In this document: positions 1 through 64,000 of the stretch, piece after piece | How the letters are laid out: every line of letters begins with the position of its first letter | Position numbering within the stretch: the first letter of the stretch is position 1 | DNA from: an uncultured Nitrososphaerales archaeon | GTDB lineage: Archaea > Thermoproteota > Nitrososphaeria > Nitrososphaerales > Nitrososphaeraceae | Direction: 5' to 3' | DNA length: 64,000 bases | NCBI GenBank assembly: GCA_963695855.1 | Contig: CAVOHZ010000003.1 | Coordinates: 96,001-160,000 of the forward strand | Made by a program: the position numbers and the translations under genes | Notes under the pieces: model-generated | The model's database searches: none | The model's input: the letters and a program-made list of their open reading frames with translations, nothing else | Told to the model about the DNA's origin: nothing

Positions 1-1796
1 GCAATTATTGCAATAATGTTTATACTTGAAGAGACAGGCTCTTCGAGATTGTTATTTGTGCCTATTCCAAACGATGCTTGAAGGTAATTTCCAAAGATAT
101 GAAGGAGCTGATCCTCAAATAAAAAGCCTACAGCTCCGATACTTATCGTTGCCACGGCCAAAACCGCAAATGGTACCCACATTAACGCACTAACATCATG
201 AAGATGTTTAGGTGCTTTCTCATGTGAAATGCTTTTCTTTTCATTTTTCTCACCTTCTATATTATCATGATTATCAATCTTCTTGTTATCTGATGAGGAA
301 TTTACTACGCTGGTAGTTCCTCCATGTTGTTGTTCCAATTCTTGAAGGTACTTGCTCTTCTTACCAAAGAACACCATCCCAATCATTCTAAACGTGTAAA
401 AAGCGGTCATTATTGCAATAACAAATGCAATAAAGAATAATGCAGTTCCAGACGATGAACCTGATTCTATTAAAGCAGCAAATATTGCATCCTTACTCCA
501 GAACCCAGAAGTTATTAATGGAGCACCTGCCAGTGACAAACTTGATAACAGCATAAAAATGAATGTCTTGTTCATATTCTTTTTCAAACCTCCCATATCT
601 GTCATAAATCGAGAGCCAACAACATGTAATATCGCACCCGCGGCCATGAAAAGAGATGCTTTAAACATTGCATGACTCATAAGATGGAAGAACCCTGCAG
701 TGTAACCTTCCACAAAGTGTGTCGAAAGTCCTGCAATTCCAAGAGCCATCATCATATAACCTATCTGAGAACCTGTGGAATATGCTAATACTTTTTTGAT
801 TTCCGGATTTACGATTGCTTGTGTAGCAAGGAGGAATGAAGTAATCGCTCCCACCCATGCAACTACTTCAAAAAATTGTGCAGCATTAAAAGCGGCAAGT
901 GCAAAGAAGAGAGGACCTATCCTGGCAACTAAAAATACTCCTGCTTTTACCATTGTTGCAGCATGGATGAGTGCTGATACTGCTGATGGGCCTGTCATAG
1001 CTTCTAAAAGCCATTCATTAAGTGGAAATTGTGCTGATTTTCCTATTGCGCCACCAAACAGTAAAACTGCTGCAGGAACAAGAAGATTTTGTTGCATCAT
1101 TGTATGAGCCCATGTCTGATCTGCTAATAACTCTTTGAAACCAAATGTTCCGGCATACGTGAATATCAAAAACATTCCAGAAAGCATCATGACATCTCCT
1201 GCCCTGGTCATCAAAAATGCCTTAATTCCGGCATGAGTGGGAGAAGCCCACATGGCAATTCCTTTTACAAACTGACCTTCCTTCCCAACATAATATTCCT
1301 TTTTGTCTGAATACCAAAATCCAATTAACGCATAAGATGCAAGACCAACACCTTCCCATCCAAAGAAGACCATCAGTAGATTATCTGAAAGAACTATTAG
1401 CTGCATAGACCCGATAAAGAAAAGCATCCAGAACCAGTAACGCGTGATATCTTTATCTCCATGCATGTATCCAACAGAGTAGACAATAATCAAAAATGAT
1501 ACCCACCCTACTAGGTTTGTCATTATTATTGAGAGTGGATCTGCTAGTACACCTGCTTTGATATTCAAAGCAGATATCCAAGAGATCTGACTATGAGTTT
1601 CTCCCGATTGAACCATCGGAATCAAGGTAGCCGCAAAAAGAGCACTAATTAATGCAAAACCAACAGCAGAATAATTTGTTATTTTATGATTTGATATCTT
1701 AGCAATCGCTGGAATTAATGCAGCACCTACAAATGGTATTATCCACACTAGCCAAGCGTTTATCGCTATTCCTTCAAATCCAATTGATCCAACCAT
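1..1796 (-). CDS. nuoL: NADH-quinone oxidoreductase subunit L (3' end outside window; absent from ORF track)
   Basis: Manual translation from ATG at 1796: MVGSIGFEGIAINAWLVWIIPFVG...FFGWEGVGLASYALIGFW...GKSAQFPLNEWLLEAMTGPSAVSALIHAATMVKAG; no stop seen before the window edge. Confidence 0.95.
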   Translation of the reverse strand, partial: MVGSIGFEGIAINAWLVWIIPFVGAALIPAIAKISNHKITNYSAVGFALISALFAATLIPMVQSGETHSQISWISALNIKAGVLADPLSIIMTNLVGWVSFLIIVYSVGYMHGDKDITRYWFWMLFFIGSMQLIVLSDNLLMVFFGWEGVGLASYALIGFWYSDKKEYYVGKEGQFVKGIAMWASPTHAGIKAFLMTRAGDVMMLSGMFLIFTYAGTFGFKELLADQTWAHTMMQQNLLVPAAVLLFGGAIGKSAQFPLNEWLLEAMTGPSAVSALIHAATMVKAGVFLVARIGPLFFALAAFNAAQFFEVVAWVGAITSFLLATQAIVNPEIKKVLAYSTGSQIGYMMMALGIAGLSTHFVEGYTAGFFHLMSHAMFKASLFMAAGAILHVVGSRFMTDMGGLKKNMNKTFIFMLLSSLSLAGAPLITSGFWSKDAIFAALIESGSSSGTALFFIAFVIAIMTAFYTFRMIGMVFFGKKSKYLQELEQQHGGTTSVVNSSSDNKKIDNHDNIEGEKNEKKSISHEKAPKHLHDVSALMWVPFAVLAVATISIGAVGFLFEDQLLHIFGNYLQASFGIGTNNNLEEPVSSSINIIAII

Positions 1797-1911
1797 TCTT
1801 TTTCTTTTTCACCTTTTGTACTTTTTTTGTTCTCCATTTTTGGAAATTATCAGAGGACTTCTTCCCTTTTTCTCTTTGTCCGTATGAACCCAACAATAGA
1901 TTGCATTGGCA

Positions 1912-3732
1912 TTAATTGGGCATTCCATTAATGGCCTTGTTGGTTTTTGCTAACATCAAACCATCATCACCGTTGTTATTTGATATTTCCATATTTTTTG
2001 TGGTATCAGTTATTGGTAGAGAAACAACATCTGGAGAATCTGAGAAGATTGTTTCTGCATATCCAATAACAGGATTAACTAACGGATCTGGATAGACACC
2101 CATTAGCAATGAAAGAGCTGCTATAACTACCATAGTAGTTATTACATATCTATTTGAATCACGTAATTTATTATATTCTGGAGACATGGGTCCCAAAAAT
2201 ATATACTTAAACATCCTCAGAAGATAAGCTGACGTAAGTACAGTACATAAAATGGCAAGTGAAAACAATACTACCCTGAAGGAATCCATATTTTCCGCCC
2301 CAGTTTGTAAAGCACCGTTAAACAATATCCATTCAGACATAAATCCTCCTGTAGGTGGTACTCCTATCATTGTTAAAACACCAATCATTGCCAATGTTGC
2401 AGTGTAAGGCATTTTGCCTGCAATTCCACCTAGATTAGACATATTTCTTGTGCCTGTTCTCATTATTATCACACCGGCCATCATGAACAATATTGTCTCG
2501 CCAAGCGCATGCGAAACCCACATCATGGTACTCCCAGTTACACCAAGAATGCTTGCGCTACCAAACCCAAAAATAATGTATCCAATATGACTAATACTTG
2601 AATAAGCTAAAAGTTTCTTTATGTCGTTCTGCATCAATGCCATGGCGCCGCCAAAGATCATTGTTACTACTCCCCACAAGTTTACGTAAATACTATAATC
2701 TGAATAAGACACGGATAACAAATCTATCCAAATTCTCAATAATGCATAAACACCTATGCCGCTCATAGGTCCAGCGATTAGAGCAGATACAGGTGTCGGA
2801 GATTCAGCATAAGTATCTGGGATCCATATATGTAATCCAAAAGCGCCTAATTTTACAGCTATTCCTACCACAACTGCAAAAATAATTAAACTCATCCATT
2901 CAGAAGGGATTTTTGACGAATTTGCTTTAATCGTATCAAAGTCAAATCCACCTGCAAAAAGGCCCATTGCCAATAAACCCAAAAGCAAAAGTACTGCACC
3001 AACATGTGTCCAGAAAAAGAACATCAATGAAACTCTTTTTCTTGTCTGATAACCAAATAATGCTATTAAAAGGAACGCAGGAACTAACATTAATTCAAAA
3101 AACACGTAAAACTCTATCAGATTGGTAGAAAGAACTGTTCCCACCATACCCATAGAAAATGTAAGAAATAATGCAAAATACAATCCCATCTGTGTATTGA
3201 TTGTTTGACTTGAATATGGTTCAGTGCTGAATGAACTTTTAGAAATTTGATTCTGATGTTTCATCATACCTTTATCTGCGGATGATTCGTATCCGTTTTC
3301 TTCATTACGATTAGTGTCTATGTTGCCATAGCTACCAATATTGAAATCTTGATCATTTGCACCACCCTCTTTACCAGGACGCAAATTATCAAATTGTCCT
3401 GCTATCTTCCGTACCATGTATGGTTTTGAAAAAATGACAAGGATAGTAGATAGAACATAGATCGTCACAGCGAATGGAGAGCTAAAACCATCGAGTTTTA
3501 AACCAAAATTACCAAATTGACTCCATACATACGATTCCTGATAGATAGGATTTTCTCTAGATAATCCTATACCTGGAATAATCAATAAAATTGCTGAAAT
3601 CAATAAAACAGTAAAAGAAAACCAAGTTACAGAATCTATGCCTTTTCGTTTTCCAATAAAATAAGCCACTGGCGATAACAGTAGAGGTAAAAAAACTGCG
3701 GCCATAAGAATACCTGATGATTCATACGCCAT
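1912..3732 (-). CDS. nuoM: NADH-quinone oxidoreductase subunit M
   Basis: FYVFFELMLVP, VKLGAFGLHIWIPDTYAESPTP and KKLLAYSSISHIG antiporter-like motifs; operon position. Confidence 0.95.
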   Translation of the reverse strand: MAYESSGILMAAVFLPLLLSPVAYFIGKRKGIDSVTWFSFTVLLISAILLIIPGIGLSRENPIYQESYVWSQFGNFGLKLDGFSSPFAVTIYVLSTILVIFSKPYMVRKIAGQFDNLRPGKEGGANDQDFNIGSYGNIDTNRNEENGYESSADKGMMKHQNQISKSSFSTEPYSSQTINTQMGLYFALFLTFSMGMVGTVLSTNLIEFYVFFELMLVPAFLLIALFGYQTRKRVSLMFFFWTHVGAVLLLLGLLAMGLFAGGFDFDTIKANSSKIPSEWMSLIIFAVVVGIAVKLGAFGLHIWIPDTYAESPTPVSALIAGPMSGIGVYALLRIWIDLLSVSYSDYSIYVNLWGVVTMIFGGAMALMQNDIKKLLAYSSISHIGYIIFGFGSASILGVTGSTMMWVSHALGETILFMMAGVIIMRTGTRNMSNLGGIAGKMPYTATLAMIGVLTMIGVPPTGGFMSEWILFNGALQTGAENMDSFRVVLFSLAILCTVLTSAYLLRMFKYIFLGPMSPEYNKLRDSNRYVITTMVVIAALSLLMGVYPDPLVNPVIGYAETIFSDSPDVVSLPITDTTKNMEISNNNGDDGLMLAKTNKAINGMPN

Positions 3733-3797
3733 TTAACATGCTCTCCTCTTTTTGGTCTCTTACAACGCGTAGTTGATAATTGCATGAAACCATACAA

Positions 3798-4100
3798 CTA
3801 ACCCCGCAGACTCCTGTATTCTGCAACATCTATCTCTCTGTACAGTCTATAAGCGATTATTACAATAGCAAGCCCAACCGCAACTTCTGCAGCAGCAATA
3901 GCAATGGCAAATAAAGTTAATACCTGACCCTGAACGTCCCCAATATAGCGCGAAAATGCTACAAGATTAAGATTTGCGGCATTCGCGATTATTTCTATTG
4001 CAAAGATCATTCTAATAGCATTACGTTTGACTATTAACCCGTATACGCCTATTCCAACAAGGATTGTAGAAATTGTAAGGAAATTGATTAGCTCGGTCAT
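3798..4100 (-). CDS. nuoK: NADH-quinone oxidoreductase subunit K
   Basis: 100 aa, 3 TM segments, AIEII and AAAEVAVGLA motifs. Confidence 0.95.
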   Translation of the reverse strand: MTELINFLTISTILVGIGVYGLIVKRNAIRMIFAIEIIANAANLNLVAFSRYIGDVQGQVLTLFAIAIAAAEVAVGLAIVIIAYRLYREIDVAEYRSLRG

Positions 4101-4768
4101 TTTATCTTAAACCGTCCCAATTTCGTAAAACTACTTTTTTTTTGGGATTTTTTCCCAGGAAAATCATCTTGTGCTATGTAGGGATTTTCAGTCGTACGCC
4201 TATTTCCAAAGCCTTCTGCACTATATGAAAATTTCAATGACTCCTCTGCTGCAAAGTCATTATCAGTATCGCTATTTTCATCTTCACGTCTTGCAAGAGA
4301 TAATGCTCCAATAATTGAGCCAGCTAACGTTAGTGCCAGTAAAATAAAAGCGGGAGAATAATAAGTTAACATTTCATTTCCAATTTTGTTAATCATTTCA
4401 GCTACTAGCGGTTTGGATTCAACTTTGGAAAATTCTGAGCTTAACAAAACTATTCCTATTCCGATCATCATTAAAACTGAAAATATCAATCCTGCTATTT
4501 TCCTTCCTCGATCTTCCGTACTAGAAAATAATGCTTGTGTTCTCACTAACATTACTATGAATATTACCAGTACAGCGACAGCTCCAACGTATACGGTTAT
4601 CTGGAACATTGCAACAAAAAGAGAATCCAATAATATGAAGAAACCTGCTATACCAAGCATACTTATTGCTAATGAAATTGCACCATAAACTATCTCTCTG
4701 CTTTCTAAGGCGAATAATGCAGAACCTATGGTCAAGACTGACAATCCTATAAATATAGTATCAACCAT
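4097..4768 (-). CDS. nuoJ: NADH-quinone oxidoreductase subunit J, with a charged C-terminal tail
   Basis: FQITVYVGAVAVLVIF motif; likely start MVDTIF at 4768, overlapping the nuoI stop. Confidence 0.93.
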   Translation of the reverse strand: MVDTIFIGLSVLTIGSALFALESREIVYGAISLAISMLGIAGFFILLDSLFVAMFQITVYVGAVAVLVIFIVMLVRTQALFSSTEDRGRKIAGLIFSVLMMIGIGIVLLSSEFSKVESKPLVAEMINKIGNEMLTYYSPAFILLALTLAGSIIGALSLARREDENSDTDNDFAAEESLKFSYSAEGFGNRRTTENPYIAQDDFPGKKSQKKSSFTKLGRFKIK

Positions 4769-5303
4769 GCCATGCTCCTCTTTCATCAATCTTTACTTCA
4801 ACCGTGCCATCATACTTTGGTTTGACTGCAAGTTGAGCTGGTGTATAAATAAGATTTTCTTTGGTAAACGAAGCCAATTCAAAATCATCAGTCATGAATA
4901 ACGCATAGAATGGACATGCATCTACACATAGTCCACAAAATACACACTTACCATAATCTATTTGTGGCATTATTGCTTTTTTATTTTGTTTCCATTTTTC
5001 GTTCACTTTGACCATTGCTATTGCCTCGGCTATACCTTCGCAAGTAATTGCACATAATTGACATCCCGTACATTTTTCATGAAAGAGTATGTGCCTACCA
5101 CGGGCCCCTGCAATACCAACGCCTTTTTTTGGATCGAATTGATAACCGTCACCAACAAGTTTCAATTTTTGTTCAGGAAATCTTAATGTAAATCTTCTAA
5201 GAAGCAAATGCTTTGAGCCAGATTCAATTGCTTTAATGAATCCTGAGGCGGTAGAGGTCTTTTTAATAACCGATGATGGGGAGGAAGATGATGGTGATGT
5301 CAT
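4761..5303 (-). CDS. nuoI: NADH-quinone oxidoreductase subunit I (2x[4Fe-4S])
   Basis: CTGCQLCAITC and CVFCGLCVDACP ferredoxin motifs. Confidence 0.95.
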   Translation of the reverse strand: MTSPSSSSPSSVIKKTSTASGFIKAIESGSKHLLLRRFTLRFPEQKLKLVGDGYQFDPKKGVGIAGARGRHILFHEKCTGCQLCAITCEGIAEAIAMVKVNEKWKQNKKAIMPQIDYGKCVFCGLCVDACPFYALFMTDDFELASFTKENLIYTPAQLAVKPKYDGTVEVKIDERGAWHG

Positions 5304-5306
5304 ATC

Positions 5307-6566
5307 TTATTGTAATCCTCCTGGAGTTATTATCCCACCATATATTAGGGTTAATACAATGAATATGTTAATGAAAGAAAGAACTATTAATTTATACCAA
5401 CCTGTGTGAAGGAGAATATCGATTCTTATTCTTGGATTAATTCCTCTTGGAAGCAATATCAACATTATCATCCCAAAGGTCTTTATTGTAAACCAGAAAA
5501 TTCCATTGACAACAGTGGCATTGTAAATCATTTCTCCTGTGTAATTTGGAATCAGTTGTTGCGGAAAAATTTGTGGACCACTCCATCCACCTAAGAAAAG
5601 AACAACAAAGAGAGCGGCAAGAACATATAATTTGAGATAGGTTCCTAGCTGTATCAATCCATAAATCATACCAGTTGTTTCTGTTAACCAACCCGCCACA
5701 ATCTCACTTTCAGCTTCTGGAAGGTCAAAGGGTACCCTTTCTAGTTCCGCCAATGAAGAAATATAAAAAACAAAGGCACTCAGAGGAGCAACAGCAAAGA
5801 ACCAAAAAACGTATTGTGATTCTACCATGTCAGTTAGGTTCAATGAGCCCGCCAATAAAACAATTGGAAGCGCTGAAAGAATGAAGGGGATTTCAAATGC
5901 AATCATTTGATGAAGAGCACGCAAACCTCCGATGAAGGGATACTTGCTATTGCTGGACCATGAAAATAATAAAGCCAAAAGCGGGAAAAATCCCAATATC
6001 GCAAAAACAGCTAAAATTCCAACATCAAGATCTGATGCTACCCATCCAGGGGCTACAGGTATCAGCGCAGTAGTAGCTGCAGCCGTTGCAACAAAAATTA
6101 CAGGAGTTGCCCAAAATATCGGCTTATCAGCACCAGAAGGTATTATGATTTCTTTTGAAATTAGTTTAAAACCGTCTGCTATCAATTGTAAAATCCCTTC
6201 ATATCTTCCAGCATATAATGGACCTACCCTTAATTGCATCTTTGCCAAGAATTTTCTTTCAATGAAGATAGTAGCAGCTGCAATTATTGTACCGTATACA
6301 AACCCCGGAAATATCGCAGCTCTAAATATGTCGGTGTGAATAATGAATTTAATAATGGGAATAGTTCGTGTAGGGTCGACCATCATAGAAAAAAAGAGAT
6401 ATGGAGTAAGAACCTCATCTCCTGCATAAGGCAAAGGAAGATAAAAGAGTACTATGAAAATTACTGGTAAAACAACTAAAGTTACGATGACCAGTATCCA
6501 GAAAACAAGCCATATGATGGAACCAACAAAATTTCCAAATCTAAACCCTTTTGGTGCGGTCGCCAT
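5307..6566 (-). CDS. nuoH: NADH-quinone oxidoreductase subunit H
   Basis: ERKFLAKMQLRVGP, QLIADGFKLISKE, ELERVPFDLPEAESE. Confidence 0.96.
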   Translation of the reverse strand: MATAPKGFRFGNFVGSIIWLVFWILVIVTLVVLPVIFIVLFYLPLPYAGDEVLTPYLFFSMMVDPTRTIPIIKFIIHTDIFRAAIFPGFVYGTIIAAATIFIERKFLAKMQLRVGPLYAGRYEGILQLIADGFKLISKEIIIPSGADKPIFWATPVIFVATAAATTALIPVAPGWVASDLDVGILAVFAILGFFPLLALLFSWSSNSKYPFIGGLRALHQMIAFEIPFILSALPIVLLAGSLNLTDMVESQYVFWFFAVAPLSAFVFYISSLAELERVPFDLPEAESEIVAGWLTETTGMIYGLIQLGTYLKLYVLAALFVVLFLGGWSGPQIFPQQLIPNYTGEMIYNATVVNGIFWFTIKTFGMIMLILLPRGINPRIRIDILLHTGWYKLIVLSFINIFIVLTLIYGGIITPGGLQ

Positions 6567-6569
6567 CTT

Positions 6570-7745
6570 CTACCTATCTGCCTCCACAGGCCAATAATTT
6601 AATGCCCAATATATACAAGGCATGTCACCTAACTTTGATCCAATTAATAGATGAGGTAGGGCTAGTATATTCCTAAATGATCCAACAGATATTTTTACTC
6701 TATATGGTCTGGGGGATCCATCACTTATGATATAATAACCAAGAGCACCCCGACCTGACTCTACTCTCTTGTAAGATTCGCCAGGTGACCCTTTTGGATT
6801 CGATTGAAGTTTTAGTCTAACATCTCCTGACTTTGGCATTTTATCTAACAGTTCTCTAATGATGTGACACGATTCCCTCATATCCAGGAATGGTACATAT
6901 GCTCTAGCAAAGGAATCACAAGTTTTCATATACTGAACCTTGAAATCGATCTCATTATAGACATCATAAGGTTCAACTTTTCTTACGTCGTTCGGCACTC
7001 CAGATGCTCTTAATACTGAACCAGTTACTCCAAGATTTATCGCATCCTCTTTTGTCAAAATTCCCACATTTTCAGTTCTTTGTCTAAAAAGAGGATTATT
7101 GTAAAAAATATCTTCATATTCTCTTAGCCTTTTCTCAAAATAATTAACATATTCCAGGCATTTTTCCGTGAAACCTTCTGGAGCATCATTTCTTACACCT
7201 CCTGGGATATTGTATGCATGGGTAACCCTAGCGCCTGTAAGAGCTGTTAATAGATCAATGAATAATTCTCTGTCTCCAGACGGCCACATAAACATTGTAG
7301 AATGACCTAAAAATATTCCATATATTGCAAGCCAATAAAGAGTGTAAACCTGACGATTTAGTTCAGAAGCAATAGCTCTAATAAACTGACCTCTTCTTGG
7401 CACTTCTATTCCTAACAACTCTTCAACAGCAAGACTATAAGAATAGGTAATATTTGTAGAATCATGGATTACCGGCCTTTCAAGATGAGGTATATTTTGT
7501 ATGAAGTTTCTATATTCACACATTTTTTCTTCACCCCGATGAACATACCCTGGATCAGGATCACAGTACACAATATAATCACCATCTACCTTTATAGTAA
7601 ATCTGAAATGTCCAGAACCTGGATGTTGCGGACCAACACTTAAAGTCATTAATCTGTCTTCAGTTGATTCTTTTGCTATAGATAAGCCCAACTTGGTGGT
7701 CTCTTCTAGTTTCTTTTCAAATTCACTGTCAAATTTTGTAGTCAT
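6570..7745 (-). CDS. nuoD: NADH-quinone oxidoreductase subunit D
   Basis: VGPQHPGSGH, GYVHRGEEK, C-terminal EADR. Confidence 0.96.
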   Translation of the reverse strand: MTTKFDSEFEKKLEETTKLGLSIAKESTEDRLMTLSVGPQHPGSGHFRFTIKVDGDYIVYCDPDPGYVHRGEEKMCEYRNFIQNIPHLERPVIHDSTNITYSYSLAVEELLGIEVPRRGQFIRAIASELNRQVYTLYWLAIYGIFLGHSTMFMWPSGDRELFIDLLTALTGARVTHAYNIPGGVRNDAPEGFTEKCLEYVNYFEKRLREYEDIFYNNPLFRQRTENVGILTKEDAINLGVTGSVLRASGVPNDVRKVEPYDVYNEIDFKVQYMKTCDSFARAYVPFLDMRESCHIIRELLDKMPKSGDVRLKLQSNPKGSPGESYKRVESGRGALGYYIISDGSPRPYRVKISVGSFRNILALPHLLIGSKLGDMPCIYWALNYWPVEADR

Positions 7746-7757
7746 CCTTCAGATCAT

Positions 7758-8327
7758 CTACCTGCCCTTTATGCGGAAATCCTTCCTTAAAGGAGGTATG
7801 TCGGCCCAGTCTTCTGGTAACAAGAATCTCTCATTTCTTGGATGTCCTTCAAAGTAGACACCAAGCATCTCAAATGTTTCTCTTTCATGATATTCTACGC
7901 TCTTGAAAATAGGCAATAAAGATGGTAATCGTGCTTCATCTCTATCTGTTTTTGTTGACAGCGCAAGAATAATTGGAGAAATTTCTTCCCTCGAGTATGA
8001 ATTTAAGTGATATACCACTTCAATTGAATTATCTTCTGGATAATCTGTTCCAGAAACAGATTCAGCGTGATCAAAACCAATATCAGTCTTCAAGAAATTT
8101 GCAATTTCAAGTATATTCTTTGGTTCCACATATATTTTCATTCTTCTTGGTTTTAAATAGACTAATCGAATCTTGTTTTGAAATTTCGAATTAATTTGCA
8201 AATATAAAGAATTTTCTGTTTTTGAGTTTGGATCTATAAATGGAATATCATTTTCGTTTGACTTAAGGGTTAAATTGTCAGAGTTTTTATCGAACTTAGA
8301 TGAATCATTGTGGTTGGTTGAAATCAT
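7758..8327 (-). CDS. nuoC: NADH-quinone oxidoreductase subunit C
   Basis: ERETFEMLGVYFEGHP...PPLRKDF signature. Confidence 0.95.
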   Translation of the reverse strand: MISTNHNDSSKFDKNSDNLTLKSNENDIPFIDPNSKTENSLYLQINSKFQNKIRLVYLKPRRMKIYVEPKNILEIANFLKTDIGFDHAESVSGTDYPEDNSIEVVYHLNSYSREEISPIILALSTKTDRDEARLPSLLPIFKSVEYHERETFEMLGVYFEGHPRNERFLLPEDWADIPPLRKDFRIKGR

Positions 8328-8844
8328 TTATTTTATCTTCGACCTTTTGATTTTTTCCTGCAATAACATGCAACCTTGAATCAGTGTTTCAGGTCTTGGA
8401 GGACAACCTGGTACATAGACATCAACGGGTATAACGCCATCAATCCCTGGAAGAACGTTGTACGAATCAATATACAGGCCACCTGTTATAGAACATGCGC
8501 CCATTGCAATGACATATTTTGGTTCTGCCATCTGGTCGTAAACCATCCTTAGCCTTGGAGCCATCTTTCTTGTAACCGTACCTTGAACAACAATAAGATC
8601 ACACTGTCTTAATGAACCAAATGCTTCAATAATACCAAATCTTTCACAGTCATAACGCGGACTGGAAGTCAGCTCCAAATTCAACACTACAACATGCAGT
8701 TTCAAGATGAACTGGCCATAGGGACCAAATTCTTCCCCAGTTTATTGCATACCCTAATGGTTGATCAAGAGCGTTGACTAGTACATCACTAACCTTGCTT
8801 ACTAGAAGGTTAAAATTTGAAGGATTTATTAATTCTTTTAACAT
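8328..8844 (-). CDS. nuoB: NADH-quinone oxidoreductase subunit B, split by one extra base near 8670
   Basis: ORF 8650..8844 (…[11 protein letters not shown]) and ORF 8328..8705 (TSSPRYD…MGAC…VPGCPPRPE) join into a complete NuoB if one base is removed (GGA GCT [G] ACT TCC). Confidence 0.92.
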
Positions 8845-8915
8845 CTATAGTAAATCTCCAGAATGTAATTCAAGTGTTTCATCATAATAGACATTCGTGA
8901 ACAATTCAAGGATTT

Positions 8916-9290
8916 TCACCATATTCCTTTCCTCCCAGAAAGATAAAGAGCATAGCCCATAGTAGCAAACATTATGCCTAGAAACGCAATCATAGGTAAA
9001 GTAGCTTGCTTAGGCATAGATAGAAGGGACGTACCCCAAGCATATAAAAATATTGACATTACATCAAAGACAACGAACATAAGAATATATGAATAGTACT
9101 GCATCATAAAGTGAGATCGGCCTTCACCAACAGGCATTTGACCGCATTCCACTGAAAGAAACTTCACGGGATTATATCTTTTTCTTGGAGATAATAGTCT
9201 TGATAAAATTAAAGATGGAATGCCGGCTAGAACTCCAATTCCCAAAGCATACAAGATTGGAGTAAACTGTGATCCCAACTCCCCAGCCAA
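8916..9290 (-). CDS. nuoA: NADH-quinone oxidoreductase subunit A
   Basis: VECGQ, QYYSYILMFVVFDV; TTG start; first gene of the operon. Confidence 0.94.
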   Translation of the reverse strand: MAGELGSQFTPILYALGIGVLAGIPSLILSRLLSPRKRYNPVKFLSVECGQMPVGEGRSHFMMQYYSYILMFVVFDVMSIFLYAWGTSLLSMPKQATLPMIAFLGIMFATMGYALYLSGRKGIW

Positions 9291-9314
9291 GTTAGTCTTG
9301 CTGGTCTATGCAAG

Positions 9315-9323
9315 ATATAAAAA
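9315..9323 (-). promoter_or_regulatory. Putative TATA box of the nuo operon
   Basis: TTTTTATAT about 25 nt upstream of the nuoA TTG start, consistent with a leaderless transcript. Confidence 0.5.
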
Positions 9324-9326
9324 TCT

Positions 9327-10529
9327 TTATTTTTTCAAAACTAGGTTAAATAATTGTTTTGCCACCACCTTGGGATGATTTATAGCTAATTTAATCATTT
9401 TAGCCATAGTAAAATCAGCTTTAATGAAGTCAAGAAATTCATCCATTGACATTTCTTTCAATATATCTAATTCTTCATCCCATTGATCATCAGATAAATT
9501 AATCCATCTGGATTGAACTTTTAAGGCCGATTGTATCTTCGTACCTATTATTTTTCTCCATTCTTTTTCATATTTAATTAAATATTTGAACGGATCATCT
9601 TGAACTAGTGATTCAGAACCTATTTTTCCGGCTAAACGTCCAAATTCTATAGCATGTCGAATCCCTTCAAGTACGAGTGGATTCGACTGTCCAGCTGAAT
9701 CTCCAACTAATAATATTCTATCATAAACTGTACAATCTCGTGTCCCTTGATTCGGAATATAACCATAATGAAATTCAACTGGCTCAATCCATTCTAACTC
9801 ATTAAGAGGCTTGAGTTTATTTTCAATCAATTGATTTAATAACCTTAATGGTTCTTGTGTTGATTCAGGTCTACCTATTCCTACACCAATTCTTATCCTA
9901 TTTCTAGAAAGTGGAAATGCCCAAGCATACCCAGCAGGTGAATATTGCTTTCCGACCATCAGACTCCAAGTTTCCAAATCCAAATTTTCAGAGTAACATT
10001 CGTATTCTGCACCAATCCCAAATCTCTTCCATCCTGAAAAATGGCCAAGTTTTCTACTAACAAAGCTGTTAAAACCACTCGCATCAATTATCAATTTACA
10101 TTTAAATTCCATTGTTCCCTTTGGAGTATTTACCTTCAGTCCGTTCAATCCTCCTCTGTCCTTTGGAACAGATACGTGAATTACATTACTATTTATCCAG
10201 ATTTCGGAACCAGAATTAGCTGCAAGAAATGCCAGATATTGATAAAGACCTCTAACGTCTAAGACACACGATCTATACTGAGTTCCTTTAATTAGAATAT
10301 CATTATTTGGAGATACAAACCGATAATTTTTTATCGGGTTATACAATTTCTCAGGAATTTCAAGTTTCTCCATAGCGTCGATCCATGAAACTCCACTGGT
10401 TCTAATGTTATGAGCTATGGATTTATCCCTTTCAAAAAGAATTACAGTTGCTCCGTTTCTACAGGCACTATAAGCAGCTGAAAGACCGGCAGGACCGCCT
10501 CCAACTATAGCAACATCATAAGAACGCAT
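9327..10529 (-). CDS. Geranylgeranyl reductase family FAD oxidoreductase (DGGGPL reductase-like)
   Basis: YDVAIVGGGPAG Rossmann motif, IDASG, GYAWAFP, VGDSAGQSNPLVLEGI. Confidence 0.85.
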   Translation of the reverse strand: MRSYDVAIVGGGPAGLSAAYSACRNGATVILFERDKSIAHNIRTSGVSWIDAMEKLEIPEKLYNPIKNYRFVSPNNDILIKGTQYRSCVLDVRGLYQYLAFLAANSGSEIWINSNVIHVSVPKDRGGLNGLKVNTPKGTMEFKCKLIIDASGFNSFVSRKLGHFSGWKRFGIGAEYECYSENLDLETWSLMVGKQYSPAGYAWAFPLSRNRIRIGVGIGRPESTQEPLRLLNQLIENKLKPLNELEWIEPVEFHYGYIPNQGTRDCTVYDRILLVGDSAGQSNPLVLEGIRHAIEFGRLAGKIGSESLVQDDPFKYLIKYEKEWRKIIGTKIQSALKVQSRWINLSDDQWDEELDILKEMSMDEFLDFIKADFTMAKMIKLAINHPKVVAKQLFNLVLKK

Positions 10530-10652
10530 TTCTATAATATTAACAATGAATTTGAATTAAATAAAAATTCATATGATGATAATAAACAAAAATCAATTTT
10601 TAGCAATTTAGATAAAAGGTTTTTTATGTATATTAGACTTAGCAGATATAAG

Positions 10653-11147
10653 ATGCAACGAGATAAATCAGATAAAAAAGATTTACCAAAAGAAGGAAAC
10701 GCAGCTACTAATTTCAGATTTGAGGATAAAAACGGAGTAAAAATGGCACTTTCTGATCTTCAGGGTAAGCGAGTCGTTGTCTATTTTTATCCACGTGATT
10801 TTACTCCAGGTTGCACTATTGAAGCAGACGAATTTGCGCAGGATTATGAAAAATATAATGAAAAAAATATAGAAATAATTGGAATTAGTCCGGACGATGA
10901 AGGATCTCATAAGAAATTTAGAGAGAAAATGAATATTGGGTTTTTTTTAGCATCTGACATTCGTAATGAAATATCAAATTCCTATGGAGTTTACGTACAA
11001 AAAAAATTTATGGGAAAAGAGTATATGGGTATAAGTAGGACCACATTCATAATAGATGAAAAAGGAATTATAAGAAAAATTTTTCGAAAAGTAAAACCGA
11101 AAGGACATAGTCTTGAAGTTATGAAATATTTTTCACACAATAAATAA
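10653..11147 (+). CDS. bcp: Peroxiredoxin, BCP/PrxQ type
   Basis: YFYPRDFTPGCTIEA peroxidatic motif; RTTFIID; alternative start 10626. Confidence 0.9.
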   Translation: MQRDKSDKKDLPKEGNAATNFRFEDKNGVKMALSDLQGKRVVVYFYPRDFTPGCTIEADEFAQDYEKYNEKNIEIIGISPDDEGSHKKFREKMNIGFFLASDIRNEISNSYGVYVQKKFMGKEYMGISRTTFIIDEKGIIRKIFRKVKPKGHSLEVMKYFSHNK

Positions 11148-11201
11148 TTTATAAGAATGTTTAAGAAATACTTCCCTTCAAAAATCTAATATCAGATAAT
11201 T

Positions 11202-11744
11202 TCATAGATAAAGATCCTTCAATGCATCGTCAATTCTTTCAAGGTCCAACCCAAAGAATATGAAAAAAGACGTAGCTTTATCCAATGCGCTCTGATGGTT
11301 TTCGAGACCGTTATTTGAGCGATATGAAACTATGGTAGTGGAAACTATCTCCAATAGAGATCCCGAGATTTTATTCCATTGCCCAATTCCACTTTTATCT
11401 AAGCACCAGATTAGTCTAGATAACTTTGAAAATGCTCCTAATATTAAAATTCTGAGTTTTTGTAGAATGGTTTTTAACGGATTGTTATCAGCGAGGTTGG
11501 GTATCGTTTTACAAATCAAATCTTGATAATAATCCAAGTTCTTGATAATACTTATGGATTCACCAATAGAAGGGATTGTTCTCCTTAACGAAACAGTATG
11601 AAATTCAATTGCATCAAAAATATTTGCATACTTGCCAATCAGAAAAAAATCAGAGGCTATTCCGTCTTTAATAATTAATTTGCAACATTTTTTTATATCA
11701 TATTTATATAAACAATTATCTAGTATTAACGATGTTAGATCCAT
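11202..11744 (-). CDS. Hypothetical protein
   Basis: 180-aa ORF directly downstream of the ferritin-like gene; no motif recognised. Confidence 0.6.
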   Translation of the reverse strand: MDLTSLILDNCLYKYDIKKCCKLIIKDGIASDFFLIGKYANIFDAIEFHTVSLRRTIPSIGESISIIKNLDYYQDLICKTIPNLADNNPLKTILQKLRILILGAFSKLSRLIWCLDKSGIGQWNKISGSLLEIVSTTIVSYRSNNGLENHQSALDKATSFFIFFGLDLERIDDALKDLYL

Positions 11745-11755
11745 TCTAAAGTTAC

Positions 11756-12193
11756 TTATTTTGCTTGCCTTTTAGAATAAGTTTCTATTAGCTGTCTTAC
11801 GTGTTTTAATATCTGTATATGATGTTCCTCATCGACAACAACACTCTTGATAAGTTCCTTTATTTCTTGATCTTCAGCTAGATCGACGCATTCTGACAAT
11901 ATGTTTCTGGATTGAAGTTCTTCTTCTATTGACTCATCAATGCCATCTTTAGTCAAATGCATACTTCCAGAAGCGCCTTCTATTTTTGACATCGCCTGGG
12001 TAATATATTGAATATGTTTAATCCCATCATTTAATAACGTATTGAAGTAATTTCTAATAAGGTTGTTCTCGATATCCTTGAGAATTGAACTGTAGTGCAT
12101 GATTTCATGTTTTTCTGCTTCATGTTGTTTTTTTAGTAATTCGTACAGTCTCTGTTTCTTTTCAAAATCTACACGATGCGTCAACATTCTCAT
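11756..12193 (-). CDS. Ferritin/rubrerythrin-like four-helix-bundle protein
   Basis: E...DGIKH and EEE...DEEHH spacing resembling a di-iron site. Confidence 0.7.
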   Translation of the reverse strand: MRMLTHRVDFEKKQRLYELLKKQHEAEKHEIMHYSSILKDIENNLIRNYFNTLLNDGIKHIQYITQAMSKIEGASGSMHLTKDGIDESIEEELQSRNILSECVDLAEDQEIKELIKSVVVDEEHHIQILKHVRQLIETYSKRQAK

Positions 12194-12253
12194 TATCCAG
12201 CTCGCTAATAAAAAAGTGACGTTTTTTATTTTCTAGTTAAATTCTTGAAAACA

Positions 12254-12260
12254 TTATAAT
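12254..12260 (+). promoter_or_regulatory. Putative TATA box for the small ORF at 12283
   Basis: GAAAAC-A-TTATAAT (purine-rich BRE-like element plus TATA) about 25 nt upstream of GTG 12283. Confidence 0.4.
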
Positions 12261-12282
12261 TACATATCGAATATTTAATTCT

Positions 12283-12411
12283 GTGTCAGGAGAAAATATT
12301 ATTTGTCAATGTACATGTCATATCAAATACGGCGATAAATCATTCTGCAGGAAATGTTTAGAAAAACATAAGGCCTCTCCATATTATAACATAATGAAAA
12401 AATTCGATTAG
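12283..12411 (+). CDS. 42-aa Cys/His-rich microprotein, putative zinc-binding (below ORF-track cutoff)
   Basis: MSGENIICQCTCHIKYGDKSFCRKCLEKHKASPYYNIMKKFD*; CxCxCH...CxxC...H; TATA upstream. Confidence 0.6.
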   Translation: MSGENIICQCTCHIKYGDKSFCRKCLEKHKASPYYNIMKKFD

Positions 12412-12426
12412 GATATTTTTAGTTGA

Positions 12427-12511
12427 TGCGGGAGATGGGATTTGAACCCACGAACCCCTGAGGGATAAGAGCCTCAGTCTTACGCCTTTGACCAGGCTGG
12501 GCGACCCCCGC
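12427..12511 (-). tRNA. tRNA-Leu(GAG)
   Basis: GCGGGGG/CTCCCGC-A acceptor stem, anticodon arm TAAGA-CT-GAG-GC-TCTTA, long variable arm, GGTTCAAATCC T-arm; no intron. Confidence 0.95.
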
Positions 12512-12611
12512 ACATTGACAAGACGTGAAATCATCTAATTTGAGTATTGTCATTAATTAAAGCCATATCTGAAAATAATAGTTTTTATATAATTTCGTTT
12601 TTCAATAAATT

Positions 12612-12845
12612 GTGTTAATTCCAGTCAGATGTTTTACTTGTGGAAATTTGGTTGCCGATAAATATTCTGAATATAAGGAACGAGTCAAAGCTGGAGAAGA
12701 GGACTCCAAGATCTTGGATTCATTGGGTATCAACAGATATTGTTGTCGAAGGATGCTTATTTCTAGCGTAGAAACAATTTACCAAGTTATTCCATACTAT
12801 GAGGTTCTAAGAAGAAGATTGACAGAAATGCAGTCAGATGGCTAA
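12612..12845 (+). CDS. rpoN: DNA-directed RNA polymerase subunit N (Rpo10)
   Basis: MLIPVRCFTCG...RYCCRRM signature. Confidence 0.97.
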   Translation: MLIPVRCFTCGNLVADKYSEYKERVKAGEEDSKILDSLGINRYCCRRMLISSVETIYQVIPYYEVLRRRLTEMQSDG

Positions 12846-12860
12846 ATTTGATGATACAAT

Positions 12861-14108
12861 ATGCCAAATATTACGGGCATCAAAGGAAGAATTGTTTTTA
12901 ATAGTAGAGGAAGTAAAAGCATCGAAGTCGATGTTGTTTCAAATGACAGATTCATAGGAAGGGCGTGTGCGCCGTCAGGTGCTAGTGTTGGAAAATTTGA
13001 AGCAATAAGTTTCAAGGAGAACAGTCCAGAAAAATCATTGGAAGAATTAAGGAATAATTTGCCTAAGTTTATAGGAATTGAATCTCAAGATCCAAAATCA
13101 ATTTATGATGTTTTAAAAACTATAGATGGTTCTGAAAATTATAATAAAATAGGTGGTTCTATTGCTTACGCTCTAAGCGTTGCCTCCTTGGAATCAGCTT
13201 CCAAAGCTCTAGAAATTCCTTTATTTAGATTAATCAAAGATTCTGGGGATTATAAATTTCCTTTTCCACTAGGCAATATTATTGGTGGTGGCTCGCATGC
13301 TGGACCTGGAACCCCTGATATTCAAGAGTATTTAGTTTGTCCTATAGGAGCGAAATCAATAATGGAGGCACTTGAAATGAACTTCAAGGTTCATCACGAG
13401 ACAAGAAAAATTTTGGAAACCAAGGATTGGAAATTCACATATGGAAGGGGAGATGAAGGTGCGTGGGCTCCGAATATTAATAACGATGAAGCGATAGAAA
13501 TTTTAGAAAGAGCTATTGAAAATTGTGGATATAGAATAAGAAAAGAAGTGGCATTAGGTTTAGATTTCGCGAGCTCGTCTTTATGGAATGAAAAAAATAA
13601 AGTTTATGAATATACAAGACAAGGTTTGACGAGATCTAAACAGGATCAAATTGATTTCGTAAATAGTCTAATTAGTAATTATCAGCTCATATATGCGGAA
13701 GATCCGGTGAATGAAGAAGATTTTGACGGCATGTCAACAATTTCACGAAACAATCCCAAATGCTTGGTTACTGGAGACGACATGTTGGTAACGAACAAAG
13801 ATAGAGTAAAGGAATTAGTTAATTTCGGATCATGTACTGGCGCTATATTAAAAATAAACCAAGCCGGAAGTGTATATGACGCCTTAGAATTTGCTAAAGA
13901 ATGTCACCGTAATACCATCAAAATAATTACATCCCACCGCTCTGGTGAATCGGTTGACTCTCATATCGCAGATGTGGCGATAGCAACTAGTTCTAAAATG
14001 TTGAAGACAGGTGTACTTGGAGGAGAGAGGATATCCAAATTAAATCAATTAATTAGATTAAACGAGTATGGTTTAATAAAAGGTATGGCTGATGTTTTCA
14101 CATCCTAA
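12861..14108 (+). CDS. eno: Enolase
   Basis: APSGAS, GDEG, EDP, GDD, ILKINQ, SHRSGES, KTG...ERISKLNQLIRL. Confidence 0.95.
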   Translation: MPNITGIKGRIVFNSRGSKSIEVDVVSNDRFIGRACAPSGASVGKFEAISFKENSPEKSLEELRNNLPKFIGIESQDPKSIYDVLKTIDGSENYNKIGGSIAYALSVASLESASKALEIPLFRLIKDSGDYKFPFPLGNIIGGGSHAGPGTPDIQEYLVCPIGAKSIMEALEMNFKVHHETRKILETKDWKFTYGRGDEGAWAPNINNDEAIEILERAIENCGYRIRKEVALGLDFASSSLWNEKNKVYEYTRQGLTRSKQDQIDFVNSLISNYQLIYAEDPVNEEDFDGMSTISRNNPKCLVTGDDMLVTNKDRVKELVNFGSCTGAILKINQAGSVYDALEFAKECHRNTIKIITSHRSGESVDSHIADVAIATSSKMLKTGVLGGERISKLNQLIRLNEYGLIKGMADVFTS

Positions 14109-14109
14109 A

Positions 14110-15120
14110 ATGAATGATAATACAGATATTGCGAATAATGAAAGAGAACCAATTAACTGCTTAAATATAGAAATGAACAATAATTTAGATCCTAATTCCG
14201 AAAATAAATTTGAAAAAAAGGAAAATTTTGTTGATACAGGTTCTGTAGAGGATACAGGTTCTGTAGAGGATACAGGTTCTGTAGAGGATACAGGTTCTGT
14301 AGAGGATACAGGTTCTGTAGAGGATACAGGTTCTGTAGAGGATACAGGTTCTGTAGAGGATACAGGTTCTGTAGAGGATACAGGTTCTGTAGAGGATACA
14401 GGTTCTGTAGAGGATACAGGTTCTGTAGAGGATACAGGTTCTGTAGAGGATACAGGTTCTGTAGAGGATACAGGTTCTGTAGAGGATACAGGTTCTGTAG
14501 AGGATACATATCCAGAAACAGAAAACTTAGAAAAGATGATTTTGTCAACCGGAATAAGAGTAGGTACTCCAGTAAAAACTAAATCCATGTCACCCTATAT
14601 CATTAGATCTAATCCTGAAGGTCTTTACATTTTGGATATAAGTAAAACACTACAACGAATAGATATCGCGGCTAAATTCATAGGCAGAACTGCTATATCC
14701 AAGGTAGCCGTAACTTCAGCTAGAGAATATGGGAAGAAACCAGTTGAAAAATTCTGTGAAGCAACGGGTGCTATTCCTATCCTAGGACGTTTTATGCCTG
14801 GAACATTTACAAATCCATCATTACCAAAATATCTTGAACCAGAAATTGTGATTGTGACGGATCCACAGGCTGATCATCAAGCTGTTATAGAATCTACTAG
14901 GGCAGGTGTTCCAGTAATTGCTGTTTCAAATAGCGATAATGTTATTTCGAACATAGATCTAGTTATTCCTGCAAACAATAGAGGTAGGAAGGCGTTAGCG
15001 ACTGTTTATTGGTTACTTGCTAGAGAGGTAATGAAGAAACAAGGAAAGATCAAATCAGATAAAGAAATGAAAGTAAGTATAGATGATTTCGAAACCAAAT
15101 TAGTAGAAGAAATGGTTTGA
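14110..15120 (+). CDS. rps2: 30S ribosomal protein S2 (uS2) with a long acidic repetitive N-terminal extension
   Basis: GRFMPGTFTNP, VTDPQADHQA, IPANNRGRKALA; ATG 14110 just after the eno stop. Confidence 0.95.
   Translation: MNDNTDIANNEREPINCLNIEMNNNLDPNSENKFEKKENFVDTGSVEDTGSVEDTGSVEDTGSVEDTGSVEDTGSVEDTGSVEDTGSVEDTGSVEDTGSVEDTGSVEDTGSVEDTGSVEDTGSVEDTGSVEDTYPETENLEKMILSTGIRVGTPVKTKSMSPYIIRSNPEGLYILDISKTLQRIDIAAKFIGRTAISKVAVTSAREYGKKPVEKFCEATGAIPILGRFMPGTFTNPSLPKYLEPEIVIVTDPQADHQAVIESTRAGVPVIAVSNSDNVISNIDLVIPANNRGRKALATVYWLLAREVMKKQGKIKSDKEMKVSIDDFETKLVEEMV
14233..14508 (+). repeat. Perfect tandem repeat, 15 x 18 bp GATACAGGTTCTGTAGAG plus a 6-nt partial unit, encoding (DTGSVE)15
   Basis: Counted directly: 14233-14502 = 270 nt = 15 identical units, then GATACA. 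Confidence 0.98.
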
Positions 15121-15965
15121 GAGATCTAATCAGGTCTCCCAATTTTGCAGGAATATTCTATCCTTCTAAAAAAGATGAGCTCTTAGATCTACTTAACAAA
15201 TGTTTTTACAAGAGCTATTTTGGTCCGAAAGAGAAATCTAACAAGTTATTCAAACAAAAGATTTATGGATTTGTGGTACCTCATGCAGCATATGAATTCT
15301 CTGGATCTATTGCTGCTCAAGCATACTATGAAATTTTAGACCTAAATACAGACACATTCATAATAATTGCTCCTGACCATAATGGAATAGGAAGTAAAAT
15401 ATCTATCCTAACTCAGGGATCATGGCAAACACCTCTTGGATTTATAAAAATAAATACTGATATCGCATCCAAAATAATGAAAAATTCAACAAAAATTGAG
15501 GTGAATGTAAGTGCTCATAAAATAGAACATTCGATTGAAATACAAATACCCTTTATCCAGTTTTGTAGAAAAAATCAATTCAGAATAGTTCCAATTCTAG
15601 TAAGGGACCAAGATGTAGAAACTGCTATTGAACTAGGAAGATCGATCGCTGAATCAATATACGATGAAAATGTTATCATTATCGCTACCTCTGATTTTAC
15701 TCATTATGAATCTCATGAACAGGCACATAATAAGGATCTGGAATTAATTAAAACAATAGAAAATTTAGAAATAAATTCATTTTATAGTACAATCAAAGAT
15801 ATGAACATTTCCTTGTGTGGACATGGGGCCATTGCTTCAGTTGTAAAAGCTGTGCAAATACAAGGAGCAAAAAAAGGGACCCTATTAAAATATGCCACTA
15901 GTGGTGAAATTCAATCAGATTATAGGAATACTGTAGTTGGATATTGTGCAATAGCATTCACATGA
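15117..15965 (+). CDS. MEMO1 family protein (AmmeMemoRadiSam protein B)
   Basis: AGIFYP, VVPHAAY, EHSIEIQIPF, TSDFTHY, CGHG, YATSG, VVGY. Confidence 0.92.
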   Translation: MRDLIRSPNFAGIFYPSKKDELLDLLNKCFYKSYFGPKEKSNKLFKQKIYGFVVPHAAYEFSGSIAAQAYYEILDLNTDTFIIIAPDHNGIGSKISILTQGSWQTPLGFIKINTDIASKIMKNSTKIEVNVSAHKIEHSIEIQIPFIQFCRKNQFRIVPILVRDQDVETAIELGRSIAESIYDENVIIIATSDFTHYESHEQAHNKDLELIKTIENLEINSFYSTIKDMNISLCGHGAIASVVKAVQIQGAKKGTLLKYATSGEIQSDYRNTVVGYCAIAFT

Positions 15966-16957
15966 AACATAGCCACAAAAATAACACTTCAGCATCAGCA
16001 CCAGGAAAAATAATTCTGTTTGGAGAGCATTTTGTTGTTTATGAGAAGCCAGCGATTCTTGCATCACTCAATAGAAGAATCTATGTCGAGGTAATTAGAA
16101 AACATTATGGAATAAATAACGAGATAGTAATTAACAACGAATTATTTGGAAATAAATCTTATCCTATTTCTATTATTGGTAATTTGAAAGAACAAAAAAT
16201 AATGAGCGATGAATATTATCCGATTCTATTCATAACAAAAAAAATTTTTAATGAAAATAAATATAAAGAAGGTTTAAAATTCACTTTCAAATCTGATATT
16301 CCTTATGGTATGGGCTTGGGTTCCTCTGCTGCTTCAGCAGTTGCTACAGTTGCAGCATTATCAAAGATATTTAATAAGAAAGTCGACGATAAAAAAATAT
16401 TAAAATTAGCAATAGAAGCTGAAAAATTAGTACACAAGAATTCGTCAGGAGCAGACTGTATAATTTCTGCTCACGGTGGTCTAATATTCTTTCAGAAGCA
16501 TACTAGATTCAAAAAGGTATACCCGAAGAAAGAACTATCATTTATTCTAATAAATACTGGGATCAGACATTCTACTGGACAGCTTGTAAATATTGTAAAA
16601 AAATATCAACAACAAAATTCAAGAGAGTTTGTTAATTTGTGCAAAACATCAGAAGAAATTACAAAAAGGGCAGCAAGAGCAATAGAAGAAGGTGATAACA
16701 TTATGGTAGGTGAACTAATGACTGAAAATCAAATAATATTAGACAAAATCGGTGTATCTAATAAAATAATCGATAGAATCATTAATTTATGTTCAGGATA
16801 TGGTGCTCTTGGATCCAAGATAACGGGTGCTGGCGGGGGAGGATGTATTTTGGCATTAACAGAACAAGAGAATAGAGAAAATTTTATATCAAAAATAAGA
16901 AAAGAAGGACTTAAGTGTATATCCGTAACTTTAGAAAGTAAAGGATTGTTATATTAA
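15962..16957 (+). CDS. mvk: Mevalonate kinase
   Basis: APGKIILFGEHFVVY, PYGMGLGSSAA, KITGAGGGG GHMP motifs; ATGA overlap with the upstream gene. Confidence 0.95.
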   Translation: MKHSHKNNTSASAPGKIILFGEHFVVYEKPAILASLNRRIYVEVIRKHYGINNEIVINNELFGNKSYPISIIGNLKEQKIMSDEYYPILFITKKIFNENKYKEGLKFTFKSDIPYGMGLGSSAASAVATVAALSKIFNKKVDDKKILKLAIEAEKLVHKNSSGADCIISAHGGLIFFQKHTRFKKVYPKKELSFILINTGIRHSTGQLVNIVKKYQQQNSREFVNLCKTSEEITKRAARAIEEGDNIMVGELMTENQIILDKIGVSNKIIDRIINLCSGYGALGSKITGAGGGGCILALTEQENRENFISKIRKEGLKCISVTLESKGLLY

Positions 16958-16991
16958 AATTTAAATCAAGTGTTTTTTTTCTATCTCTTAA

Positions 16992-17780
16992 TTGAGTAGC
17001 CAAGTTGTTTTAATAAAATTAGGTGGGTCAATTATAACTAATAAAGATAAACCTCTGAGTGCAAATCATCATGCAATTACAGATCTTGCAAAATCCATAT
17101 CAAAAATCAAACGTCCGTTAATATTAGTACATGGAGGAGGTTCATTCGGTCATTACTGGTCAGTTAAATTTGACATGCATACTAAACCAGAAAAATATAG
17201 TTCAAAAGGCATATCAATAGTTCATTCCTCGATGTTAGATCTTAATAAGATAATTAATGAAATTTTTGAAGAAGAAGGGCTTTATCCTTATAGCGTACCA
17301 CCATTTTCGTTCCTAAACAACGGAAAGCCATCAAGACTTAAAATAAAAGAATTAGAAAAAATGACTGAACATAATATTATTCCTATAACATACGGAGACG
17401 TCGTCCATATGCATGAAAATAAATATTCTATACTTTCAGGTGACGTAATTATGAGGTTATTAAGTAATATTCTAAACCCGTACAAAGCTATCTTTACAAT
17501 CAATGTAGATGGTTTGTACAATAATTTAATAGAAAAAAAAATAATAGAAGAAATAAAACCATCGAACTTCAATATAAAGAATAAAAAGATAATAATGAAA
17601 CAAATTGGTGAAATCAATGATGTGACAGGAGGTATGAAAAGAAAAGTTGAAGAAGCTATAAAGATTGCTAAACATGGAAATGATGTTATTTTTCTCAATG
17701 GATTGCATCCATATAACCTTGAAAAAGTATTCAAAGGAAAAAAAATCAAAGGTACAATTTTTAAAGCCAATAACAAGTAG
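16992..17780 (+). CDS. ipk: Isopentenyl phosphate kinase
   Basis: KLGGSIITNK, VHGGGSFGH, SGD, DVTGGM; mevalonate operon context. Confidence 0.92.
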   Translation: MSSQVVLIKLGGSIITNKDKPLSANHHAITDLAKSISKIKRPLILVHGGGSFGHYWSVKFDMHTKPEKYSSKGISIVHSSMLDLNKIINEIFEEEGLYPYSVPPFSFLNNGKPSRLKIKELEKMTEHNIIPITYGDVVHMHENKYSILSGDVIMRLLSNILNPYKAIFTINVDGLYNNLIEKKIIEEIKPSNFNIKNKKIIMKQIGEINDVTGGMKRKVEEAIKIAKHGNDVIFLNGLHPYNLEKVFKGKKIKGTIFKANNK

Positions 17781-18878
17781 TTGAGAGATATGTCTGATCG
17801 TAAGGAAGAAGAGATTAAAATCATTATGCAACGAAAGAAGGACGGAATAGATATTCCTCTTTCTAATAATGTTCAATCTAGGTTTTCTTCTACCTATTTA
17901 GAATATGTAAAACTAATTCACAACGCATTACCTGAGATTAATTATCAAGATATAGATCTTTCCACCAGTTTCCTAAATCACAAATTTGCATCTCCTATAA
18001 TAATAGATTCAATGACAGGGGGGACACAAGAAGCTTCAAAAATTAATTTGCGCTTAGGAAGGATAGCAGAAAAATACCAACTGGGCATGGGACTCGGAAG
18101 TCAGAGGGCAGGATTAAAAAGTGAGTCCCTGGCGGAAACATATTCTATTGCAAGAAAAAATGCACCATCGGCATTCTTGATAGCAAATATTGGAGGAGCT
18201 CAGCTTGCTGAAGGACTAGATATTAATATGATCGAAAAAATCATTTCAATGATAGAAGCGAATGCTTTAGTTATTCATCTTAACCCGCTACAAGAACTAA
18301 TTCAACCAGAAGGGGAACCTCGTTATAAAGGTGTAGTTGATAAAATATCCTATCTTAAAGAAAAAATAGATGTACCTATTATAGTAAAAGAAGTTGGATC
18401 AGGAATTTCGAAAGAGGTAGCGGTCAAGTTAGAAAACATTGGAGTAAATTGCATCAATATTTCCGGTTCAGGAGGAACGAGTTGGGCAGGAATAGAAGGG
18501 ATTCGGGCAGGACGAGCAAAAAATACAATAAAAGAACATCTTGGAGAATTGTTTTGGGATTGGGGCATTCCTACTGCTCTTAGCCTCATAGAAGTAAAAA
18601 AATCGGTACACATTCCATTGATTGCATCAGGGGGAATTAGAAATGGTTTGGAGATCGCGAAATGTTTAGTGTTAGGAGCAAAAATGTGCGCACTAGCCTA
18701 TCCCTTTCTCTATGCAGCTTCCCAATCAGAAGAGACTCTTGTTGAATTTACAGAATTGATCATTGCTGAACTTAGGAGTGTAATGTTTCTTACAGGCTCG
18801 TCAAATATTTCTCAATTACCAACATTAAGATATATATTAACAGGAGAATTAGCAGATAGGGTTACCAAAAATGAATAA
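17781..18878 (+). CDS. fni: Type 2 isopentenyl-diphosphate isomerase
   Basis: SMTGG, GSQRAG, HLNPLQELIQPEG, VKEVGSG, GGTSW; alternative start ATG 17790. Confidence 0.95.
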   Translation: MRDMSDRKEEEIKIIMQRKKDGIDIPLSNNVQSRFSSTYLEYVKLIHNALPEINYQDIDLSTSFLNHKFASPIIIDSMTGGTQEASKINLRLGRIAEKYQLGMGLGSQRAGLKSESLAETYSIARKNAPSAFLIANIGGAQLAEGLDINMIEKIISMIEANALVIHLNPLQELIQPEGEPRYKGVVDKISYLKEKIDVPIIVKEVGSGISKEVAVKLENIGVNCINISGSGGTSWAGIEGIRAGRAKNTIKEHLGELFWDWGIPTALSLIEVKKSVHIPLIASGGIRNGLEIAKCLVLGAKMCALAYPFLYAASQSEETLVEFTELIIAELRSVMFLTGSSNISQLPTLRYILTGELADRVTKNE

Positions 18879-19872
18879 CGATATTAAAAATGATATAGAA
18901 TCTCACATTAACACTGTTAACAATTATCTTGTTTCTTTACTGAGAGGTAACCCTCAAGAACTCTACCAGGCATCATCACATTACATCATAAGTGGAGGAA
19001 AACGCCTGAGACCTATAATGACAATAAAATCATGCGAAATGTTTGGAGGGTCAGAACAGGATGCGTTGCCAGCTGCATCAGCAGTAGAATTTATTCATAA
19101 TTTTTCCTTAGTGCATGATGACATAATGGATAATGATGATTTTAGACACGGCATACCAACCGTACATAAACATTTTGGTATCCCTTTAGCCATATTATCA
19201 GGAGATATTCTATTTTCAAAAGCATTTCAGATACTGTCATGTAATAGTAACAATTCGATAAAGGATAGTTCTTTGTTGAATATGGTTCAAAGACTTGCGA
19301 CAGCGTGTATAGATATATGTGAAGGACAGTCGCTAGATATGCAGTTATCTAGATTAAAATCATTCCCTACAGAAGCAGAGTATATAGAAATGATCTCTAA
19401 AAAAACTGCAGCGCTTTTTGAGGTCTCTTGTTCTCTTGGAGCTCTCTCTTCTAAAGACGCAACAGAAGAAGATGTGAATAATTTAGCATCATTTGGAAGA
19501 AATTCAGGAATCGCCTTCCAATTGATAGACGATTTAATTGGAATTAAAGGTGATTCAAGGGAAACCGGTAAATCAGTTGGCAATGATGTTAGAGAAGGTA
19601 AAAAAACCTTTCCTATTCTTTTATCAATTAAAAATGCTGACTCATACCAGAAACAAAAAATTTTAAATGTTTTTGGAAATAAAGACTCTAACAGTAATGA
19701 GATGGAGGAAGTCGTAAAAGTAATATCTTCTCTTCATATAGAACAAATTGTTAGAGATACAGCTATGAATTACATAAAAAAAGCAATGGATTCAATAACT
19801 AGCTATGAACAATCAAATTCCAAAAAAATACTGCAAGAAATCTCTTTTTTTATCATGAATAGGAGTAAGTAA
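18871..19872 (+). CDS. Geranylgeranyl diphosphate synthase (polyprenyl synthetase)
   Basis: GGKRLRP, HDDIMD (FARM), FQLIDD (SARM), GKKT. Confidence 0.93.
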   Translation: MNNDIKNDIESHINTVNNYLVSLLRGNPQELYQASSHYIISGGKRLRPIMTIKSCEMFGGSEQDALPAASAVEFIHNFSLVHDDIMDNDDFRHGIPTVHKHFGIPLAILSGDILFSKAFQILSCNSNNSIKDSSLLNMVQRLATACIDICEGQSLDMQLSRLKSFPTEAEYIEMISKKTAALFEVSCSLGALSSKDATEEDVNNLASFGRNSGIAFQLIDDLIGIKGDSRETGKSVGNDVREGKKTFPILLSIKNADSYQKQKILNVFGNKDSNSNEMEEVVKVISSLHIEQIVRDTAMNYIKKAMDSITSYEQSNSKKILQEISFFIMNRSK

Positions 19873-19873
19873 A

Positions 19874-21601
19874 TTGGAATTTGATGATGATACCTTCAAT
19901 AAAATAAAAATCATCATCTTGAAAAATGCCGTAGAATACCAAGAAGCTAGACTTGATGCCGTTATTTCAAAGATAATAGCTATGGATCCGGATTTCAAAA
20001 AAGAAATAAAAAAAATAATTCCAAAAATAAAAGAAGAGATTGACAAAGTAAACGAGTTACCGAAAAAAAGTCAAATAGAATTACTAAAAGAAATGGATCC
20101 GACTTATGGACATAAAAAAATAGATTCGAAGGATAAAAAAGAGTTTAATCTCCCTAGATTAAACAATGCCATAGAAGGTTTCGTTGTAACGAGATTCCCA
20201 CCAGAACCAAATGGATATCCCCATATTGGACATGCAAAAGCAGCAATAATTGACGAAGAATATGCAAGACATTATAAAGGTAAATTTATTTTGAGATTTG
20301 ATGATACTAATCCATTAAATGAGAAGATAGAATATTATGATGCGATATTAGAGGGTATAAAATGGCTGAAGATCAATCCAGATATAATCAAGAATACGTC
20401 TGACGATATTAATTTGTTACATAAATATGGAAAAGAAATAATAAAATCGGACGGAGCCTACATATGTACCTGTAGACCAGAGACAATTCATAAATTGAGA
20501 GCAAATGGAATCCAATGCAAATGCAGGAAGGATTTGTCTATCACTTTAGAAAATATGGATAAAATTTTTGATGGGTATTTTCATACAAACGATGCTATTA
20601 TTAGATTCAAAGGAGATATGTCTGGAAAAAATACAGCAATGAGAGATCCAACATTATTCAGAATAATTGAAAAAGAACATCCAAAACTAGGAAATAAGAT
20701 ATTGCTTTGGCCTACTTACGATTTTGCTGTACCCATTGAAGATAGTTTGGATGGTGTAACTCATGCATTTAGAACTAAAGAATATGAATTAAGAAATGAA
20801 TTGTATCGCACGATCTTAAAGATCCTCAAATTGAGGATACCAGAAGTAATAGAATTTTCCAGATTGGAGTTTGAAGGATTACCCGTCTCAAAGAGAAAAA
20901 TAAAACCACTAATAGAAAATTCCGTTATCAAAGGTTGGGACGATCCTAGGTTACCAACTTTAATTGCATTTAAAAAAAGAGGATTTACACCTGAGGCAAT
21001 TAGACAATTTGTAATATCACTTGGATTGACCCTGTCAGAGACAAAGCCTTCGATGGAGATCCTTGAATCATTTAATAGGAAAATAATAGAACATGAATCA
21101 AAAAGACTTTTTTTTGTAAATGAACCTTTTAAAATTACTTTAAAAAACTGCCCTCCCCTAGATGTTAAAATAAAGAACCATCCATCTTTGAATATGGGTA
21201 CAAGAAATGTTTCAGTTAAGGATATCTTATATATATCTTCGGTAGATGCCAAAAAGCTAAATATTGGAAGTGAACTTCGCCTGATAGAGCTATATAATAT
21301 AGTTATTAAAGAAATAAACTTTGAAGAAAAAGAGGCTTTGGCTGAATGCACCGGAAAAATATTGAGAAATGATATTCCAAAAATTCAATGGGTATCTAAT
21401 GAAGGTTTTGTTGAATATAGAATTATTAAACCTAATGTATTGTTCATTAACGAAAAATTTAATCCTGAGAGTCTTAAAATTTTGCGTGGATTCGCAGAAT
21501 CTTTTGTGTCTACCTTATCAAAAGATACAAGGATCCAGTTTATAAGAGAAGGATTTTGTAGAATAGAAGACAGCAATACCTCAATATTCACACATAAATA
21601 G
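19874..21601 (+). CDS. gltX: Glutamate--tRNA ligase, archaeal type
   Basis: TRFPPEPNGYPHIGH, RFDDTNP, VSKR, GWDDPRLPT. Confidence 0.96.
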   Translation: MEFDDDTFNKIKIIILKNAVEYQEARLDAVISKIIAMDPDFKKEIKKIIPKIKEEIDKVNELPKKSQIELLKEMDPTYGHKKIDSKDKKEFNLPRLNNAIEGFVVTRFPPEPNGYPHIGHAKAAIIDEEYARHYKGKFILRFDDTNPLNEKIEYYDAILEGIKWLKINPDIIKNTSDDINLLHKYGKEIIKSDGAYICTCRPETIHKLRANGIQCKCRKDLSITLENMDKIFDGYFHTNDAIIRFKGDMSGKNTAMRDPTLFRIIEKEHPKLGNKILLWPTYDFAVPIEDSLDGVTHAFRTKEYELRNELYRTILKILKLRIPEVIEFSRLEFEGLPVSKRKIKPLIENSVIKGWDDPRLPTLIAFKKRGFTPEAIRQFVISLGLTLSETKPSMEILESFNRKIIEHESKRLFFVNEPFKITLKNCPPLDVKIKNHPSLNMGTRNVSVKDILYISSVDAKKLNIGSELRLIELYNIVIKEINFEEKEALAECTGKILRNDIPKIQWVSNEGFVEYRIIKPNVLFINEKFNPESLKILRGFAESFVSTLSKDTRIQFIREGFCRIEDSNTSIFTHK

Positions 21602-21609
21602 GTGGAAAA

Positions 21610-22494
21610 ATGAAAATCGCTAGAATAAAAAACGATAAATTTGGAGAAACTTATGGAGTGGTGTCACAAGACTTGAATAAAGTAATTACAAAAACAGAGA
21701 TACAAGAACAAACAGGGGTACCTATACCGCAAAACATAAAGGATTTCATATTTGGAAATTGGATTTATGAATTAAAAAAATATGAAAGTAAATTAGTTTT
21801 TTCATTAAATATAAAAGATGTGGAATTACTCGCACCACTGCCAAACCCCAGTAAAATTATTTGTCTTGCGTTTAATTACTATGATCATGCCCAAGATGCA
21901 GGACTAACTCCCTCTCAAGAACCAGTAATTTTTATAAAGCCAAGAACTGCCTTAAACAACCCATTTAACGATATTCGTTGTCCTGCAAATGTGCAAAGAC
22001 TTGATTATGAAGCCGAAATAGCTGTAATAATCGGTAAAAAAATAAAAAATATTTCGGAAGAAGATGCAATGAACTCAATATTTGGATATATGATATTTCA
22101 TGATGTATCTGCAAGGGATATTCAATTTAAAGATAAACAATTTACCAGGGGAAAGAGCATAGACACTTTTGCTCCCTGTGGTCCTTGGATTACTACTGTA
22201 GAGGAAGTTGAGGATCCTCAGAGTTTGAGAATAATTACAAAGGTGAACGATGAGATCCGCCAGAATTCTTCTAGTAGTAAAATGGTTATACCAATAAAGA
22301 AGATCATTTCTAGTTTAAGTCAATTAATGACCATAGAAGCAGGTGATATCATTTCAACAGGAACTCCTGCAGGAGTTGCAATGTCCATGAATAATCCAAA
22401 ATATCTGAAAGATGGGGATGTTGTAGAGATAAATATTGAAACATTAGGAAAGATTAGAAATAAAGTTGTTTTTGTAGAAAAGGTCAATTTGTAA
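21610..22494 (+). CDS. Fumarylacetoacetate hydrolase family protein
   Basis: DYEAEIAV, DVSARD, GKSIDTF, GDIISTGTPAGV. Confidence 0.92.
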   Translation: MKIARIKNDKFGETYGVVSQDLNKVITKTEIQEQTGVPIPQNIKDFIFGNWIYELKKYESKLVFSLNIKDVELLAPLPNPSKIICLAFNYYDHAQDAGLTPSQEPVIFIKPRTALNNPFNDIRCPANVQRLDYEAEIAVIIGKKIKNISEEDAMNSIFGYMIFHDVSARDIQFKDKQFTRGKSIDTFAPCGPWITTVEEVEDPQSLRIITKVNDEIRQNSSSSKMVIPIKKIISSLSQLMTIEAGDIISTGTPAGVAMSMNNPKYLKDGDVVEINIETLGKIRNKVVFVEKVNL

Positions 22495-22806
22495 TCATAG
22501 ATCAGTTCGTTGATACTTTTCAACTATTCTATTCAGTTTAACAATTTTGGATTCCAACTCTTTAGAATAATATTCATAACATTTTATTAATTCTCCTCGT
22601 ACATTAGACAACTGAATAGTAATGTTTAAGGCGTCTAAACAAGATTCGATAGACCGTTCTGTAGCAAAGACATTCATTTTACTATTAAATTGATCGATAA
22701 GTTTTTTTTGTTCGATTTTTTGCTCGTTTATTGTATTCGCTAGATCTTTATTATCATCAAAATTTCTTGCATTTCTAATATTTGACCAATTTACCATTGT
22801 ATTCAA
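22495..22806 (-). CDS. Hypothetical coiled-coil protein
   Basis: About 100-aa helical ORF filling the gap between neighbours. Confidence 0.65.
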   Translation of the reverse strand: MNTMVNWSNIRNARNFDDNKDLANTINEQKIEQKKLIDQFNSKMNVFATERSIESCLDALNITIQLSNVRGELIKCYEYYSKELESKIVKLNRIVEKYQRTDL

Positions 22807-22915
22807 TTTTATCGAAGAATATCAATATTTGTGTTTTGCAAAAAAAATCCTTCTAATTTTGATAAATGTAGAATAACATATATAAAGACTAGAAAGAATA
22901 TTCACGATAGTTGTA

Positions 22916-23758
22916 ATGGTAGTCGAAAATATAGCAACAGTATCTTATATTAGGGTTTTAAAAGAGGATCTTTGTATTTTACGTATAAAAACAAACGATG
23001 GTGTTATTCCGGATTTTAAGGCGGGTCAGTTTATAACACTTTCGCATATGAATCCATGGGAAGGAAAAATTGTGAGGAGGGCGTATTCTATTGCCTCTCC
23101 ACCTGAACAAAAAAAATATATTGAATTACTCATAAGATGGGTTCGTAAACCATTACCAGGTCGACTAACTACTCTATTATTTAATAAAAGAGAAGGTGAG
23201 GAAATTGGTTGGATAAAGCCAACCGGAGCATTTACAATAGATGAGAAAAGGCATGATGGATCACCTGATAATAGAAGACTTGTTTTGATTGGTGGTGGAA
23301 CAGGTTTGGCCCCCTTCATCTCTTACACCCTTCACCTAAAAGCTGTAGGAAGTAAAAGGGAAGTAGTTGTATTGCATGGAGCTAGTTTTGTTGACGAGTT
23401 AAGTTATAGGGAATTACTTAGTGATTTGGAAGAAGAAAGCTTAGACAAAGGAAAAGATAACTGGAATTTTAGATATCGTGCAAGCATAAGTAGACCCCAA
23501 GAAGGTTTCAATAGATCATGGGGAGGACAAAAGGGAAGAGTAGAGTCATTCTTAAAACCATATCCAGGCACTGACAGGTCACCTCTTGAGAAGTTAGTAG
23601 GTGAAAAAGTAACTTCTGAAAATACTTCATTTTATGTTTGCGGTTGGCAAGGTACTGTAGATGGAGTTCTTGATTATCTGGGTCCAAAAGGGTTTGTAAC
23701 TGAGAGAAACAAAAGACCGGACGGAAATTACGACATTAAATTTGAATCATATGGTTAA
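22916..23758 (+). CDS. Ferredoxin--NAD(P)+ reductase family FAD-binding oxidoreductase
   Basis: AGQF, RAYSIAS (FAD), GGGTGLAPF (NAD(P)), YVCG, C-terminal ESYG. Confidence 0.9.
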   Translation: MVVENIATVSYIRVLKEDLCILRIKTNDGVIPDFKAGQFITLSHMNPWEGKIVRRAYSIASPPEQKKYIELLIRWVRKPLPGRLTTLLFNKREGEEIGWIKPTGAFTIDEKRHDGSPDNRRLVLIGGGTGLAPFISYTLHLKAVGSKREVVVLHGASFVDELSYRELLSDLEEESLDKGKDNWNFRYRASISRPQEGFNRSWGGQKGRVESFLKPYPGTDRSPLEKLVGEKVTSENTSFYVCGWQGTVDGVLDYLGPKGFVTERNKRPDGNYDIKFESYG

Positions 23759-23775
23759 TTTTTTTATTTTTTGGT

Positions 23776-24114
23776 TTGTTTGAAATGAGGTTTGAATACG
23801 AAGAATTTGTATCAGTAGATGACTTACTACTTTATATGGCTTCTATTGCACCGTATATGAAACAATTGCTTCCAATTATATGTTATAAAGGTTATATTTT
23901 TTCGATACTGCCAATATCACAATTGTCAACAGAACATTTAATGATGGTTTATACTAAGGAAGGAATCCAAGGAAATATACTAGAATTTGATATTTCCTCT
24001 AGAACACACAAGCTGGTCCAATCTGTAGAAAGAGCGGACAAAAATTATTTTGTTATAATAAGACCCAGGTTTTCAACGTTAGCTGATAAAGCAATAGAGA
24101 ATTTAGAGAACTAA
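23776..24114 (+). CDS. Hypothetical protein
   Basis: 112-aa ORF co-oriented with the FNR gene. Confidence 0.7.
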   Translation: MFEMRFEYEEFVSVDDLLLYMASIAPYMKQLLPIICYKGYIFSILPISQLSTEHLMMVYTKEGIQGNILEFDISSRTHKLVQSVERADKNYFVIIRPRFSTLADKAIENLEN

Positions 24115-24170
24115 AAGATATTTTTTCGATTTCAATTATTTTATTAGTATTTTATTTCATTTATTTGCGG

Positions 24171-25770
24171 CTATAATTTTGGTGGCATTGCAGCTGTTAC
24201 AGAACGAGCTCTAGAATAACTTGCGATAATATCTTCAGGTAATGTTCCATTAAAAAGAATCCTTAGAGAGACCTCTAAGATATTTCATTATAGCCCAAGT
24301 TCCAAACTTGATAAGCCCTGCCATAAATAATTTCATTGGTGGACCATAGGATTTATTTCGTATGATAATTGGAATAATATCATTAATAACTCTAAGATTA
24401 TGTTCCCAACATTTCCAGAATAATGTAAATTGTGCCTCATTAAGATTACCAAAATGCATGGAATTCTTTTCTGAAAAATCTTGATACAACAATGGGGCAA
24501 CCAAACCTCTCATGTTCATTTGTTTAAAGTCATCTATCAAGTCAATAGTATACTGGGTTTCATCAGGAGTTTCGTCTGGCCAACCTATAATTAGAGTCAA
24601 TGCAGGAAACCAATGGTTCTCATTCAAAATTTTACATCCCTCTCTTACCACAGATCCCCATTCTTCAGGTTGAAAGGGTTTAGTTTTTACACCTAAATGT
24701 TTCTTAACCATTCTAGGCGCCACTGTTTCTATACCAAGATTAGTAGCTAACCATCTGCCATTAGAATCCATATCATTAATACTAGAAAGCTTCTTTATTA
24801 AATTAGGAGAAGAAGATACGGCTGAAAGTGTCATGTGAGTCGTACCAATAAAATTTGCACCTACAGATTTAAGGCCTGTCCATAAATTTATTATTGCATC
24901 GCCATTAGGAATGAAATCTTTATTATCGCATCCGTATAATAACATCTCATCTGACTGAAGCCAAATTGAATCGAATCCATAGTTAAGATTAATCTTTGCT
25001 TCCTCCTGTAGTCTATTAAGAGGTATATCTTTTTTTGATCTCTTATTAACGTCGCAAAAATCACATCCTCTTCCACATCCTCTCATAGCCTCAATAAGAG
25101 AATTAATCGTAGGTCCGTTAATTTTTGGAATATTTTCGATATTGCGAACAAAGGTATGCAATAATTCTGGTGCTTCTCCTTGCTCTAAATCATGAAAAAG
25201 GTCCAAAGCAAGTTCATCAGCCTCGCCTATGACAACAGTATCTATTCCATGAATATTCATCCGGTCAGGTTTGGCTAACTCCCAAGCACCGTTGCCACCA
25301 ACAACGACTTTAAAATTATATTTCTTTTTGAGCTGAATTATTGAAGCACACATCTTTTTGAATTTCATTGCAACATAAGATAGTTTTTCTGGAGACATTG
25401 TTGTCGTTACTGGGGCCATTCCTAACGGATCCATCACATTAATACCAACAACTTTGGTATGGGGCCCTATACATTTATTTAACATATCAGGATGAGCAAG
25501 AAATACATCATTACGATCATATTCTTGTAATAAAGCACCTTCAATGCGCCTTAATCCACATTGGGCAACCTTCACCTGACCAGTAATTTTATCCGTTTCA
25601 ACACTAGGACAAAAGAGTTTATCAAACACAAACTCCGGCACCAACTCATAAGGACCACATGCAATGAAGCCATACAGAAAATTACCCCTATAATTAGTCA
25701 TTAAACTTCTATCAGCTGTTAGAACTATCCGTTTACCTGAAAATGTCAATACAGTAGCCTCGTAACACAT
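24171..25770 (-). CDS. Radical SAM protein, probable GDGT ring synthase (Grs family); C-terminus split by one extra base near 24258
   Basis: CGRGCDFC (CxxxCxxC), N-terminal IVLTADR...IAC.PY.LVP resembling GrsA/B as recalled, B12-domain-like VVVGG...GE; removing one T gives ...SKDLFNGTLPEDIIASYSRARSVTAAMPPKL* ending 24171; alternative TTG start 25749. Confidence 0.75.
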
Positions 25771-25831
25771 GCTCTTTGAATCATATATAAATTTATTATC
25801 ATAAACTTACGAGTATATCGTGTAGGATCTT

Positions 25832-26254
25832 TTAGTAAAATCCTCTTTCATGACCCATAAGCATAATTGATTTCAACTGCTTTCTATTCAAATAATTGAG
25901 AGCATCATAGAAATTGGTCCATATATAATCATCATGTTCGTTGGAAAGAATAATTTCACGTATATTTGTAGTTGCATAATAGAAACTTACCTCTTTTCTT
26001 GATTTTATTCCTTCTCCTTTAAAAAAAGAATAGCGTATTCGTCCTATGAAGGATAAAATATTAAGAGAATTAATACCTGTCTCTTCTAATACTTCTCTAA
26101 ATAGTGTTTGAATTTCTGTTTCGCCGTCTTCTTTATGACCTTGTGGAAATCCCCAGTAACCTCTACGGTTTCGCAGTAGAAGAAATTCTGGATCCTTTTT
26201 ACTTAATGGTGTTTGATATTTTATGACTGCACCAACAGATTTTTCTATATTCAC
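25832..26254 (-). CDS. NUDIX hydrolase (Ap4A hydrolase-like)
   Basis: Nudix box GHKEDGETEIQTLFREVLEETGI; LSNEH; real start GTG 26254 because the longer track ORF runs through the tRNA. Confidence 0.88.
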   Translation of the reverse strand: MNIEKSVGAVIKYQTPLSKKDPEFLLLRNRRGYWGFPQGHKEDGETEIQTLFREVLEETGINSLNILSFIGRIRYSFFKGEGIKSRKEVSFYYATTNIREIILSNEHDDYIWTNFYDALNYLNRKQLKSIMLMGHERGFY

Positions 26255-26338
26255 ACTACGATAGTTTTTATAAAATAGAATTATAATATTGTTTCTTAAA
26301 AATATTAATATCCAATTAATTTCATTATTTTTTATATA

Positions 26339-26412
26339 GGGCCGGTCGTCTAGTCCGGTAGGATACGGCATTGGCATTGCTGAGATCGTGGGTTCAAATC
26401 CCACCCGGTCCA
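26339..26412 (+). tRNA. tRNA-Ala(GGC)
   Basis: GGGCCGG/CCGGTCC-A acceptor stem with G3:U70, anticodon arm CGGCA-TT-GGC-AT-TGCTG, GGTTCAAATCC T-arm. Confidence 0.95.
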
Positions 26413-26458
26413 TATAATTCAAATAATACAAAGTATTTATCTCATCAGACCGAAATAA

Positions 26459-27160
26459 TTGTATTTTGTTAACTGGGAGAGAGATATTGAAAAAATCAAA
26501 ATTGGACAAAAAGTTTTTGTCATAAAGAAAAATAAACGATTTAAAACAATGAGGGATTTTATACTAATATTTATTTTTACAGCGATATCTCTTATCTCTT
26601 GTCATCCTTCTTCACCTCCACCAATTGGAAAAAAAAAAATAGAAAATGAAGGTTTCAAAAATAGAGAGAAATTAGAATTAATAGGAATTAAAACTCCAAG
26701 ACTTATTTTCATTTCAAGTAAAGAAATAATAGAGGAATATATTGAATATGGAAATCTTTATGAATATTTAGTAAAACACGATGATATTGATATTGCTAGC
26801 AAAGCCGGAATGATAACAGGTATATTACATAATTCAGGTTATACATTTACTGATAATAAGAGTCAAAATTTTTTAGTGTCAAAAGATAAAGATCTCATTA
26901 GAATAGATCTCGGTCTAATGCAAGCGAATATTTCATTATTCGCAAAAAGTATGGATATAGGCACATTTTTAGGAAGCGTTCTCGACTTAGAATCGAAGAA
27001 ATATCACGAGATCGAACGAGAGTATTTAAATGGGTATATTAAAACAACAGGCAGTGTTATTCCCTACTTGTCAGTAATTTTAAGAAATGTCCTAGCTTTG
27101 AGTTTTGTAAATGATCATAACAAGATGATGAAAAACATGACCAAGAAATATAATAGCTAG
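26459..27160 (+). CDS. Atypical protein-kinase-like protein (Bud32/RIO/Kdo-WaaP-like fold)
   Basis: FVIKK beta3 Lys, E in helix C, EEYIE hinge, LH...DNKSQNFLV catalytic loop, IDLG. Confidence 0.7.
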   Translation: MYFVNWERDIEKIKIGQKVFVIKKNKRFKTMRDFILIFIFTAISLISCHPSSPPPIGKKKIENEGFKNREKLELIGIKTPRLIFISSKEIIEEYIEYGNLYEYLVKHDDIDIASKAGMITGILHNSGYTFTDNKSQNFLVSKDKDLIRIDLGLMQANISLFAKSMDIGTFLGSVLDLESKKYHEIEREYLNGYIKTTGSVIPYLSVILRNVLALSFVNDHNKMMKNMTKKYNS

Positions 27161-27540
27161 ATAGGAGGAAGTTCTTGTCTTTTGTCGAATCCACCAGATC
27201 CAAATTTACAGTAAAAACATTGATCTGATTGCATATAAGGTATTCTTTGAATAACAATGGCACCTAGTTTTAATGCAAACTTCGTCATTATTCTATGTTT
27301 AAAGGGCATCGAGGGAATGACTTCCTTAAAATAAACATCATAATGATCTGGGCAAAATTTTAAAGTAATTTGTGCACGTGGTTTATTTTGAGATTTAGAC
27401 TCGTTAATTGTTCTGGTGAGTTGTATTTGTTCTCTTATATACTCATGTTTTGGGCAAGGACAATCTTTTCCTAACGGATGTTTATATGCCGGAGTATTTT
27501 TCCAATCGAATTCGGGAAAATTCTTATCAAAATCATCCAT
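27157..27540 (-). CDS. Cys/His-rich hypothetical protein
   Basis: Start MDDFDK (TATA about 25-30 nt upstream); CPCPKH, FCPDH, CFYC. Confidence 0.75.
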   Translation of the reverse strand: MDDFDKNFPEFDWKNTPAYKHPLGKDCPCPKHEYIREQIQLTRTINESKSQNKPRAQITLKFCPDHYDVYFKEVIPSMPFKHRIMTKFALKLGAIVIQRIPYMQSDQCFYCKFGSGGFDKRQELPPI

Positions 27541-27578
27541 TCTTCTCTGATATATTAGAAGTAATATCATATAAATTG

Positions 27579-27602
27579 TGGGATGTAAAATTGGGATGTA
27601 AA
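27579..27602. repeat. Direct repeat TGGGATGTAAA x2 (13-bp period) in a divergent promoter region
   Basis: Copies at 27579-27589 and 27592-27602. Confidence 0.7.
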
Positions 27603-27668
27603 TATTAATATCTAATCTGATTATAAAAATATATATATTTTTGATAATTTATAAAAAGTAAAAGCGGC

Positions 27669-28658
27669 GTGAATAGAACGGAACAGAGTAATGTCAATAG
27701 CAGAGAAGATAATTCAAGGAAGAATGATCAAGAACAAAATCTTATTTCTCTCAATTTGAATCTAAATACATTAATAGACTTTAAGAATTCGTTAATAGAA
27801 GAACAGAAGAATGGAGAAACGAAGATCCAGGAAATAAATGGGAAAATAGAAAAAACAAAAAAACAAGTTGACAAGGAAAGACAGTCACTCGAAGAGCTAA
27901 GAATAAGATTAAAGGAAATAAACGATGTAAAGGATGAAGAATTTCCCAAATTTATGGAACTTAAAGATCAGGTTATGAAAGCTAGAGATCAAATGAAGGT
28001 AATTGACGAAAAAACAGGTGTAAAAAATAGTAAAGAAAGAACAAACATCAAACAATTAACTAGAACTCTAGAACAACTTGAAAGAGACATACAAACAAAA
28101 AAATTGTCGAAAGATGAAGAGAGGAGATTAGTTGTCAAATCCAAAGAAATTGCTACAAAGCTTCATGCTTTGAAAGTAATACATAAAAAAGAAGATCAAT
28201 TTAGGATGATTTCAACTCAATACGGCAGTTTAAAGTCAAAAATCAATGACATTTTTGATAAAAAATCTGAATTTGGAAACAAAATCGGTGATCTGAAAAA
28301 GGTGTTAGACAATCTCTTGGACATACGTGAGAATTTGTACGAAGAAAGGAGAAAAATAATCAGAGCAATGAGAGAAAGTACCGCAAAATTAGAAATGGTT
28401 GATACTCAAATCAATGCAATAGAATTTAGAAAATCAAAAATTACTGCTGTAGGTAGCAAGAGAAGATTTAGAGATTTACGTGATAAGCCGTACGTAGGTT
28501 TACAATCACCTAAAGAAAGAACCAGAAGAAATAAAGAAAATATCCAGATATGGAATTCTATGAAAGAGCAGGCATTAAAGAAGATGTCTAGTGGAGAAAA
28601 ACTTACTTTTGACGAAATGAAGTTGATCTATAGTGATATGAATTCATCTGAACTGTAG
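27669..28658 (+). CDS. Archaeal coiled-coil protein (COG1340-like)
   Basis: Long heptad E/K-rich helices; LERDIQTKKLSKDEE; C-terminal GEKLTFDEM. Confidence 0.75.
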   Translation: MNRTEQSNVNSREDNSRKNDQEQNLISLNLNLNTLIDFKNSLIEEQKNGETKIQEINGKIEKTKKQVDKERQSLEELRIRLKEINDVKDEEFPKFMELKDQVMKARDQMKVIDEKTGVKNSKERTNIKQLTRTLEQLERDIQTKKLSKDEERRLVVKSKEIATKLHALKVIHKKEDQFRMISTQYGSLKSKINDIFDKKSEFGNKIGDLKKVLDNLLDIRENLYEERRKIIRAMRESTAKLEMVDTQINAIEFRKSKITAVGSKRRFRDLRDKPYVGLQSPKERTRRNKENIQIWNSMKEQALKKMSSGEKLTFDEMKLIYSDMNSSEL

Positions 28659-28735
28659 AAGATTTGTGTGACTTCATTTAGTTATCTTAATTTAATGTTT
28701 TAGATATTTATACAGTCATTGAAATGTAATAGTAA

Positions 28736-29911
28736 TTGAAAAATTTATACTTTACTCCGTACGGCGTGGGACTAGGACATGCTAGTCGTTTAATCATTAT
28801 AGCTGATAAATTTCAGGATGAAGAAATCAACGTAAAATTTTCTTCTTATGGGGAAGCTGTAGAATTTATTTCACGTTCTGGATATTACTGTTCAGATGTA
28901 CCTCCAGTTGAATTTTCATGGAATACTCAAGGGAGCTTTTCATTTAAAAATACTATTTCAAATATTCCTATATGGTTCACCAATTTTTCAATTCAGGTAA
29001 TAAGAGAAGTTGAAAATATGACTAAATTTTCACCACATCTAGTAGTATCTGACTCAAGATTATCTTCAATTATCTCTGCCAAACTATTAGGTATTCCTTC
29101 AATAGTAATATTAAATCAAATTAAACTGTTGCTATCTCCAAGATTACATTCTTTCAAGATTGCTCGATTATTTGAAGAGATCAACGCTGAATTTATGGGT
29201 ATCTTTTGGTCAATATCCGACGAAATACTTGTACCTGATTTACCTCCTCCATACACTATTTCAGAAAATAATACATGGAATACTGGTTCAGTAACAAAAA
29301 AAATCAAATATATTGGATTTATATCTCCTCCTTATAGAATTTCCGAAAACCAAATTACAAAAGCATTGAAATTACTTAATTTCTCGAAATCGAAACCTAT
29401 AATTTTTTTTCACATAAGCGGACCTCCCAAAACAAGAATTCCTATTGTTACTAAAATATTAAAAATGAAAGAATCATTTGATAGTAACCTTCAGTTCATC
29501 ATTTCAGAGGGTAAACCAAATGGTGAAGCGATTCCAAGAAAAATATCTGAAAATGGATGGTATTACGAATGGTGTCCAATTCGCGACGAACTTTTTGCAT
29601 TAAGTGATATTTTAGTGATAAGAGGAGGTCATACTGCAATTTCTCAAGCAATCCAATTTGGAAAGCCAATAATTTCAATACCGATTGAGAACCACGCAGA
29701 ACAAATAAATAATTCAGTTAAAATATCCAGAATTGGACTTGGTACTACACTAGATAATAATGAAATTACTCCAAAAAAAATTGTTGAATCCATTTATGAG
29801 ATATTAGATAATTCAAATTATTTGATGAAATCTAATGAAATAATGAATATAAGCAACAAATTAAATGGAGTTGAGAATGTTGTCGATATAGTTAGGTCGT
29901 ATATTAGATGA
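28736..29911 (+). CDS. Glycosyltransferase, GT28/MurG-like
   Basis: GVGLGHASR, RGGHTAISQA, PIENHAEQINNS. Confidence 0.88.
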   Translation: MKNLYFTPYGVGLGHASRLIIIADKFQDEEINVKFSSYGEAVEFISRSGYYCSDVPPVEFSWNTQGSFSFKNTISNIPIWFTNFSIQVIREVENMTKFSPHLVVSDSRLSSIISAKLLGIPSIVILNQIKLLLSPRLHSFKIARLFEEINAEFMGIFWSISDEILVPDLPPPYTISENNTWNTGSVTKKIKYIGFISPPYRISENQITKALKLLNFSKSKPIIFFHISGPPKTRIPIVTKILKMKESFDSNLQFIISEGKPNGEAIPRKISENGWYYEWCPIRDELFALSDILVIRGGHTAISQAIQFGKPIISIPIENHAEQINNSVKISRIGLGTTLDNNEITPKKIVESIYEILDNSNYLMKSNEIMNISNKLNGVENVVDIVRSYIR

Positions 29912-31019
29912 ATTCATAATAAATGTGACATTTTTAATTTCTTTTCTTAAAAATGAGGATCTGAGTAAAGATTTTTTGTCACCCGAAATGTTACTGGTTC
30001 TAATTTTTTTATTGATTTTATTTTCAAAATTATTAATCAAATCATGATTTTTGAAAAGTAGATCAATACCTTCTTCTGGATCGGAAAAAGCCATAGGAAT
30101 CCATGGAATTTTATTATTCTTGTAACACAGATTTATGATTTTTTCCATCATCCAGAAAGGATGAGTATAAAAACTAAATGGCACTAAGACGTTAGGATCA
30201 TTATTTGACATAATTATTGATTTTAACATTAAAAATTCTTCATATTGACAGTCATCAACAGTAAATTTCAAGTCGGTAGGCAATAACCTTATAGAAATAC
30301 GCCTATTTCCAATTTTAGAAAAAATCGGATACAGAAGTTTTAGTTTTTTACTAGAGATCAAAGACATTTGAATAAACAATCAATATTTCTGGAATAAAAC
30401 CAAAATTCGATATGGTTTTTATGCAATTCAATGAATAATGATTGTAATATACTGAAAAAATTTTTTTCTTATTATAATTAAATGGAAGTCCGCCTATGCC
30501 ATCAATTAATTTGATAGGTACATAAGAATTTAATTTTCCTATATAGCAATAAATTTTCTTACTATTAATTCCTTCATACTGATTTGGCTTCAAACTCTGG
30601 TATTTTGTTTTATCAATAATCAAACCAGTGACCATAAATTCTACGTCTCGTGAAATGAAATCTGGATTCTCAGATACAACCTTAACCTGAAATCGTTCGT
30701 TGGAGAGTATGATATTTTTAGTTACCGATAATACAAGACCCAATATATTTTTAATACCATTAGAAGTGGAAACAGCTAATCCGATTTTTTTGATGCCTAA
30801 AGATTTAGACAAAAGATTAAAAACATAAAGATAATTTTGAGTACTTAAAACCAAAAAAGAATTCTCTGTTGTGATTTTATAGGATTTTACATTGTTTGAT
30901 TTCAAGGTTTTTATTATAGAAACCTTTATATCTTTAACCAAATGTCGGTGAATTGGAAAAATTATTAATTTAATATCTTTGCTCAATGTCATAATATTAA
31001 CAAATTTTTCTAGGATCAC
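29861..31019 (-). CDS. THUMP-domain (ThiI-like, degenerate) protein, split by one extra base near 30354
   Basis: THUMP-like N-half (ERFQVKV...GIGGLP); two overlapping ORFs fuse as ...VFDLSKKLKLLYPIF if one base is removed; no PP-loop SGGxDS. Confidence 0.55.
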
Positions 31020-31942
31020 AAATTGTCTATAGTTTCTCTAACTTGATTTTTATCACATGCCTCAGGAGATTTCTGCAAATATAAAATCAAGTCCTCTTTT
31101 GCCAGTTTATTTTTATTCTGGTTTAATCGTACAAACGCTCTGTTCTTATAGATTGGGCCATATCTATTAGGATCAATTTCAATAGCAGATGAATAATATT
31201 TTTCTGATTTTTCGTAGTCACGATTTTTAAGGTAATAATTACCTAAACCTCTAAAAGCAAGATAATAACGCGGATTAATAGAAATTGCTTTATTAAAACA
31301 AATTACTGCTTGAAAAATGTTTTTTTCACTATAACAACTTCCAAGAATTGACCACGCATGAGCATTTTCATGTTCATTTGCAAGGGACTTATTTAATTTT
31401 TCAATGGCTGAGTCAATTTTACCGACAAGAAAATCATTTTCAGCTTCAAAGCAGATCATATTTGAGTCTAAACAAGGTAATGTATTTCTTTTAATAATAT
31501 TTTTCATATCGTTTGGTAACAGAACTATAGTTATATTATCTTCTTGTTCCCATTCTGATTCAAATTTTGCTTCGGGAATAAAACCTTCAGTATCAGGCTT
31601 TGGTATATATGTCATAATTCTCTTTTCCTCTTTATCATAACCCGAGATTAACATTGCATGTTGTGCGAGGTCATACAATCCAGGAAAAATTACAATAGGT
31701 GGAATTCCCTGATCTATTCTTTTTTTAATATCTATCAATGATCCCTTATAGATATAATAACAAAAATCATTTTTTTCTGCAATTTTTAAGCTATCATAAA
31801 TCGATAATAGCGACTTAAATCTTGAAGACTCTGTAAGAAAATTTTCTTCTCCCCAATATTTAAGAACTACTGAAATTATCAGCGGTAACTTTTTATCTTC
31901 TTCAATCAAAGGTAAATTTAAATGGTTTGAAACAGATTGCAT
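31016..31942 (-). CDS. Peptidase C39-like domain plus TPR repeats
   Basis: VVLKYWG, IDQGIPPIV, QHAMLISGYD, FESEW; C-terminal TPRs (AWSILG...A...F..AI.INP). Confidence 0.75.
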   Translation of the reverse strand: MQSVSNHLNLPLIEEDKKLPLIISVVLKYWGEENFLTESSRFKSLLSIYDSLKIAEKNDFCYYIYKGSLIDIKKRIDQGIPPIVIFPGLYDLAQHAMLISGYDKEEKRIMTYIPKPDTEGFIPEAKFESEWEQEDNITIVLLPNDMKNIIKRNTLPCLDSNMICFEAENDFLVGKIDSAIEKLNKSLANEHENAHAWSILGSCYSEKNIFQAVICFNKAISINPRYYLAFRGLGNYYLKNRDYEKSEKYYSSAIEIDPNRYGPIYKNRAFVRLNQNKNKLAKEDLILYLQKSPEACDKNQVRETIDNL

Positions 31943-31978
31943 TTAATATAAAATCGTACAAATCAAATAAAAATCATC

Positions 31979-32539
31979 CTATCGTGAAATATTTAGGAAG
32001 GAATTAATTAAATATCCACCAATATTACCACTTTTTTCTGGGTGAAATTGAAATCCGAAAATATTTTTATTCAAATGCTTAAATATTTCAAATTTATTAT
32101 CTGGAGAGCTTGCTAGGCATTCCAATTGTGATGAAATTTTGGATATACAGTATTTGTGACTCTGATAAGCACTAAATGAATAATTTGTAGGCAAAGATAA
32201 AAAATCTTTCAAAATTGTTATTTTTTTAAAACCTTGTATTACTTGATCCATTCTGTATAATGAACCTCCGAAATAAAGATTTATCATCTCCGCGCCATAA
32301 CAGATGCCTAGAAGTGGAATATCTGTTTGATAACAATATCTTATTATTCTGGTATTGACCATATTTGTTTCTTTATTAATTTTCTTCCTTCCAGATAAAA
32401 TGATGGAATCATAATCATCCAATCTGTCAATGTTTACTTGTGAATACAATTTACAAAAAAAAATTTTATTAAATCTTACAACATGAAAAAGGATATCCCT
32501 AGTAAAAGGTGAGGTGTTATCTACTATCAATGTGTTCAT
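31979..32539 (-). CDS. Class I glutamine amidotransferase (GMP synthase subunit A-like)
   Basis: Start MNTLIVDN; IILSG, PLLGICYG, QFHPE triad. Confidence 0.85.
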   Translation of the reverse strand: MNTLIVDNTSPFTRDILFHVVRFNKIFFCKLYSQVNIDRLDDYDSIILSGRKKINKETNMVNTRIIRYCYQTDIPLLGICYGAEMINLYFGGSLYRMDQVIQGFKKITILKDFLSLPTNYSFSAYQSHKYCISKISSQLECLASSPDNKFEIFKHLNKNIFGFQFHPEKSGNIGGYLINSFLNISR

Positions 32540-33107
32540 TAGTAAGCAAAATGATGGTACATTATTTTTAGCTTTACATGTTTTAATATGTTTCTTAAAT
32601 TTGTAATATTGCGTCAAATTTGCATCGATTATCCAACAAGTTCTCTAACATGTTCCATTATTTAATAGATAACAAGAATAATGAAGTATTGATAATCTCA
32701 TAATTTTGGCTTAATAAAAATAAAGGTTACCTCTTAGAAATGTTTACTTATGAACAATATTTTTTCACCAATTACACAACTAATATAATCTTCATTTTTT
32801 TGGTATTTTGTGAATAATTTTCTAAATATAGTACACTTAGAATTTTTTCGATCATTATCACTACCAAATTCTCAATATATGTAACGTTACAGAGAGTAAT
32901 ACTTGTTTCGTTGTCTCTCCAGTATGTTCATGCTTTTATGTAAATTTTGAAATTGATTAATTGCGTTTGGACCGTTATATTAGTACTTGGTGTAAATAAA
33001 CAACTATAAATGTAAACCAAGTAATGTCTCTTCAAACAATCATGTTGTTTTTGTTTAAAATATAATTTTAATACCACTAAATTAATAGTAATATACTGTA
33101 ATATTCA

Positions 33108-34253
33108 TTATAGTACATCAGCTAAACTTTTTGACACTAAATAAATAGCTACTGGATAAGGAACTGTCGTTGAGGAATTATCAAAATGATATTTTTTTTG
33201 TTTGAAAATTAATTTTAACTTTGTTTTAACATTTATGTCTATATTTTCATTTTCTTGAAAAAGAGACGCATCTGAAAAAGGATCGAAAGTATCTAGGTTC
33301 TTGCACTTGACTTTTGAAAGACCACTTTTACTATTAATTGATCCGGCCATTCTAAATATTCTATGAATATCCATGGTAACATAAGGATCTATTTTAACTC
33401 CGATTGTTTTCGTAATATTTTCAACCTCTTTCTTAAATTCATCATATCCACCAATTTTCTTTATGTATTTTGATAACTTATCGTTAGAAACACTCGACAG
33501 ATTTAATTTGTTAATTATTTTTTTTCGCCAACCATATGAGAACCCACTTTGAGGTAGTTTCACAGTCAAGTTATCTTTGATATTTCGCGCACCAAGACTA
33601 CCCAAAGAAATATTCTTGCCCATCAAATAACCCGCAAGATCACTTCTAGCTTTTGAATCCAAAGTAAAATATTTTTGATCTATTGCAGTAATATGAAATC
33701 CTGTATTTCCAGAAAAATAAATAAAGATATATTTACTATCTATTCCAAAATCTTCAGTAAGAAATGAAATTAATTTTTTAGTTTCTTTTTTGAGAATATT
33801 TATACAAGTATGACATGGAATAACAATAGAATGTATCTTAGTACTTTTACATAGATCACAAATTTTCATCAATTTTTGACTAACAATTCCGCATTCTTTG
33901 CAAATAAAGTATGTATGTTGCATCAGACATGGTGAGGCCAGATCTTTCAAATCTATATCAAAAATAAGATCAGCTCCGATCCATCTTTTTTCGTTCATTG
34001 GAAATGTCGGAAATTCGTAATATGAATTGGAATAATATATATCTGATGGAACATTTTGTAAAAGATATGCATTTAATTGACCCATATCGTCAAATGAAAT
34101 ATGTCTTATCATATCGGATTCAAAATTCATGAATCCAAATTCTCGTTGTGAAATATTATGGGGACATTCCAAAATGTCTGTATTTTTAAAATAATATTCC
34201 TTGAAGGATTTTTGTAGAAAGTGCAGATTTTTATTATTTGGTTTAATATTCAT
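33108..34253 (-). CDS. priS: DNA primase small (catalytic) subunit
   Basis: REFGF, DLIFDID, FSGNTGFH, IDPYVTMDIHRIFRM. Confidence 0.93.
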   Translation of the reverse strand: MNIKPNNKNLHFLQKSFKEYYFKNTDILECPHNISQREFGFMNFESDMIRHISFDDMGQLNAYLLQNVPSDIYYSNSYYEFPTFPMNEKRWIGADLIFDIDLKDLASPCLMQHTYFICKECGIVSQKLMKICDLCKSTKIHSIVIPCHTCINILKKETKKLISFLTEDFGIDSKYIFIYFSGNTGFHITAIDQKYFTLDSKARSDLAGYLMGKNISLGSLGARNIKDNLTVKLPQSGFSYGWRKKIINKLNLSSVSNDKLSKYIKKIGGYDEFKKEVENITKTIGVKIDPYVTMDIHRIFRMAGSINSKSGLSKVKCKNLDTFDPFSDASLFQENENIDINVKTKLKLIFKQKKYHFDNSSTTVPYPVAIYLVSKSLADVL

Positions 34254-34255
34254 TT

Positions 34256-35275
34256 TTATTTTTGTAATTTGTTTCTGCCAAATTGTAGGGGATTATTTAT
34301 TCCTTTACATTCATGAGTATAAAAACATAAATTTTCATTAGCAAGTTTGGAGCAGGAAGGCACTGAATATTTTGTTAAGCTGCCTCTTTGACCAGAGAGG
34401 TGTTCTACTTGATATCTGGTTATCCGTTCATTAAAATCAGGAGCATTCTTGAATAAATCGATAACTTCTTCGCTACCTTTTCCGCAAGTTAGCATATAAG
34501 TTGCTAAAAGAAATCTGGCAGAATGTGGTAAATTTTCATTTTTATTTAGCAAGTCAAGTGCATGATTAATACAAGGAGGATATCTTAAAGTTTTAGTCTG
34601 GAATTTCACTGGAAGAACTACTTTGTTTTTAATTGAATGTGCGTACAAATTTATCGTATCAGGAAATTTTTCTATTTCCATTGCTTTTATTTTATTGTAT
34701 ATCAGTATAGATAGCTCATTTCTAATAAGTCGAACAGTCTCTTCAACATCCAGGTACACCAGTCCTCCATTAACGGAGCGATTAATTAATTTCCATTCTT
34801 GTTCGTGAAATGAAGTTGATCTAACAAGATAATCTGAAATTCTCATTTTGAAAAGATTTGGAGTAAACTCGTGCAAAACTATTTTAAGATCAAAAAGTTC
34901 ATCAAAAATTTTCGAGATCAAGAGTTTTTTCTTTTTTACATCTTTTTCATGACGTAAGTCATCTATTAGAAACGATTCCACCCTCATTGCCTCTAGGAGA
35001 CAATATTTTTTTGTAACAGATTCAATATTGATACATTTTATCATTATTAATGAGATAAGAAATGTAAAGAGGTCAATATCGTATTTTTCTAATTCTAGAA
35101 AGACATTTCCAGTCAGTATTTCATACTCTATTCTGGTTTTAGCTTTTTCCAAAATATGATTGAATTCAGGTCTAGCAAACTCCTCTATACTAAAATGAGT
35201 TTCTTTCACATACATACCTGCTTCCTTTAAAAAGGGATACTTTGCTAGATCATCCTTTCCCAATACAATGCTCAA
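34256..35275 (-). CDS. priL: DNA primase large subunit
   Basis: AKYPFL, YPPCI, LPHSARF, YSVPSC...C...C...NPL Fe-S domain. Confidence 0.93.
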   Translation of the reverse strand: MSIVLGKDDLAKYPFLKEAGMYVKETHFSIEEFARPEFNHILEKAKTRIEYEILTGNVFLELEKYDIDLFTFLISLIMIKCINIESVTKKYCLLEAMRVESFLIDDLRHEKDVKKKKLLISKIFDELFDLKIVLHEFTPNLFKMRISDYLVRSTSFHEQEWKLINRSVNGGLVYLDVEETVRLIRNELSILIYNKIKAMEIEKFPDTINLYAHSIKNKVVLPVKFQTKTLRYPPCINHALDLLNKNENLPHSARFLLATYMLTCGKGSEEVIDLFKNAPDFNERITRYQVEHLSGQRGSLTKYSVPSCSKLANENLCFYTHECKGINNPLQFGRNKLQK

Positions 35276-35350
35276 TATATTATTAATAAATAAAGACCGA
35301 AATAAAAAACTACGTAACGATATTATCTACCGTACCAGCTCATTATCATT

Positions 35351-36229
35351 ATGAAAAATTTTGGCTTAAAAATTGGTTTTCATGTTTCTATATCAGGATC
35401 AATTATCAACGCTATTATAAATGCTGAAGATCTTAATTGCACTGCTTTCCAAATATTTAGTAGAAATCCCCGTGGCTGGAATGCAAAACCATTAGGAAGA
35501 GAAGACATCCAATCTTTTAAAAAAATGATTGATGAAAGCTATATTGATAAAAGATTTATTATCGTTCATATGCCTTATCTTCCCAATTTAGCGTCTCCTG
35601 ATGGAGAATCATATTATAAATCCAAAAGTACACTCTACGAGGAGATAACTAGATGTAGTTTACTAGGAATTTCTAGCATCGTTCTGCATCTTGGGAGTCA
35701 TTTGGGTAGTGGTAAACAAAATGGTATTAACCAAATTATCAACGCATGTAATTTTGCCATAGATACATTTAAATCCAATTATAAAAGACATGTTGCTCTA
35801 AATATTATATTTGAGAATAGTTCGGGTCAAAAAAATAGCATAGGTAGTAAATTTGAGGAAATTAGAATTTTGTTAGATCAGTTAAATGATAAGAAATATG
35901 CTGTTTGCTTGGATACCTGTCACGCATTTGCAGCAGGATATGATTTAAGAACTGCAGAGGAAGTAAGCAAAGTCTTCAAAAAATTCGATGATATTATTGG
36001 AATAAGAAACCTTAAAGTATTGCATTTAAATGATTCTAAAGGTCAGCTCAATGAAAACAAAGACAGACATGAACATATTGGACTTGGTTCAATAGGAAAA
36101 CAAGGAATGAAGGAAATATTAAAAATTAAATATCTTAGGCAAATCCCCATTATTATGGAAACTCCAGTTGATGATATAAGGGGGAACAAAGATAATATGA
36201 AAGCTGTCGTTGAACTGTTTAATAATTGA
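35351..36229 (+). CDS. nfo: Endonuclease IV
   Basis: GFHVS, HMPYLPNL, HLGSH, CLDTCH, HLNDS, DRHEHIG, METP. Confidence 0.95.
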   Translation: MKNFGLKIGFHVSISGSIINAIINAEDLNCTAFQIFSRNPRGWNAKPLGREDIQSFKKMIDESYIDKRFIIVHMPYLPNLASPDGESYYKSKSTLYEEITRCSLLGISSIVLHLGSHLGSGKQNGINQIINACNFAIDTFKSNYKRHVALNIIFENSSGQKNSIGSKFEEIRILLDQLNDKKYAVCLDTCHAFAAGYDLRTAEEVSKVFKKFDDIIGIRNLKVLHLNDSKGQLNENKDRHEHIGLGSIGKQGMKEILKIKYLRQIPIIMETPVDDIRGNKDNMKAVVELFNN

Positions 36230-36294
36230 TAGAAAATTGGAAAATTTGATTATTCAACAGGAGATAAGAAAATTATATTGAGGATGAAGAATTA

Positions 36295-37752
36295 ATGACA
36301 AATTATGATACAATTATGAAGCTGTCGCTTGAGAGAGGTTTTTACTTTCCAAGTTCAGAAATTTATTCTGACGCGCCAGCAGGATTTTGGGATTACGGAC
36401 CAAATGGAGTAAATTTAAAAAATAAATTCATAGAATTATGGAGAAGGGAATTGATTAGAAGGGACGGTATGGTGGAAATTGATGGCTCTCAAATTATGAG
36501 TAAGAGTGTATTCAAGGCTTCTGGACATATTGATAATTTTTCAGATCCAGTAATAAAATGCATAAAATCTAACCACACCCTACGAGCAGACAAGTTTATA
36601 AACGAAAAAATCGATTTAAATATTCCTGAAGGATTAAAAAATGAAGAGATTGACACGATAATATTAAAAAATCAATTATTGTGTCCCAGTTGTAAATCAA
36701 AATTTAAAAGTACAGAAAGATTTAACATGATGTTTAAAGTAGAAATAGGTCCAAATAAAGACGAAGCATATCTTAGACCAGAAACATGTCAGACCATTTT
36801 TGTTGATTTTTCACGAATATTCAAAGTTATGCGAGGCAGATTCCCATTTGCAGTTGGACAAATAGGAAAGAGTTTTAGAAATGAAATAGCACCAAGACAA
36901 AGTCTTTTAAGACTAAGAGAGTTTTATCAAGCTGAAATAGAGATATTTTGTAATCCAAATAAATTAAATAGTTTATCAAAATTTGAAGAAATTAAAGACA
37001 CAAATTTAAGAATTCAAATAGATTCAGAAATTAATGAAATAACCACAGAAGAGGCTTGGAAGAAAAAAATAATACCTAATAAATTAATTGGATATTATCT
37101 ATCCCTGTTAGCCCTATTTTATGAAAAAACAGGAATAGATATGAAAAAAACACGATTCAGAAAGTTAGCTGAAGATGAAAAAGCATTTTATGCAAATATT
37201 GCTTTTGATTTTGAGGTTGGAACAAGTTTGGGTTGGTTAGAACTGGTTGCATGTAACTATCGTTCGGATTATGATTTGAAACAACATTCATCATTGAGTA
37301 AGGAGAAGATGGAGGTTATAGACCCTGACACTCAGGAAAAAATTCTTCCTCATGTATTTGAATTATCATTAGGAATAGATCGAAGTGTATATACAATTTT
37401 GGAACATTCTTTTTTTCAAGATACAGATAATAAAAGAACGGTATTAAGATTAAATCCTCACCTAGCTCCAATTAGTATTGGAATTCTTCCTTTGATGAGG
37501 AATGAAGATATAGAAAATATATCAAGACGTATTCACCATAATTTGAGAAGAAATTACGACACCTTTTATGATGCTTCTGGTTCGATAGGAAGAAGATATA
37601 GAAGATTAGAAGAAATAGGTGTACCATATGCAATTACTATTGATCATACTAGTAAAACTGACAATACTGTCACAATAAGGTATAGGGACACAATGGAACA
37701 AACAAGAATCAAAATAGATGAAATTAATGATTTTTTCGCTAAATCAATTTAA
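36295..37752 (+). CDS. glyS: Glycine--tRNA ligase (archaeal/eukaryotic type)
   Basis: YLRPETCQ, GKSFRNEI, RLREFYQAEIE, SGSIGRRY anticodon domain. Confidence 0.96.
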   Translation: MTNYDTIMKLSLERGFYFPSSEIYSDAPAGFWDYGPNGVNLKNKFIELWRRELIRRDGMVEIDGSQIMSKSVFKASGHIDNFSDPVIKCIKSNHTLRADKFINEKIDLNIPEGLKNEEIDTIILKNQLLCPSCKSKFKSTERFNMMFKVEIGPNKDEAYLRPETCQTIFVDFSRIFKVMRGRFPFAVGQIGKSFRNEIAPRQSLLRLREFYQAEIEIFCNPNKLNSLSKFEEIKDTNLRIQIDSEINEITTEEAWKKKIIPNKLIGYYLSLLALFYEKTGIDMKKTRFRKLAEDEKAFYANIAFDFEVGTSLGWLELVACNYRSDYDLKQHSSLSKEKMEVIDPDTQEKILPHVFELSLGIDRSVYTILEHSFFQDTDNKRTVLRLNPHLAPISIGILPLMRNEDIENISRRIHHNLRRNYDTFYDASGSIGRRYRRLEEIGVPYAITIDHTSKTDNTVTIRYRDTMEQTRIKIDEINDFFAKSI

Positions 37753-37789
37753 GTAACACTCCTAATATCACCTTCTAGAAAGACAAGAT

Positions 37790-38206
37790 ATGAAATTAGA
37801 TAAAGGAAGAGTAATTAACAATCGCAAGAAAGACGTTGAAAGAGATAAACTTGCTTTCGAGAAATGGATTATCATGGTAAAAGATTATGAAAATCACGAA
37901 GAAAAAGATCCGAAAATTTTTATAAGGCAATTTATGGCAGAGGGATATTATGACGCATATGACATAGCAAGATCGTATGCAGAAAGGTCAAACCTGGAGA
38001 TAGTATGGTTTAAAGAAAAAAGGCTATGTCCTGAATATTATTCAAAGTATTTTCCTTGGCTAGAATTTTTTTGTACTTACTGCAATAGAAAATTTAATGA
38101 TAAAGACCCTTTAGTTTGTAACATAAAACTATGTCAAGCAATATTATGTTCTAGGAATTGTATTAACAATCATATCCAATTAAGACATAAAGAATTTAAA
38201 GGCTAA
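37790..38206 (+). CDS. Hypothetical protein with a C-terminal zinc-finger-like Cys/His cluster
   Basis: CTYC...C....C....CSRNC...H....H. Confidence 0.7.
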   Translation: MKLDKGRVINNRKKDVERDKLAFEKWIIMVKDYENHEEKDPKIFIRQFMAEGYYDAYDIARSYAERSNLEIVWFKEKRLCPEYYSKYFPWLEFFCTYCNRKFNDKDPLVCNIKLCQAILCSRNCINNHIQLRHKEFKG

Positions 38207-38250
38207 TTTAGTTGGGAAGGGGTGATACTAAAACTATAAAAAGAAGTAGA

Positions 38251-38850
38251 TCAGACTTTTATCAGTTCAGCATCAAAAAGCTGTTCTAGCAACTGTAATA
38301 TTTCTTGTTCGATTTGTTGTCTTGGTAGTCCTAGTTTTTCTGAGAAGTGATCTGCTAATTGAGTGATGGTTTTTGTACTATCGCAAGAATCCCAAAATTT
38401 TACTATTGCATCATTTACCATGAAACTCTTCTTGTCATTGTTTATTAAGATGAAAGAACCGTCTTCAGCTTTGGTAAACGAACCTTGTTTTTGTGGCTTC
38501 GCTGTTTCATAGTCAATCTGAAATCGAAGTTTTGGTTTACCAAAACCTAATCGTTCCCTTGCCTGAGGATCCATTTTTTCGATAGTCCATGGAGGATCCC
38601 ATACTATATCCACATTTATATCGCCAATACCATCTATTTTTTCCAAGTTTCGTTTTACATCACTCACCAAAGTATTGTGAAGAGGACAGCCTCTTGTTGT
38701 CATTGTCATTGTAATCTCAACATGATTTTTCTCATTCACGGTTACCCCATATATCAATCCTAGGTCTACTATATTCACTGGTATTTCTGGATCCATGCAT
38801 TTCTTTAACTGACTATAAACCTGATCTTTAGTAACAATTTGAGATGACAT
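38251..38850 (-). CDS. DUF59/SufT (MIP18-like) Fe-S assembly domain fused to a PqqD/RRE-like winged helix
   Basis: DPEIPVNIVDLGLIY, TTRGCP, WDPPWT; C-terminal VNDAIVKFWDSCDSTKTITQLA...ILQLLEQLFDAELI. Confidence 0.85.
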   Translation of the reverse strand: MSSQIVTKDQVYSQLKKCMDPEIPVNIVDLGLIYGVTVNEKNHVEITMTMTTRGCPLHNTLVSDVKRNLEKIDGIGDINVDIVWDPPWTIEKMDPQARERLGFGKPKLRFQIDYETAKPQKQGSFTKAEDGSFILINNDKKSFMVNDAIVKFWDSCDSTKTITQLADHFSEKLGLPRQQIEQEILQLLEQLFDAELIKV

Positions 38851-38898
38851 CTATAAAAAATTATAGAGAAAGACGATAAAAATGTTATTGCATTTAAT

Positions 38899-39954
38899 TT
38901 ATTTTGTGTTCATCATAATTTTTATATTGCTTTTATATGGAGGAAAAATGATGCCTTTTTCCGTTATTATGGATGTGATAAGATCCGGAGGAGTAATATC
39001 AAACGCAGGATTTATTACTTTTATATTAGTAGGTGCAATATTTTTTTTCCCTATCTTTGTAACTTCTTCCTTAGGACGTTCTTCTATCACAATATCGTCA
39101 ATATCATTCTTTAAATCAAAGCTAGATAATGGAGCAGCAACGTAAAATGGTATATTATGGTTTTTAGCCAAAACAGCTATTTGGTAAGTTCCAATTTTAT
39201 TAAATACATGACCCGTATGCAAAATTCTGTCTGCACCAACTATAACATGTTTAATCCCGCCTTTTGTCATAAGATATCCAACTGCTGTGTCAGGAATGAT
39301 GCTAACATCAATATTGTCGTATTGTAATTCAAATGCCGTTAATCGAGAGCCTTGCATAACAGGTCTTGTTTCAGTAGCTATAACACGAATCTCTTTTCCA
39401 GATTCTTTAGCAGATCTTATTACACCTAATGCTGTTCCATATGCCACAGTAGCTAAAGACCCTGCATTACAATGCGTCATTATGGTGTCTCCATCTGAAA
39501 AAAGAATTTCGCCTATACTGCCCATTGATCGGTTAATGAAAATATCCTCTTCTGCCATTTGAATTGCTTCGTCTAACATGATCTGCCTCACTTTAGAAAC
39601 GCTCTGAATATTTTGTATCTTTCGCATTAAACGATCTAGACCCCATTGAAGATTAATTGCAGTAGGCCTAGTTGATCTAATTACGTTATAGGCTTTGTTT
39701 AAATCTTTTAGTAACGACCCAATATTGCGCGAATTGCTTCTTCTGGCTGCAAGTACTAATCCAAAAGCTGCAGCTACTCCTATGGCAGGTGCTCCTCTAA
39801 CTATCATTTGTTTAATTGCTGCAGCAACATCTTGGTAGGTTTTACAATATACATATGATAACTTTCTAGGTAATTTTGTTTGATCAATTAATATTAGTGA
39901 ATCGTCCTTCCATTGAACTGTAAGAAGCATATTATTACCCTTCATTTTAGACAA
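38899..39954 (-). CDS. mtnA: S-methyl-5-thioribose-1-phosphate isomerase
   Basis: MIVRGAPAIG, RPTAINL, THCNAGSLAT, ETRPVMQGSRLT, NKIGTY, NPAFDITP. Confidence 0.92.
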   Translation of the reverse strand: MSKMKGNNMLLTVQWKDDSLILIDQTKLPRKLSYVYCKTYQDVAAAIKQMIVRGAPAIGVAAAFGLVLAARRSNSRNIGSLLKDLNKAYNVIRSTRPTAINLQWGLDRLMRKIQNIQSVSKVRQIMLDEAIQMAEEDIFINRSMGSIGEILFSDGDTIMTHCNAGSLATVAYGTALGVIRSAKESGKEIRVIATETRPVMQGSRLTAFELQYDNIDVSIIPDTAVGYLMTKGGIKHVIVGADRILHTGHVFNKIGTYQIAVLAKNHNIPFYVAAPLSSFDLKNDIDDIVIEERPKEEVTKIGKKNIAPTNIKVINPAFDITPPDLITSIITEKGIIFPPYKSNIKIMMNTK

Positions 39955-39982
39955 GATGTGATAAGTAGAGATTTCACTTATA

Positions 39983-41407
39983 TTAATTTAAAATATTGTC
40001 GTATTTTCCCAATCCAATTACCGAATATACATTATTTGAATAGCGTTCTCTATCTAGAATTCCTCTTCCATCATATATTGGAATATTAGTTATATCACTA
40101 ACTATGGTTATGTACTCTAAATGATCTGTTAAGATCATGATTAAATCTGTTTTCTGTATTGATTTACAAAAATTGTTGTAGAATGATGTATTTGGAAATT
40201 TTGTGATCGAATCATCATTTTCAATTAATGGATCATGTACCCTTATCTCCTTAACTTTTAAAGTATTTAATACCTTTATGACTTCATATGTTGGTGATAA
40301 TCTTGTATCCGTTACACCTCCACGAAATGCTAGACCTAAAAGAGTAATTGTCAGGTTGGTGCATTTTTTAGATCTTACTAACTTTAAAGCTTGTTTGACA
40401 CAATATTTGGGCATAGTGTTATTTATTATTCTCCCTAACTTGGTCATTTTACTATTTATTCCAAGATTCTTTGAACTATTTATTATAAATTGGGGATATA
40501 TCGGAATACATGCTCCTCCCACACCTACACCAGGTCTATGAATATGACAATAGGGTTGAGAGTTTGCAGCTGACCTCACTTCCCAGAAATCAATACCCAA
40601 ATTTTCTGAATATATCGCCAACTCATTTGCTAGAGCGATATTTACATCCCTATAAACACCTTCAAATAATTTTTCAGTTTCAGCAGATTTTATGTTACTC
40701 ATAGATATGATTCCTCTTTGATAAATCCTAGAGAAGAGCTTAGCACCAAATATTAAACTTTTTTTTCCATATCCTGAAATAATTCCAGGATAATTTGATT
40801 CTATATCCTCAATAGCTCTTCCCTCATATATCCTCTCCGGATTGTAAACAACATAAAAATCATCTTCTACCTTCAATCCACTATATTTTTCCAATATTGG
40901 GACAACTAAATCCTCTGTTGTTCCAGGAGGAACGCTTGGGTTAAGGGAGACAATATCATTTTTTTTCAAACCTTTGGCAATTTCTTTAGTTACGGTTTTG
41001 ACAGCTATTAAATCTGCACTACCATCTGGAGCCAAGACAGGGACACATATCATCTTTAATAGTGAATCACGTGATGCTTTGACCAAATCACTATACACAA
41101 AAAATCGTTTATTAAATATGCCTTCACCAAAAGCCTCACTAACTCCAGGTTCAGGAATGTGAGTTTTTCCTTTTTTTGCTAAATCCACAACTTTATTTGA
41201 CTTATCAATCCCTATTACACACGCACCTGAGCGAAGCCAAGTAGCAGCAAGAGGAGATCCCACATGTCCTAATCCGTATATGGATATCTTATAGTGACCT
41301 GAAGTTATTTTATCATCTAGTTCCAATAAAAATGACTCGAGGTTAATTTGAGCAAAATTATTTTTTACTTTTTTATTATTTCGTTTACTAATTTTTACAT
41401 TATTCAT
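39983..41407 (-). CDS. Nucleotide-sugar dehydrogenase (WecC/UDP-HexNAc dehydrogenase family)
   Basis: GLGHVG, PER, KLFEGVYRDVNIALANE, GVGGACIP. Confidence 0.88.
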   Translation of the reverse strand: MNNVKISKRNNKKVKNNFAQINLESFLLELDDKITSGHYKISIYGLGHVGSPLAATWLRSGACVIGIDKSNKVVDLAKKGKTHIPEPGVSEAFGEGIFNKRFFVYSDLVKASRDSLLKMICVPVLAPDGSADLIAVKTVTKEIAKGLKKNDIVSLNPSVPPGTTEDLVVPILEKYSGLKVEDDFYVVYNPERIYEGRAIEDIESNYPGIISGYGKKSLIFGAKLFSRIYQRGIISMSNIKSAETEKLFEGVYRDVNIALANELAIYSENLGIDFWEVRSAANSQPYCHIHRPGVGVGGACIPIYPQFIINSSKNLGINSKMTKLGRIINNTMPKYCVKQALKLVRSKKCTNLTITLLGLAFRGGVTDTRLSPTYEVIKVLNTLKVKEIRVHDPLIENDDSITKFPNTSFYNNFCKSIQKTDLIMILTDHLEYITIVSDITNIPIYDGRGILDRERYSNNVYSVIGLGKYDNILN

Positions 41408-41527
41408 GCTTTTTTAATTAGTATTGCATTATTTGTTTTTTTTTACTTTTTACTGATCCTAAGTAAAGAAATTAGTGGGATTTATTTCAATAACACAAGT
41501 ATTTTATGACCCTCGCGTAATAATTGA

Positions 41528-42577
41528 GTGTTGTCTAGAACCAATTTTGAAGATCATACAATCTGTACTCTTGGATCTCACTGTTCCTTACAGGTTTTAA
41601 AAGGTGCCAAAGATGAAGGTTTTAAAACTTTATTAATATGTGAGAAAAAGAGGGAAAATCTATATCGAAGATTCTCATTCATTGACGATTTTATTATAGT
41701 TGATAAATTCAGAGATATATTGAAAAAAACGGTCTTTCAGAAATTACCCAATGAAAAAGTATACATGATACCTCATGGAACGCTAATTTCTAATTTTCAG
41801 TTAGACGAGATAGAAAATTTAAACGTGCCATTTTTTGGAAATAAATATATTCTCAGATGGGAGGCAGATAGAGAATTAAAACAAAAAATGATGCAGCAAG
41901 CAAAACTATCTACTCCAAAAGCAATTAAAAACAAAAAGATGATAAAAAAACTTTCTATCGTGAAATTGCATGGAGCGGCAGGAGGTAAAGGATATTTTCT
42001 TGCGTGGAATGAAAGAAGTTTTTATGAGGGATGTAATAAATTAATTAAACAAAAAGTAATTAAAAGTGAGGATGATCTTTATATTCAAGAATATATTTTA
42101 GGTATTCCTGTTTATTTACAATTTTTTTATTCTCCTATAAAAAAAAATACAGAACTCATTGGCATTGATAGAAGATATGAATCAGACATTGATGGCATAG
42201 GACGTCTTCCAGCACATGTTCAACAAAATATTAATTTGAACCCATCATACAACGTGATAGGAAATTTTCCTCTTGTATTAAGGGAATCACTCTTACAAGA
42301 ACTCTTTATAATGGCAGATAGATTTGTCGATGTAACCAAAAAATTCGTATATCCAGGCATTCCAGGACCTTTCTGTCTCGAAGGTGTTTATGATAGTGAG
42401 GGTAATTTCACGGTATTTGAGTTTTCAGCTAGAATTGTTGCAGGAACTAATCTCTTTATCAATGGATCCCCGTACTCTGATCTATTATTCGAAGAGCCAA
42501 TGAGCATGGGGAGAAGAATTGCAAGAGAACTAAAAATAGCTATTAAGACAAATATGCTCTCAAAACTGGTTACATAG
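41528..42577 (+). CDS. purP: Formate--AICAR ligase, ATP-grasp
   Basis: GSHCSLQ...[44 protein letters not shown]. Confidence 0.92.
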
Positions 42578-42597
42578 TTTAATATTAGATTTATTTA

Positions 42598-43080
42598 TTA
42601 ACCTCCTGTCATTTTAGTAAATTTATTAATCTTCTGCGTTGTAGATATATAATCCAAATTAGCCAGTGCCACTTCAGCAGATTTTCTTACTTCGCAGCTT
42701 TTATCATTCAATGCACGGATTAGTGTTTCTCTGGCTTCCTCTGAACCTATTACTCCTAAGGCTACCGCTGCTTCATGTCGAACGAAAAAACTTGGGTCTT
42801 TATCTACTGCCTCACATAACGGTTTTATCCCGCTGGTAAACCCTAGCTGACCTAGGGAATAAGCTGCTTCATGTCGCACCAATTCATCTAAATCATTTTT
42901 CAAAACAATGCTTATGGGTATTATAGATTCTTCACCGGCAATATCTGCAAATATGCAGACAGCTCTAGTTCTAATGATATGATCAGGATGAAAAAGTAAA
43001 TTCCTAAAAAAATCTCTATTATTGATGTTAAATTCGCTTTCCATCTTACCAAGCAATAAAAGTCTCTCTTTACTATCCAT
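42598..43080 (-). CDS. HEAT-repeat protein with two His-Glu motifs (half deoxyhypusine-hydroxylase-like)
   Basis: LVRHEAAYSLGQLG and FVRHEAAVALGVIG. Confidence 0.75.
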   Translation of the reverse strand: MDSKERLLLLGKMESEFNINNRDFFRNLLFHPDHIIRTRAVCIFADIAGEESIIPISIVLKNDLDELVRHEAAYSLGQLGFTSGIKPLCEAVDKDPSFFVRHEAAVALGVIGSEEARETLIRALNDKSCEVRKSAEVALANLDYISTTQKINKFTKMTGG

Positions 43081-43172
43081 CTTACTTGTCAGTTCAATAG
43101 TTAGATATTTTTAAAAATTTAATCCTTATTAATTTTCATACCTTATTATATTGTTAACAATATTAGTGTTTT

Positions 43173-43634
43173 ATGCGTGTAAGATATTGGCATCTTAACA
43201 TTCAAGAAACACTTAAGTGCAATTACCCACTGGAGAAAATAAATCACTGGGAAATAAAGTGTCTTTGTGGAGATTATGAACATTTTGGAGTATTTTGGTT
43301 TAAGTATGGTACACCTTTTGATAAAGAACCGATTCATGGTATTTGTTTTTATTACAACGAAATAGAAGAAAAAATTGTAAAAGAATTAACAGACTATCTT
43401 TCAAGATTATTTGGTGGAAAGATATTATTTAGACAAACTAGAGTTTTTCTTCAAGGATCCAAAGTAGTTTTTGATCCTAAATCAATTGGAAAATTAGCTA
43501 ATGATTTGAGTCTAAAATTTAATGTACCCGTAGAAATAACTATTGAATTAGAAAAAATATCAGATGAAGAAATAACTGAAAACAATTTTAACTTTCCTGC
43601 TAAAAAGGTCTTACCTATTGTAGGTACGGATTAA
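43173..43634 (+). CDS. Hypothetical protein
   Basis: 153-aa ORF divergent from the HEAT gene; no family recognised. Confidence 0.75.
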   Translation: MRVRYWHLNIQETLKCNYPLEKINHWEIKCLCGDYEHFGVFWFKYGTPFDKEPIHGICFYYNEIEEKIVKELTDYLSRLFGGKILFRQTRVFLQGSKVVFDPKSIGKLANDLSLKFNVPVEITIELEKISDEEITENNFNFPAKKVLPIVGTD

Positions 43635-43688
43635 TTTTTTTAATAACTGTATTTTATACATATTAGACTTTTATTCTTAAAAAATTTT

Positions 43689-44093
43689 TTAATTTCCTAG
43701 AATTGAATTTAATTTATTGACTAAAGTATACATACTTACAGGTTTACTTATAAAATCTAAGACATCCACTGAAGGAATTACTTTACTGAACTCTTCTTTA
43801 TTAATTTCAAACGCTGTTATAAAAACTACTTTCATACCAGGATGATTTTCTTTTATTCTACGGAATAGTTCAAATCCATTTATCTTTGGCATCCTTATAT
43901 CTGTAAGAACAAGGTCGTAGTAGTCAACCGGATTATTTTTTAATGAATTTAATGCTTCTTCTGCATCCATGAATGTGTTCACCTGAAATTTATTTTTGGA
44001 CTCTAAACCTCTCTTAATAATTGACAAAATGTCTCTTTCATCATCAACAACCATTATTCGTGGTGGAATGTTCCTGCTCTTGGTGACACTCAC
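43689..44093 (-). CDS. Stand-alone response regulator receiver (CheY-like)
   Basis: VVDDE, DLVLTDIRMP (phospho-Asp), ITA, SKP. Confidence 0.92.
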   Translation of the reverse strand: MSVTKSRNIPPRIMVVDDERDILSIIKRGLESKNKFQVNTFMDAEEALNSLKNNPVDYYDLVLTDIRMPKINGFELFRRIKENHPGMKVVFITAFEINKEEFSKVIPSVDVLDFISKPVSMYTLVNKLNSILGN

Positions 44094-44222
44094 GATAATT
44101 TTATCAATATTATCCTACTAAAAATGTTATCTATTTTCATGAAGTTTGTTTTTTAAAAGATTTTTATAATTTTGTGAATTATTAATGTAATATTGATATT
44201 ACCCTAATTAATATCTAAGAAA

Positions 44223-44726
44223 ATGGATGACAAAATAAATAATGAATATTTAGATATGCTTAATAGAGAAAAAATACCTGAATTTAATGAATTTCGATTA
44301 AAGAATCTGACATTTAGACCCAATTTATCTGGTCAAGATTTTTCCCGAAAGGACCTTACTAACGCTTATTTGAATGGAGCAATATGTGTTAAAACTAATT
44401 TCAATAATTGCATGCTTGGAAAAACTAATTTTGTTCAAGCTGATTTAAATGAATCAAATTTTGAATCTGCAGATTTAACTGAAACATTGTTCATGTACGC
44501 AGAAATGAAAGATTGTCGATTGACAAATTGCAATATGAATAAGACAAATTTTATGTGGGCAAATCTCCAGAATTCGGATTTACGTGGGAGTAAACTTGAT
44601 GGAACGATATTTATAGAGGCGTATCTACAGAATTCGAATTTAGATAACTTAAAAATGGAAAAAGCATTTATAAAATTTGCTAAACTTGGTAACGGAGAAG
44701 ATAGAGTTAATAAACTATCAAAGTAG
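44223..44726 (+). CDS. Pentapeptide repeat protein
   Basis: A/S-D/N-L/F-x-x periodicity (PNLSG QDFSR KDLTN AYLNG...). Confidence 0.9.
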   Translation: MDDKINNEYLDMLNREKIPEFNEFRLKNLTFRPNLSGQDFSRKDLTNAYLNGAICVKTNFNNCMLGKTNFVQADLNESNFESADLTETLFMYAEMKDCRLTNCNMNKTNFMWANLQNSDLRGSKLDGTIFIEAYLQNSNLDNLKMEKAFIKFAKLGNGEDRVNKLSK

Positions 44727-44775
44727 TCTCTATTTTTATCCATTTGATCAAATAAAGATATTTAAATGATTTAAA

Positions 44776-45003
44776 ATGAGGAATCGAAAAGCAATATTAC
44801 TGGTAGACGATAAAGAAGAAACAAAGTTCGCAAAAGAGATTCTATTTGTAAACAATATTGATTTTATCGAATATCATATTAGTAAATTTGAAGAAAGTTG
44901 TTGTGGGGAACTACCTACAACTAAAGCCCCTTCTATTATCGCACCAGAAGGAGTGTTTAAAGGAATTGATGGTATAAAAGAATTTGTTATCTTAAAAAAG
45001 TGA
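44776..45003 (+). CDS. Small glutaredoxin/thioredoxin-fold-like hypothetical protein
   Basis: AKEIL...IDFIEY...APSII...FKG pattern; no CxxC, but an SCC pair. Confidence 0.55.
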   Translation: MRNRKAILLVDDKEETKFAKEILFVNNIDFIEYHISKFEESCCGELPTTKAPSIIAPEGVFKGIDGIKEFVILKK

Positions 45004-45553
45004 CGATTGATCAGCAAGCCAATCTATTTTGGTAATAAACAATAAAAAGTAATATAGTACTATTATAAGATAAAATCTAATTTAAAAATAAAATTGTGTC
45101 CTTATAGCTCTAACTTGTTTGATTAAAATATATTTCTTTAAAGATTTAGAAATATATTGCAAAACTGATGAATCAATGTTAAAAGTGGCTAAATGTCCCG
45201 CTCGGAGAACAAAATTTAGTTCTTTTAAAAATATTGAGATTGAATTTGATCTGCTTTTATATTATTTAGTAACTTGGTTTATTTTACATGGGTTTGAAAC
45301 GTGTATAAAACCAATATTATGTACCTTATTATGGTTACCATGTTTTAGTCTTCCCGAATTTTTGGAACGAAATAACATAAACGTTAGATATAGATGTTTT
45401 CACGATTATGGGTATTTGTACCCGCAAGAGAATAAATGATTTCCTTGATTAGTATGTGAATTTTATTGTTAAATAATATAACGTTTCGCGGAATCTATGA
45501 ATTCGAGAACCTCAAAAACATAATGTTTTTTATACCGAATAATCTGTTTTCAG

Positions 45554-46096
45554 ATGGTGGGTATTGACAAGTTAGATTTAAAATCACTAATTGGAAGCTA
45601 CAAAGACTTTCCTAAGAAAGGAGTGATGTTTAGAGACATCAATCCGCTTTTCAGAAACTGGAAAGTAACTCAAGAAATATCTAAGCAATTCATTAAGAAT
45701 CACGAATTACAAGAAATAGATCTGATAGCAGGAATTGAGTCTAGAGGTTTTACTGTGGCCTCTTTACTAGCAGGAAATTTTAATAAAGGAATGGTTTTGG
45801 TCAGAAAGGCAGGAAAACTTCCAGGAGATACAATAAGAAAAAATTATGAGATAGAATACGGCAATGCCATGATTGAAATTCAGAGAGACGCTGTAAAAGA
45901 GGGGCAAAACATTCTGATTGCGGATGATTTAATAGCCACTGGCGGTACTGCAGCTGCTGCCGCAGAATTAATAGAAGAGATTGGAGGAAAGATTTTTGGA
46001 TTTGCTTTTATTATTGAATTATCTTATCTTGGGGGGGGAGATAAACTAAGGAGTAAAGGTTATGAAGTTCGCTCATTGGTGAAATATGATGAATAG
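45554..46096 (+). CDS. apt: Adenine phosphoribosyltransferase
   Basis: DFPKKGVMFRDI, ESRGF, RKAGKLPG, DDLIATGGT. Confidence 0.95.
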   Translation: MVGIDKLDLKSLIGSYKDFPKKGVMFRDINPLFRNWKVTQEISKQFIKNHELQEIDLIAGIESRGFTVASLLAGNFNKGMVLVRKAGKLPGDTIRKNYEIEYGNAMIEIQRDAVKEGQNILIADDLIATGGTAAAAAELIEEIGGKIFGFAFIIELSYLGGGDKLRSKGYEVRSLVKYDE

Positions 46097-46898
46097 AAAA
46101 ATATCCGAGAATATCAACATAGGAATAATTGGAGGAACAGGAATTTATGATCCTAGTCTTTTCAATGTTATTGAAGAAAGAAAAATTAATACTCCGTTTG
46201 GAGAACCTTCTGATAAAATAACAATATGTTCCTTGGGGAATAAAAAAATTGCTTTCATACCCCGACATGGAAAAGAACATAGATTACCGCCTCACAAAAT
46301 AAATTTTCGTGCAAATATTTGGGCATTAAAAGATTTAGGGGTTAAAACAATTTTGGCTCCTTCAGCTGTAGGTAGTCTAAAGAAAGAATTTAAACCAGGC
46401 AATATAGCTATACCTGATCAATATATTGATTTTACCAAAAAAAGGGAATATACTTTTTATGACGGAGGAATAGTTTGCCACATCTCTCAGGCAGAACCAT
46501 TTTGCAATGATCTTAGGAAAATCATTTGTCGAGAACTAGAAAAGCTAAATTTTTCATATCATTATAAATGTACTTATGTTTGTATCGAGGGTCCGCGATT
46601 CTCAACGAAAGCAGAATCAAATTATTATAGAAATATATTAGACGCAAATATTATAGGTATGACCTTAGTCCCTGAATGTATTCTCGCTAGGGAGATGGAA
46701 ATTTGTTATCTTTCAATTGCAACTGTAACTGATTACGATGTCTGGGCAGACGTGCATGTAACATCTAAAGGGATCGTAAAAACATTAAGTAAAAATGTTG
46801 AAAAAGTAAGAACATTATTGTTAAATACGATACCAAAAATATCAGAAAAAAGAGACAATTGTAATTGCGGTAAATCCCTTGATAATGCTTTAATATAA
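46086..46898 (+). CDS. mtnP: S-methyl-5'-thioadenosine phosphorylase
   Basis: IIGGTG, RHG...ANIWAL, EGPRFSTKAES, GMT...VTDYD. Confidence 0.93.
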   Translation: MMNRKISENINIGIIGGTGIYDPSLFNVIEERKINTPFGEPSDKITICSLGNKKIAFIPRHGKEHRLPPHKINFRANIWALKDLGVKTILAPSAVGSLKKEFKPGNIAIPDQYIDFTKKREYTFYDGGIVCHISQAEPFCNDLRKIICRELEKLNFSYHYKCTYVCIEGPRFSTKAESNYYRNILDANIIGMTLVPECILAREMEICYLSIATVTDYDVWADVHVTSKGIVKTLSKNVEKVRTLLLNTIPKISEKRDNCNCGKSLDNALI

Positions 46899-46956
46899 TT
46901 GATCTTCAAATTTTAATTAAATTGTTATTAGCACTAAAGATTTAAACTTCCTTCTT

Positions 46957-47256
46957 TCAATCTGGTTTTTCTATATTTTGAGGAAGGATTACATCTCCTT
47001 CAATTAATTTTCTCTGTACTGATAATTGTAACTCTTCTGGGTCTACACCCATTTTTTTAATTTTTGAGATAGATGTATTTGAAAGTTTTATGCTCACGTT
47101 ATGTCCCCCAATCCGACCGAAAGCGACAGAGGTAAACCTAAAACGATGATTATTAAGGATTACAAATCCTTGTAGTCTACTAGCAACCTCTCCTCCAGAG
47201 CAGCTGGTAATAAATACATCAATCTTTAGATTGTTTTCTTCTCGAAAATAGCTCAT
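46957..47256 (-). CDS. Hypothetical protein
   Basis: 99-aa ORF overlapping the stop of the upstream gene; AFGRIGGHNV. Confidence 0.75.
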   Translation of the reverse strand: MSYFREENNLKIDVFITSCSGGEVASRLQGFVILNNHRFRFTSVAFGRIGGHNVSIKLSNTSISKIKKMGVDPEELQLSVQRKLIEGDVILPQNIEKPD

Positions 47257-47675
47257 TTAGTCTTTATCTCCTTTGTAATTTCTACTGTTCTATTCACATT
47301 CTTTTCCACTAGGAAGCTCCACCAGTCATTATCATCTATTTGATAATCCTTTACAAAAGTTTTAACATAGGTTTCATCATCTGTATCATAAAAACTGAAA
47401 GCACCTTCTTTAACAAGCTTTACTAATTTCCATCTGTCTTTACCAATCCTCTTTTTATTTATAACAACTGCCCATTTTTGATAATTTTCGATTTTAGGCA
47501 TCCCTATATAGTCAACGATGTCTAGAACACCCAGTCTTTTTTCTTCACAAAATAATTCCCTGGTAATTACGCTTCTCCAAATATCAACCGCTCCGATAGT
47601 TCTGCCATTTTCATTTATGTTTATTACACCGAAGTAAACAATCTTGTCGTTATTTTCTGAATTTTGTCTACTCAT
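47253..47675 (-). CDS. Hypothetical protein
   Basis: 140-aa beta-rich ORF in the same gene run. Confidence 0.75.
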   Translation of the reverse strand: MSRQNSENNDKIVYFGVININENGRTIGAVDIWRSVITRELFCEEKRLGVLDIVDYIGMPKIENYQKWAVVINKKRIGKDRWKLVKLVKEGAFSFYDTDDETYVKTFVKDYQIDDNDWWSFLVEKNVNRTVEITKEIKTK

Positions 47676-47702
47676 TATTTATTCATTACTTGACAATTAT
47701 CC

Positions 47703-48059
47703 TTATTTAGTTCTTGCAATATCGTATGGATGTTCCAAAAATAATCCCAGACTATCTATAAGAGAATTTTTCTTGAATTCAACGTTTTTTTCTTCACATA
47801 ATCTCTTGTATCTGTTAATGACTGCAAATCTAGGATGAAATACCTCGTAGAGGTCTTGAGAATATTCTAACAACATATTTTTAGATATTAAAGAAACAAT
47901 TAATTTTTTGCAAGCATCTATAGGGATACCATACTGATCAGATATTTCTTTAATACTCTTCATACCCTCAATTATTATATACAGAAAAATTTTTGATTCT
48001 TCATCAGATAATTCAAGATTTTCTTTTAGTAATTTTATTATTTTCGATATGTCCTTCAA
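47703..48059 (-). CDS. TrmB-like winged-helix protein
   Basis: LSDEESKIFLYI...SIKEIS...LISKNML HTH pattern. Confidence 0.65.
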   Translation of the reverse strand: MKDISKIIKLLKENLELSDEESKIFLYIIIEGMKSIKEISDQYGIPIDACKKLIVSLISKNMLLEYSQDLYEVFHPRFAVINRYKRLCEEKNVEFKKNSLIDSLGLFLEHPYDIARTK

Positions 48060-48124
48060 TATTTTTATTTTAAATACGATTAAATATTAAACTTGATTCA
48101 TCTCAATAATTACAAAAAACACTA

Positions 48125-48541
48125 TCAAAAATTCTTATTTAGCAGTTTGTGACAATCTACCAACACGCTTTTTGAATTTTCATATGTGATTCTCTCTAAA
48201 GTATCCCCATACCCTGCCCATTTGAATCCTATGTGTTCATCAGAAAGAACAACCTTCAAAGTATTAGTTTCTGCTATATAATAAATCACATGTTTTGAAA
48301 TCAATTTGTTATCACGTTTATATTTGTAAAAAATCTCTTTCCTAAAATTATTTTGGAGAGTAATATTTGTTATTCCAGTTTCTTCTTTTATTTCCCTAAT
48401 GACTGTTTCAATTTCGGCTTCATTTTCTTCTTTGTTGCCTTTCGGAAAATCCCAATGTCCTGAAACATAATTCAATAATAAATAAAGAATCTTACCGTTA
48501 ATTACAGTATACACAACTGCACCCACAGATAATTCATTCAT
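48125..48541 (-). CDS. NUDIX hydrolase, bis(5'-nucleosyl)-tetraphosphatase-like
   Basis: HWDFPKG, Nudix box GNKEENEAEIETVIREIKEETGI, LSDEH. Confidence 0.9.
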   Translation of the reverse strand: MNELSVGAVVYTVINGKILYLLLNYVSGHWDFPKGNKEENEAEIETVIREIKEETGITNITLQNNFRKEIFYKYKRDNKLISKHVIYYIAETNTLKVVLSDEHIGFKWAGYGDTLERITYENSKSVLVDCHKLLNKNF

Positions 48542-48848
48542 CTTAAACCGTCAATTCTACTCAATTCTAATGAAGAATCGTGTTTCCAATTGCACTTTGG
48601 ACATATGTGCGGGATCAAGTTCCTTTTACATCTGCCGCAGTGACTGCAGTCACTTCAAGATCATCGTCCGGTAAATTATTTTCATTAGATGGTGGAATAT
48701 AATCATGTATTTCTATCCACTCCTTAGAATTCATAAAATATGAACAAAACCATTTCTTAGAAACAGTATCAAAAAATCCATGCTCATACATAAAATTACC
48801 TTGATTATCAGGTATATTTTTATGTTTTAATTTTTTCTCATTTTCCAA
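48538..48848 (-). CDS. Hypothetical zinc-ribbon protein, split by a missing base near 48655
   Basis: Track ORF 48615..48848 continues in another frame as SDCSHCGRCKRNLIPHICPKCNWKHD...GLR*; that TGA overlaps the NUDIX start (ATGA). Confidence 0.65.
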
Positions 48849-49647
48849 ATCTTCTCACTCTATTTTGATAAGTACGTATTGCTCTGATGAGGTCAATCTT
48901 CCTAAATTCAGGCCAAAAAACATCCATAAAGATCAATTCGCTGTAAGCACTTTGCCATAAAAGAAAACCACTCAACCTTTTTTCCCCAGATGTTCTTAAT
49001 ATCAAATCCGGATGAGGTTGAGGCAAATGAGAAGTATAAAGGCATGATTCAATAATTTTTTCATTTATATCATCTATTTTAATTACTCCGGAAATAACCA
49101 TTGAACTAATTTTTTTAATGGCATCAAGTAATTCCTTTTGTCCACCGTATGCCACTGCTATATTTAAAAACATTGAACCGTATGAGATAGTTTCTTCTTC
49201 CAAAATATGAAGTATGTCTTGAAGATCTTTTGGTAAAACATCCATATTTCCAATCGCTTTAATTCTCATTTGTTTTTCATGAATCCTAGAATCATCCCGC
49301 AATTTGCAGAGTTTATCATATAACAAAGCATAGATATTTTCGAGTTCACTATCATCTCTTTTCAGATTCTCATTCGACAGAACATATACAGTCGTAATTT
49401 TTATCTCCAAATCATAAATCCAATTCAATAGATCTTCTGCTTTATCCGCGCCCACAAAATGTCCTTTATCTATTCCGATAAGATTGTATTTTGCCCATCT
49501 GCGATTACCATCCAAGATTATTGCAATGTGCTTAGGGAGAGGTTCTCTAATAATTCGAGATTCTAACCATCTTTCATAAATTTTATAAATGCCAGTTAAT
49601 TTAAAGAGAAATTCAAAAATATTTTGTGAAGAATAACCTATATTCAT
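48838..49647 (-). CDS. uppS: cis-prenyltransferase (polyprenyl diphosphate synthase)
   Basis: HIAIILDGNRRWA, SNEN, YGG, RTSGEKRLSGFLLWQ, RRFG. Confidence 0.95.
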   Translation of the reverse strand: MNIGYSSQNIFEFLFKLTGIYKIYERWLESRIIREPLPKHIAIILDGNRRWAKYNLIGIDKGHFVGADKAEDLLNWIYDLEIKITTVYVLSNENLKRDDSELENIYALLYDKLCKLRDDSRIHEKQMRIKAIGNMDVLPKDLQDILHILEEETISYGSMFLNIAVAYGGQKELLDAIKKISSMVISGVIKIDDINEKIIESCLYTSHLPQPHPDLILRTSGEKRLSGFLLWQSAYSELIFMDVFWPEFRKIDLIRAIRTYQNRVRRFGK

Positions 49648-49704
49648 TTATTTTTTTTCGATTATTATCAAAATAATCAATGCTTATTTATTTTATAGGA
49701 TTCA

Positions 49705-50868
49705 CTATGATTTTAAGGATTCTCCATCTTTTCTATTTCTATAATATTGATAAAGGAACGTCGCTGCAACAAGAGTAATTGCTAGACCGATTAACAATGA
49801 AGAGATTAAGTTGAAAGGACTTGTACCTTCAGTAAGTACTGAAGTAAATTGTAAAATTGGGTAATATAACAACACCAATATTACTATCCTTAATATATCA
49901 GACATTGTTCTGATACTGCCCTTAAACCAATTGCTGAGTAAAGTGCCAGCCAAAATTGTTCCGATTCCAATCCACATCAACAGAATTGTACCTCTGATAA
50001 AACTTCCTACAATTTCTTTATTCGTAATAATCTCGTATGACTTCATATTATCCGTAAAAATTCCTTCTGGAATATGAGATAGGCCATTAACTACAGATAC
50101 CACAATTATCAATATTCCTGCGACTATTGAAAAAATCCTAATGAAACTGGTAGGATTTGGTTTTCCCAATGACCCAATAGATTTATCAATATCAAACGCC
50201 CTGATGATGAATGCACCACCAAGAATACTCAAGACAAGAGCTATTGCCTCCCTCGTTAATCCAAAGATTGTTGCTATCCCACTGGCTACCAATAGAGCAC
50301 CGGGAACACCCAAAAAAAATCTTGAGTATCTCGGATCATAGACTAGCATCTTTACATACCTAGCAAAAACTGCGTACGAATATTCTACACTTCGACTATG
50401 TCTAATTACAACTCTATGAATTGAAATAACAGGAATTAACGACTGGATTACAGGAATAACGGTTTCATCGTCTTCCCCATCAGAAACAATAACAGAAGCA
50501 TCCGCTTTAAAAACATCGACAATAAATTGAATTTCTGAACCTATTTTTTCATCTCCTTCGATTCCCCTGTTATATTTGCCAGCAACTAATGCCACTTCAG
50601 CTTGATATCCTCGTTTAAGAAGATCTTCGTATGTCTTTACTGCCGCAAAAATGGCGTTTGCGTCAGAATCTTCAGGATCTTCTATTGCCAATCGGGTACC
50701 AGCATTAATACAAGAATCCCTTCCTATAACAGGTGTTTCAATTCCACCTTTTGATCCTATATCGTCATCTCTATCTATACATAATACAAGTATACGATCA
50801 TATTTTCTATTTTGTTTAGTTAATAAATCTCCTCTTGATAAACTTCGATAATCATTATTTTTTGACAA
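49705..50868 (-). CDS. DUF373 family membrane protein
   Basis: LCIDRDDDIG, DPEDSDAN, VSDGEDDE, followed by TM helices. Confidence 0.85.
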   Translation of the reverse strand: MSKNNDYRSLSRGDLLTKQNRKYDRILVLCIDRDDDIGSKGGIETPVIGRDSCINAGTRLAIEDPEDSDANAIFAAVKTYEDLLKRGYQAEVALVAGKYNRGIEGDEKIGSEIQFIVDVFKADASVIVSDGEDDETVIPVIQSLIPVISIHRVVIRHSRSVEYSYAVFARYVKMLVYDPRYSRFFLGVPGALLVASGIATIFGLTREAIALVLSILGGAFIIRAFDIDKSIGSLGKPNPTSFIRIFSIVAGILIIVVSVVNGLSHIPEGIFTDNMKSYEIITNKEIVGSFIRGTILLMWIGIGTILAGTLLSNWFKGSIRTMSDILRIVILVLLYYPILQFTSVLTEGTSPFNLISSLLIGLAITLVAATFLYQYYRNRKDGESLKS

Positions 50869-51097
50869 AAGGAGTCCTTTATAAATTTCGTCAATGACAT
50901 TAATTAATTTAACTAATAAAAATGATTTTCAGGCTAATAATTTTTTATTTATAAAAAATTTGTATTTATTTGTTTACAAATACAAAAAGGTAAAAGTCGT
51001 ATCTTTTTTATTTAAAGTTTTTAAACTGATATATAAGAAATGATATCTATAGCCATTGCCCAAGTCGAAAACTACTTACAAAAATAAAACCTAAATT

Positions 51098-52561
51098 CTA
51101 CATATATTGCAAATCATTTTCTTCTTTCCAAAGATTGATTCTCTGGTGAAACCAAGGATAAAAGCTGGTATTTTTATCTTCAAACTGTTTTTTTATAATT
51201 TTAGCAATGGTTTTAGATACTTCGCCGGGTTCACCATAAATCTCTTTTTTATTTTTTAAAGATATTCCAAATCCTTCAAATTTATCATAAAGATTATTTA
51301 ACATTGATGGAAGCCATTCAGAGTTTATTGGAGGAATAAGTAAATTACTCTTGGCTTCGAAAATCGTCTCAGGACGATCAGTATTTAGTCTAATGGTTAA
51401 AGAAAGAACATTTTTAAAATATAGTAATTCTTCTTGCATAGAACCTGAATCCGTCATCTCAGCCCAACAATTACCGCTATCAAGGAACTCTATTACTTGT
51501 GCATACTCTTTCCACAAAGGAGTAGTTAAAAATTTTTCTGGAAATTCTTTAGATAATGAATTAATTTTATCTTCTAAACCGTAAAATTTTAATGCTGATT
51601 TAGTACCATTCAGCATTACCAAGATGACCTTATGATCAGAATACTTTATAATATTAACAAGTCCATGGATTATGGACTTGAATCTATGTTCTGTTAAATT
51701 TTCTCTTCTATGTATATCCATTCTAATCCATTTTCCTTTTTCAAGTTGAGGATAACAATCAAAAATACTTCTGTTGACCTTTTGTTTCCTTTTTAGATGG
51801 ATAGCATCTACTACCGAATTTCCAACGACATGAACAAATTCTTCGGGATATCCTTCTCTAACTAGGTTATCTTTATTGAGCTGAGTTGGTGCAAAAAAAT
51901 ATTGTGTTCCTGCTGAACATATCCAAGTATCTATCTGTTCTGGAAAAGGTTCTTCTCTAGCAATAAACCATTTTCCGTGTAATTGTTCATGTACAAATTT
52001 TTCTACGATATCCAATGTGGGTTCTTGATTAACCTTAATTTTTTTCATAATTTCGGGACTCATCGATCTTAATCCCGCTTCATTTTGGGCTACTTTTTGT
52101 CCCATTCCAAAAACCCAAGCAAGAGGGGCAATCCCTGCAACTAATGTATCTCCATGAACCACAGGAAGAAGTTTGGATGTCGAACCGAATTTTTCTTTAC
52201 AATAACGTCCTAATGATCCGAATTTAGTAATCAAGTCACTTGCTTTTTCCATTAGGTCGCCTCTGATCTGCAAGTCACAGCCTACTGATTCTTCTAGATT
52301 AAATTCTTTTATACCAAACCCTAAAATATCATCAAAATGTTGTCCTGTATCAATTACGAATACTGGAAGTTTTTCTCTTTTGGCTTCCACAACAAGAGGA
52401 GCTTGTTTGTAGAAATCAGGTTTAGTACCTATTACAATAGAAAGGATAGGACTGTTATCCGTTTTAGCTTTTGAAAAAATATCCGTTAATAAATCTGTAT
52501 TAATTTTTATTGGTAATGTCTGTTTTGACGTATCAATAAAGGCAATGCCATTACTTTTCAA
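51098..52561 (-). CDS. wecB: UDP-N-acetylglucosamine 2-epimerase family
   Basis: GTKPD, TGQH, HGDT, EAGLRS, FPE, HRREN, TDSGSMQEE, TDRPE. Confidence 0.85.
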   Translation of the reverse strand: MKSNGIAFIDTSKQTLPIKINTDLLTDIFSKAKTDNSPILSIVIGTKPDFYKQAPLVVEAKREKLPVFVIDTGQHFDDILGFGIKEFNLEESVGCDLQIRGDLMEKASDLITKFGSLGRYCKEKFGSTSKLLPVVHGDTLVAGIAPLAWVFGMGQKVAQNEAGLRSMSPEIMKKIKVNQEPTLDIVEKFVHEQLHGKWFIAREEPFPEQIDTWICSAGTQYFFAPTQLNKDNLVREGYPEEFVHVVGNSVVDAIHLKRKQKVNRSIFDCYPQLEKGKWIRMDIHRRENLTEHRFKSIIHGLVNIIKYSDHKVILVMLNGTKSALKFYGLEDKINSLSKEFPEKFLTTPLWKEYAQVIEFLDSGNCWAEMTDSGSMQEELLYFKNVLSLTIRLNTDRPETIFEAKSNLLIPPINSEWLPSMLNNLYDKFEGFGISLKNKKEIYGEPGEVSKTIAKIIKKQFEDKNTSFYPWFHQRINLWKEENDLQYM

Positions 52562-52567
52562 TTAAAT

Positions 52568-53011
52568 TTATCTGATCTCAGCTCCTTTCTTGGATTTTAT
52601 GTAAATAAGGAATCCAATAATAAATATTCCTATACCTGCTATCACAAAAATGTATGGTATGTAAATAATTAGGTTGTTGAAGAATTCAGATGGTATATTT
52701 GAAGAAATACTCAAAGAGACAAACATTCCTACTATCATCAAAATCCCACTAGCAGAAATCAATATCCCTCCTATTTCACTCCCATAATTCCTAGAAAGTG
52801 CATAGACTATTCCGGCAAGAATGATTGACGGAGCTCCAGAAATAGATACAGTTTTAATTAATACTGGTTGGATATCTACAAATCTATCTGGACCTAATTT
52901 GTCTGGACCTATCAAAAAAAGATAGAAAGATGGTATCAAAAGCACAAACATAATTGCCAGACCAAACGAACCTAATGCTACCCATATTTCTAAAGGAAAG
53001 TTTAATTTCAT
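52568..53011 (-). CDS. Hypothetical membrane protein (about 4 TM)
   Basis: Four hydrophobic segments; lies between galT and wecB. Confidence 0.75.
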   Translation of the reverse strand: MKLNFPLEIWVALGSFGLAIMFVLLIPSFYLFLIGPDKLGPDRFVDIQPVLIKTVSISGAPSIILAGIVYALSRNYGSEIGGILISASGILMIVGMFVSLSISSNIPSEFFNNLIIYIPYIFVIAGIGIFIIGFLIYIKSKKGAEIR

Positions 53012-53037
53012 ATTATATCAAGACACGCCTACTTCTA

Positions 53038-54060
53038 TCACAACACACCTACTAATTTAGCAATCTCCTTTCTGGAAGCCGATCCAAGTTCTGCTGCAGA
53101 AGTTTCAGGTAAAACTTTATTAATGAATACTCCAAATCCTTTTTCCAAGCCACTTAAAGCATATAATTGTGGGAATACTTCAATATGCCAATGAAATTGT
53201 CTACTATTCTTTTTCTCTGGAGATAGTTGAAAGATCAGATTAAATGAAGGACTTTTTAAAACGGATGACATACCCCCAATAGTAGCTCTAAGAATCATAG
53301 CCAGATCAAAAATTTCTTTCTGAGAAATTTTGGTTAATGTAGTGGAGTGTTTTTTTGGATATATGCAAAATTCATATGCATACATTGATGCCCACGGACA
53401 AAAAGCAAGAAAATTATCTGTTGCAAGAACTTGTCGTGGTCCATCAGATTCAGTAGAAATAGCAACGCACGAAGCACAGGTTCCATTTTCATTCACGAAC
53501 CTGTGAGATAATAACGCTTTGGACTCAATCGCAGGAGGAACCTCTGAGAAGGTAACTATATCTACGTGTGAATGATCTATCTTCGTTCCCGAGATCGGTC
53601 CACTATTTATAAAAGCTGATACATAGGTAACCTTTTTTTGAGTATAAAGCCACCTCATCCTATCTTGCAAAACCAGAAGAACGTTTGACCATTGTTCGAC
53701 GGAAATCTGAGAAAAATCTTCTGAATGGTTTGGTGTTGCAACTAATATTTGATGATATCCATAGGCGGGCTCACTATACAATGGTTTTTCAGTATATAAT
53801 GAAGAATTATTGGGTACGAGTATTGGATACCTACTGTTAAAAACCCTAACATCCCAATTTTTAATAATATTGCCTTCTGAGTCTGACAATCTTTGAAGCA
53901 TGCCACCTTTGATTACCAATGAAACAAGTGAAGGTTCTGTTAAATGTTCATTACCCGGACAATAAGGACACTCATTTGTAGTATTTTTTTTTATATCATT
54001 AACAATGTCAGGAAAAATTACAAATTTATCCATAACATAATCCTTTCTTAATTCTCCCAA
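53038..54060 (-). CDS. galT: Galactose-1-phosphate uridylyltransferase family
   Basis: ELRKD, CPYCPGNE, HSH active-site motif, FHWHIEVFP, PETSA. Confidence 0.85.
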   Translation of the reverse strand: MGELRKDYVMDKFVIFPDIVNDIKKNTTNECPYCPGNEHLTEPSLVSLVIKGGMLQRLSDSEGNIIKNWDVRVFNSRYPILVPNNSSLYTEKPLYSEPAYGYHQILVATPNHSEDFSQISVEQWSNVLLVLQDRMRWLYTQKKVTYVSAFINSGPISGTKIDHSHVDIVTFSEVPPAIESKALLSHRFVNENGTCASCVAISTESDGPRQVLATDNFLAFCPWASMYAYEFCIYPKKHSTTLTKISQKEIFDLAMILRATIGGMSSVLKSPSFNLIFQLSPEKKNSRQFHWHIEVFPQLYALSGLEKGFGVFINKVLPETSAAELGSASRKEIAKLVGVL

Positions 54061-54264
54061 CGTAATTTTCCTTTTAAAACGTCATTTCATCCTTTAATTA
54101 AAGGTTCTGGATCTAATGATAAATATTTTAAGACAATTGAACAAACATGATAACTAAAAATTAACAACGGTAAAATTCACTTTTGATAAGTTATCTTGTG
54201 AAAAGATTTTCAGAACCATAAGTTTAAAATATAGTTTCTGAATTGATAGAATTGATAAAATAGT

Positions 54265-54522
54265 ATGACAATGCCAAAAGGTTTTGGATCTAGTCCTAGT
54301 ACCACGGGAAAAAGAAGTTTTAACGATTGGTGGACCAATGTTCCCTCAGATTTAAAACAAAAAGCCAGAAAAGGAGACGAGAGTAATAAACCATTATTAA
54401 ATCAAGTGAATTATGTTTTATTACATCTTGGTCTTGCAGGAAAACATGACGCCAAACCATCACATGAAGAATTAAAAGATTGGTTGCACAGTGGTCAAGT
54501 AGACGTTATGAGAACTAAATAA
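54265..54522 (+). CDS. Small hypothetical protein of the kind seen in Nitrososphaerota
   Basis: 85 aa, monocistronic, followed by a T-tract; FNDWW...KPSHEELKDWLHSGQVD. Confidence 0.85.
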   Translation: MTMPKGFGSSPSTTGKRSFNDWWTNVPSDLKQKARKGDESNKPLLNQVNYVLLHLGLAGKHDAKPSHEELKDWLHSGQVDVMRTK

Positions 54523-54532
54523 TCCCACAGCC

Positions 54533-54545
54533 TTTTTTTTTCTTT
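54533..54545 (+). terminator. Oligo-T archaeal terminator
   Basis: TTTTTTTTTCTTT 10 nt after the stop at 54522. Confidence 0.55.
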
Positions 54546-54670
54546 GAGAAAATAAAATGTGAGTTTGATTTTATTATTTAGGCAGAAATAGAATTCAAAA
54601 TATCTAGAAAATTTACTTACCGATAATTACGTATCAAGTCGAATCAAACTCAAAAAGATTTAAATGATGA

Positions 54671-55714
54671 TCATTTGAACTCGTTCTGCAATATTTCTTT
54701 TTTCTTCCTCATATTAAAAATCTTATCAGTATGAGACAACGCATCATTGCGAGGTTTCTTAAAAATCATCGACTGAACCAATAAGTGGTTTTCTGGAATC
54801 ACCATGCCAGTCTGATCATCTGAATATGAAAATTTTAAAATATCATCTTGGCTTCTTATCAAGCTTTCATGAATATGGACCATATTGGTGTCACCGTGAG
54901 CAAATCCTAAATCCAATGCTTTCTTCCTTACATCAAGAGTACCCTTTGCAGAGTTCAGAATAGCAACCCCAAATTCATTTTGAAATATTTCTAATACTTG
55001 ATCTTTTGAAGGTGATTTATTTTTAAATCTTATAAGTATCTGGTGTAAATGCATCATCCTAGAAGGAACCTTGAAGGCTTCGATGTATAGGTTGACATCA
55101 GGAATAAAATCTTTGACATCGTCTTGATGGTGGGGATGCGAATCCCATTCTATTGAATCTTTGACTTCTTTCGAATCCTCTAAGTCAGCCCATCTTCTAA
55201 TAAGAGTAACATCATATCGTAGAATATCATCACTGAATTTCTCAATTAATGGTTGCATGATTCTGCCCATCCCAGAAACGTTACAACTTCCTTGCATCAC
55301 ATAGGATTTTCCTGCTGCTTTATCATAATTTACTCTCGAATTATGTATCATATCAGCAACTGAATATTCTCCTTGTCTATCTTCCCCTCCTTGAAATATT
55401 GCCTTTTTTTTCATTGGAACATACAACATTAGTTTATTTTTATATCCCATCCCCTCTTTTGCCGCGTCAATAATCATCTCAGAATAACTAATTCCATCTT
55501 CAATGTAACCTGCAAATTCTAATTTTTTTCTCACAAATTCATTTTCCAAAGTTTTAGGGATAAAAACTCTGTAACCTTTAGATATGGCTTCTTTAGCTCT
55601 TTCATCAGCACTATACTTTGCTATTCCCACCAACTCTATTTCCTCATCTGCACTAAAATAAGTTGCCAGCCTTCTACCAATATTACCATAACCGTTAATG
55701 AATAATTTTACCAT
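54671..55714 (-). CDS. gap: Type II (archaeal) glyceraldehyde-3-phosphate dehydrogenase
   Basis: INGYGNIGRR, IFQGGE, SCN catalytic Cys, RRWAD, HH.DDV, VIPEN; alternative GTG start 55723. Confidence 0.9.
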   Translation of the reverse strand: MVKLFINGYGNIGRRLATYFSADEEIELVGIAKYSADERAKEAISKGYRVFIPKTLENEFVRKKLEFAGYIEDGISYSEMIIDAAKEGMGYKNKLMLYVPMKKKAIFQGGEDRQGEYSVADMIHNSRVNYDKAAGKSYVMQGSCNVSGMGRIMQPLIEKFSDDILRYDVTLIRRWADLEDSKEVKDSIEWDSHPHHQDDVKDFIPDVNLYIEAFKVPSRMMHLHQILIRFKNKSPSKDQVLEIFQNEFGVAILNSAKGTLDVRKKALDLGFAHGDTNMVHIHESLIRSQDDILKFSYSDDQTGMVIPENHLLVQSMIFKKPRNDALSHTDKIFNMRKKKEILQNEFK

Positions 55715-55896
55715 TCTAACCACTAAAATCTTATTTGATGTATGAAATTATAATACAATATATTTTTATTTCGAAACAATATTTATAAATTTGTTATTAT
55801 TTGTGAATTTACAGAAAATTATAGAATTTCCTTTATCTGCTCCTGTTTAGGATAGCTTTAATAGATGAATGATTGGTAGTAAAATCACCAACATTA

Positions 55897-56484
55897 ATGA
55901 AACTATTAATTATCGATAATTATGATTCATTCGTTTATAATATTGCTCAATTAATTGGAAAAAAGAATATCGAGACTTTGATATATAGAAATGATAAAAT
56001 TGCGCTAAAAACGATACTAAAATTGGATCCTGATGGAATTATATTATCACCAGGTCCTGGAACTCCAGAAAATAAAAAATATTTCGGAATTTGTGATAAT
56101 ATCATTAAAGTACTTGGAGTGAAAATTCCGATTTTGGGTATATGCTTGGGTCACCAAGGCATTGCGTCTGCTTTCGGTGGAAGAATAGTTAATGCTAAAA
56201 AAACAAGGCATGGTAAGACAAGCCAGATTTCTTTTATGCCAGACCCTATCTTTGATGGATTAAAAAATCCCTTCGTTGCAACTAGATATCATTCGCTAAT
56301 AGCAGATAAAAAAACTCTTCCAAAGTGTTTGAAAGTTATTGCAAATTCATTAGATGATAGTGAAATAATGGCACTCACACATGAAAAATATCCAATAAAA
56401 GGAGTACAATTTCATCCCGAATCGATTCTGACTGGTGAAGGTATTAAATTATTAAGTAATTTTATCACATTTACTAGAAAATGA
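55897..56484 (+). CDS. trpG: Anthranilate synthase component II
   Basis: IIDNYDSFVYN, LSPGPG, GICLGHQ, RYHSL, QFHPES. Confidence 0.93.
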   Translation: MKLLIIDNYDSFVYNIAQLIGKKNIETLIYRNDKIALKTILKLDPDGIILSPGPGTPENKKYFGICDNIIKVLGVKIPILGICLGHQGIASAFGGRIVNAKKTRHGKTSQISFMPDPIFDGLKNPFVATRYHSLIADKKTLPKCLKVIANSLDDSEIMALTHEKYPIKGVQFHPESILTGEGIKLLSNFITFTRK

Positions 56485-57566
56485 CAAACGATTCATACTC
56501 TCGGGGCCTGAGTCAAACCATTAAAAAATTAGAAAGAAAAATAGATCTCTCTTATTCGGAATCTTATAATATGTTTAAAAGAATTATTAATTGCGAGTTC
56601 ACAGATCTTGAAGTTTTTTCGATCTTAAAGGCATTGGGCAATAAGGGAGAATCTATTGATGAAATAATAGCTTTGGTCGATATTATTTATGATAAAGCAA
56701 TAAGGATAACACCGAATATTAAAGGAAGTTTAATTGACATTTGCGGTACTGGTGGCGATAAAATAAATACTTTTAATATAAGTACTGCATCTAGTATAGT
56801 TGCGTCAGCTGTTGGATGCAAGATAGCAAAACATGGTAATAGATCTTCCTCTGGAATTTCTGGAAGTTCGGATTTTTTGGAAGCAATAGGTTTGGATTTA
56901 ATAAAAGCGTCAGAAAATGCTTCACGTTCTATTGAAACTATAGGGATAGGATTTCTCTTCGCACCTTTTTTTCATCCAACTTTAAAAAGTCTATCAAAAC
57001 TTAGGCGATCTATTGGTATGAGAACTATTTTTAACATCGTCGGTCCGTTGTGCAATCCGTGTACCAATCTTACTGGACAAGTAATTGGAGTATATGATCA
57101 TATACTCTCTGAAAAGATATCGAAGGTAGCCTTAAAAAAGGAAGATAGAAAATACATGATTGTTTACTCTCTGGATGGCGTTGATGAATTGACAAATAGT
57201 GGATTGAATAATATCACTATAGTTGACAAAGGAAGGATCGATAAATATAAGTTTTTTTCAACGAATTTTGGGATTACGATTGCTCCAATTGAAAAATTGT
57301 CGATAAAAAACAGGGAAGAATCTATAAGATTAACTTTGCAAGCAATTTATGGGACGGCAGAAAAAGAAATAGAAGATGTAGTTGTTATAAATTCTGCGGC
57401 CTCATTAATCATAGGAGATATCGTAAATAATTTTAAAGATGCGATAGAAATTTCTAGGGAATCGATAAAAACCCAAAAAGCCAGAAAAAAACTCGAGACC
57501 CTGATAGAGAAATATGGAGAAAAAGAAAAATTGATCGAGACAGAAAAAAAATTCCAATTATCATGA
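56481..57566 (+). CDS. trpD: Anthranilate phosphoribosyltransferase
   Basis: DICGTGGD, FNIST, KHGNRS, RTIFNIVGPL.NP, DGVDE. Confidence 0.95.
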   Translation: MTNDSYSRGLSQTIKKLERKIDLSYSESYNMFKRIINCEFTDLEVFSILKALGNKGESIDEIIALVDIIYDKAIRITPNIKGSLIDICGTGGDKINTFNISTASSIVASAVGCKIAKHGNRSSSGISGSSDFLEAIGLDLIKASENASRSIETIGIGFLFAPFFHPTLKSLSKLRRSIGMRTIFNIVGPLCNPCTNLTGQVIGVYDHILSEKISKVALKKEDRKYMIVYSLDGVDELTNSGLNNITIVDKGRIDKYKFFSTNFGITIAPIEKLSIKNREESIRLTLQAIYGTAEKEIEDVVVINSAASLIIGDIVNNFKDAIEISRESIKTQKARKKLETLIEKYGEKEKLIETEKKFQLS

Positions 57567-57682
57567 TATAACTATAGTTACGTATTATCTCCAACTAAAA
57601 ACAGGTAAAATAAAATAATTAGAAAATGAAGAGGAAATGATATTTGCAATGATGCAAATATTTATATGAGTTTAACAAAAGA

Positions 57683-58054
57683 ATGCAGATATTGAGCTTT
57701 CAGTTAACAACATTGCAAGATCAAGAGAATATCCTACTTGGAAGGAGAGAAGTGAAATATTTCATAAAAGAAGCCGCTGGTAAAATAAGCAGGTTAGAAT
57801 TGATAAGTTTAATAGAGAAGAGCCTTGGAATACAAAAGGATAAAATTTATCCAATTGAATTAAAGACTGAAAAAGGCAAAAATCATGTTAATGCACTAGT
57901 TTATATCTACGATAAAAAAGAACAATCTGACCGACAGCTACCCAAGTATCGAATACTTAGAAGGCTTTCAAAAGAGGAAAGAAAGAAAATATTAGACGAA
58001 GAGAAAGCAGCTAAGCTAAAGGCAAAACAGGCTGCAAAAGCAGATGCGAAGTAG
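57683..58054 (+). CDS. rps24e: 30S ribosomal protein S24e
   Basis: NILLGRRE...SRLE...IYD; adjacent to S27ae. Confidence 0.85.
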
Positions 58055-58074
58055 ATCAGTTCCTGGCGATAGAG

Positions 58075-58260
58075 ATGGTTGACAAGAAGAAAAATAAAGA
58101 TTCTAAAATTTATAAATTCTACAAATTTGAGAATGATGTAGTAAAAAGAGTTAGAAGAGAATGTCCGAGGTGTGGGAAGGGAATATTCATGGCTGAACAT
58201 AAAGACAGACATACATGTGGAAAATGTGGATTTACTGAGTTCCTTCATAAAAAGCAATAA
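58075..58260 (+). CDS. rps27ae: 30S ribosomal protein S27ae
   Basis: [25 protein letters not shown]. Confidence 0.96.
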
Positions 58261-58970
58261 TCATTAGTTGTTATGATGATTAGTATTGTATTAATAAATT
58301 AAAAGTAACAGAAATTCATTAGTTCTTCCTAAGGAAGTTACTATAAATTATATTTTTTCCGAAAATCGAAGTGTTAGAAAATTTAAGATTAGAATAAATT
58401 TTTCTCTTTTATTTTTTCATTTCACTTTTTTTAAAATTGTTTGTATCTTATGAGAGAAGAAGGAGGATTCCGACAACATAAGATACTTCTTTATTTTCTA
58501 TTATTTCATCTTTCATCTTTAATAATCGAATACTATGGTTAAGAGATAAAAATCCAGATAAATATTTTGTTCGGGTTACCATATTATCAATTACTATAAT
58601 TGTCGGCAAGAGAATTCTAACAGTCAATTCTTTTGTAAATTGTTGAATGATCAGCTTTTTAAGAAAGTGAACTTTCGGAACATTATTGATCAATTATACT
58701 AAATAAGAAATAACAAGACAAATAATCTTCTTTCACTCAATATTTCAAAAACTTTAATATTAAATAGGCTACATTATCACATTTTTAAATATATAATAAA
58801 TTATTCGATTATTCGATGCAGTTCTAAAATTACTAAATTTTCAAAGATGATTAAGAAATAATTTTATATGTCCATCTTTCATGATATCAAAATGCGACTA
58901 GAAAAAAATGAAATAGCGTATTTTTGCTTTGCTAGTATACCGCCGTAAAAAAATTCAAAAGTTATTACGA

Positions 58971-59684
58971 TTATCTTTCCAATATATATCTTAACCTATT
59001 TTTAAGACTAGGCTCGACTTGAAAATTCAAAATAGAGGACACTGGTATTGAAACATTATTATCTTCTAGGCGAATTTTTCTAATCATCAATCCTCTGTTT
59101 ATCCAATTTTTAACTACCTGCTCTTCCAAATGTACATCTTTAAACCCATCTTGAAACTTGTTTTTTAAACATGTCAATAGATTGTTGTCGTTTTTGAATA
59201 GTTTCTTTGCATCAAACAAATGTTCAAAATCATCATATTTTTCTTCATAGAAAGTACTTTTTACATTATCTGAATGAATGTTCATTTTCATAAAACGATT
59301 TACTAAACTCACATAATGTAAAAACTCGTGTGCAAGTATCGTATGTATCGAACTCTTCAATCCATAGACGACAAGAGGGGCCGTTATCTGAATAAAAATA
59401 GATAAATCGCCATTCTTATTAATATCTGGAATAGTTCTAGCAAAAAGGAGACCATACTGGTCAACCTCTACCAAGGATGATGATACTACAAGACTAGGTT
59501 CAATATAATATGGGGGGAATTTTATCATACTTGTTTTTTCAATTCTTTTGATCCCATCCAACAAAATGGAAAACCGTTTTAAAATAATTTCATATATTTC
59601 CCTAGGTATCAATTTATTGAGAAAAGCATCATTAATAGCAGTTAGAGGTTCATAATCCATTATTAGATAAGATGAAAATATCAT
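58971..59684 (-). CDS. Hypothetical protein with an HExxH zincin-like motif
   Basis: ILAHEFLHY. Confidence 0.75.
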   Translation of the reverse strand: MIFSSYLIMDYEPLTAINDAFLNKLIPREIYEIILKRFSILLDGIKRIEKTSMIKFPPYYIEPSLVVSSSLVEVDQYGLLFARTIPDINKNGDLSIFIQITAPLVVYGLKSSIHTILAHEFLHYVSLVNRFMKMNIHSDNVKSTFYEEKYDDFEHLFDAKKLFKNDNNLLTCLKNKFQDGFKDVHLEEQVVKNWINRGLMIRKIRLEDNNVSIPVSSILNFQVEPSLKNRLRYILER

Positions 59685-59697
59685 AAATATAAAAAAA

Positions 59698-60849
59698 TTA
59701 CGCGGCAGTTATATCCAGAACGTCAAATTTTATACAAGTGCATTTATTACCAATATATGATGAAACATTTGGTTCTATCCAATCCTTTCCCTCTATAAAC
59801 TGCTTTATGAACAATCCGCCATCTGACAAAACGGTAACAACAAAATCATATTCATCTAATCTCTTAACAGAGATTTTGTAGATTCTTCTTTGAACTATTT
59901 TTGTTTTGTTTCTATATTTTATTGTAGAATTTTTCAGTTGGATTAGTTTCACTAAATTTAAATTGTTTATAGGAGACAGTGTTTTCACATAGGCTTTTGT
60001 TTTTGATTTATAATTTATGGTGTATTTTTTTATTGATTCTTTTTTTTCTTTTATCTGAAATATTATTCCATCTTCTTGGAAAATAATATTCTTTTTTATT
60101 TTCCTTTTTTTTGGGTTAATGATTTGGGCTATAAAAAATCTTCCCTTCCCTAAAACCATACTATTTTGATCTTCGCCTCCCATCCATGTAAAATTTACAT
60201 TATCACAAGAGGTAAAATCCATCAAATGACGTTTTATGATCACTTCAATTGATTTTTTTTGACTATTGTTTTCTATCAGGTTACATATCGTACATCCTCT
60301 TCCTTCACAATTATCACATTTCATTTTCCTTTGATGCATAAGTTTTTTCTTTGTATATCTACAGATCAAGTAGTACGGACGGGTTTGAAAGTCAACAGAA
60401 AATTCAAGATCATGAGATATTGAAAGATTTATCACCATATCAGGAGATTGTATTTTTAGAGGCTTTTTTAAAACTTTTTCAAAATTATTTCTCACTGCAT
60501 GATTAAAAGCTGATTTGATACTCTCTTCTCCACGTAGTTGAAAAAGAGACCTGAAATGATCTTCATTATCAAATAAATATGCAGGAAGAGAAGATCCCAA
60601 AGAATAAGAATCAAATTCATATTTATTTTCAATAGATATAAGAAACGTTATTTCCTTTACAATTTCTTCTATGAGATCAAATAATCCCCTACAAATAAAA
60701 CAGTTTGAGCTAGAGTTATCTGTACTTGTTGTTTTATGATCTTTAAGCATCGCGTACTTCCCAAACAATGTTTTTGCTGTATTGTTTCTTTTTAAACAAT
60801 AATCACATAGAATATAAAAATCATTGATAATATTTCCAGATTGTTTCAA
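59698..60849 (-). CDS. pus10: tRNA pseudouridine(54/55) synthase Pus10-like, divergent
   Basis: N-terminal CDYC...CFIC, THUMP-like region, GGED...VLGKGRFF, DGGLFIKQFIEG...PNVS; adjacent to srp54. Confidence 0.8.
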   Translation of the reverse strand: MKQSGNIINDFYILCDYCLKRNNTAKTLFGKYAMLKDHKTTSTDNSSSNCFICRGLFDLIEEIVKEITFLISIENKYEFDSYSLGSSLPAYLFDNEDHFRSLFQLRGEESIKSAFNHAVRNNFEKVLKKPLKIQSPDMVINLSISHDLEFSVDFQTRPYYLICRYTKKKLMHQRKMKCDNCEGRGCTICNLIENNSQKKSIEVIIKRHLMDFTSCDNVNFTWMGGEDQNSMVLGKGRFFIAQIINPKKRKIKKNIIFQEDGIIFQIKEKKESIKKYTINYKSKTKAYVKTLSPINNLNLVKLIQLKNSTIKYRNKTKIVQRRIYKISVKRLDEYDFVVTVLSDGGLFIKQFIEGKDWIEPNVSSYIGNKCTCIKFDVLDITAA

Positions 60850-60887
60850 ATTATTATTGCACTTAACTATTGTTATTATTAGTTACA

Positions 60888-62255
60888 TTAACCAAAACCG
60901 AAACGTCTCAACATTCCATGCATCTGTCTGCCTTTTGCCTGTTTCATCATACTTTTTGAATTATTGTATTGTTTTATCATTTCTTTAACATCATGTTCCA
61001 TTATACCTGATCCTCTTGAAATTCGTTTTCTCCTTGAATCATTGATCACATTTGGATCTTTTTTTTCCTCTTTTGTCATTGATTGTATAACAAATCTCCA
61101 TTTTTCAATCTTTGTTTGTAAAATATCTAGTTGTTCATCTTTTACCATACCAGAAAGTCCTGGAAGATTTTCCATTACATTTCTAAAACCCATTTTACTT
61201 ACATTTTCCATTTGAGAATAGAAATCTTCTATAGTCATTCTACCACCTAATAATCTTTTAGCTTGGTTTGCATCTGCTTCCAATTCAAGGCTTTTTGCCA
61301 TTTCTAACAATGCCTTGATATCTCCCATCCCCAATATGCGACCTACAAATCTAGTTGGAGAAAATAATTCTAAATCATCAATCCTTTCACCAGTCCCGAT
61401 AAACATAATTTTAGCTCCTGTGGCTGCAGAAGCTGCTAAAGCACCCCCACCCTTGGCAGTTCCATCTAGTTTAGTGATCAAAATTCCTCCTACTGGAGCA
61501 GCATCGTGAAATGCTTTTGCCTGATTGTATGCCTGCTGTCCAATAGTACCGTCTATTACTAGGATGACTATATCAGGATTAACAACATTATACATATCAT
61601 TCATTTCCTGTAATAATCCTGACTCTTCTTTGTGTCTTCCCGCTGTATCTACAATAATTACATCATAATCCAGATTATTATAATACTCTAATCCATTTCT
61701 CACTATAGAAACAGGATCCTTATTATCTTCTTCTCCATAAACTTCCACTTTAATTTTAATGCTATTCATCTTTAATTGTGTAAGAGCGCCAGGTCTCCAT
61801 GTATCTGCACCAATAATAGCGGTTTTATATCCATGCCTGGTTAACCATCTCGCAAGTTTAACAGTACATGTAGTTTTTCCGCTTCCCTGGATACCAAGCA
61901 TCAAAATGATATTCTTCTTCCCAGGTTTAAAATTTAGAGACTCTTTTTCTTCCGAATAAGATTTCTCTATATTAGTTATGCTTGTTCCGCTATATCCAAG
62001 TAAAGAAGCAATTTCATTATAAAGTATTGTAATAATATGATCTTTTCTTGATAATCCTTTTGGAGGCTGTTCATTCAAGGCACGATCTTTTAAATTCTTT
62101 GTAATAGAAAGCACCAATTTAACATTAATATCAGATTGCAATAATGATCTTTGGATATCCTTACAGAGAGAATCAATCAATTCTTCATTTATATCCGATG
62201 CTCCTACTATTTTTTTGAGAGCGCTTCTTAATCCTATCCGTAGATTATCAAACAT
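60888..62255 (-). CDS. srp54: Signal recognition particle protein Srp54
   Basis: [26 protein letters not shown], Met-rich M domain. Confidence 0.97.
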
Positions 62256-62256
62256 T

Positions 62257-62943
62257 TTACTTATCCATTAATACAATATCCGTTATTTCTAATATACCTC
62301 TTTGTCCATCCCATTTAGTCTTTGAATTAAGTATTTGTAATCTCTTTTCATAGATTGGACAGTCAATTACAAGTGTTTCTGCTTCTCCTCCTTCAAATGT
62401 CACATTAAACCCATATTTCTCGCTTAGCAAAAATAATTTTTCAAGTTTATCTTGATCTATAATTGTGCCTAACCAAGTCTCGTCCAGTCCCATCGCAGAA
62501 ACGCCAACTATGAGTATGGAGAATTTATGAATGAGTAGTTGCTTCATATATGAAAATTGGTCAGCTTCCCATAGTGGAGAATAAAGTATCAAATCATTAT
62601 CTTTACAAATATTATTAAAAATATTTTTTTGAAAATTTGAGAACAATCCTCCATTGACTAATCCTTCGATGTTGAATTCTTCCTTGGCAATTTTTACCAA
62701 ATGATCTAGAGATTTTATTTCATTATCTAAATTGTTAATTGGAATGTTACATTCAATAATTGGTATATTCATAGCTTGAGATTGCAATTTAGGAACCTCT
62801 ATATTTGGGAAGTGAAATAGAAGACTTTCTTCATTAGATGGATATAATGTAATCAAACATTCTATTGAAAATCCTCTTTTCTTAGCAAGATAGATAGCAT
62901 ATGTACTATCCTTACCCCCGGAGAAAAGACTCGCTAGTTTCAT
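62257..62943 (-). CDS. dph6: Diphthine--ammonia ligase
   Basis: SGGKDS PP-loop, PLW, EGGEAETLVIDCP. Confidence 0.9.
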   Translation of the reverse strand: MKLASLFSGGKDSTYAIYLAKKRGFSIECLITLYPSNEESLLFHFPNIEVPKLQSQAMNIPIIECNIPINNLDNEIKSLDHLVKIAKEEFNIEGLVNGGLFSNFQKNIFNNICKDNDLILYSPLWEADQFSYMKQLLIHKFSILIVGVSAMGLDETWLGTIIDQDKLEKLFLLSEKYGFNVTFEGGEAETLVIDCPIYEKRLQILNSKTKWDGQRGILEITDIVLMDK

Positions 62944-63013
62944 TATTTATATCAATTAAATGAATAATATATATAAAAATAAAAAATGGTTAATCAGATG
63001 ATACTTTTGATTA

Positions 63014-63319
63014 TTACATAGTGGAGATTGAATTATGCTGCTGAATGGTTGCGTAATTTGACTGCTCCGAGATCTCTGGGAACAATCCTGCTAATTTATC
63101 ATGTTTGTCTAGAAAATCTACTCCCATAGACGTCGTTTTGTATAAGCCAGTAACTTTGGAATATTCCATTAATCCTTGTTCAACTGCTAAACGCAAATAT
63201 CTAGTTATTTGAGAATGAGATACAGACGCCTTATTCATTATAGTTGTTTGATATTCCCATTTATTGGCAGCACAACGAATTATAGATGCAATTATTCCTA
63301 TATCAGTTCTATTTTTCAA
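63014..63319 (-). CDS. Archaeal winged-helix transcriptional regulator
   Basis: R..IIASII...TTIMNKASVSH...YL...GLM...YKTT..G..FL pattern. Confidence 0.8.
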   Translation of the reverse strand: MKNRTDIGIIASIIRCAANKWEYQTTIMNKASVSHSQITRYLRLAVEQGLMEYSKVTGLYKTTSMGVDFLDKHDKLAGLFPEISEQSNYATIQQHNSISTM

Positions 63320-63629
63320 AGATTCTTACCTCTTTCATCATTCTATGAATGCTGGATGATAGAATTCATTTTAAATAATAAAAAAACCTTTGACAATTAT
63401 TAACGACAAAGTTGTTTGTTAAATTAAAACTGATATAAAGAAATATTAAAAATTAATTAGAACACCTCAGCAACTCATAATCTTCGTCACATACAAATTA
63501 CAATGTGTATCGGACGGCTCTTCCTATACTTCATCGGCATTAAATATGTTTATTACCTTTAATTTAAATTGATCATTATTCAAGACCGCTGTTTTGGACA
63601 ACTAGTTTAAATTATAATTTTTTTATTCC

Positions 63630-63830
63630 AATCCGATGTGTAGTAATCTGGCGTTATAGGTTTAAATCATTTATACAACGATGTTTTCAATATTCTCCCG
63701 TTTGTCATGTTCTCTAACCTTATAGCAGTAACATATTCTCCAAACATTCTCTTTATGCAGGATTAAACAATTTGTACAATACCTCTTTACGATAGCTAAC
63801 GCTATCATTTAATTTGCCAAGATCAGTATT
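63630..63830 (-). pseudogene. Degenerate C-terminal fragment of an IS5-family (DDE) transposase
   Basis: Broken frames read ...NDSVSYRK / IVQIV*SCIKRMFGEYVTAIRLENM...ILKTSLYK*F, matching the recalled R-W-x-V-E-x-x-F-S-x-x-K-R-x-F-G pattern with stops and a frameshift. Confidence 0.6.
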
Positions 63831-64000
63831 CCATTCCATTACTCCAACATTTCCTTTATATATGCTCGTCTATTTCCCTGTAAAGTTCTTTCCTTTATTC
63901 CATATCACATTGCTCTAAATGATAAAAATTGTTGAAAATTGCTATTATTATCACACGAACAGTCCATACTGGCAGTATCTAGTTCTCAATCTGTTTTATT

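Follow-up and report, generated by a model that had tools for sequence, protein, structure and literature searches.

A conserved archaeal protein homologous to one half of eukaryotic deoxyhypusine hydroxylase, and its possible role as a homodimeric di-iron hydroxylase

Genomic context

The window, by which we mean the whole 64-kb stretch of DNA that was analysed, contains a gene on the reverse strand for a small HEAT-repeat protein, P0001, and on the other side of a short AT-rich spacer a gene that is transcribed in the opposite direction (Table 1). The spacer is of similar length in related loci, with a median of about 108 bp. A scan for promoters of the bacterial type gave 7 sites in comparison to 7.0 expected from shuffled sequences, and 0 terminators; archaeal promoters lie outside the scope of the model that was used.

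Table 1. Positions in the window of the P0001 gene, its parts and its surroundings.
Feature	Position	Strand	Remarks
P0001 gene, single-unit DOHH-like protein of 160 aa	42598..43080	(-)	ATG start; stop codon 42598..42600; from ORF list and translation
Repeat 1, IRTRAVCIF, residues 36-44	42949..42975	(-)	No HE; pairs in the hhalign columns with the RYRALF/RFRALF helix at the start of each half of DOHH
Repeat 2 motif, LVRHEAAYSLGQ, residues 67-78	42847..42882	(-)	H70-E71, encoded CAT GAA, at 42868..42873
Repeat 3 motif, FVRHEAAVALGVIG, residues 99-112	42745..42786	(-)	H102-E103, encoded CAT GAA, at 42772..42777
Repeat 4, DKSCEVRKSAEVAL, residues 126-139	42664..42705	(-)	No HE; paired by hhalign with VRESCEVAL in the C-terminal half of DOHH
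C-terminal T-G-G of P0001	42601..42609	(-)	Gly-Gly invariant in the family; no counterpart in eukaryotic DOHH
AT-rich intergenic spacer, 92 bp	43081..43172		Common to the P0001 gene and the divergent neighbour; presumed to hold both promoters
Divergent neighbour, 153 aa	43173..43634	(+)	Conserved; possible partner

The divergent neighbour is present in 68 of the 72 related loci with an upstream stretch longer than 700 nt, with a median identity of 60% over 73 tblastn matches, and its AlphaFold2 model has a pLDDT of 94.1. Searches of Pfam, NCBIfam, PDB sequences, Foldseek and the Atlas yielded nothing that resembles it. A CYTH-like identity was considered and rejected, as the Foldseek rows behind it (E about 0.06, TM at most 0.2) are noise.

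No Pfam family of aIF5A or of deoxyhypusine synthase was found among the 75 ORFs of the window that were scanned, and the aIF5A loop motif GKHG.AK has 0 matches in the window and in 80 related loci, within 8 kb. A divergent paralogue that could serve as partner in a heterodimer was also looked for and the idea dropped: the window holds no further copy, and two loci of one MAG (L060 and L069) are 147/150 identical. The window encodes subunits of complex I, and the Nitrososphaeraceae are aerobic ammonia oxidisers.

Sequence and structure of P0001

Deoxyhypusine hydroxylase (DOHH, EC 1.14.99.29) is the eukaryotic iron enzyme that carries out the last step in making hypusine on translation factor 5A, and as examples of it we take human DOHH (PDB 4D4Z and 4D50) and yeast Lia1. 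The initial annotation of the locus had described P0001 as a protein of 160 aa that has four HEAT repeats and two His-Glu (HE) motifs 32 residues apart, and all of this, together with the strings that it quoted, is present in the ORF translation, where the two pairs are H70-E71 and H102-E103. Pfam returned only generic repeat families (HEAT_2 with E 9.8e-17 over residues 59-140, HEAT_PBS with 1.5e-13 and HEAT with 3.3e-8), and with its tandem repeats of about 31 residues and scores for HEAT_PBS and HEAT_2 (PF03130/PF13646) above gathering, P0001 belongs with the generic HEAT_PBS proteins. The AlphaFold2 model (pLDDT 96.2) is all-helical, with four helical hairpins that come after a pair of helices at the N-terminus, and Pfam, the model and Foldseek all point to the fold that DOHH has, an all-alpha HEAT-repeat fold of the E-Z/PBS type. 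No NCBIfam model reached its cut-off; CpcE came closest with 38.6 bits against 330, and NblB had 31.9 against 300. An identity as a phycobiliprotein lyase (CpcE/CpcF/CpeY) or as NblB was rejected, since these equivalog cut-offs were missed.

The best natural match of P0001 among solved structures is human DOHH, 4D4Z, with E 1.6e-18 in a single-sequence search, where 14 rows rank higher, all of them designed alphaRep or HEAT proteins except for 7p0h, in which a natural protein is joined to such a design. With the family profile 4D4Z reaches E 2.5e-28 and rank 12 of 40, below 11 rows of the designed type (alphaRep/HEAT or fusions). DOHH is the nearest characterised relative, although designed consensus HEAT proteins score higher. 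Foldseek with the P0001 model gave 4d4z_A the top query TM-score among the matches listed, 0.74, and hhalign of the P0001 family against 12 eukaryotic DOHH-like proteins, nine of them named DOHH, gave 99.5% with E 5e-23 over 128 columns. P0137, a true DOHH (E 4.9e-66 to 4D4Z), is matched by P0001 in both of its halves, with 38% identity over 113 residues and 39% over 100 in BLASTP; eukaryotic DOHH halves are 33-40% identical to P0001 and 36-39% to each other.

The human motifs with which P0001 had been compared in the initial annotation are indeed found in the 4D4Z chain (llkhelayclgqm, mvrheagealgaig, frhevgyvlgql, mvrhecaealgai), and the numbering given for them, H56-E57, H89-E90, H207-E208 and H240-E241, is that of the review PMC9117371. 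The same review names H56, H89, E90 and H207, H240, E241 as the iron ligands, and assigns E57/E208 and a glycine to deoxyhypusine binding; this glycine is printed there as G65, while the 4D4Z alignment places it at 63. Mapped via P0137, human H56/H207 correspond to H70 of P0001, E57/E208 to E71 and G63/G214 to G77, and H102-E103 are the equivalents of the iron ligands H89-E90 / H240-E241, both via P0137 and in the 4D4Z and hhalign alignments. The register, which BLASTP and hhalign confirm, puts HE in repeats 2 and 3 and leaves repeats 1 and 4 without it.

Eukaryotic DOHH and P0001 share the E-Z/PBS-type HEAT hairpins, the four-repeat unit with HE in its second and third repeats, and even the wording of the motifs, xVRHEAAxxLGQ and xVRHEAAxALGxIG. 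There are also differences. P0001 has 4 repeats, 2 HE motifs and no linker, whereas DOHH has 8 repeats and 4 motifs, so that one P0001 chain does not hold the full complement of DOHH and only a homodimer could supply it. The HE spacing is 33 in each DOHH half but 32 in P0001, repeat 1 of P0001 is longer (hhalign shows this as an insertion of about 10 residues), and DOHH does not have the C-terminal Gly-Gly that is invariant in the P0001 family. These alignments make P0001 a true homologue, one unit long, of half a DOHH, and the likeness to a half-DOHH that was first proposed for it stands; behind it are the hhalign result, the place of 4D4Z ahead of all other natural solved matches, an identity of 38-39% with either half of P0137, and the invariant equivalents of the iron ligands and substrate-binding residues.

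Conservation of the family

A search for orthologues of P0001 gave 1599 proteins at E<=0.001. The loci that were compared are the best 80 of at least 572 relatives; all 80 are Nitrososphaerales-like, and the nearest are from Nitrososphaeraceae. Conservation of the HE pairs in orthologues had been proposed as a check on the initial annotation, and the outcome agrees with it: both pairs are found in 80/80 of these loci (the best 80 of at least 572, all Nitrososphaerales-like), and H70, E71, G77, H102 and E103 are invariant in 81/81 sequences whose mean pairwise identity is 66%. What is conserved are thus the equivalents of the iron ligands H56, H89, E90 / H207, H240, E241 and of the substrate-binding E57/E208 and G63/G214. 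Synonymous change in the family is saturated, and synonymous codons are roughly evenly used at the HE positions (n=81; H70 CAT 43/CAC 38, E71 GAA 45/GAG 36, H102 40/41, E103 58/23), and the family, judged by its sequences, is under strong purifying selection. Outside the HE motifs, R37, T38 and R39 of repeat 1 are invariant in the family, and so are E130, V131, S134, A135 and A138 of repeat 4 in the 81 sequences. At the C-terminus G159 and G160 are present in 81/81 sequences and T158 in 80/81; the GG terminus is found in 80/80 loci (the best 80 of at least 572 relatives) and also in P0122 and P0304.

An exhaustive search of representatives was dominated by giant multi-repeat HEAT proteins, and only three of the 150 listed are shorter than 400 aa (P0122, P0197, P0213). 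A 169-aa Atlas cluster labelled Bathyarchaeota is a candidate relative. The automatic name "deoxyhypusine monooxygenase" is carried in JGI by 13 of 120 listed orthologue clusters, and the resemblance to DOHH has therefore not gone wholly unnoticed.

As generic HEAT_PBS proteins we count alphaRep (a designed scaffold derived from such repeats), MTH187 (1TE4), E. coli YibA (1OYZ) and CpcE/CpcF/NblB. They have the same repeat type and fold as P0001, and per stretch their similarity is very high, that of alphaRep being as high as that of DOHH, but they have variable residues where the P0001 family has invariant HE. The HEAT_PBS-type superfamily includes DOHH itself, and named DOHHs carry the same Pfam accessions as P0001. 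VRHEAA repeats also occur in P0185, a generic NTPase-HEAT protein. As a background we took 168 long generic HEAT proteins, the strongest matches outside the family, and among their 1094 repeats 7 have HE directly behind [VI]R, five of these seven in a single protein; by this comparison the HE pattern in P0001 is more than chance.

That Pfam and NCBIfam show only generic HEAT/PBS-lyase-like repeats, and that fold and sequence fit the designed alphaRep binders as well as they fit DOHH, raises the question of whether P0001 is an enzyme at all. It could be a non-catalytic HEAT_PBS scaffold, an adaptor, or a protein that binds or senses metal, with the HE pairs serving for binding and not for O2 activation, and with a likeness to DOHH that reflects descent without shared function; members of the HEAT protein family are mostly non-enzymes (PMC9040561), and HE repeats are present in the generic NTPase-HEAT array P0185. 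Against such a role, HE stands exactly in repeats 2 and 3 at a DOHH-like spacing (32 vs 33 residues), all six ligand equivalents are invariant through 81 sequences of 66% mean pairwise identity, the nearest natural relatives of matching length outside the family are named DOHHs and not generic HEAT proteins, and two-unit fusions have arisen repeatedly. We find a non-catalytic role distinctly unlikely.

Two-unit relatives and phylogenetic analysis

P0122, found on a single contig, is a natural tandem of 363 aa with two units of the P0001-type clade. Each half is about 52% identical to P0001, has an HE spacing of 32 and falls within the clade of the single-unit family, and the protein has the GG end; it differs in being a fusion, with 58% identity between the two halves. 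With P0122 as query the matches after its single-unit kin are mostly eukaryotic proteins named deoxyhypusine hydroxylase. The predicted ORF starts with a hydrophobic N-terminal leader, but this may come from an over-long ORF call, since a start like that of the family (MKIIEMEKEY...) lies at about residue 53.

Two-domain HEAT proteins of about 280 aa with four HE motifs occur in archaea labelled Nanoarchaeota (P0329, P0313, P0324, P0331, P0334, P0336, P0369 and P0322). They are like P0001 in being archaeal, in the HE spacing of 32 and in the first motif of each half, LVRHEAAF-LGE, and unlike it in having two fused units, different second motifs (VV[KI]HECLMSLG / V[IL]HE[GA]LFALG) and no C-terminal GG. 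The best natural solved match of P0313 is human DOHH, with E 7e-17, and one member of the group carries the JGI name deoxyhypusine monooxygenase.

In the phylogenetic tree, which is unrooted and built on a short alignment of 115 columns, the units form three separate clades: the eukaryotic halves, the halves of the archaeal proteins of about 280 aa (100/99), and the P0001 family together with the halves of P0122. The halves of each lineage cluster together in these clades, which suggests that a single unit was duplicated independently more than once. P0122, the archaeal proteins of about 280 aa and eukaryotic DOHH have each fused two units of their own clade, and by a Rosetta-stone argument this implies that two units work together. 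The earlier suggestion that P0001 represents the state before duplication is in agreement with a tree in which halves group by lineage, unrooted as it is, and a natural tandem exists in P0122.

An opposite course of evolution would be secondary reduction or transfer, in which P0001 derives from a eukaryotic or two-domain DOHH that has lost one half, and is perhaps a decaying remnant and not the ancestral unit. In an unrooted tree of 115 columns, halves that evolve in concert could give the appearance of independent duplications. The family is however nested neither in the eukaryotic N-half, nor the C-half, nor the archaeal group of about 280 aa (supports 100/96, 96/86 and 100/99), it is under strong purifying selection and retained in 80/80 loci (the best 80 of at least 572 relatives), and it shares the HE spacing of the archaeal two-domain group, 32, whereas eukaryotes have 33. 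We therefore regard reduction or transfer as very unlikely.

Discussion

We hypothesize that P0001 is a homodimeric di-iron hydroxylase that acts on deoxyhypusinated aIF5A, and think the chances for and against this are about equal. Each chain would bind one iron through H70, H102 and E103, and two chains would pair face to face, by analogy with the N- and C-halves of DOHH around their pseudo-twofold axis. Together the two irons would make up a di-iron centre for O2 activation, enclosed by the two layers of repeats. E71 and G77 of both chains may line the pocket for the deoxyhypusine side chain of aIF5A, presumably the substrate, which would be hydroxylated to hypusine. Activity would depend on the dimer, because a single chain brings no more than two HE motifs and four repeats. 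In DOHH the active site lies between two arms or layers of repeats (PMC9040561 and PMC8153317). The holoenzyme of DOHH has two Fe and hydroxylates deoxyhypusine in an O2-dependent reaction, and human DOHH is known for a long-lived peroxo-diiron(III) species.

Several observations count against this reading. Neither aIF5A nor deoxyhypusine synthase shows any linkage to the gene in the window and the 80 loci; two traits of the family are foreign to DOHH, namely the invariant C-terminal Gly-Gly and the tightly conserved divergent neighbour; and the similarity to alphaRep is as high per stretch as that to DOHH, with VRHEAA also in P0185 and no NCBIfam cut-off reached.

Papers from 2012-2021 (including PMC6105217, PMC5178350 and PMC8153317) describe archaea as having deoxyhypusine synthase and in some cases hypusine, but no DOHH homologue, and call the pathway unsolved. 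Homologues of deoxyhypusine synthase are reported from all sequenced archaeal genomes (PMC5178350), and Ca. Nitrosocosmicus agrestis reportedly has a gene for the enzyme (PMC8573960). We found no description of an archaeal DOHH in open-access papers and preprints, and no report in the literature searched on hypusine versus deoxyhypusine in Nitrososphaerota. The initial annotation had stated that no archaeal DOHH has been identified, with which the papers to 2021 agree, but the statement needs to be softened in view of the JGI name on 13 of 120 listed clusters and of the two-domain archaeal relatives with four HE motifs.

It also counts against the main reading that, according to PMC6105217 and PMC5178350, there are Crenarchaeota that contain hypusine without a DOHH homologue, so that archaea can hydroxylate by another route and need no protein of the P0001 type. 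This leaves room for the same chemistry on another substrate, where P0001 would be a homodimeric HE-motif oxygenase with two irons or another metal, acting on some other aminobutyl- or polyamine-modified protein or on a small amine, possibly together with the 153-aa neighbour. It would account for catalytic equivalents that are conserved while nothing links the gene to aIF5A or deoxyhypusine synthase, and for the invariant GG and the divergent partner gene (68 of 72 loci), both of which are absent from DOHH. The hydrophobic leader predicted for P0122, if real, would place that protein outside the cytoplasm, but it may stem from an over-long ORF call. More difficult to reconcile with another substrate is that E71 and G77, the equivalents of residues that bind deoxyhypusine in human DOHH according to PMC9117371, are invariant, and that in eukaryotes eIF5A is described as the sole target of DOHH (PMC8153317 and PMC9117371). 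We think that a different substrate is rather unlikely, though it deserves to be taken seriously.

Returning to the hydroxylase of aIF5A, the wider claim would be that the P0001 family is a surviving single-unit homodimeric DOHH and the first archaeal enzyme known to complete hypusine, and that eukaryotic DOHH, the proteins of about 280 aa and P0122 are three independent duplications and fusions of such a unit. This we put forward tentatively, and with more doubt than conviction.

The P0001 family would leave the hypusine of Sulfolobales and Thermoproteales unexplained, as both are reportedly without any homologue. A half-size DOHH that is conserved in soil ammonia oxidisers nevertheless makes a part of the archaeal hypusine question open to simple experiments. 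If the homodimer is real, the unusual HEAT-repeat di-iron oxygenase would have begun as a symmetric dimer, with fusion following on more than one occasion, and P0001 would be a minimal model, of 160 aa, of HEAT-repeat di-iron chemistry. If P0001 is truly a single-unit DOHH, the active site of an oxygenase would have been born at the homodimer interface of a repeat protein, and hypusine hydroxylation would have its place in aerobic archaea and not be a eukaryotic invention.

The half-DOHH gene and its likeness to eukaryotic DOHH

The half-DOHH gene begins with ATG and has 160 codons, and all the sequence strings quoted in the initial annotation are present in its translation, P0001, where the two HE motifs lie 32 residues apart. 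The sole Pfam matches of P0001 were HEAT_2, HEAT_PBS and HEAT, all generic repeat families, and no NCBIfam model came near its cut-off (the top one, CpcE, gave 38.6 bits against 330). The AlphaFold2 model, with 21 family sequences as input, is very confident (pLDDT 96.2, pTM 0.90) and has a helix pair at the N-terminus and then four helical hairpins, with each HE pair opening a helix (H66-79 and H98-111).

Coordinates of the half-DOHH gene, its motifs and other genes in the window
Feature	Position	Strand	Remark
half-DOHH gene	42598..43080	-	ORF list and translation
H70-E71	42868..42873	-	codons CAT GAA
H102-E103	42772..42777	-	codons CAT GAA
residues 158-160, C-terminal end	42601..42609	-
divergent neighbour ORF, 153 aa	43173..43634	+	92 bp from the 5' end of the half-DOHH gene
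methylthioribose-1-phosphate isomerase	38899..39954	-	within 4 kb of the half-DOHH gene
adenine phosphoribosyltransferase	45554..46096	+	within 4 kb of the half-DOHH gene
methylthioadenosine phosphorylase	46086..46898	+	within 4 kb of the half-DOHH gene
diphthamide-synthase-like gene	62257..62943	-	Pfam Diphthami_syn_2, E 6.5e-58; 19 kb from the half-DOHH gene

The top natural relative of solved structure is human DOHH (4D4Z), with an E of 1.6e-18 for the single sequence (P0001 residues 37-145 against 29-137 of the chain), 2.5e-28 for the family profile, and a query TM-score of 0.74, the highest among the Foldseek matches listed. When the family was aligned by hhalign with 12 DOHH-like proteins from eukaryotes, of which 9 bear the name DOHH, the probability was 99.5% (E 5e-23, 128 columns), and the alignment covers the helix preceding repeat 1 as well as the VRES[AC]xVAL wording of repeat 4. 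Identity between the window unit and eukaryotic halves is 33-40%, and among those halves themselves 36-39%; for P0137, a true DOHH (E 4.9e-66 against 4D4Z), the window unit has 38% identity to one half (113 residues) and 39% to the other (100 residues). Through the P0137 and 4D4Z alignments, H70/E71 correspond to human H56/E57 and H207/E208, G77 to G63 and G214, and H102/E103 to H89/E90 and H240/E241. According to excerpts of two papers (PMC9117371, PMC3306375), the human di-iron centre is anchored by H56, H89, E90, H207, H240 and E241, and the deoxyhypusine side chain is bound by E57, E90, E208, E241 and two glycines.

Extent and conservation of the family

Searched by a word index, 5.8 billion proteins yielded 1599 relatives at E<=0.001; the 120 listed range from 148 to 215 aa in length and from 63 to 95% in identity, and those named by NCBI belong to Nitrososphaera, Nitrososphaeraceae or Ca. 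N. gargensis. When each GTDB species was scanned through one genome, at least 598 stretches matched, at least 572 of them encoding relatives, and among these the closest locus was in a Nitrososphaeraceae MAG (93% identity). The locus statistics rest on the best 80 of these at least 572 stretches, with record titles that name Nitrososphaerales-order taxa (72), only "Thermoproteota archaeon" (6) or "Nitrosopumilales archaeon" (2). Two contigs of one MAG (L060 and L069) each carry a copy, identical at 147 of 150 residues, which suggests strain heterogeneity or recent duplication rather than a divergent paralogue. An Atlas cluster of 165 members, 169-aa HEAT proteins with a score of 0.98 by language-model features, has few labelled members, mostly Candidatus Bathyarchaeota, and the family may reach beyond Nitrososphaerota.

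In each of the 80 proteins encoded at these loci the RHE[AS]A motif occurs twice and the C-terminus is Gly-Gly. The alignment of 81 sequences (mean pairwise identity 66%) has 47 invariant positions, among them R69-H70-E71-A72-A73, G77-Q78 and V100-R101-H102-E103-A104-A105. Conservation of the HE motifs among orthologues, which the initial annotation had proposed to check, is thus complete in these sequences, and because synonymous codons are well mixed at these positions (H70 CAT 43/CAC 38, E71 GAA 45/GAG 36, H102 40/41, E103 58/23) it reflects purifying selection and not recent common ancestry. The terminal Gly-Gly is likewise invariant (81/81, usually ...MTGG) and is also found on P0122, a natural tandem fusion, and on the database protein P0304, unlike in eukaryotic DOHH and in archaeal relatives of about 280 aa. 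A diglycine C-terminus is reminiscent of ubiquitin-like modifiers; the half-DOHH fold, however, is helical.

The VR..AA.ALG.IG wording is the consensus of the entire HEAT_PBS class, which is why designed alphaRep proteins rank above every natural protein in the sequence and fold searches. The two positions after VR are highly variable in generic HEAT proteins (168 long proteins, the strongest non-family matches of the sequence searches), and since HE follows VR in only 7 of 1094 generic repeats, an invariant HE pair in each of two neighbouring repeats is a specific signature. Five of the seven are in P0185, a 1029-aa NTPase-plus-HEAT array whose five WVRHEAAQALG repeats differ little and are recent copies of one another. 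As P0185 shows, generic HEAT arrays can acquire and multiply the VRHEAA wording, and by this example the signature alone is no proof of a DOHH. Set between P0185 and the selection on both HE pairs, the alternative that half-DOHH is a non-catalytic HEAT protein seems improbable to us.

Two-unit relatives and phylogeny

Among longer proteins, P0122 (363 aa) carries two units of the family in tandem; each shares about 52% identity with the window unit, and between the two the identity is 58%. Its predicted sequence opens with about 23 hydrophobic residues that resemble a signal leader, which may be an artefact of ORF calling because there is a start like that of the family near residue 53. With P0122 as query, single-unit kin come first and then mostly named eukaryotic DOHHs, and it also matches a group of two-domain HEAT proteins of about 280 aa (P0329, P0313, P0324, P0331, P0334, P0336, P0369, P0322) with four HE motifs at 32-residue spacing. 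Among them, one has the label "Nanoarchaeota archaeon" and one bears the JGI name deoxyhypusine monooxygenase, and for P0313 the top natural solved match is again 4D4Z; the group appears to consist of DOHH-like proteins of full length from DPANN-type archaea.

A maximum-likelihood tree, built from 41 four-repeat units over 115 columns, has three supported groups: the N- and C-units of the archaeal proteins of about 280 aa (100/99), the single-unit family with P0304 and both P0122 halves (100/96), and the N- and C-units from eukaryotes (96/86). An earlier tree of 26 units had the same archaeal clade. On its face this would mean that a single unit was duplicated three times independently, and that the window protein is not a stray eukaryotic half, although the tree is unrooted and its alignment short, repeat sequences easily produce artefacts, and the three-clade pattern could be mimicked by gene conversion between halves. 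Given such a tree, with that caveat, we consider it very unlikely that half-DOHH is the product of secondary reduction.

Genomic surroundings

The window has a G+C of 32% and archaeal housekeeping genes (PriS/PriL primase, GlyRS, PurP, complex I subunits, SRP54, a diphthamide-synthase-like protein). The last of these is another translation-factor-modification enzyme, with no link to half-DOHH implied. The half-DOHH gene is alone on its strand, with purP converging on its 3' end. The divergent 153-aa neighbour is kept in 68 of the 72 related loci, among the best 80, that have enough upstream sequence, at a gap of about 108 bp and a median identity of about 60%. Its AF2 model is confident (pLDDT 94.1) and has a mixed beta/alpha fold, and it had no match in Pfam, NCBIfam, PDB sequences, Foldseek (best E 0.057) or Atlas.

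Aminopropyl transfer during polyamine synthesis leaves a by-product that is salvaged by methylthioribose-1-phosphate isomerase, adenine phosphoribosyltransferase and methylthioadenosine phosphorylase. The arrangement of these three genes near half-DOHH is common to only 14-15 of the best 80 related loci and is therefore probably local synteny, not a functional cluster.

An ORF scan of the 64-kb window found neither an aIF5A nor a deoxyhypusine synthase gene, and the aIF5A loop motif had no match in the window or the best 80 related loci. A substrate other than aIF5A is the alternative to which we give most weight, and even this one we think rather unlikely beside the correspondence of E71 and G77 to residues of the human pocket.

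Discussion

In the reading we favour, at about even odds, half-DOHH is a single-unit, presumably homodimeric DOHH. For the mechanism, everything past homology is what we infer: one chain would bind one iron via H70, H102 and E103, two chains would join face to face to a binuclear site, and the pocket of E71 and G77 would take the deoxyhypusine of aIF5A. The 4D4Z structure paper reportedly assigns three ligands per half to one iron, and the recurrence of two-unit fusions in nature supports the view that two units would work together.

Papers of 2012, 2016, 2018, 2020 and 2021 state in excerpt that no archaeal DOHH homologue is known (2012-2021: PMC3306375, PMC5178350, PMC6105217, PMC8153317). 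In the full text of open-access PubMed Central papers and bioRxiv preprints we found no paper describing an archaeal DOHH, nothing on DOHH in Asgard archaea and no report of hypusine in Thaumarchaeota; there, no paper using "deoxyhypusine monooxygenase" is archaeal by title or abstract, and in the excerpts on Nitrososphaera and deoxyhypusine the term means deoxyhypusine synthase only. The initial claim that no archaeal DOHH had been identified holds for this literature. In databases, however, the automatic JGI name is "deoxyhypusine monooxygenase" on 13 of the 120 listed relatives ("HEAT repeat protein" on most others), and the likeness has already been caught silently by that pipeline.

Excerpts also report that hypusine-containing Crenarchaeota are without any DOHH homologue (PMC6105217, PMC5178350), from which it would follow that another archaeal hydroxylase must exist. 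We keep the three alternatives open on account of these Crenarchaeota, the missing linkage to aIF5A or deoxyhypusine synthase and the unreported hypusine status of Nitrososphaerota, and also of the invariant Gly-Gly and the conserved divergent neighbour. The group of about 280 aa, too, runs counter to the statement that archaea are without DOHH homologues, and half-DOHH deserves attention, being open to direct test.
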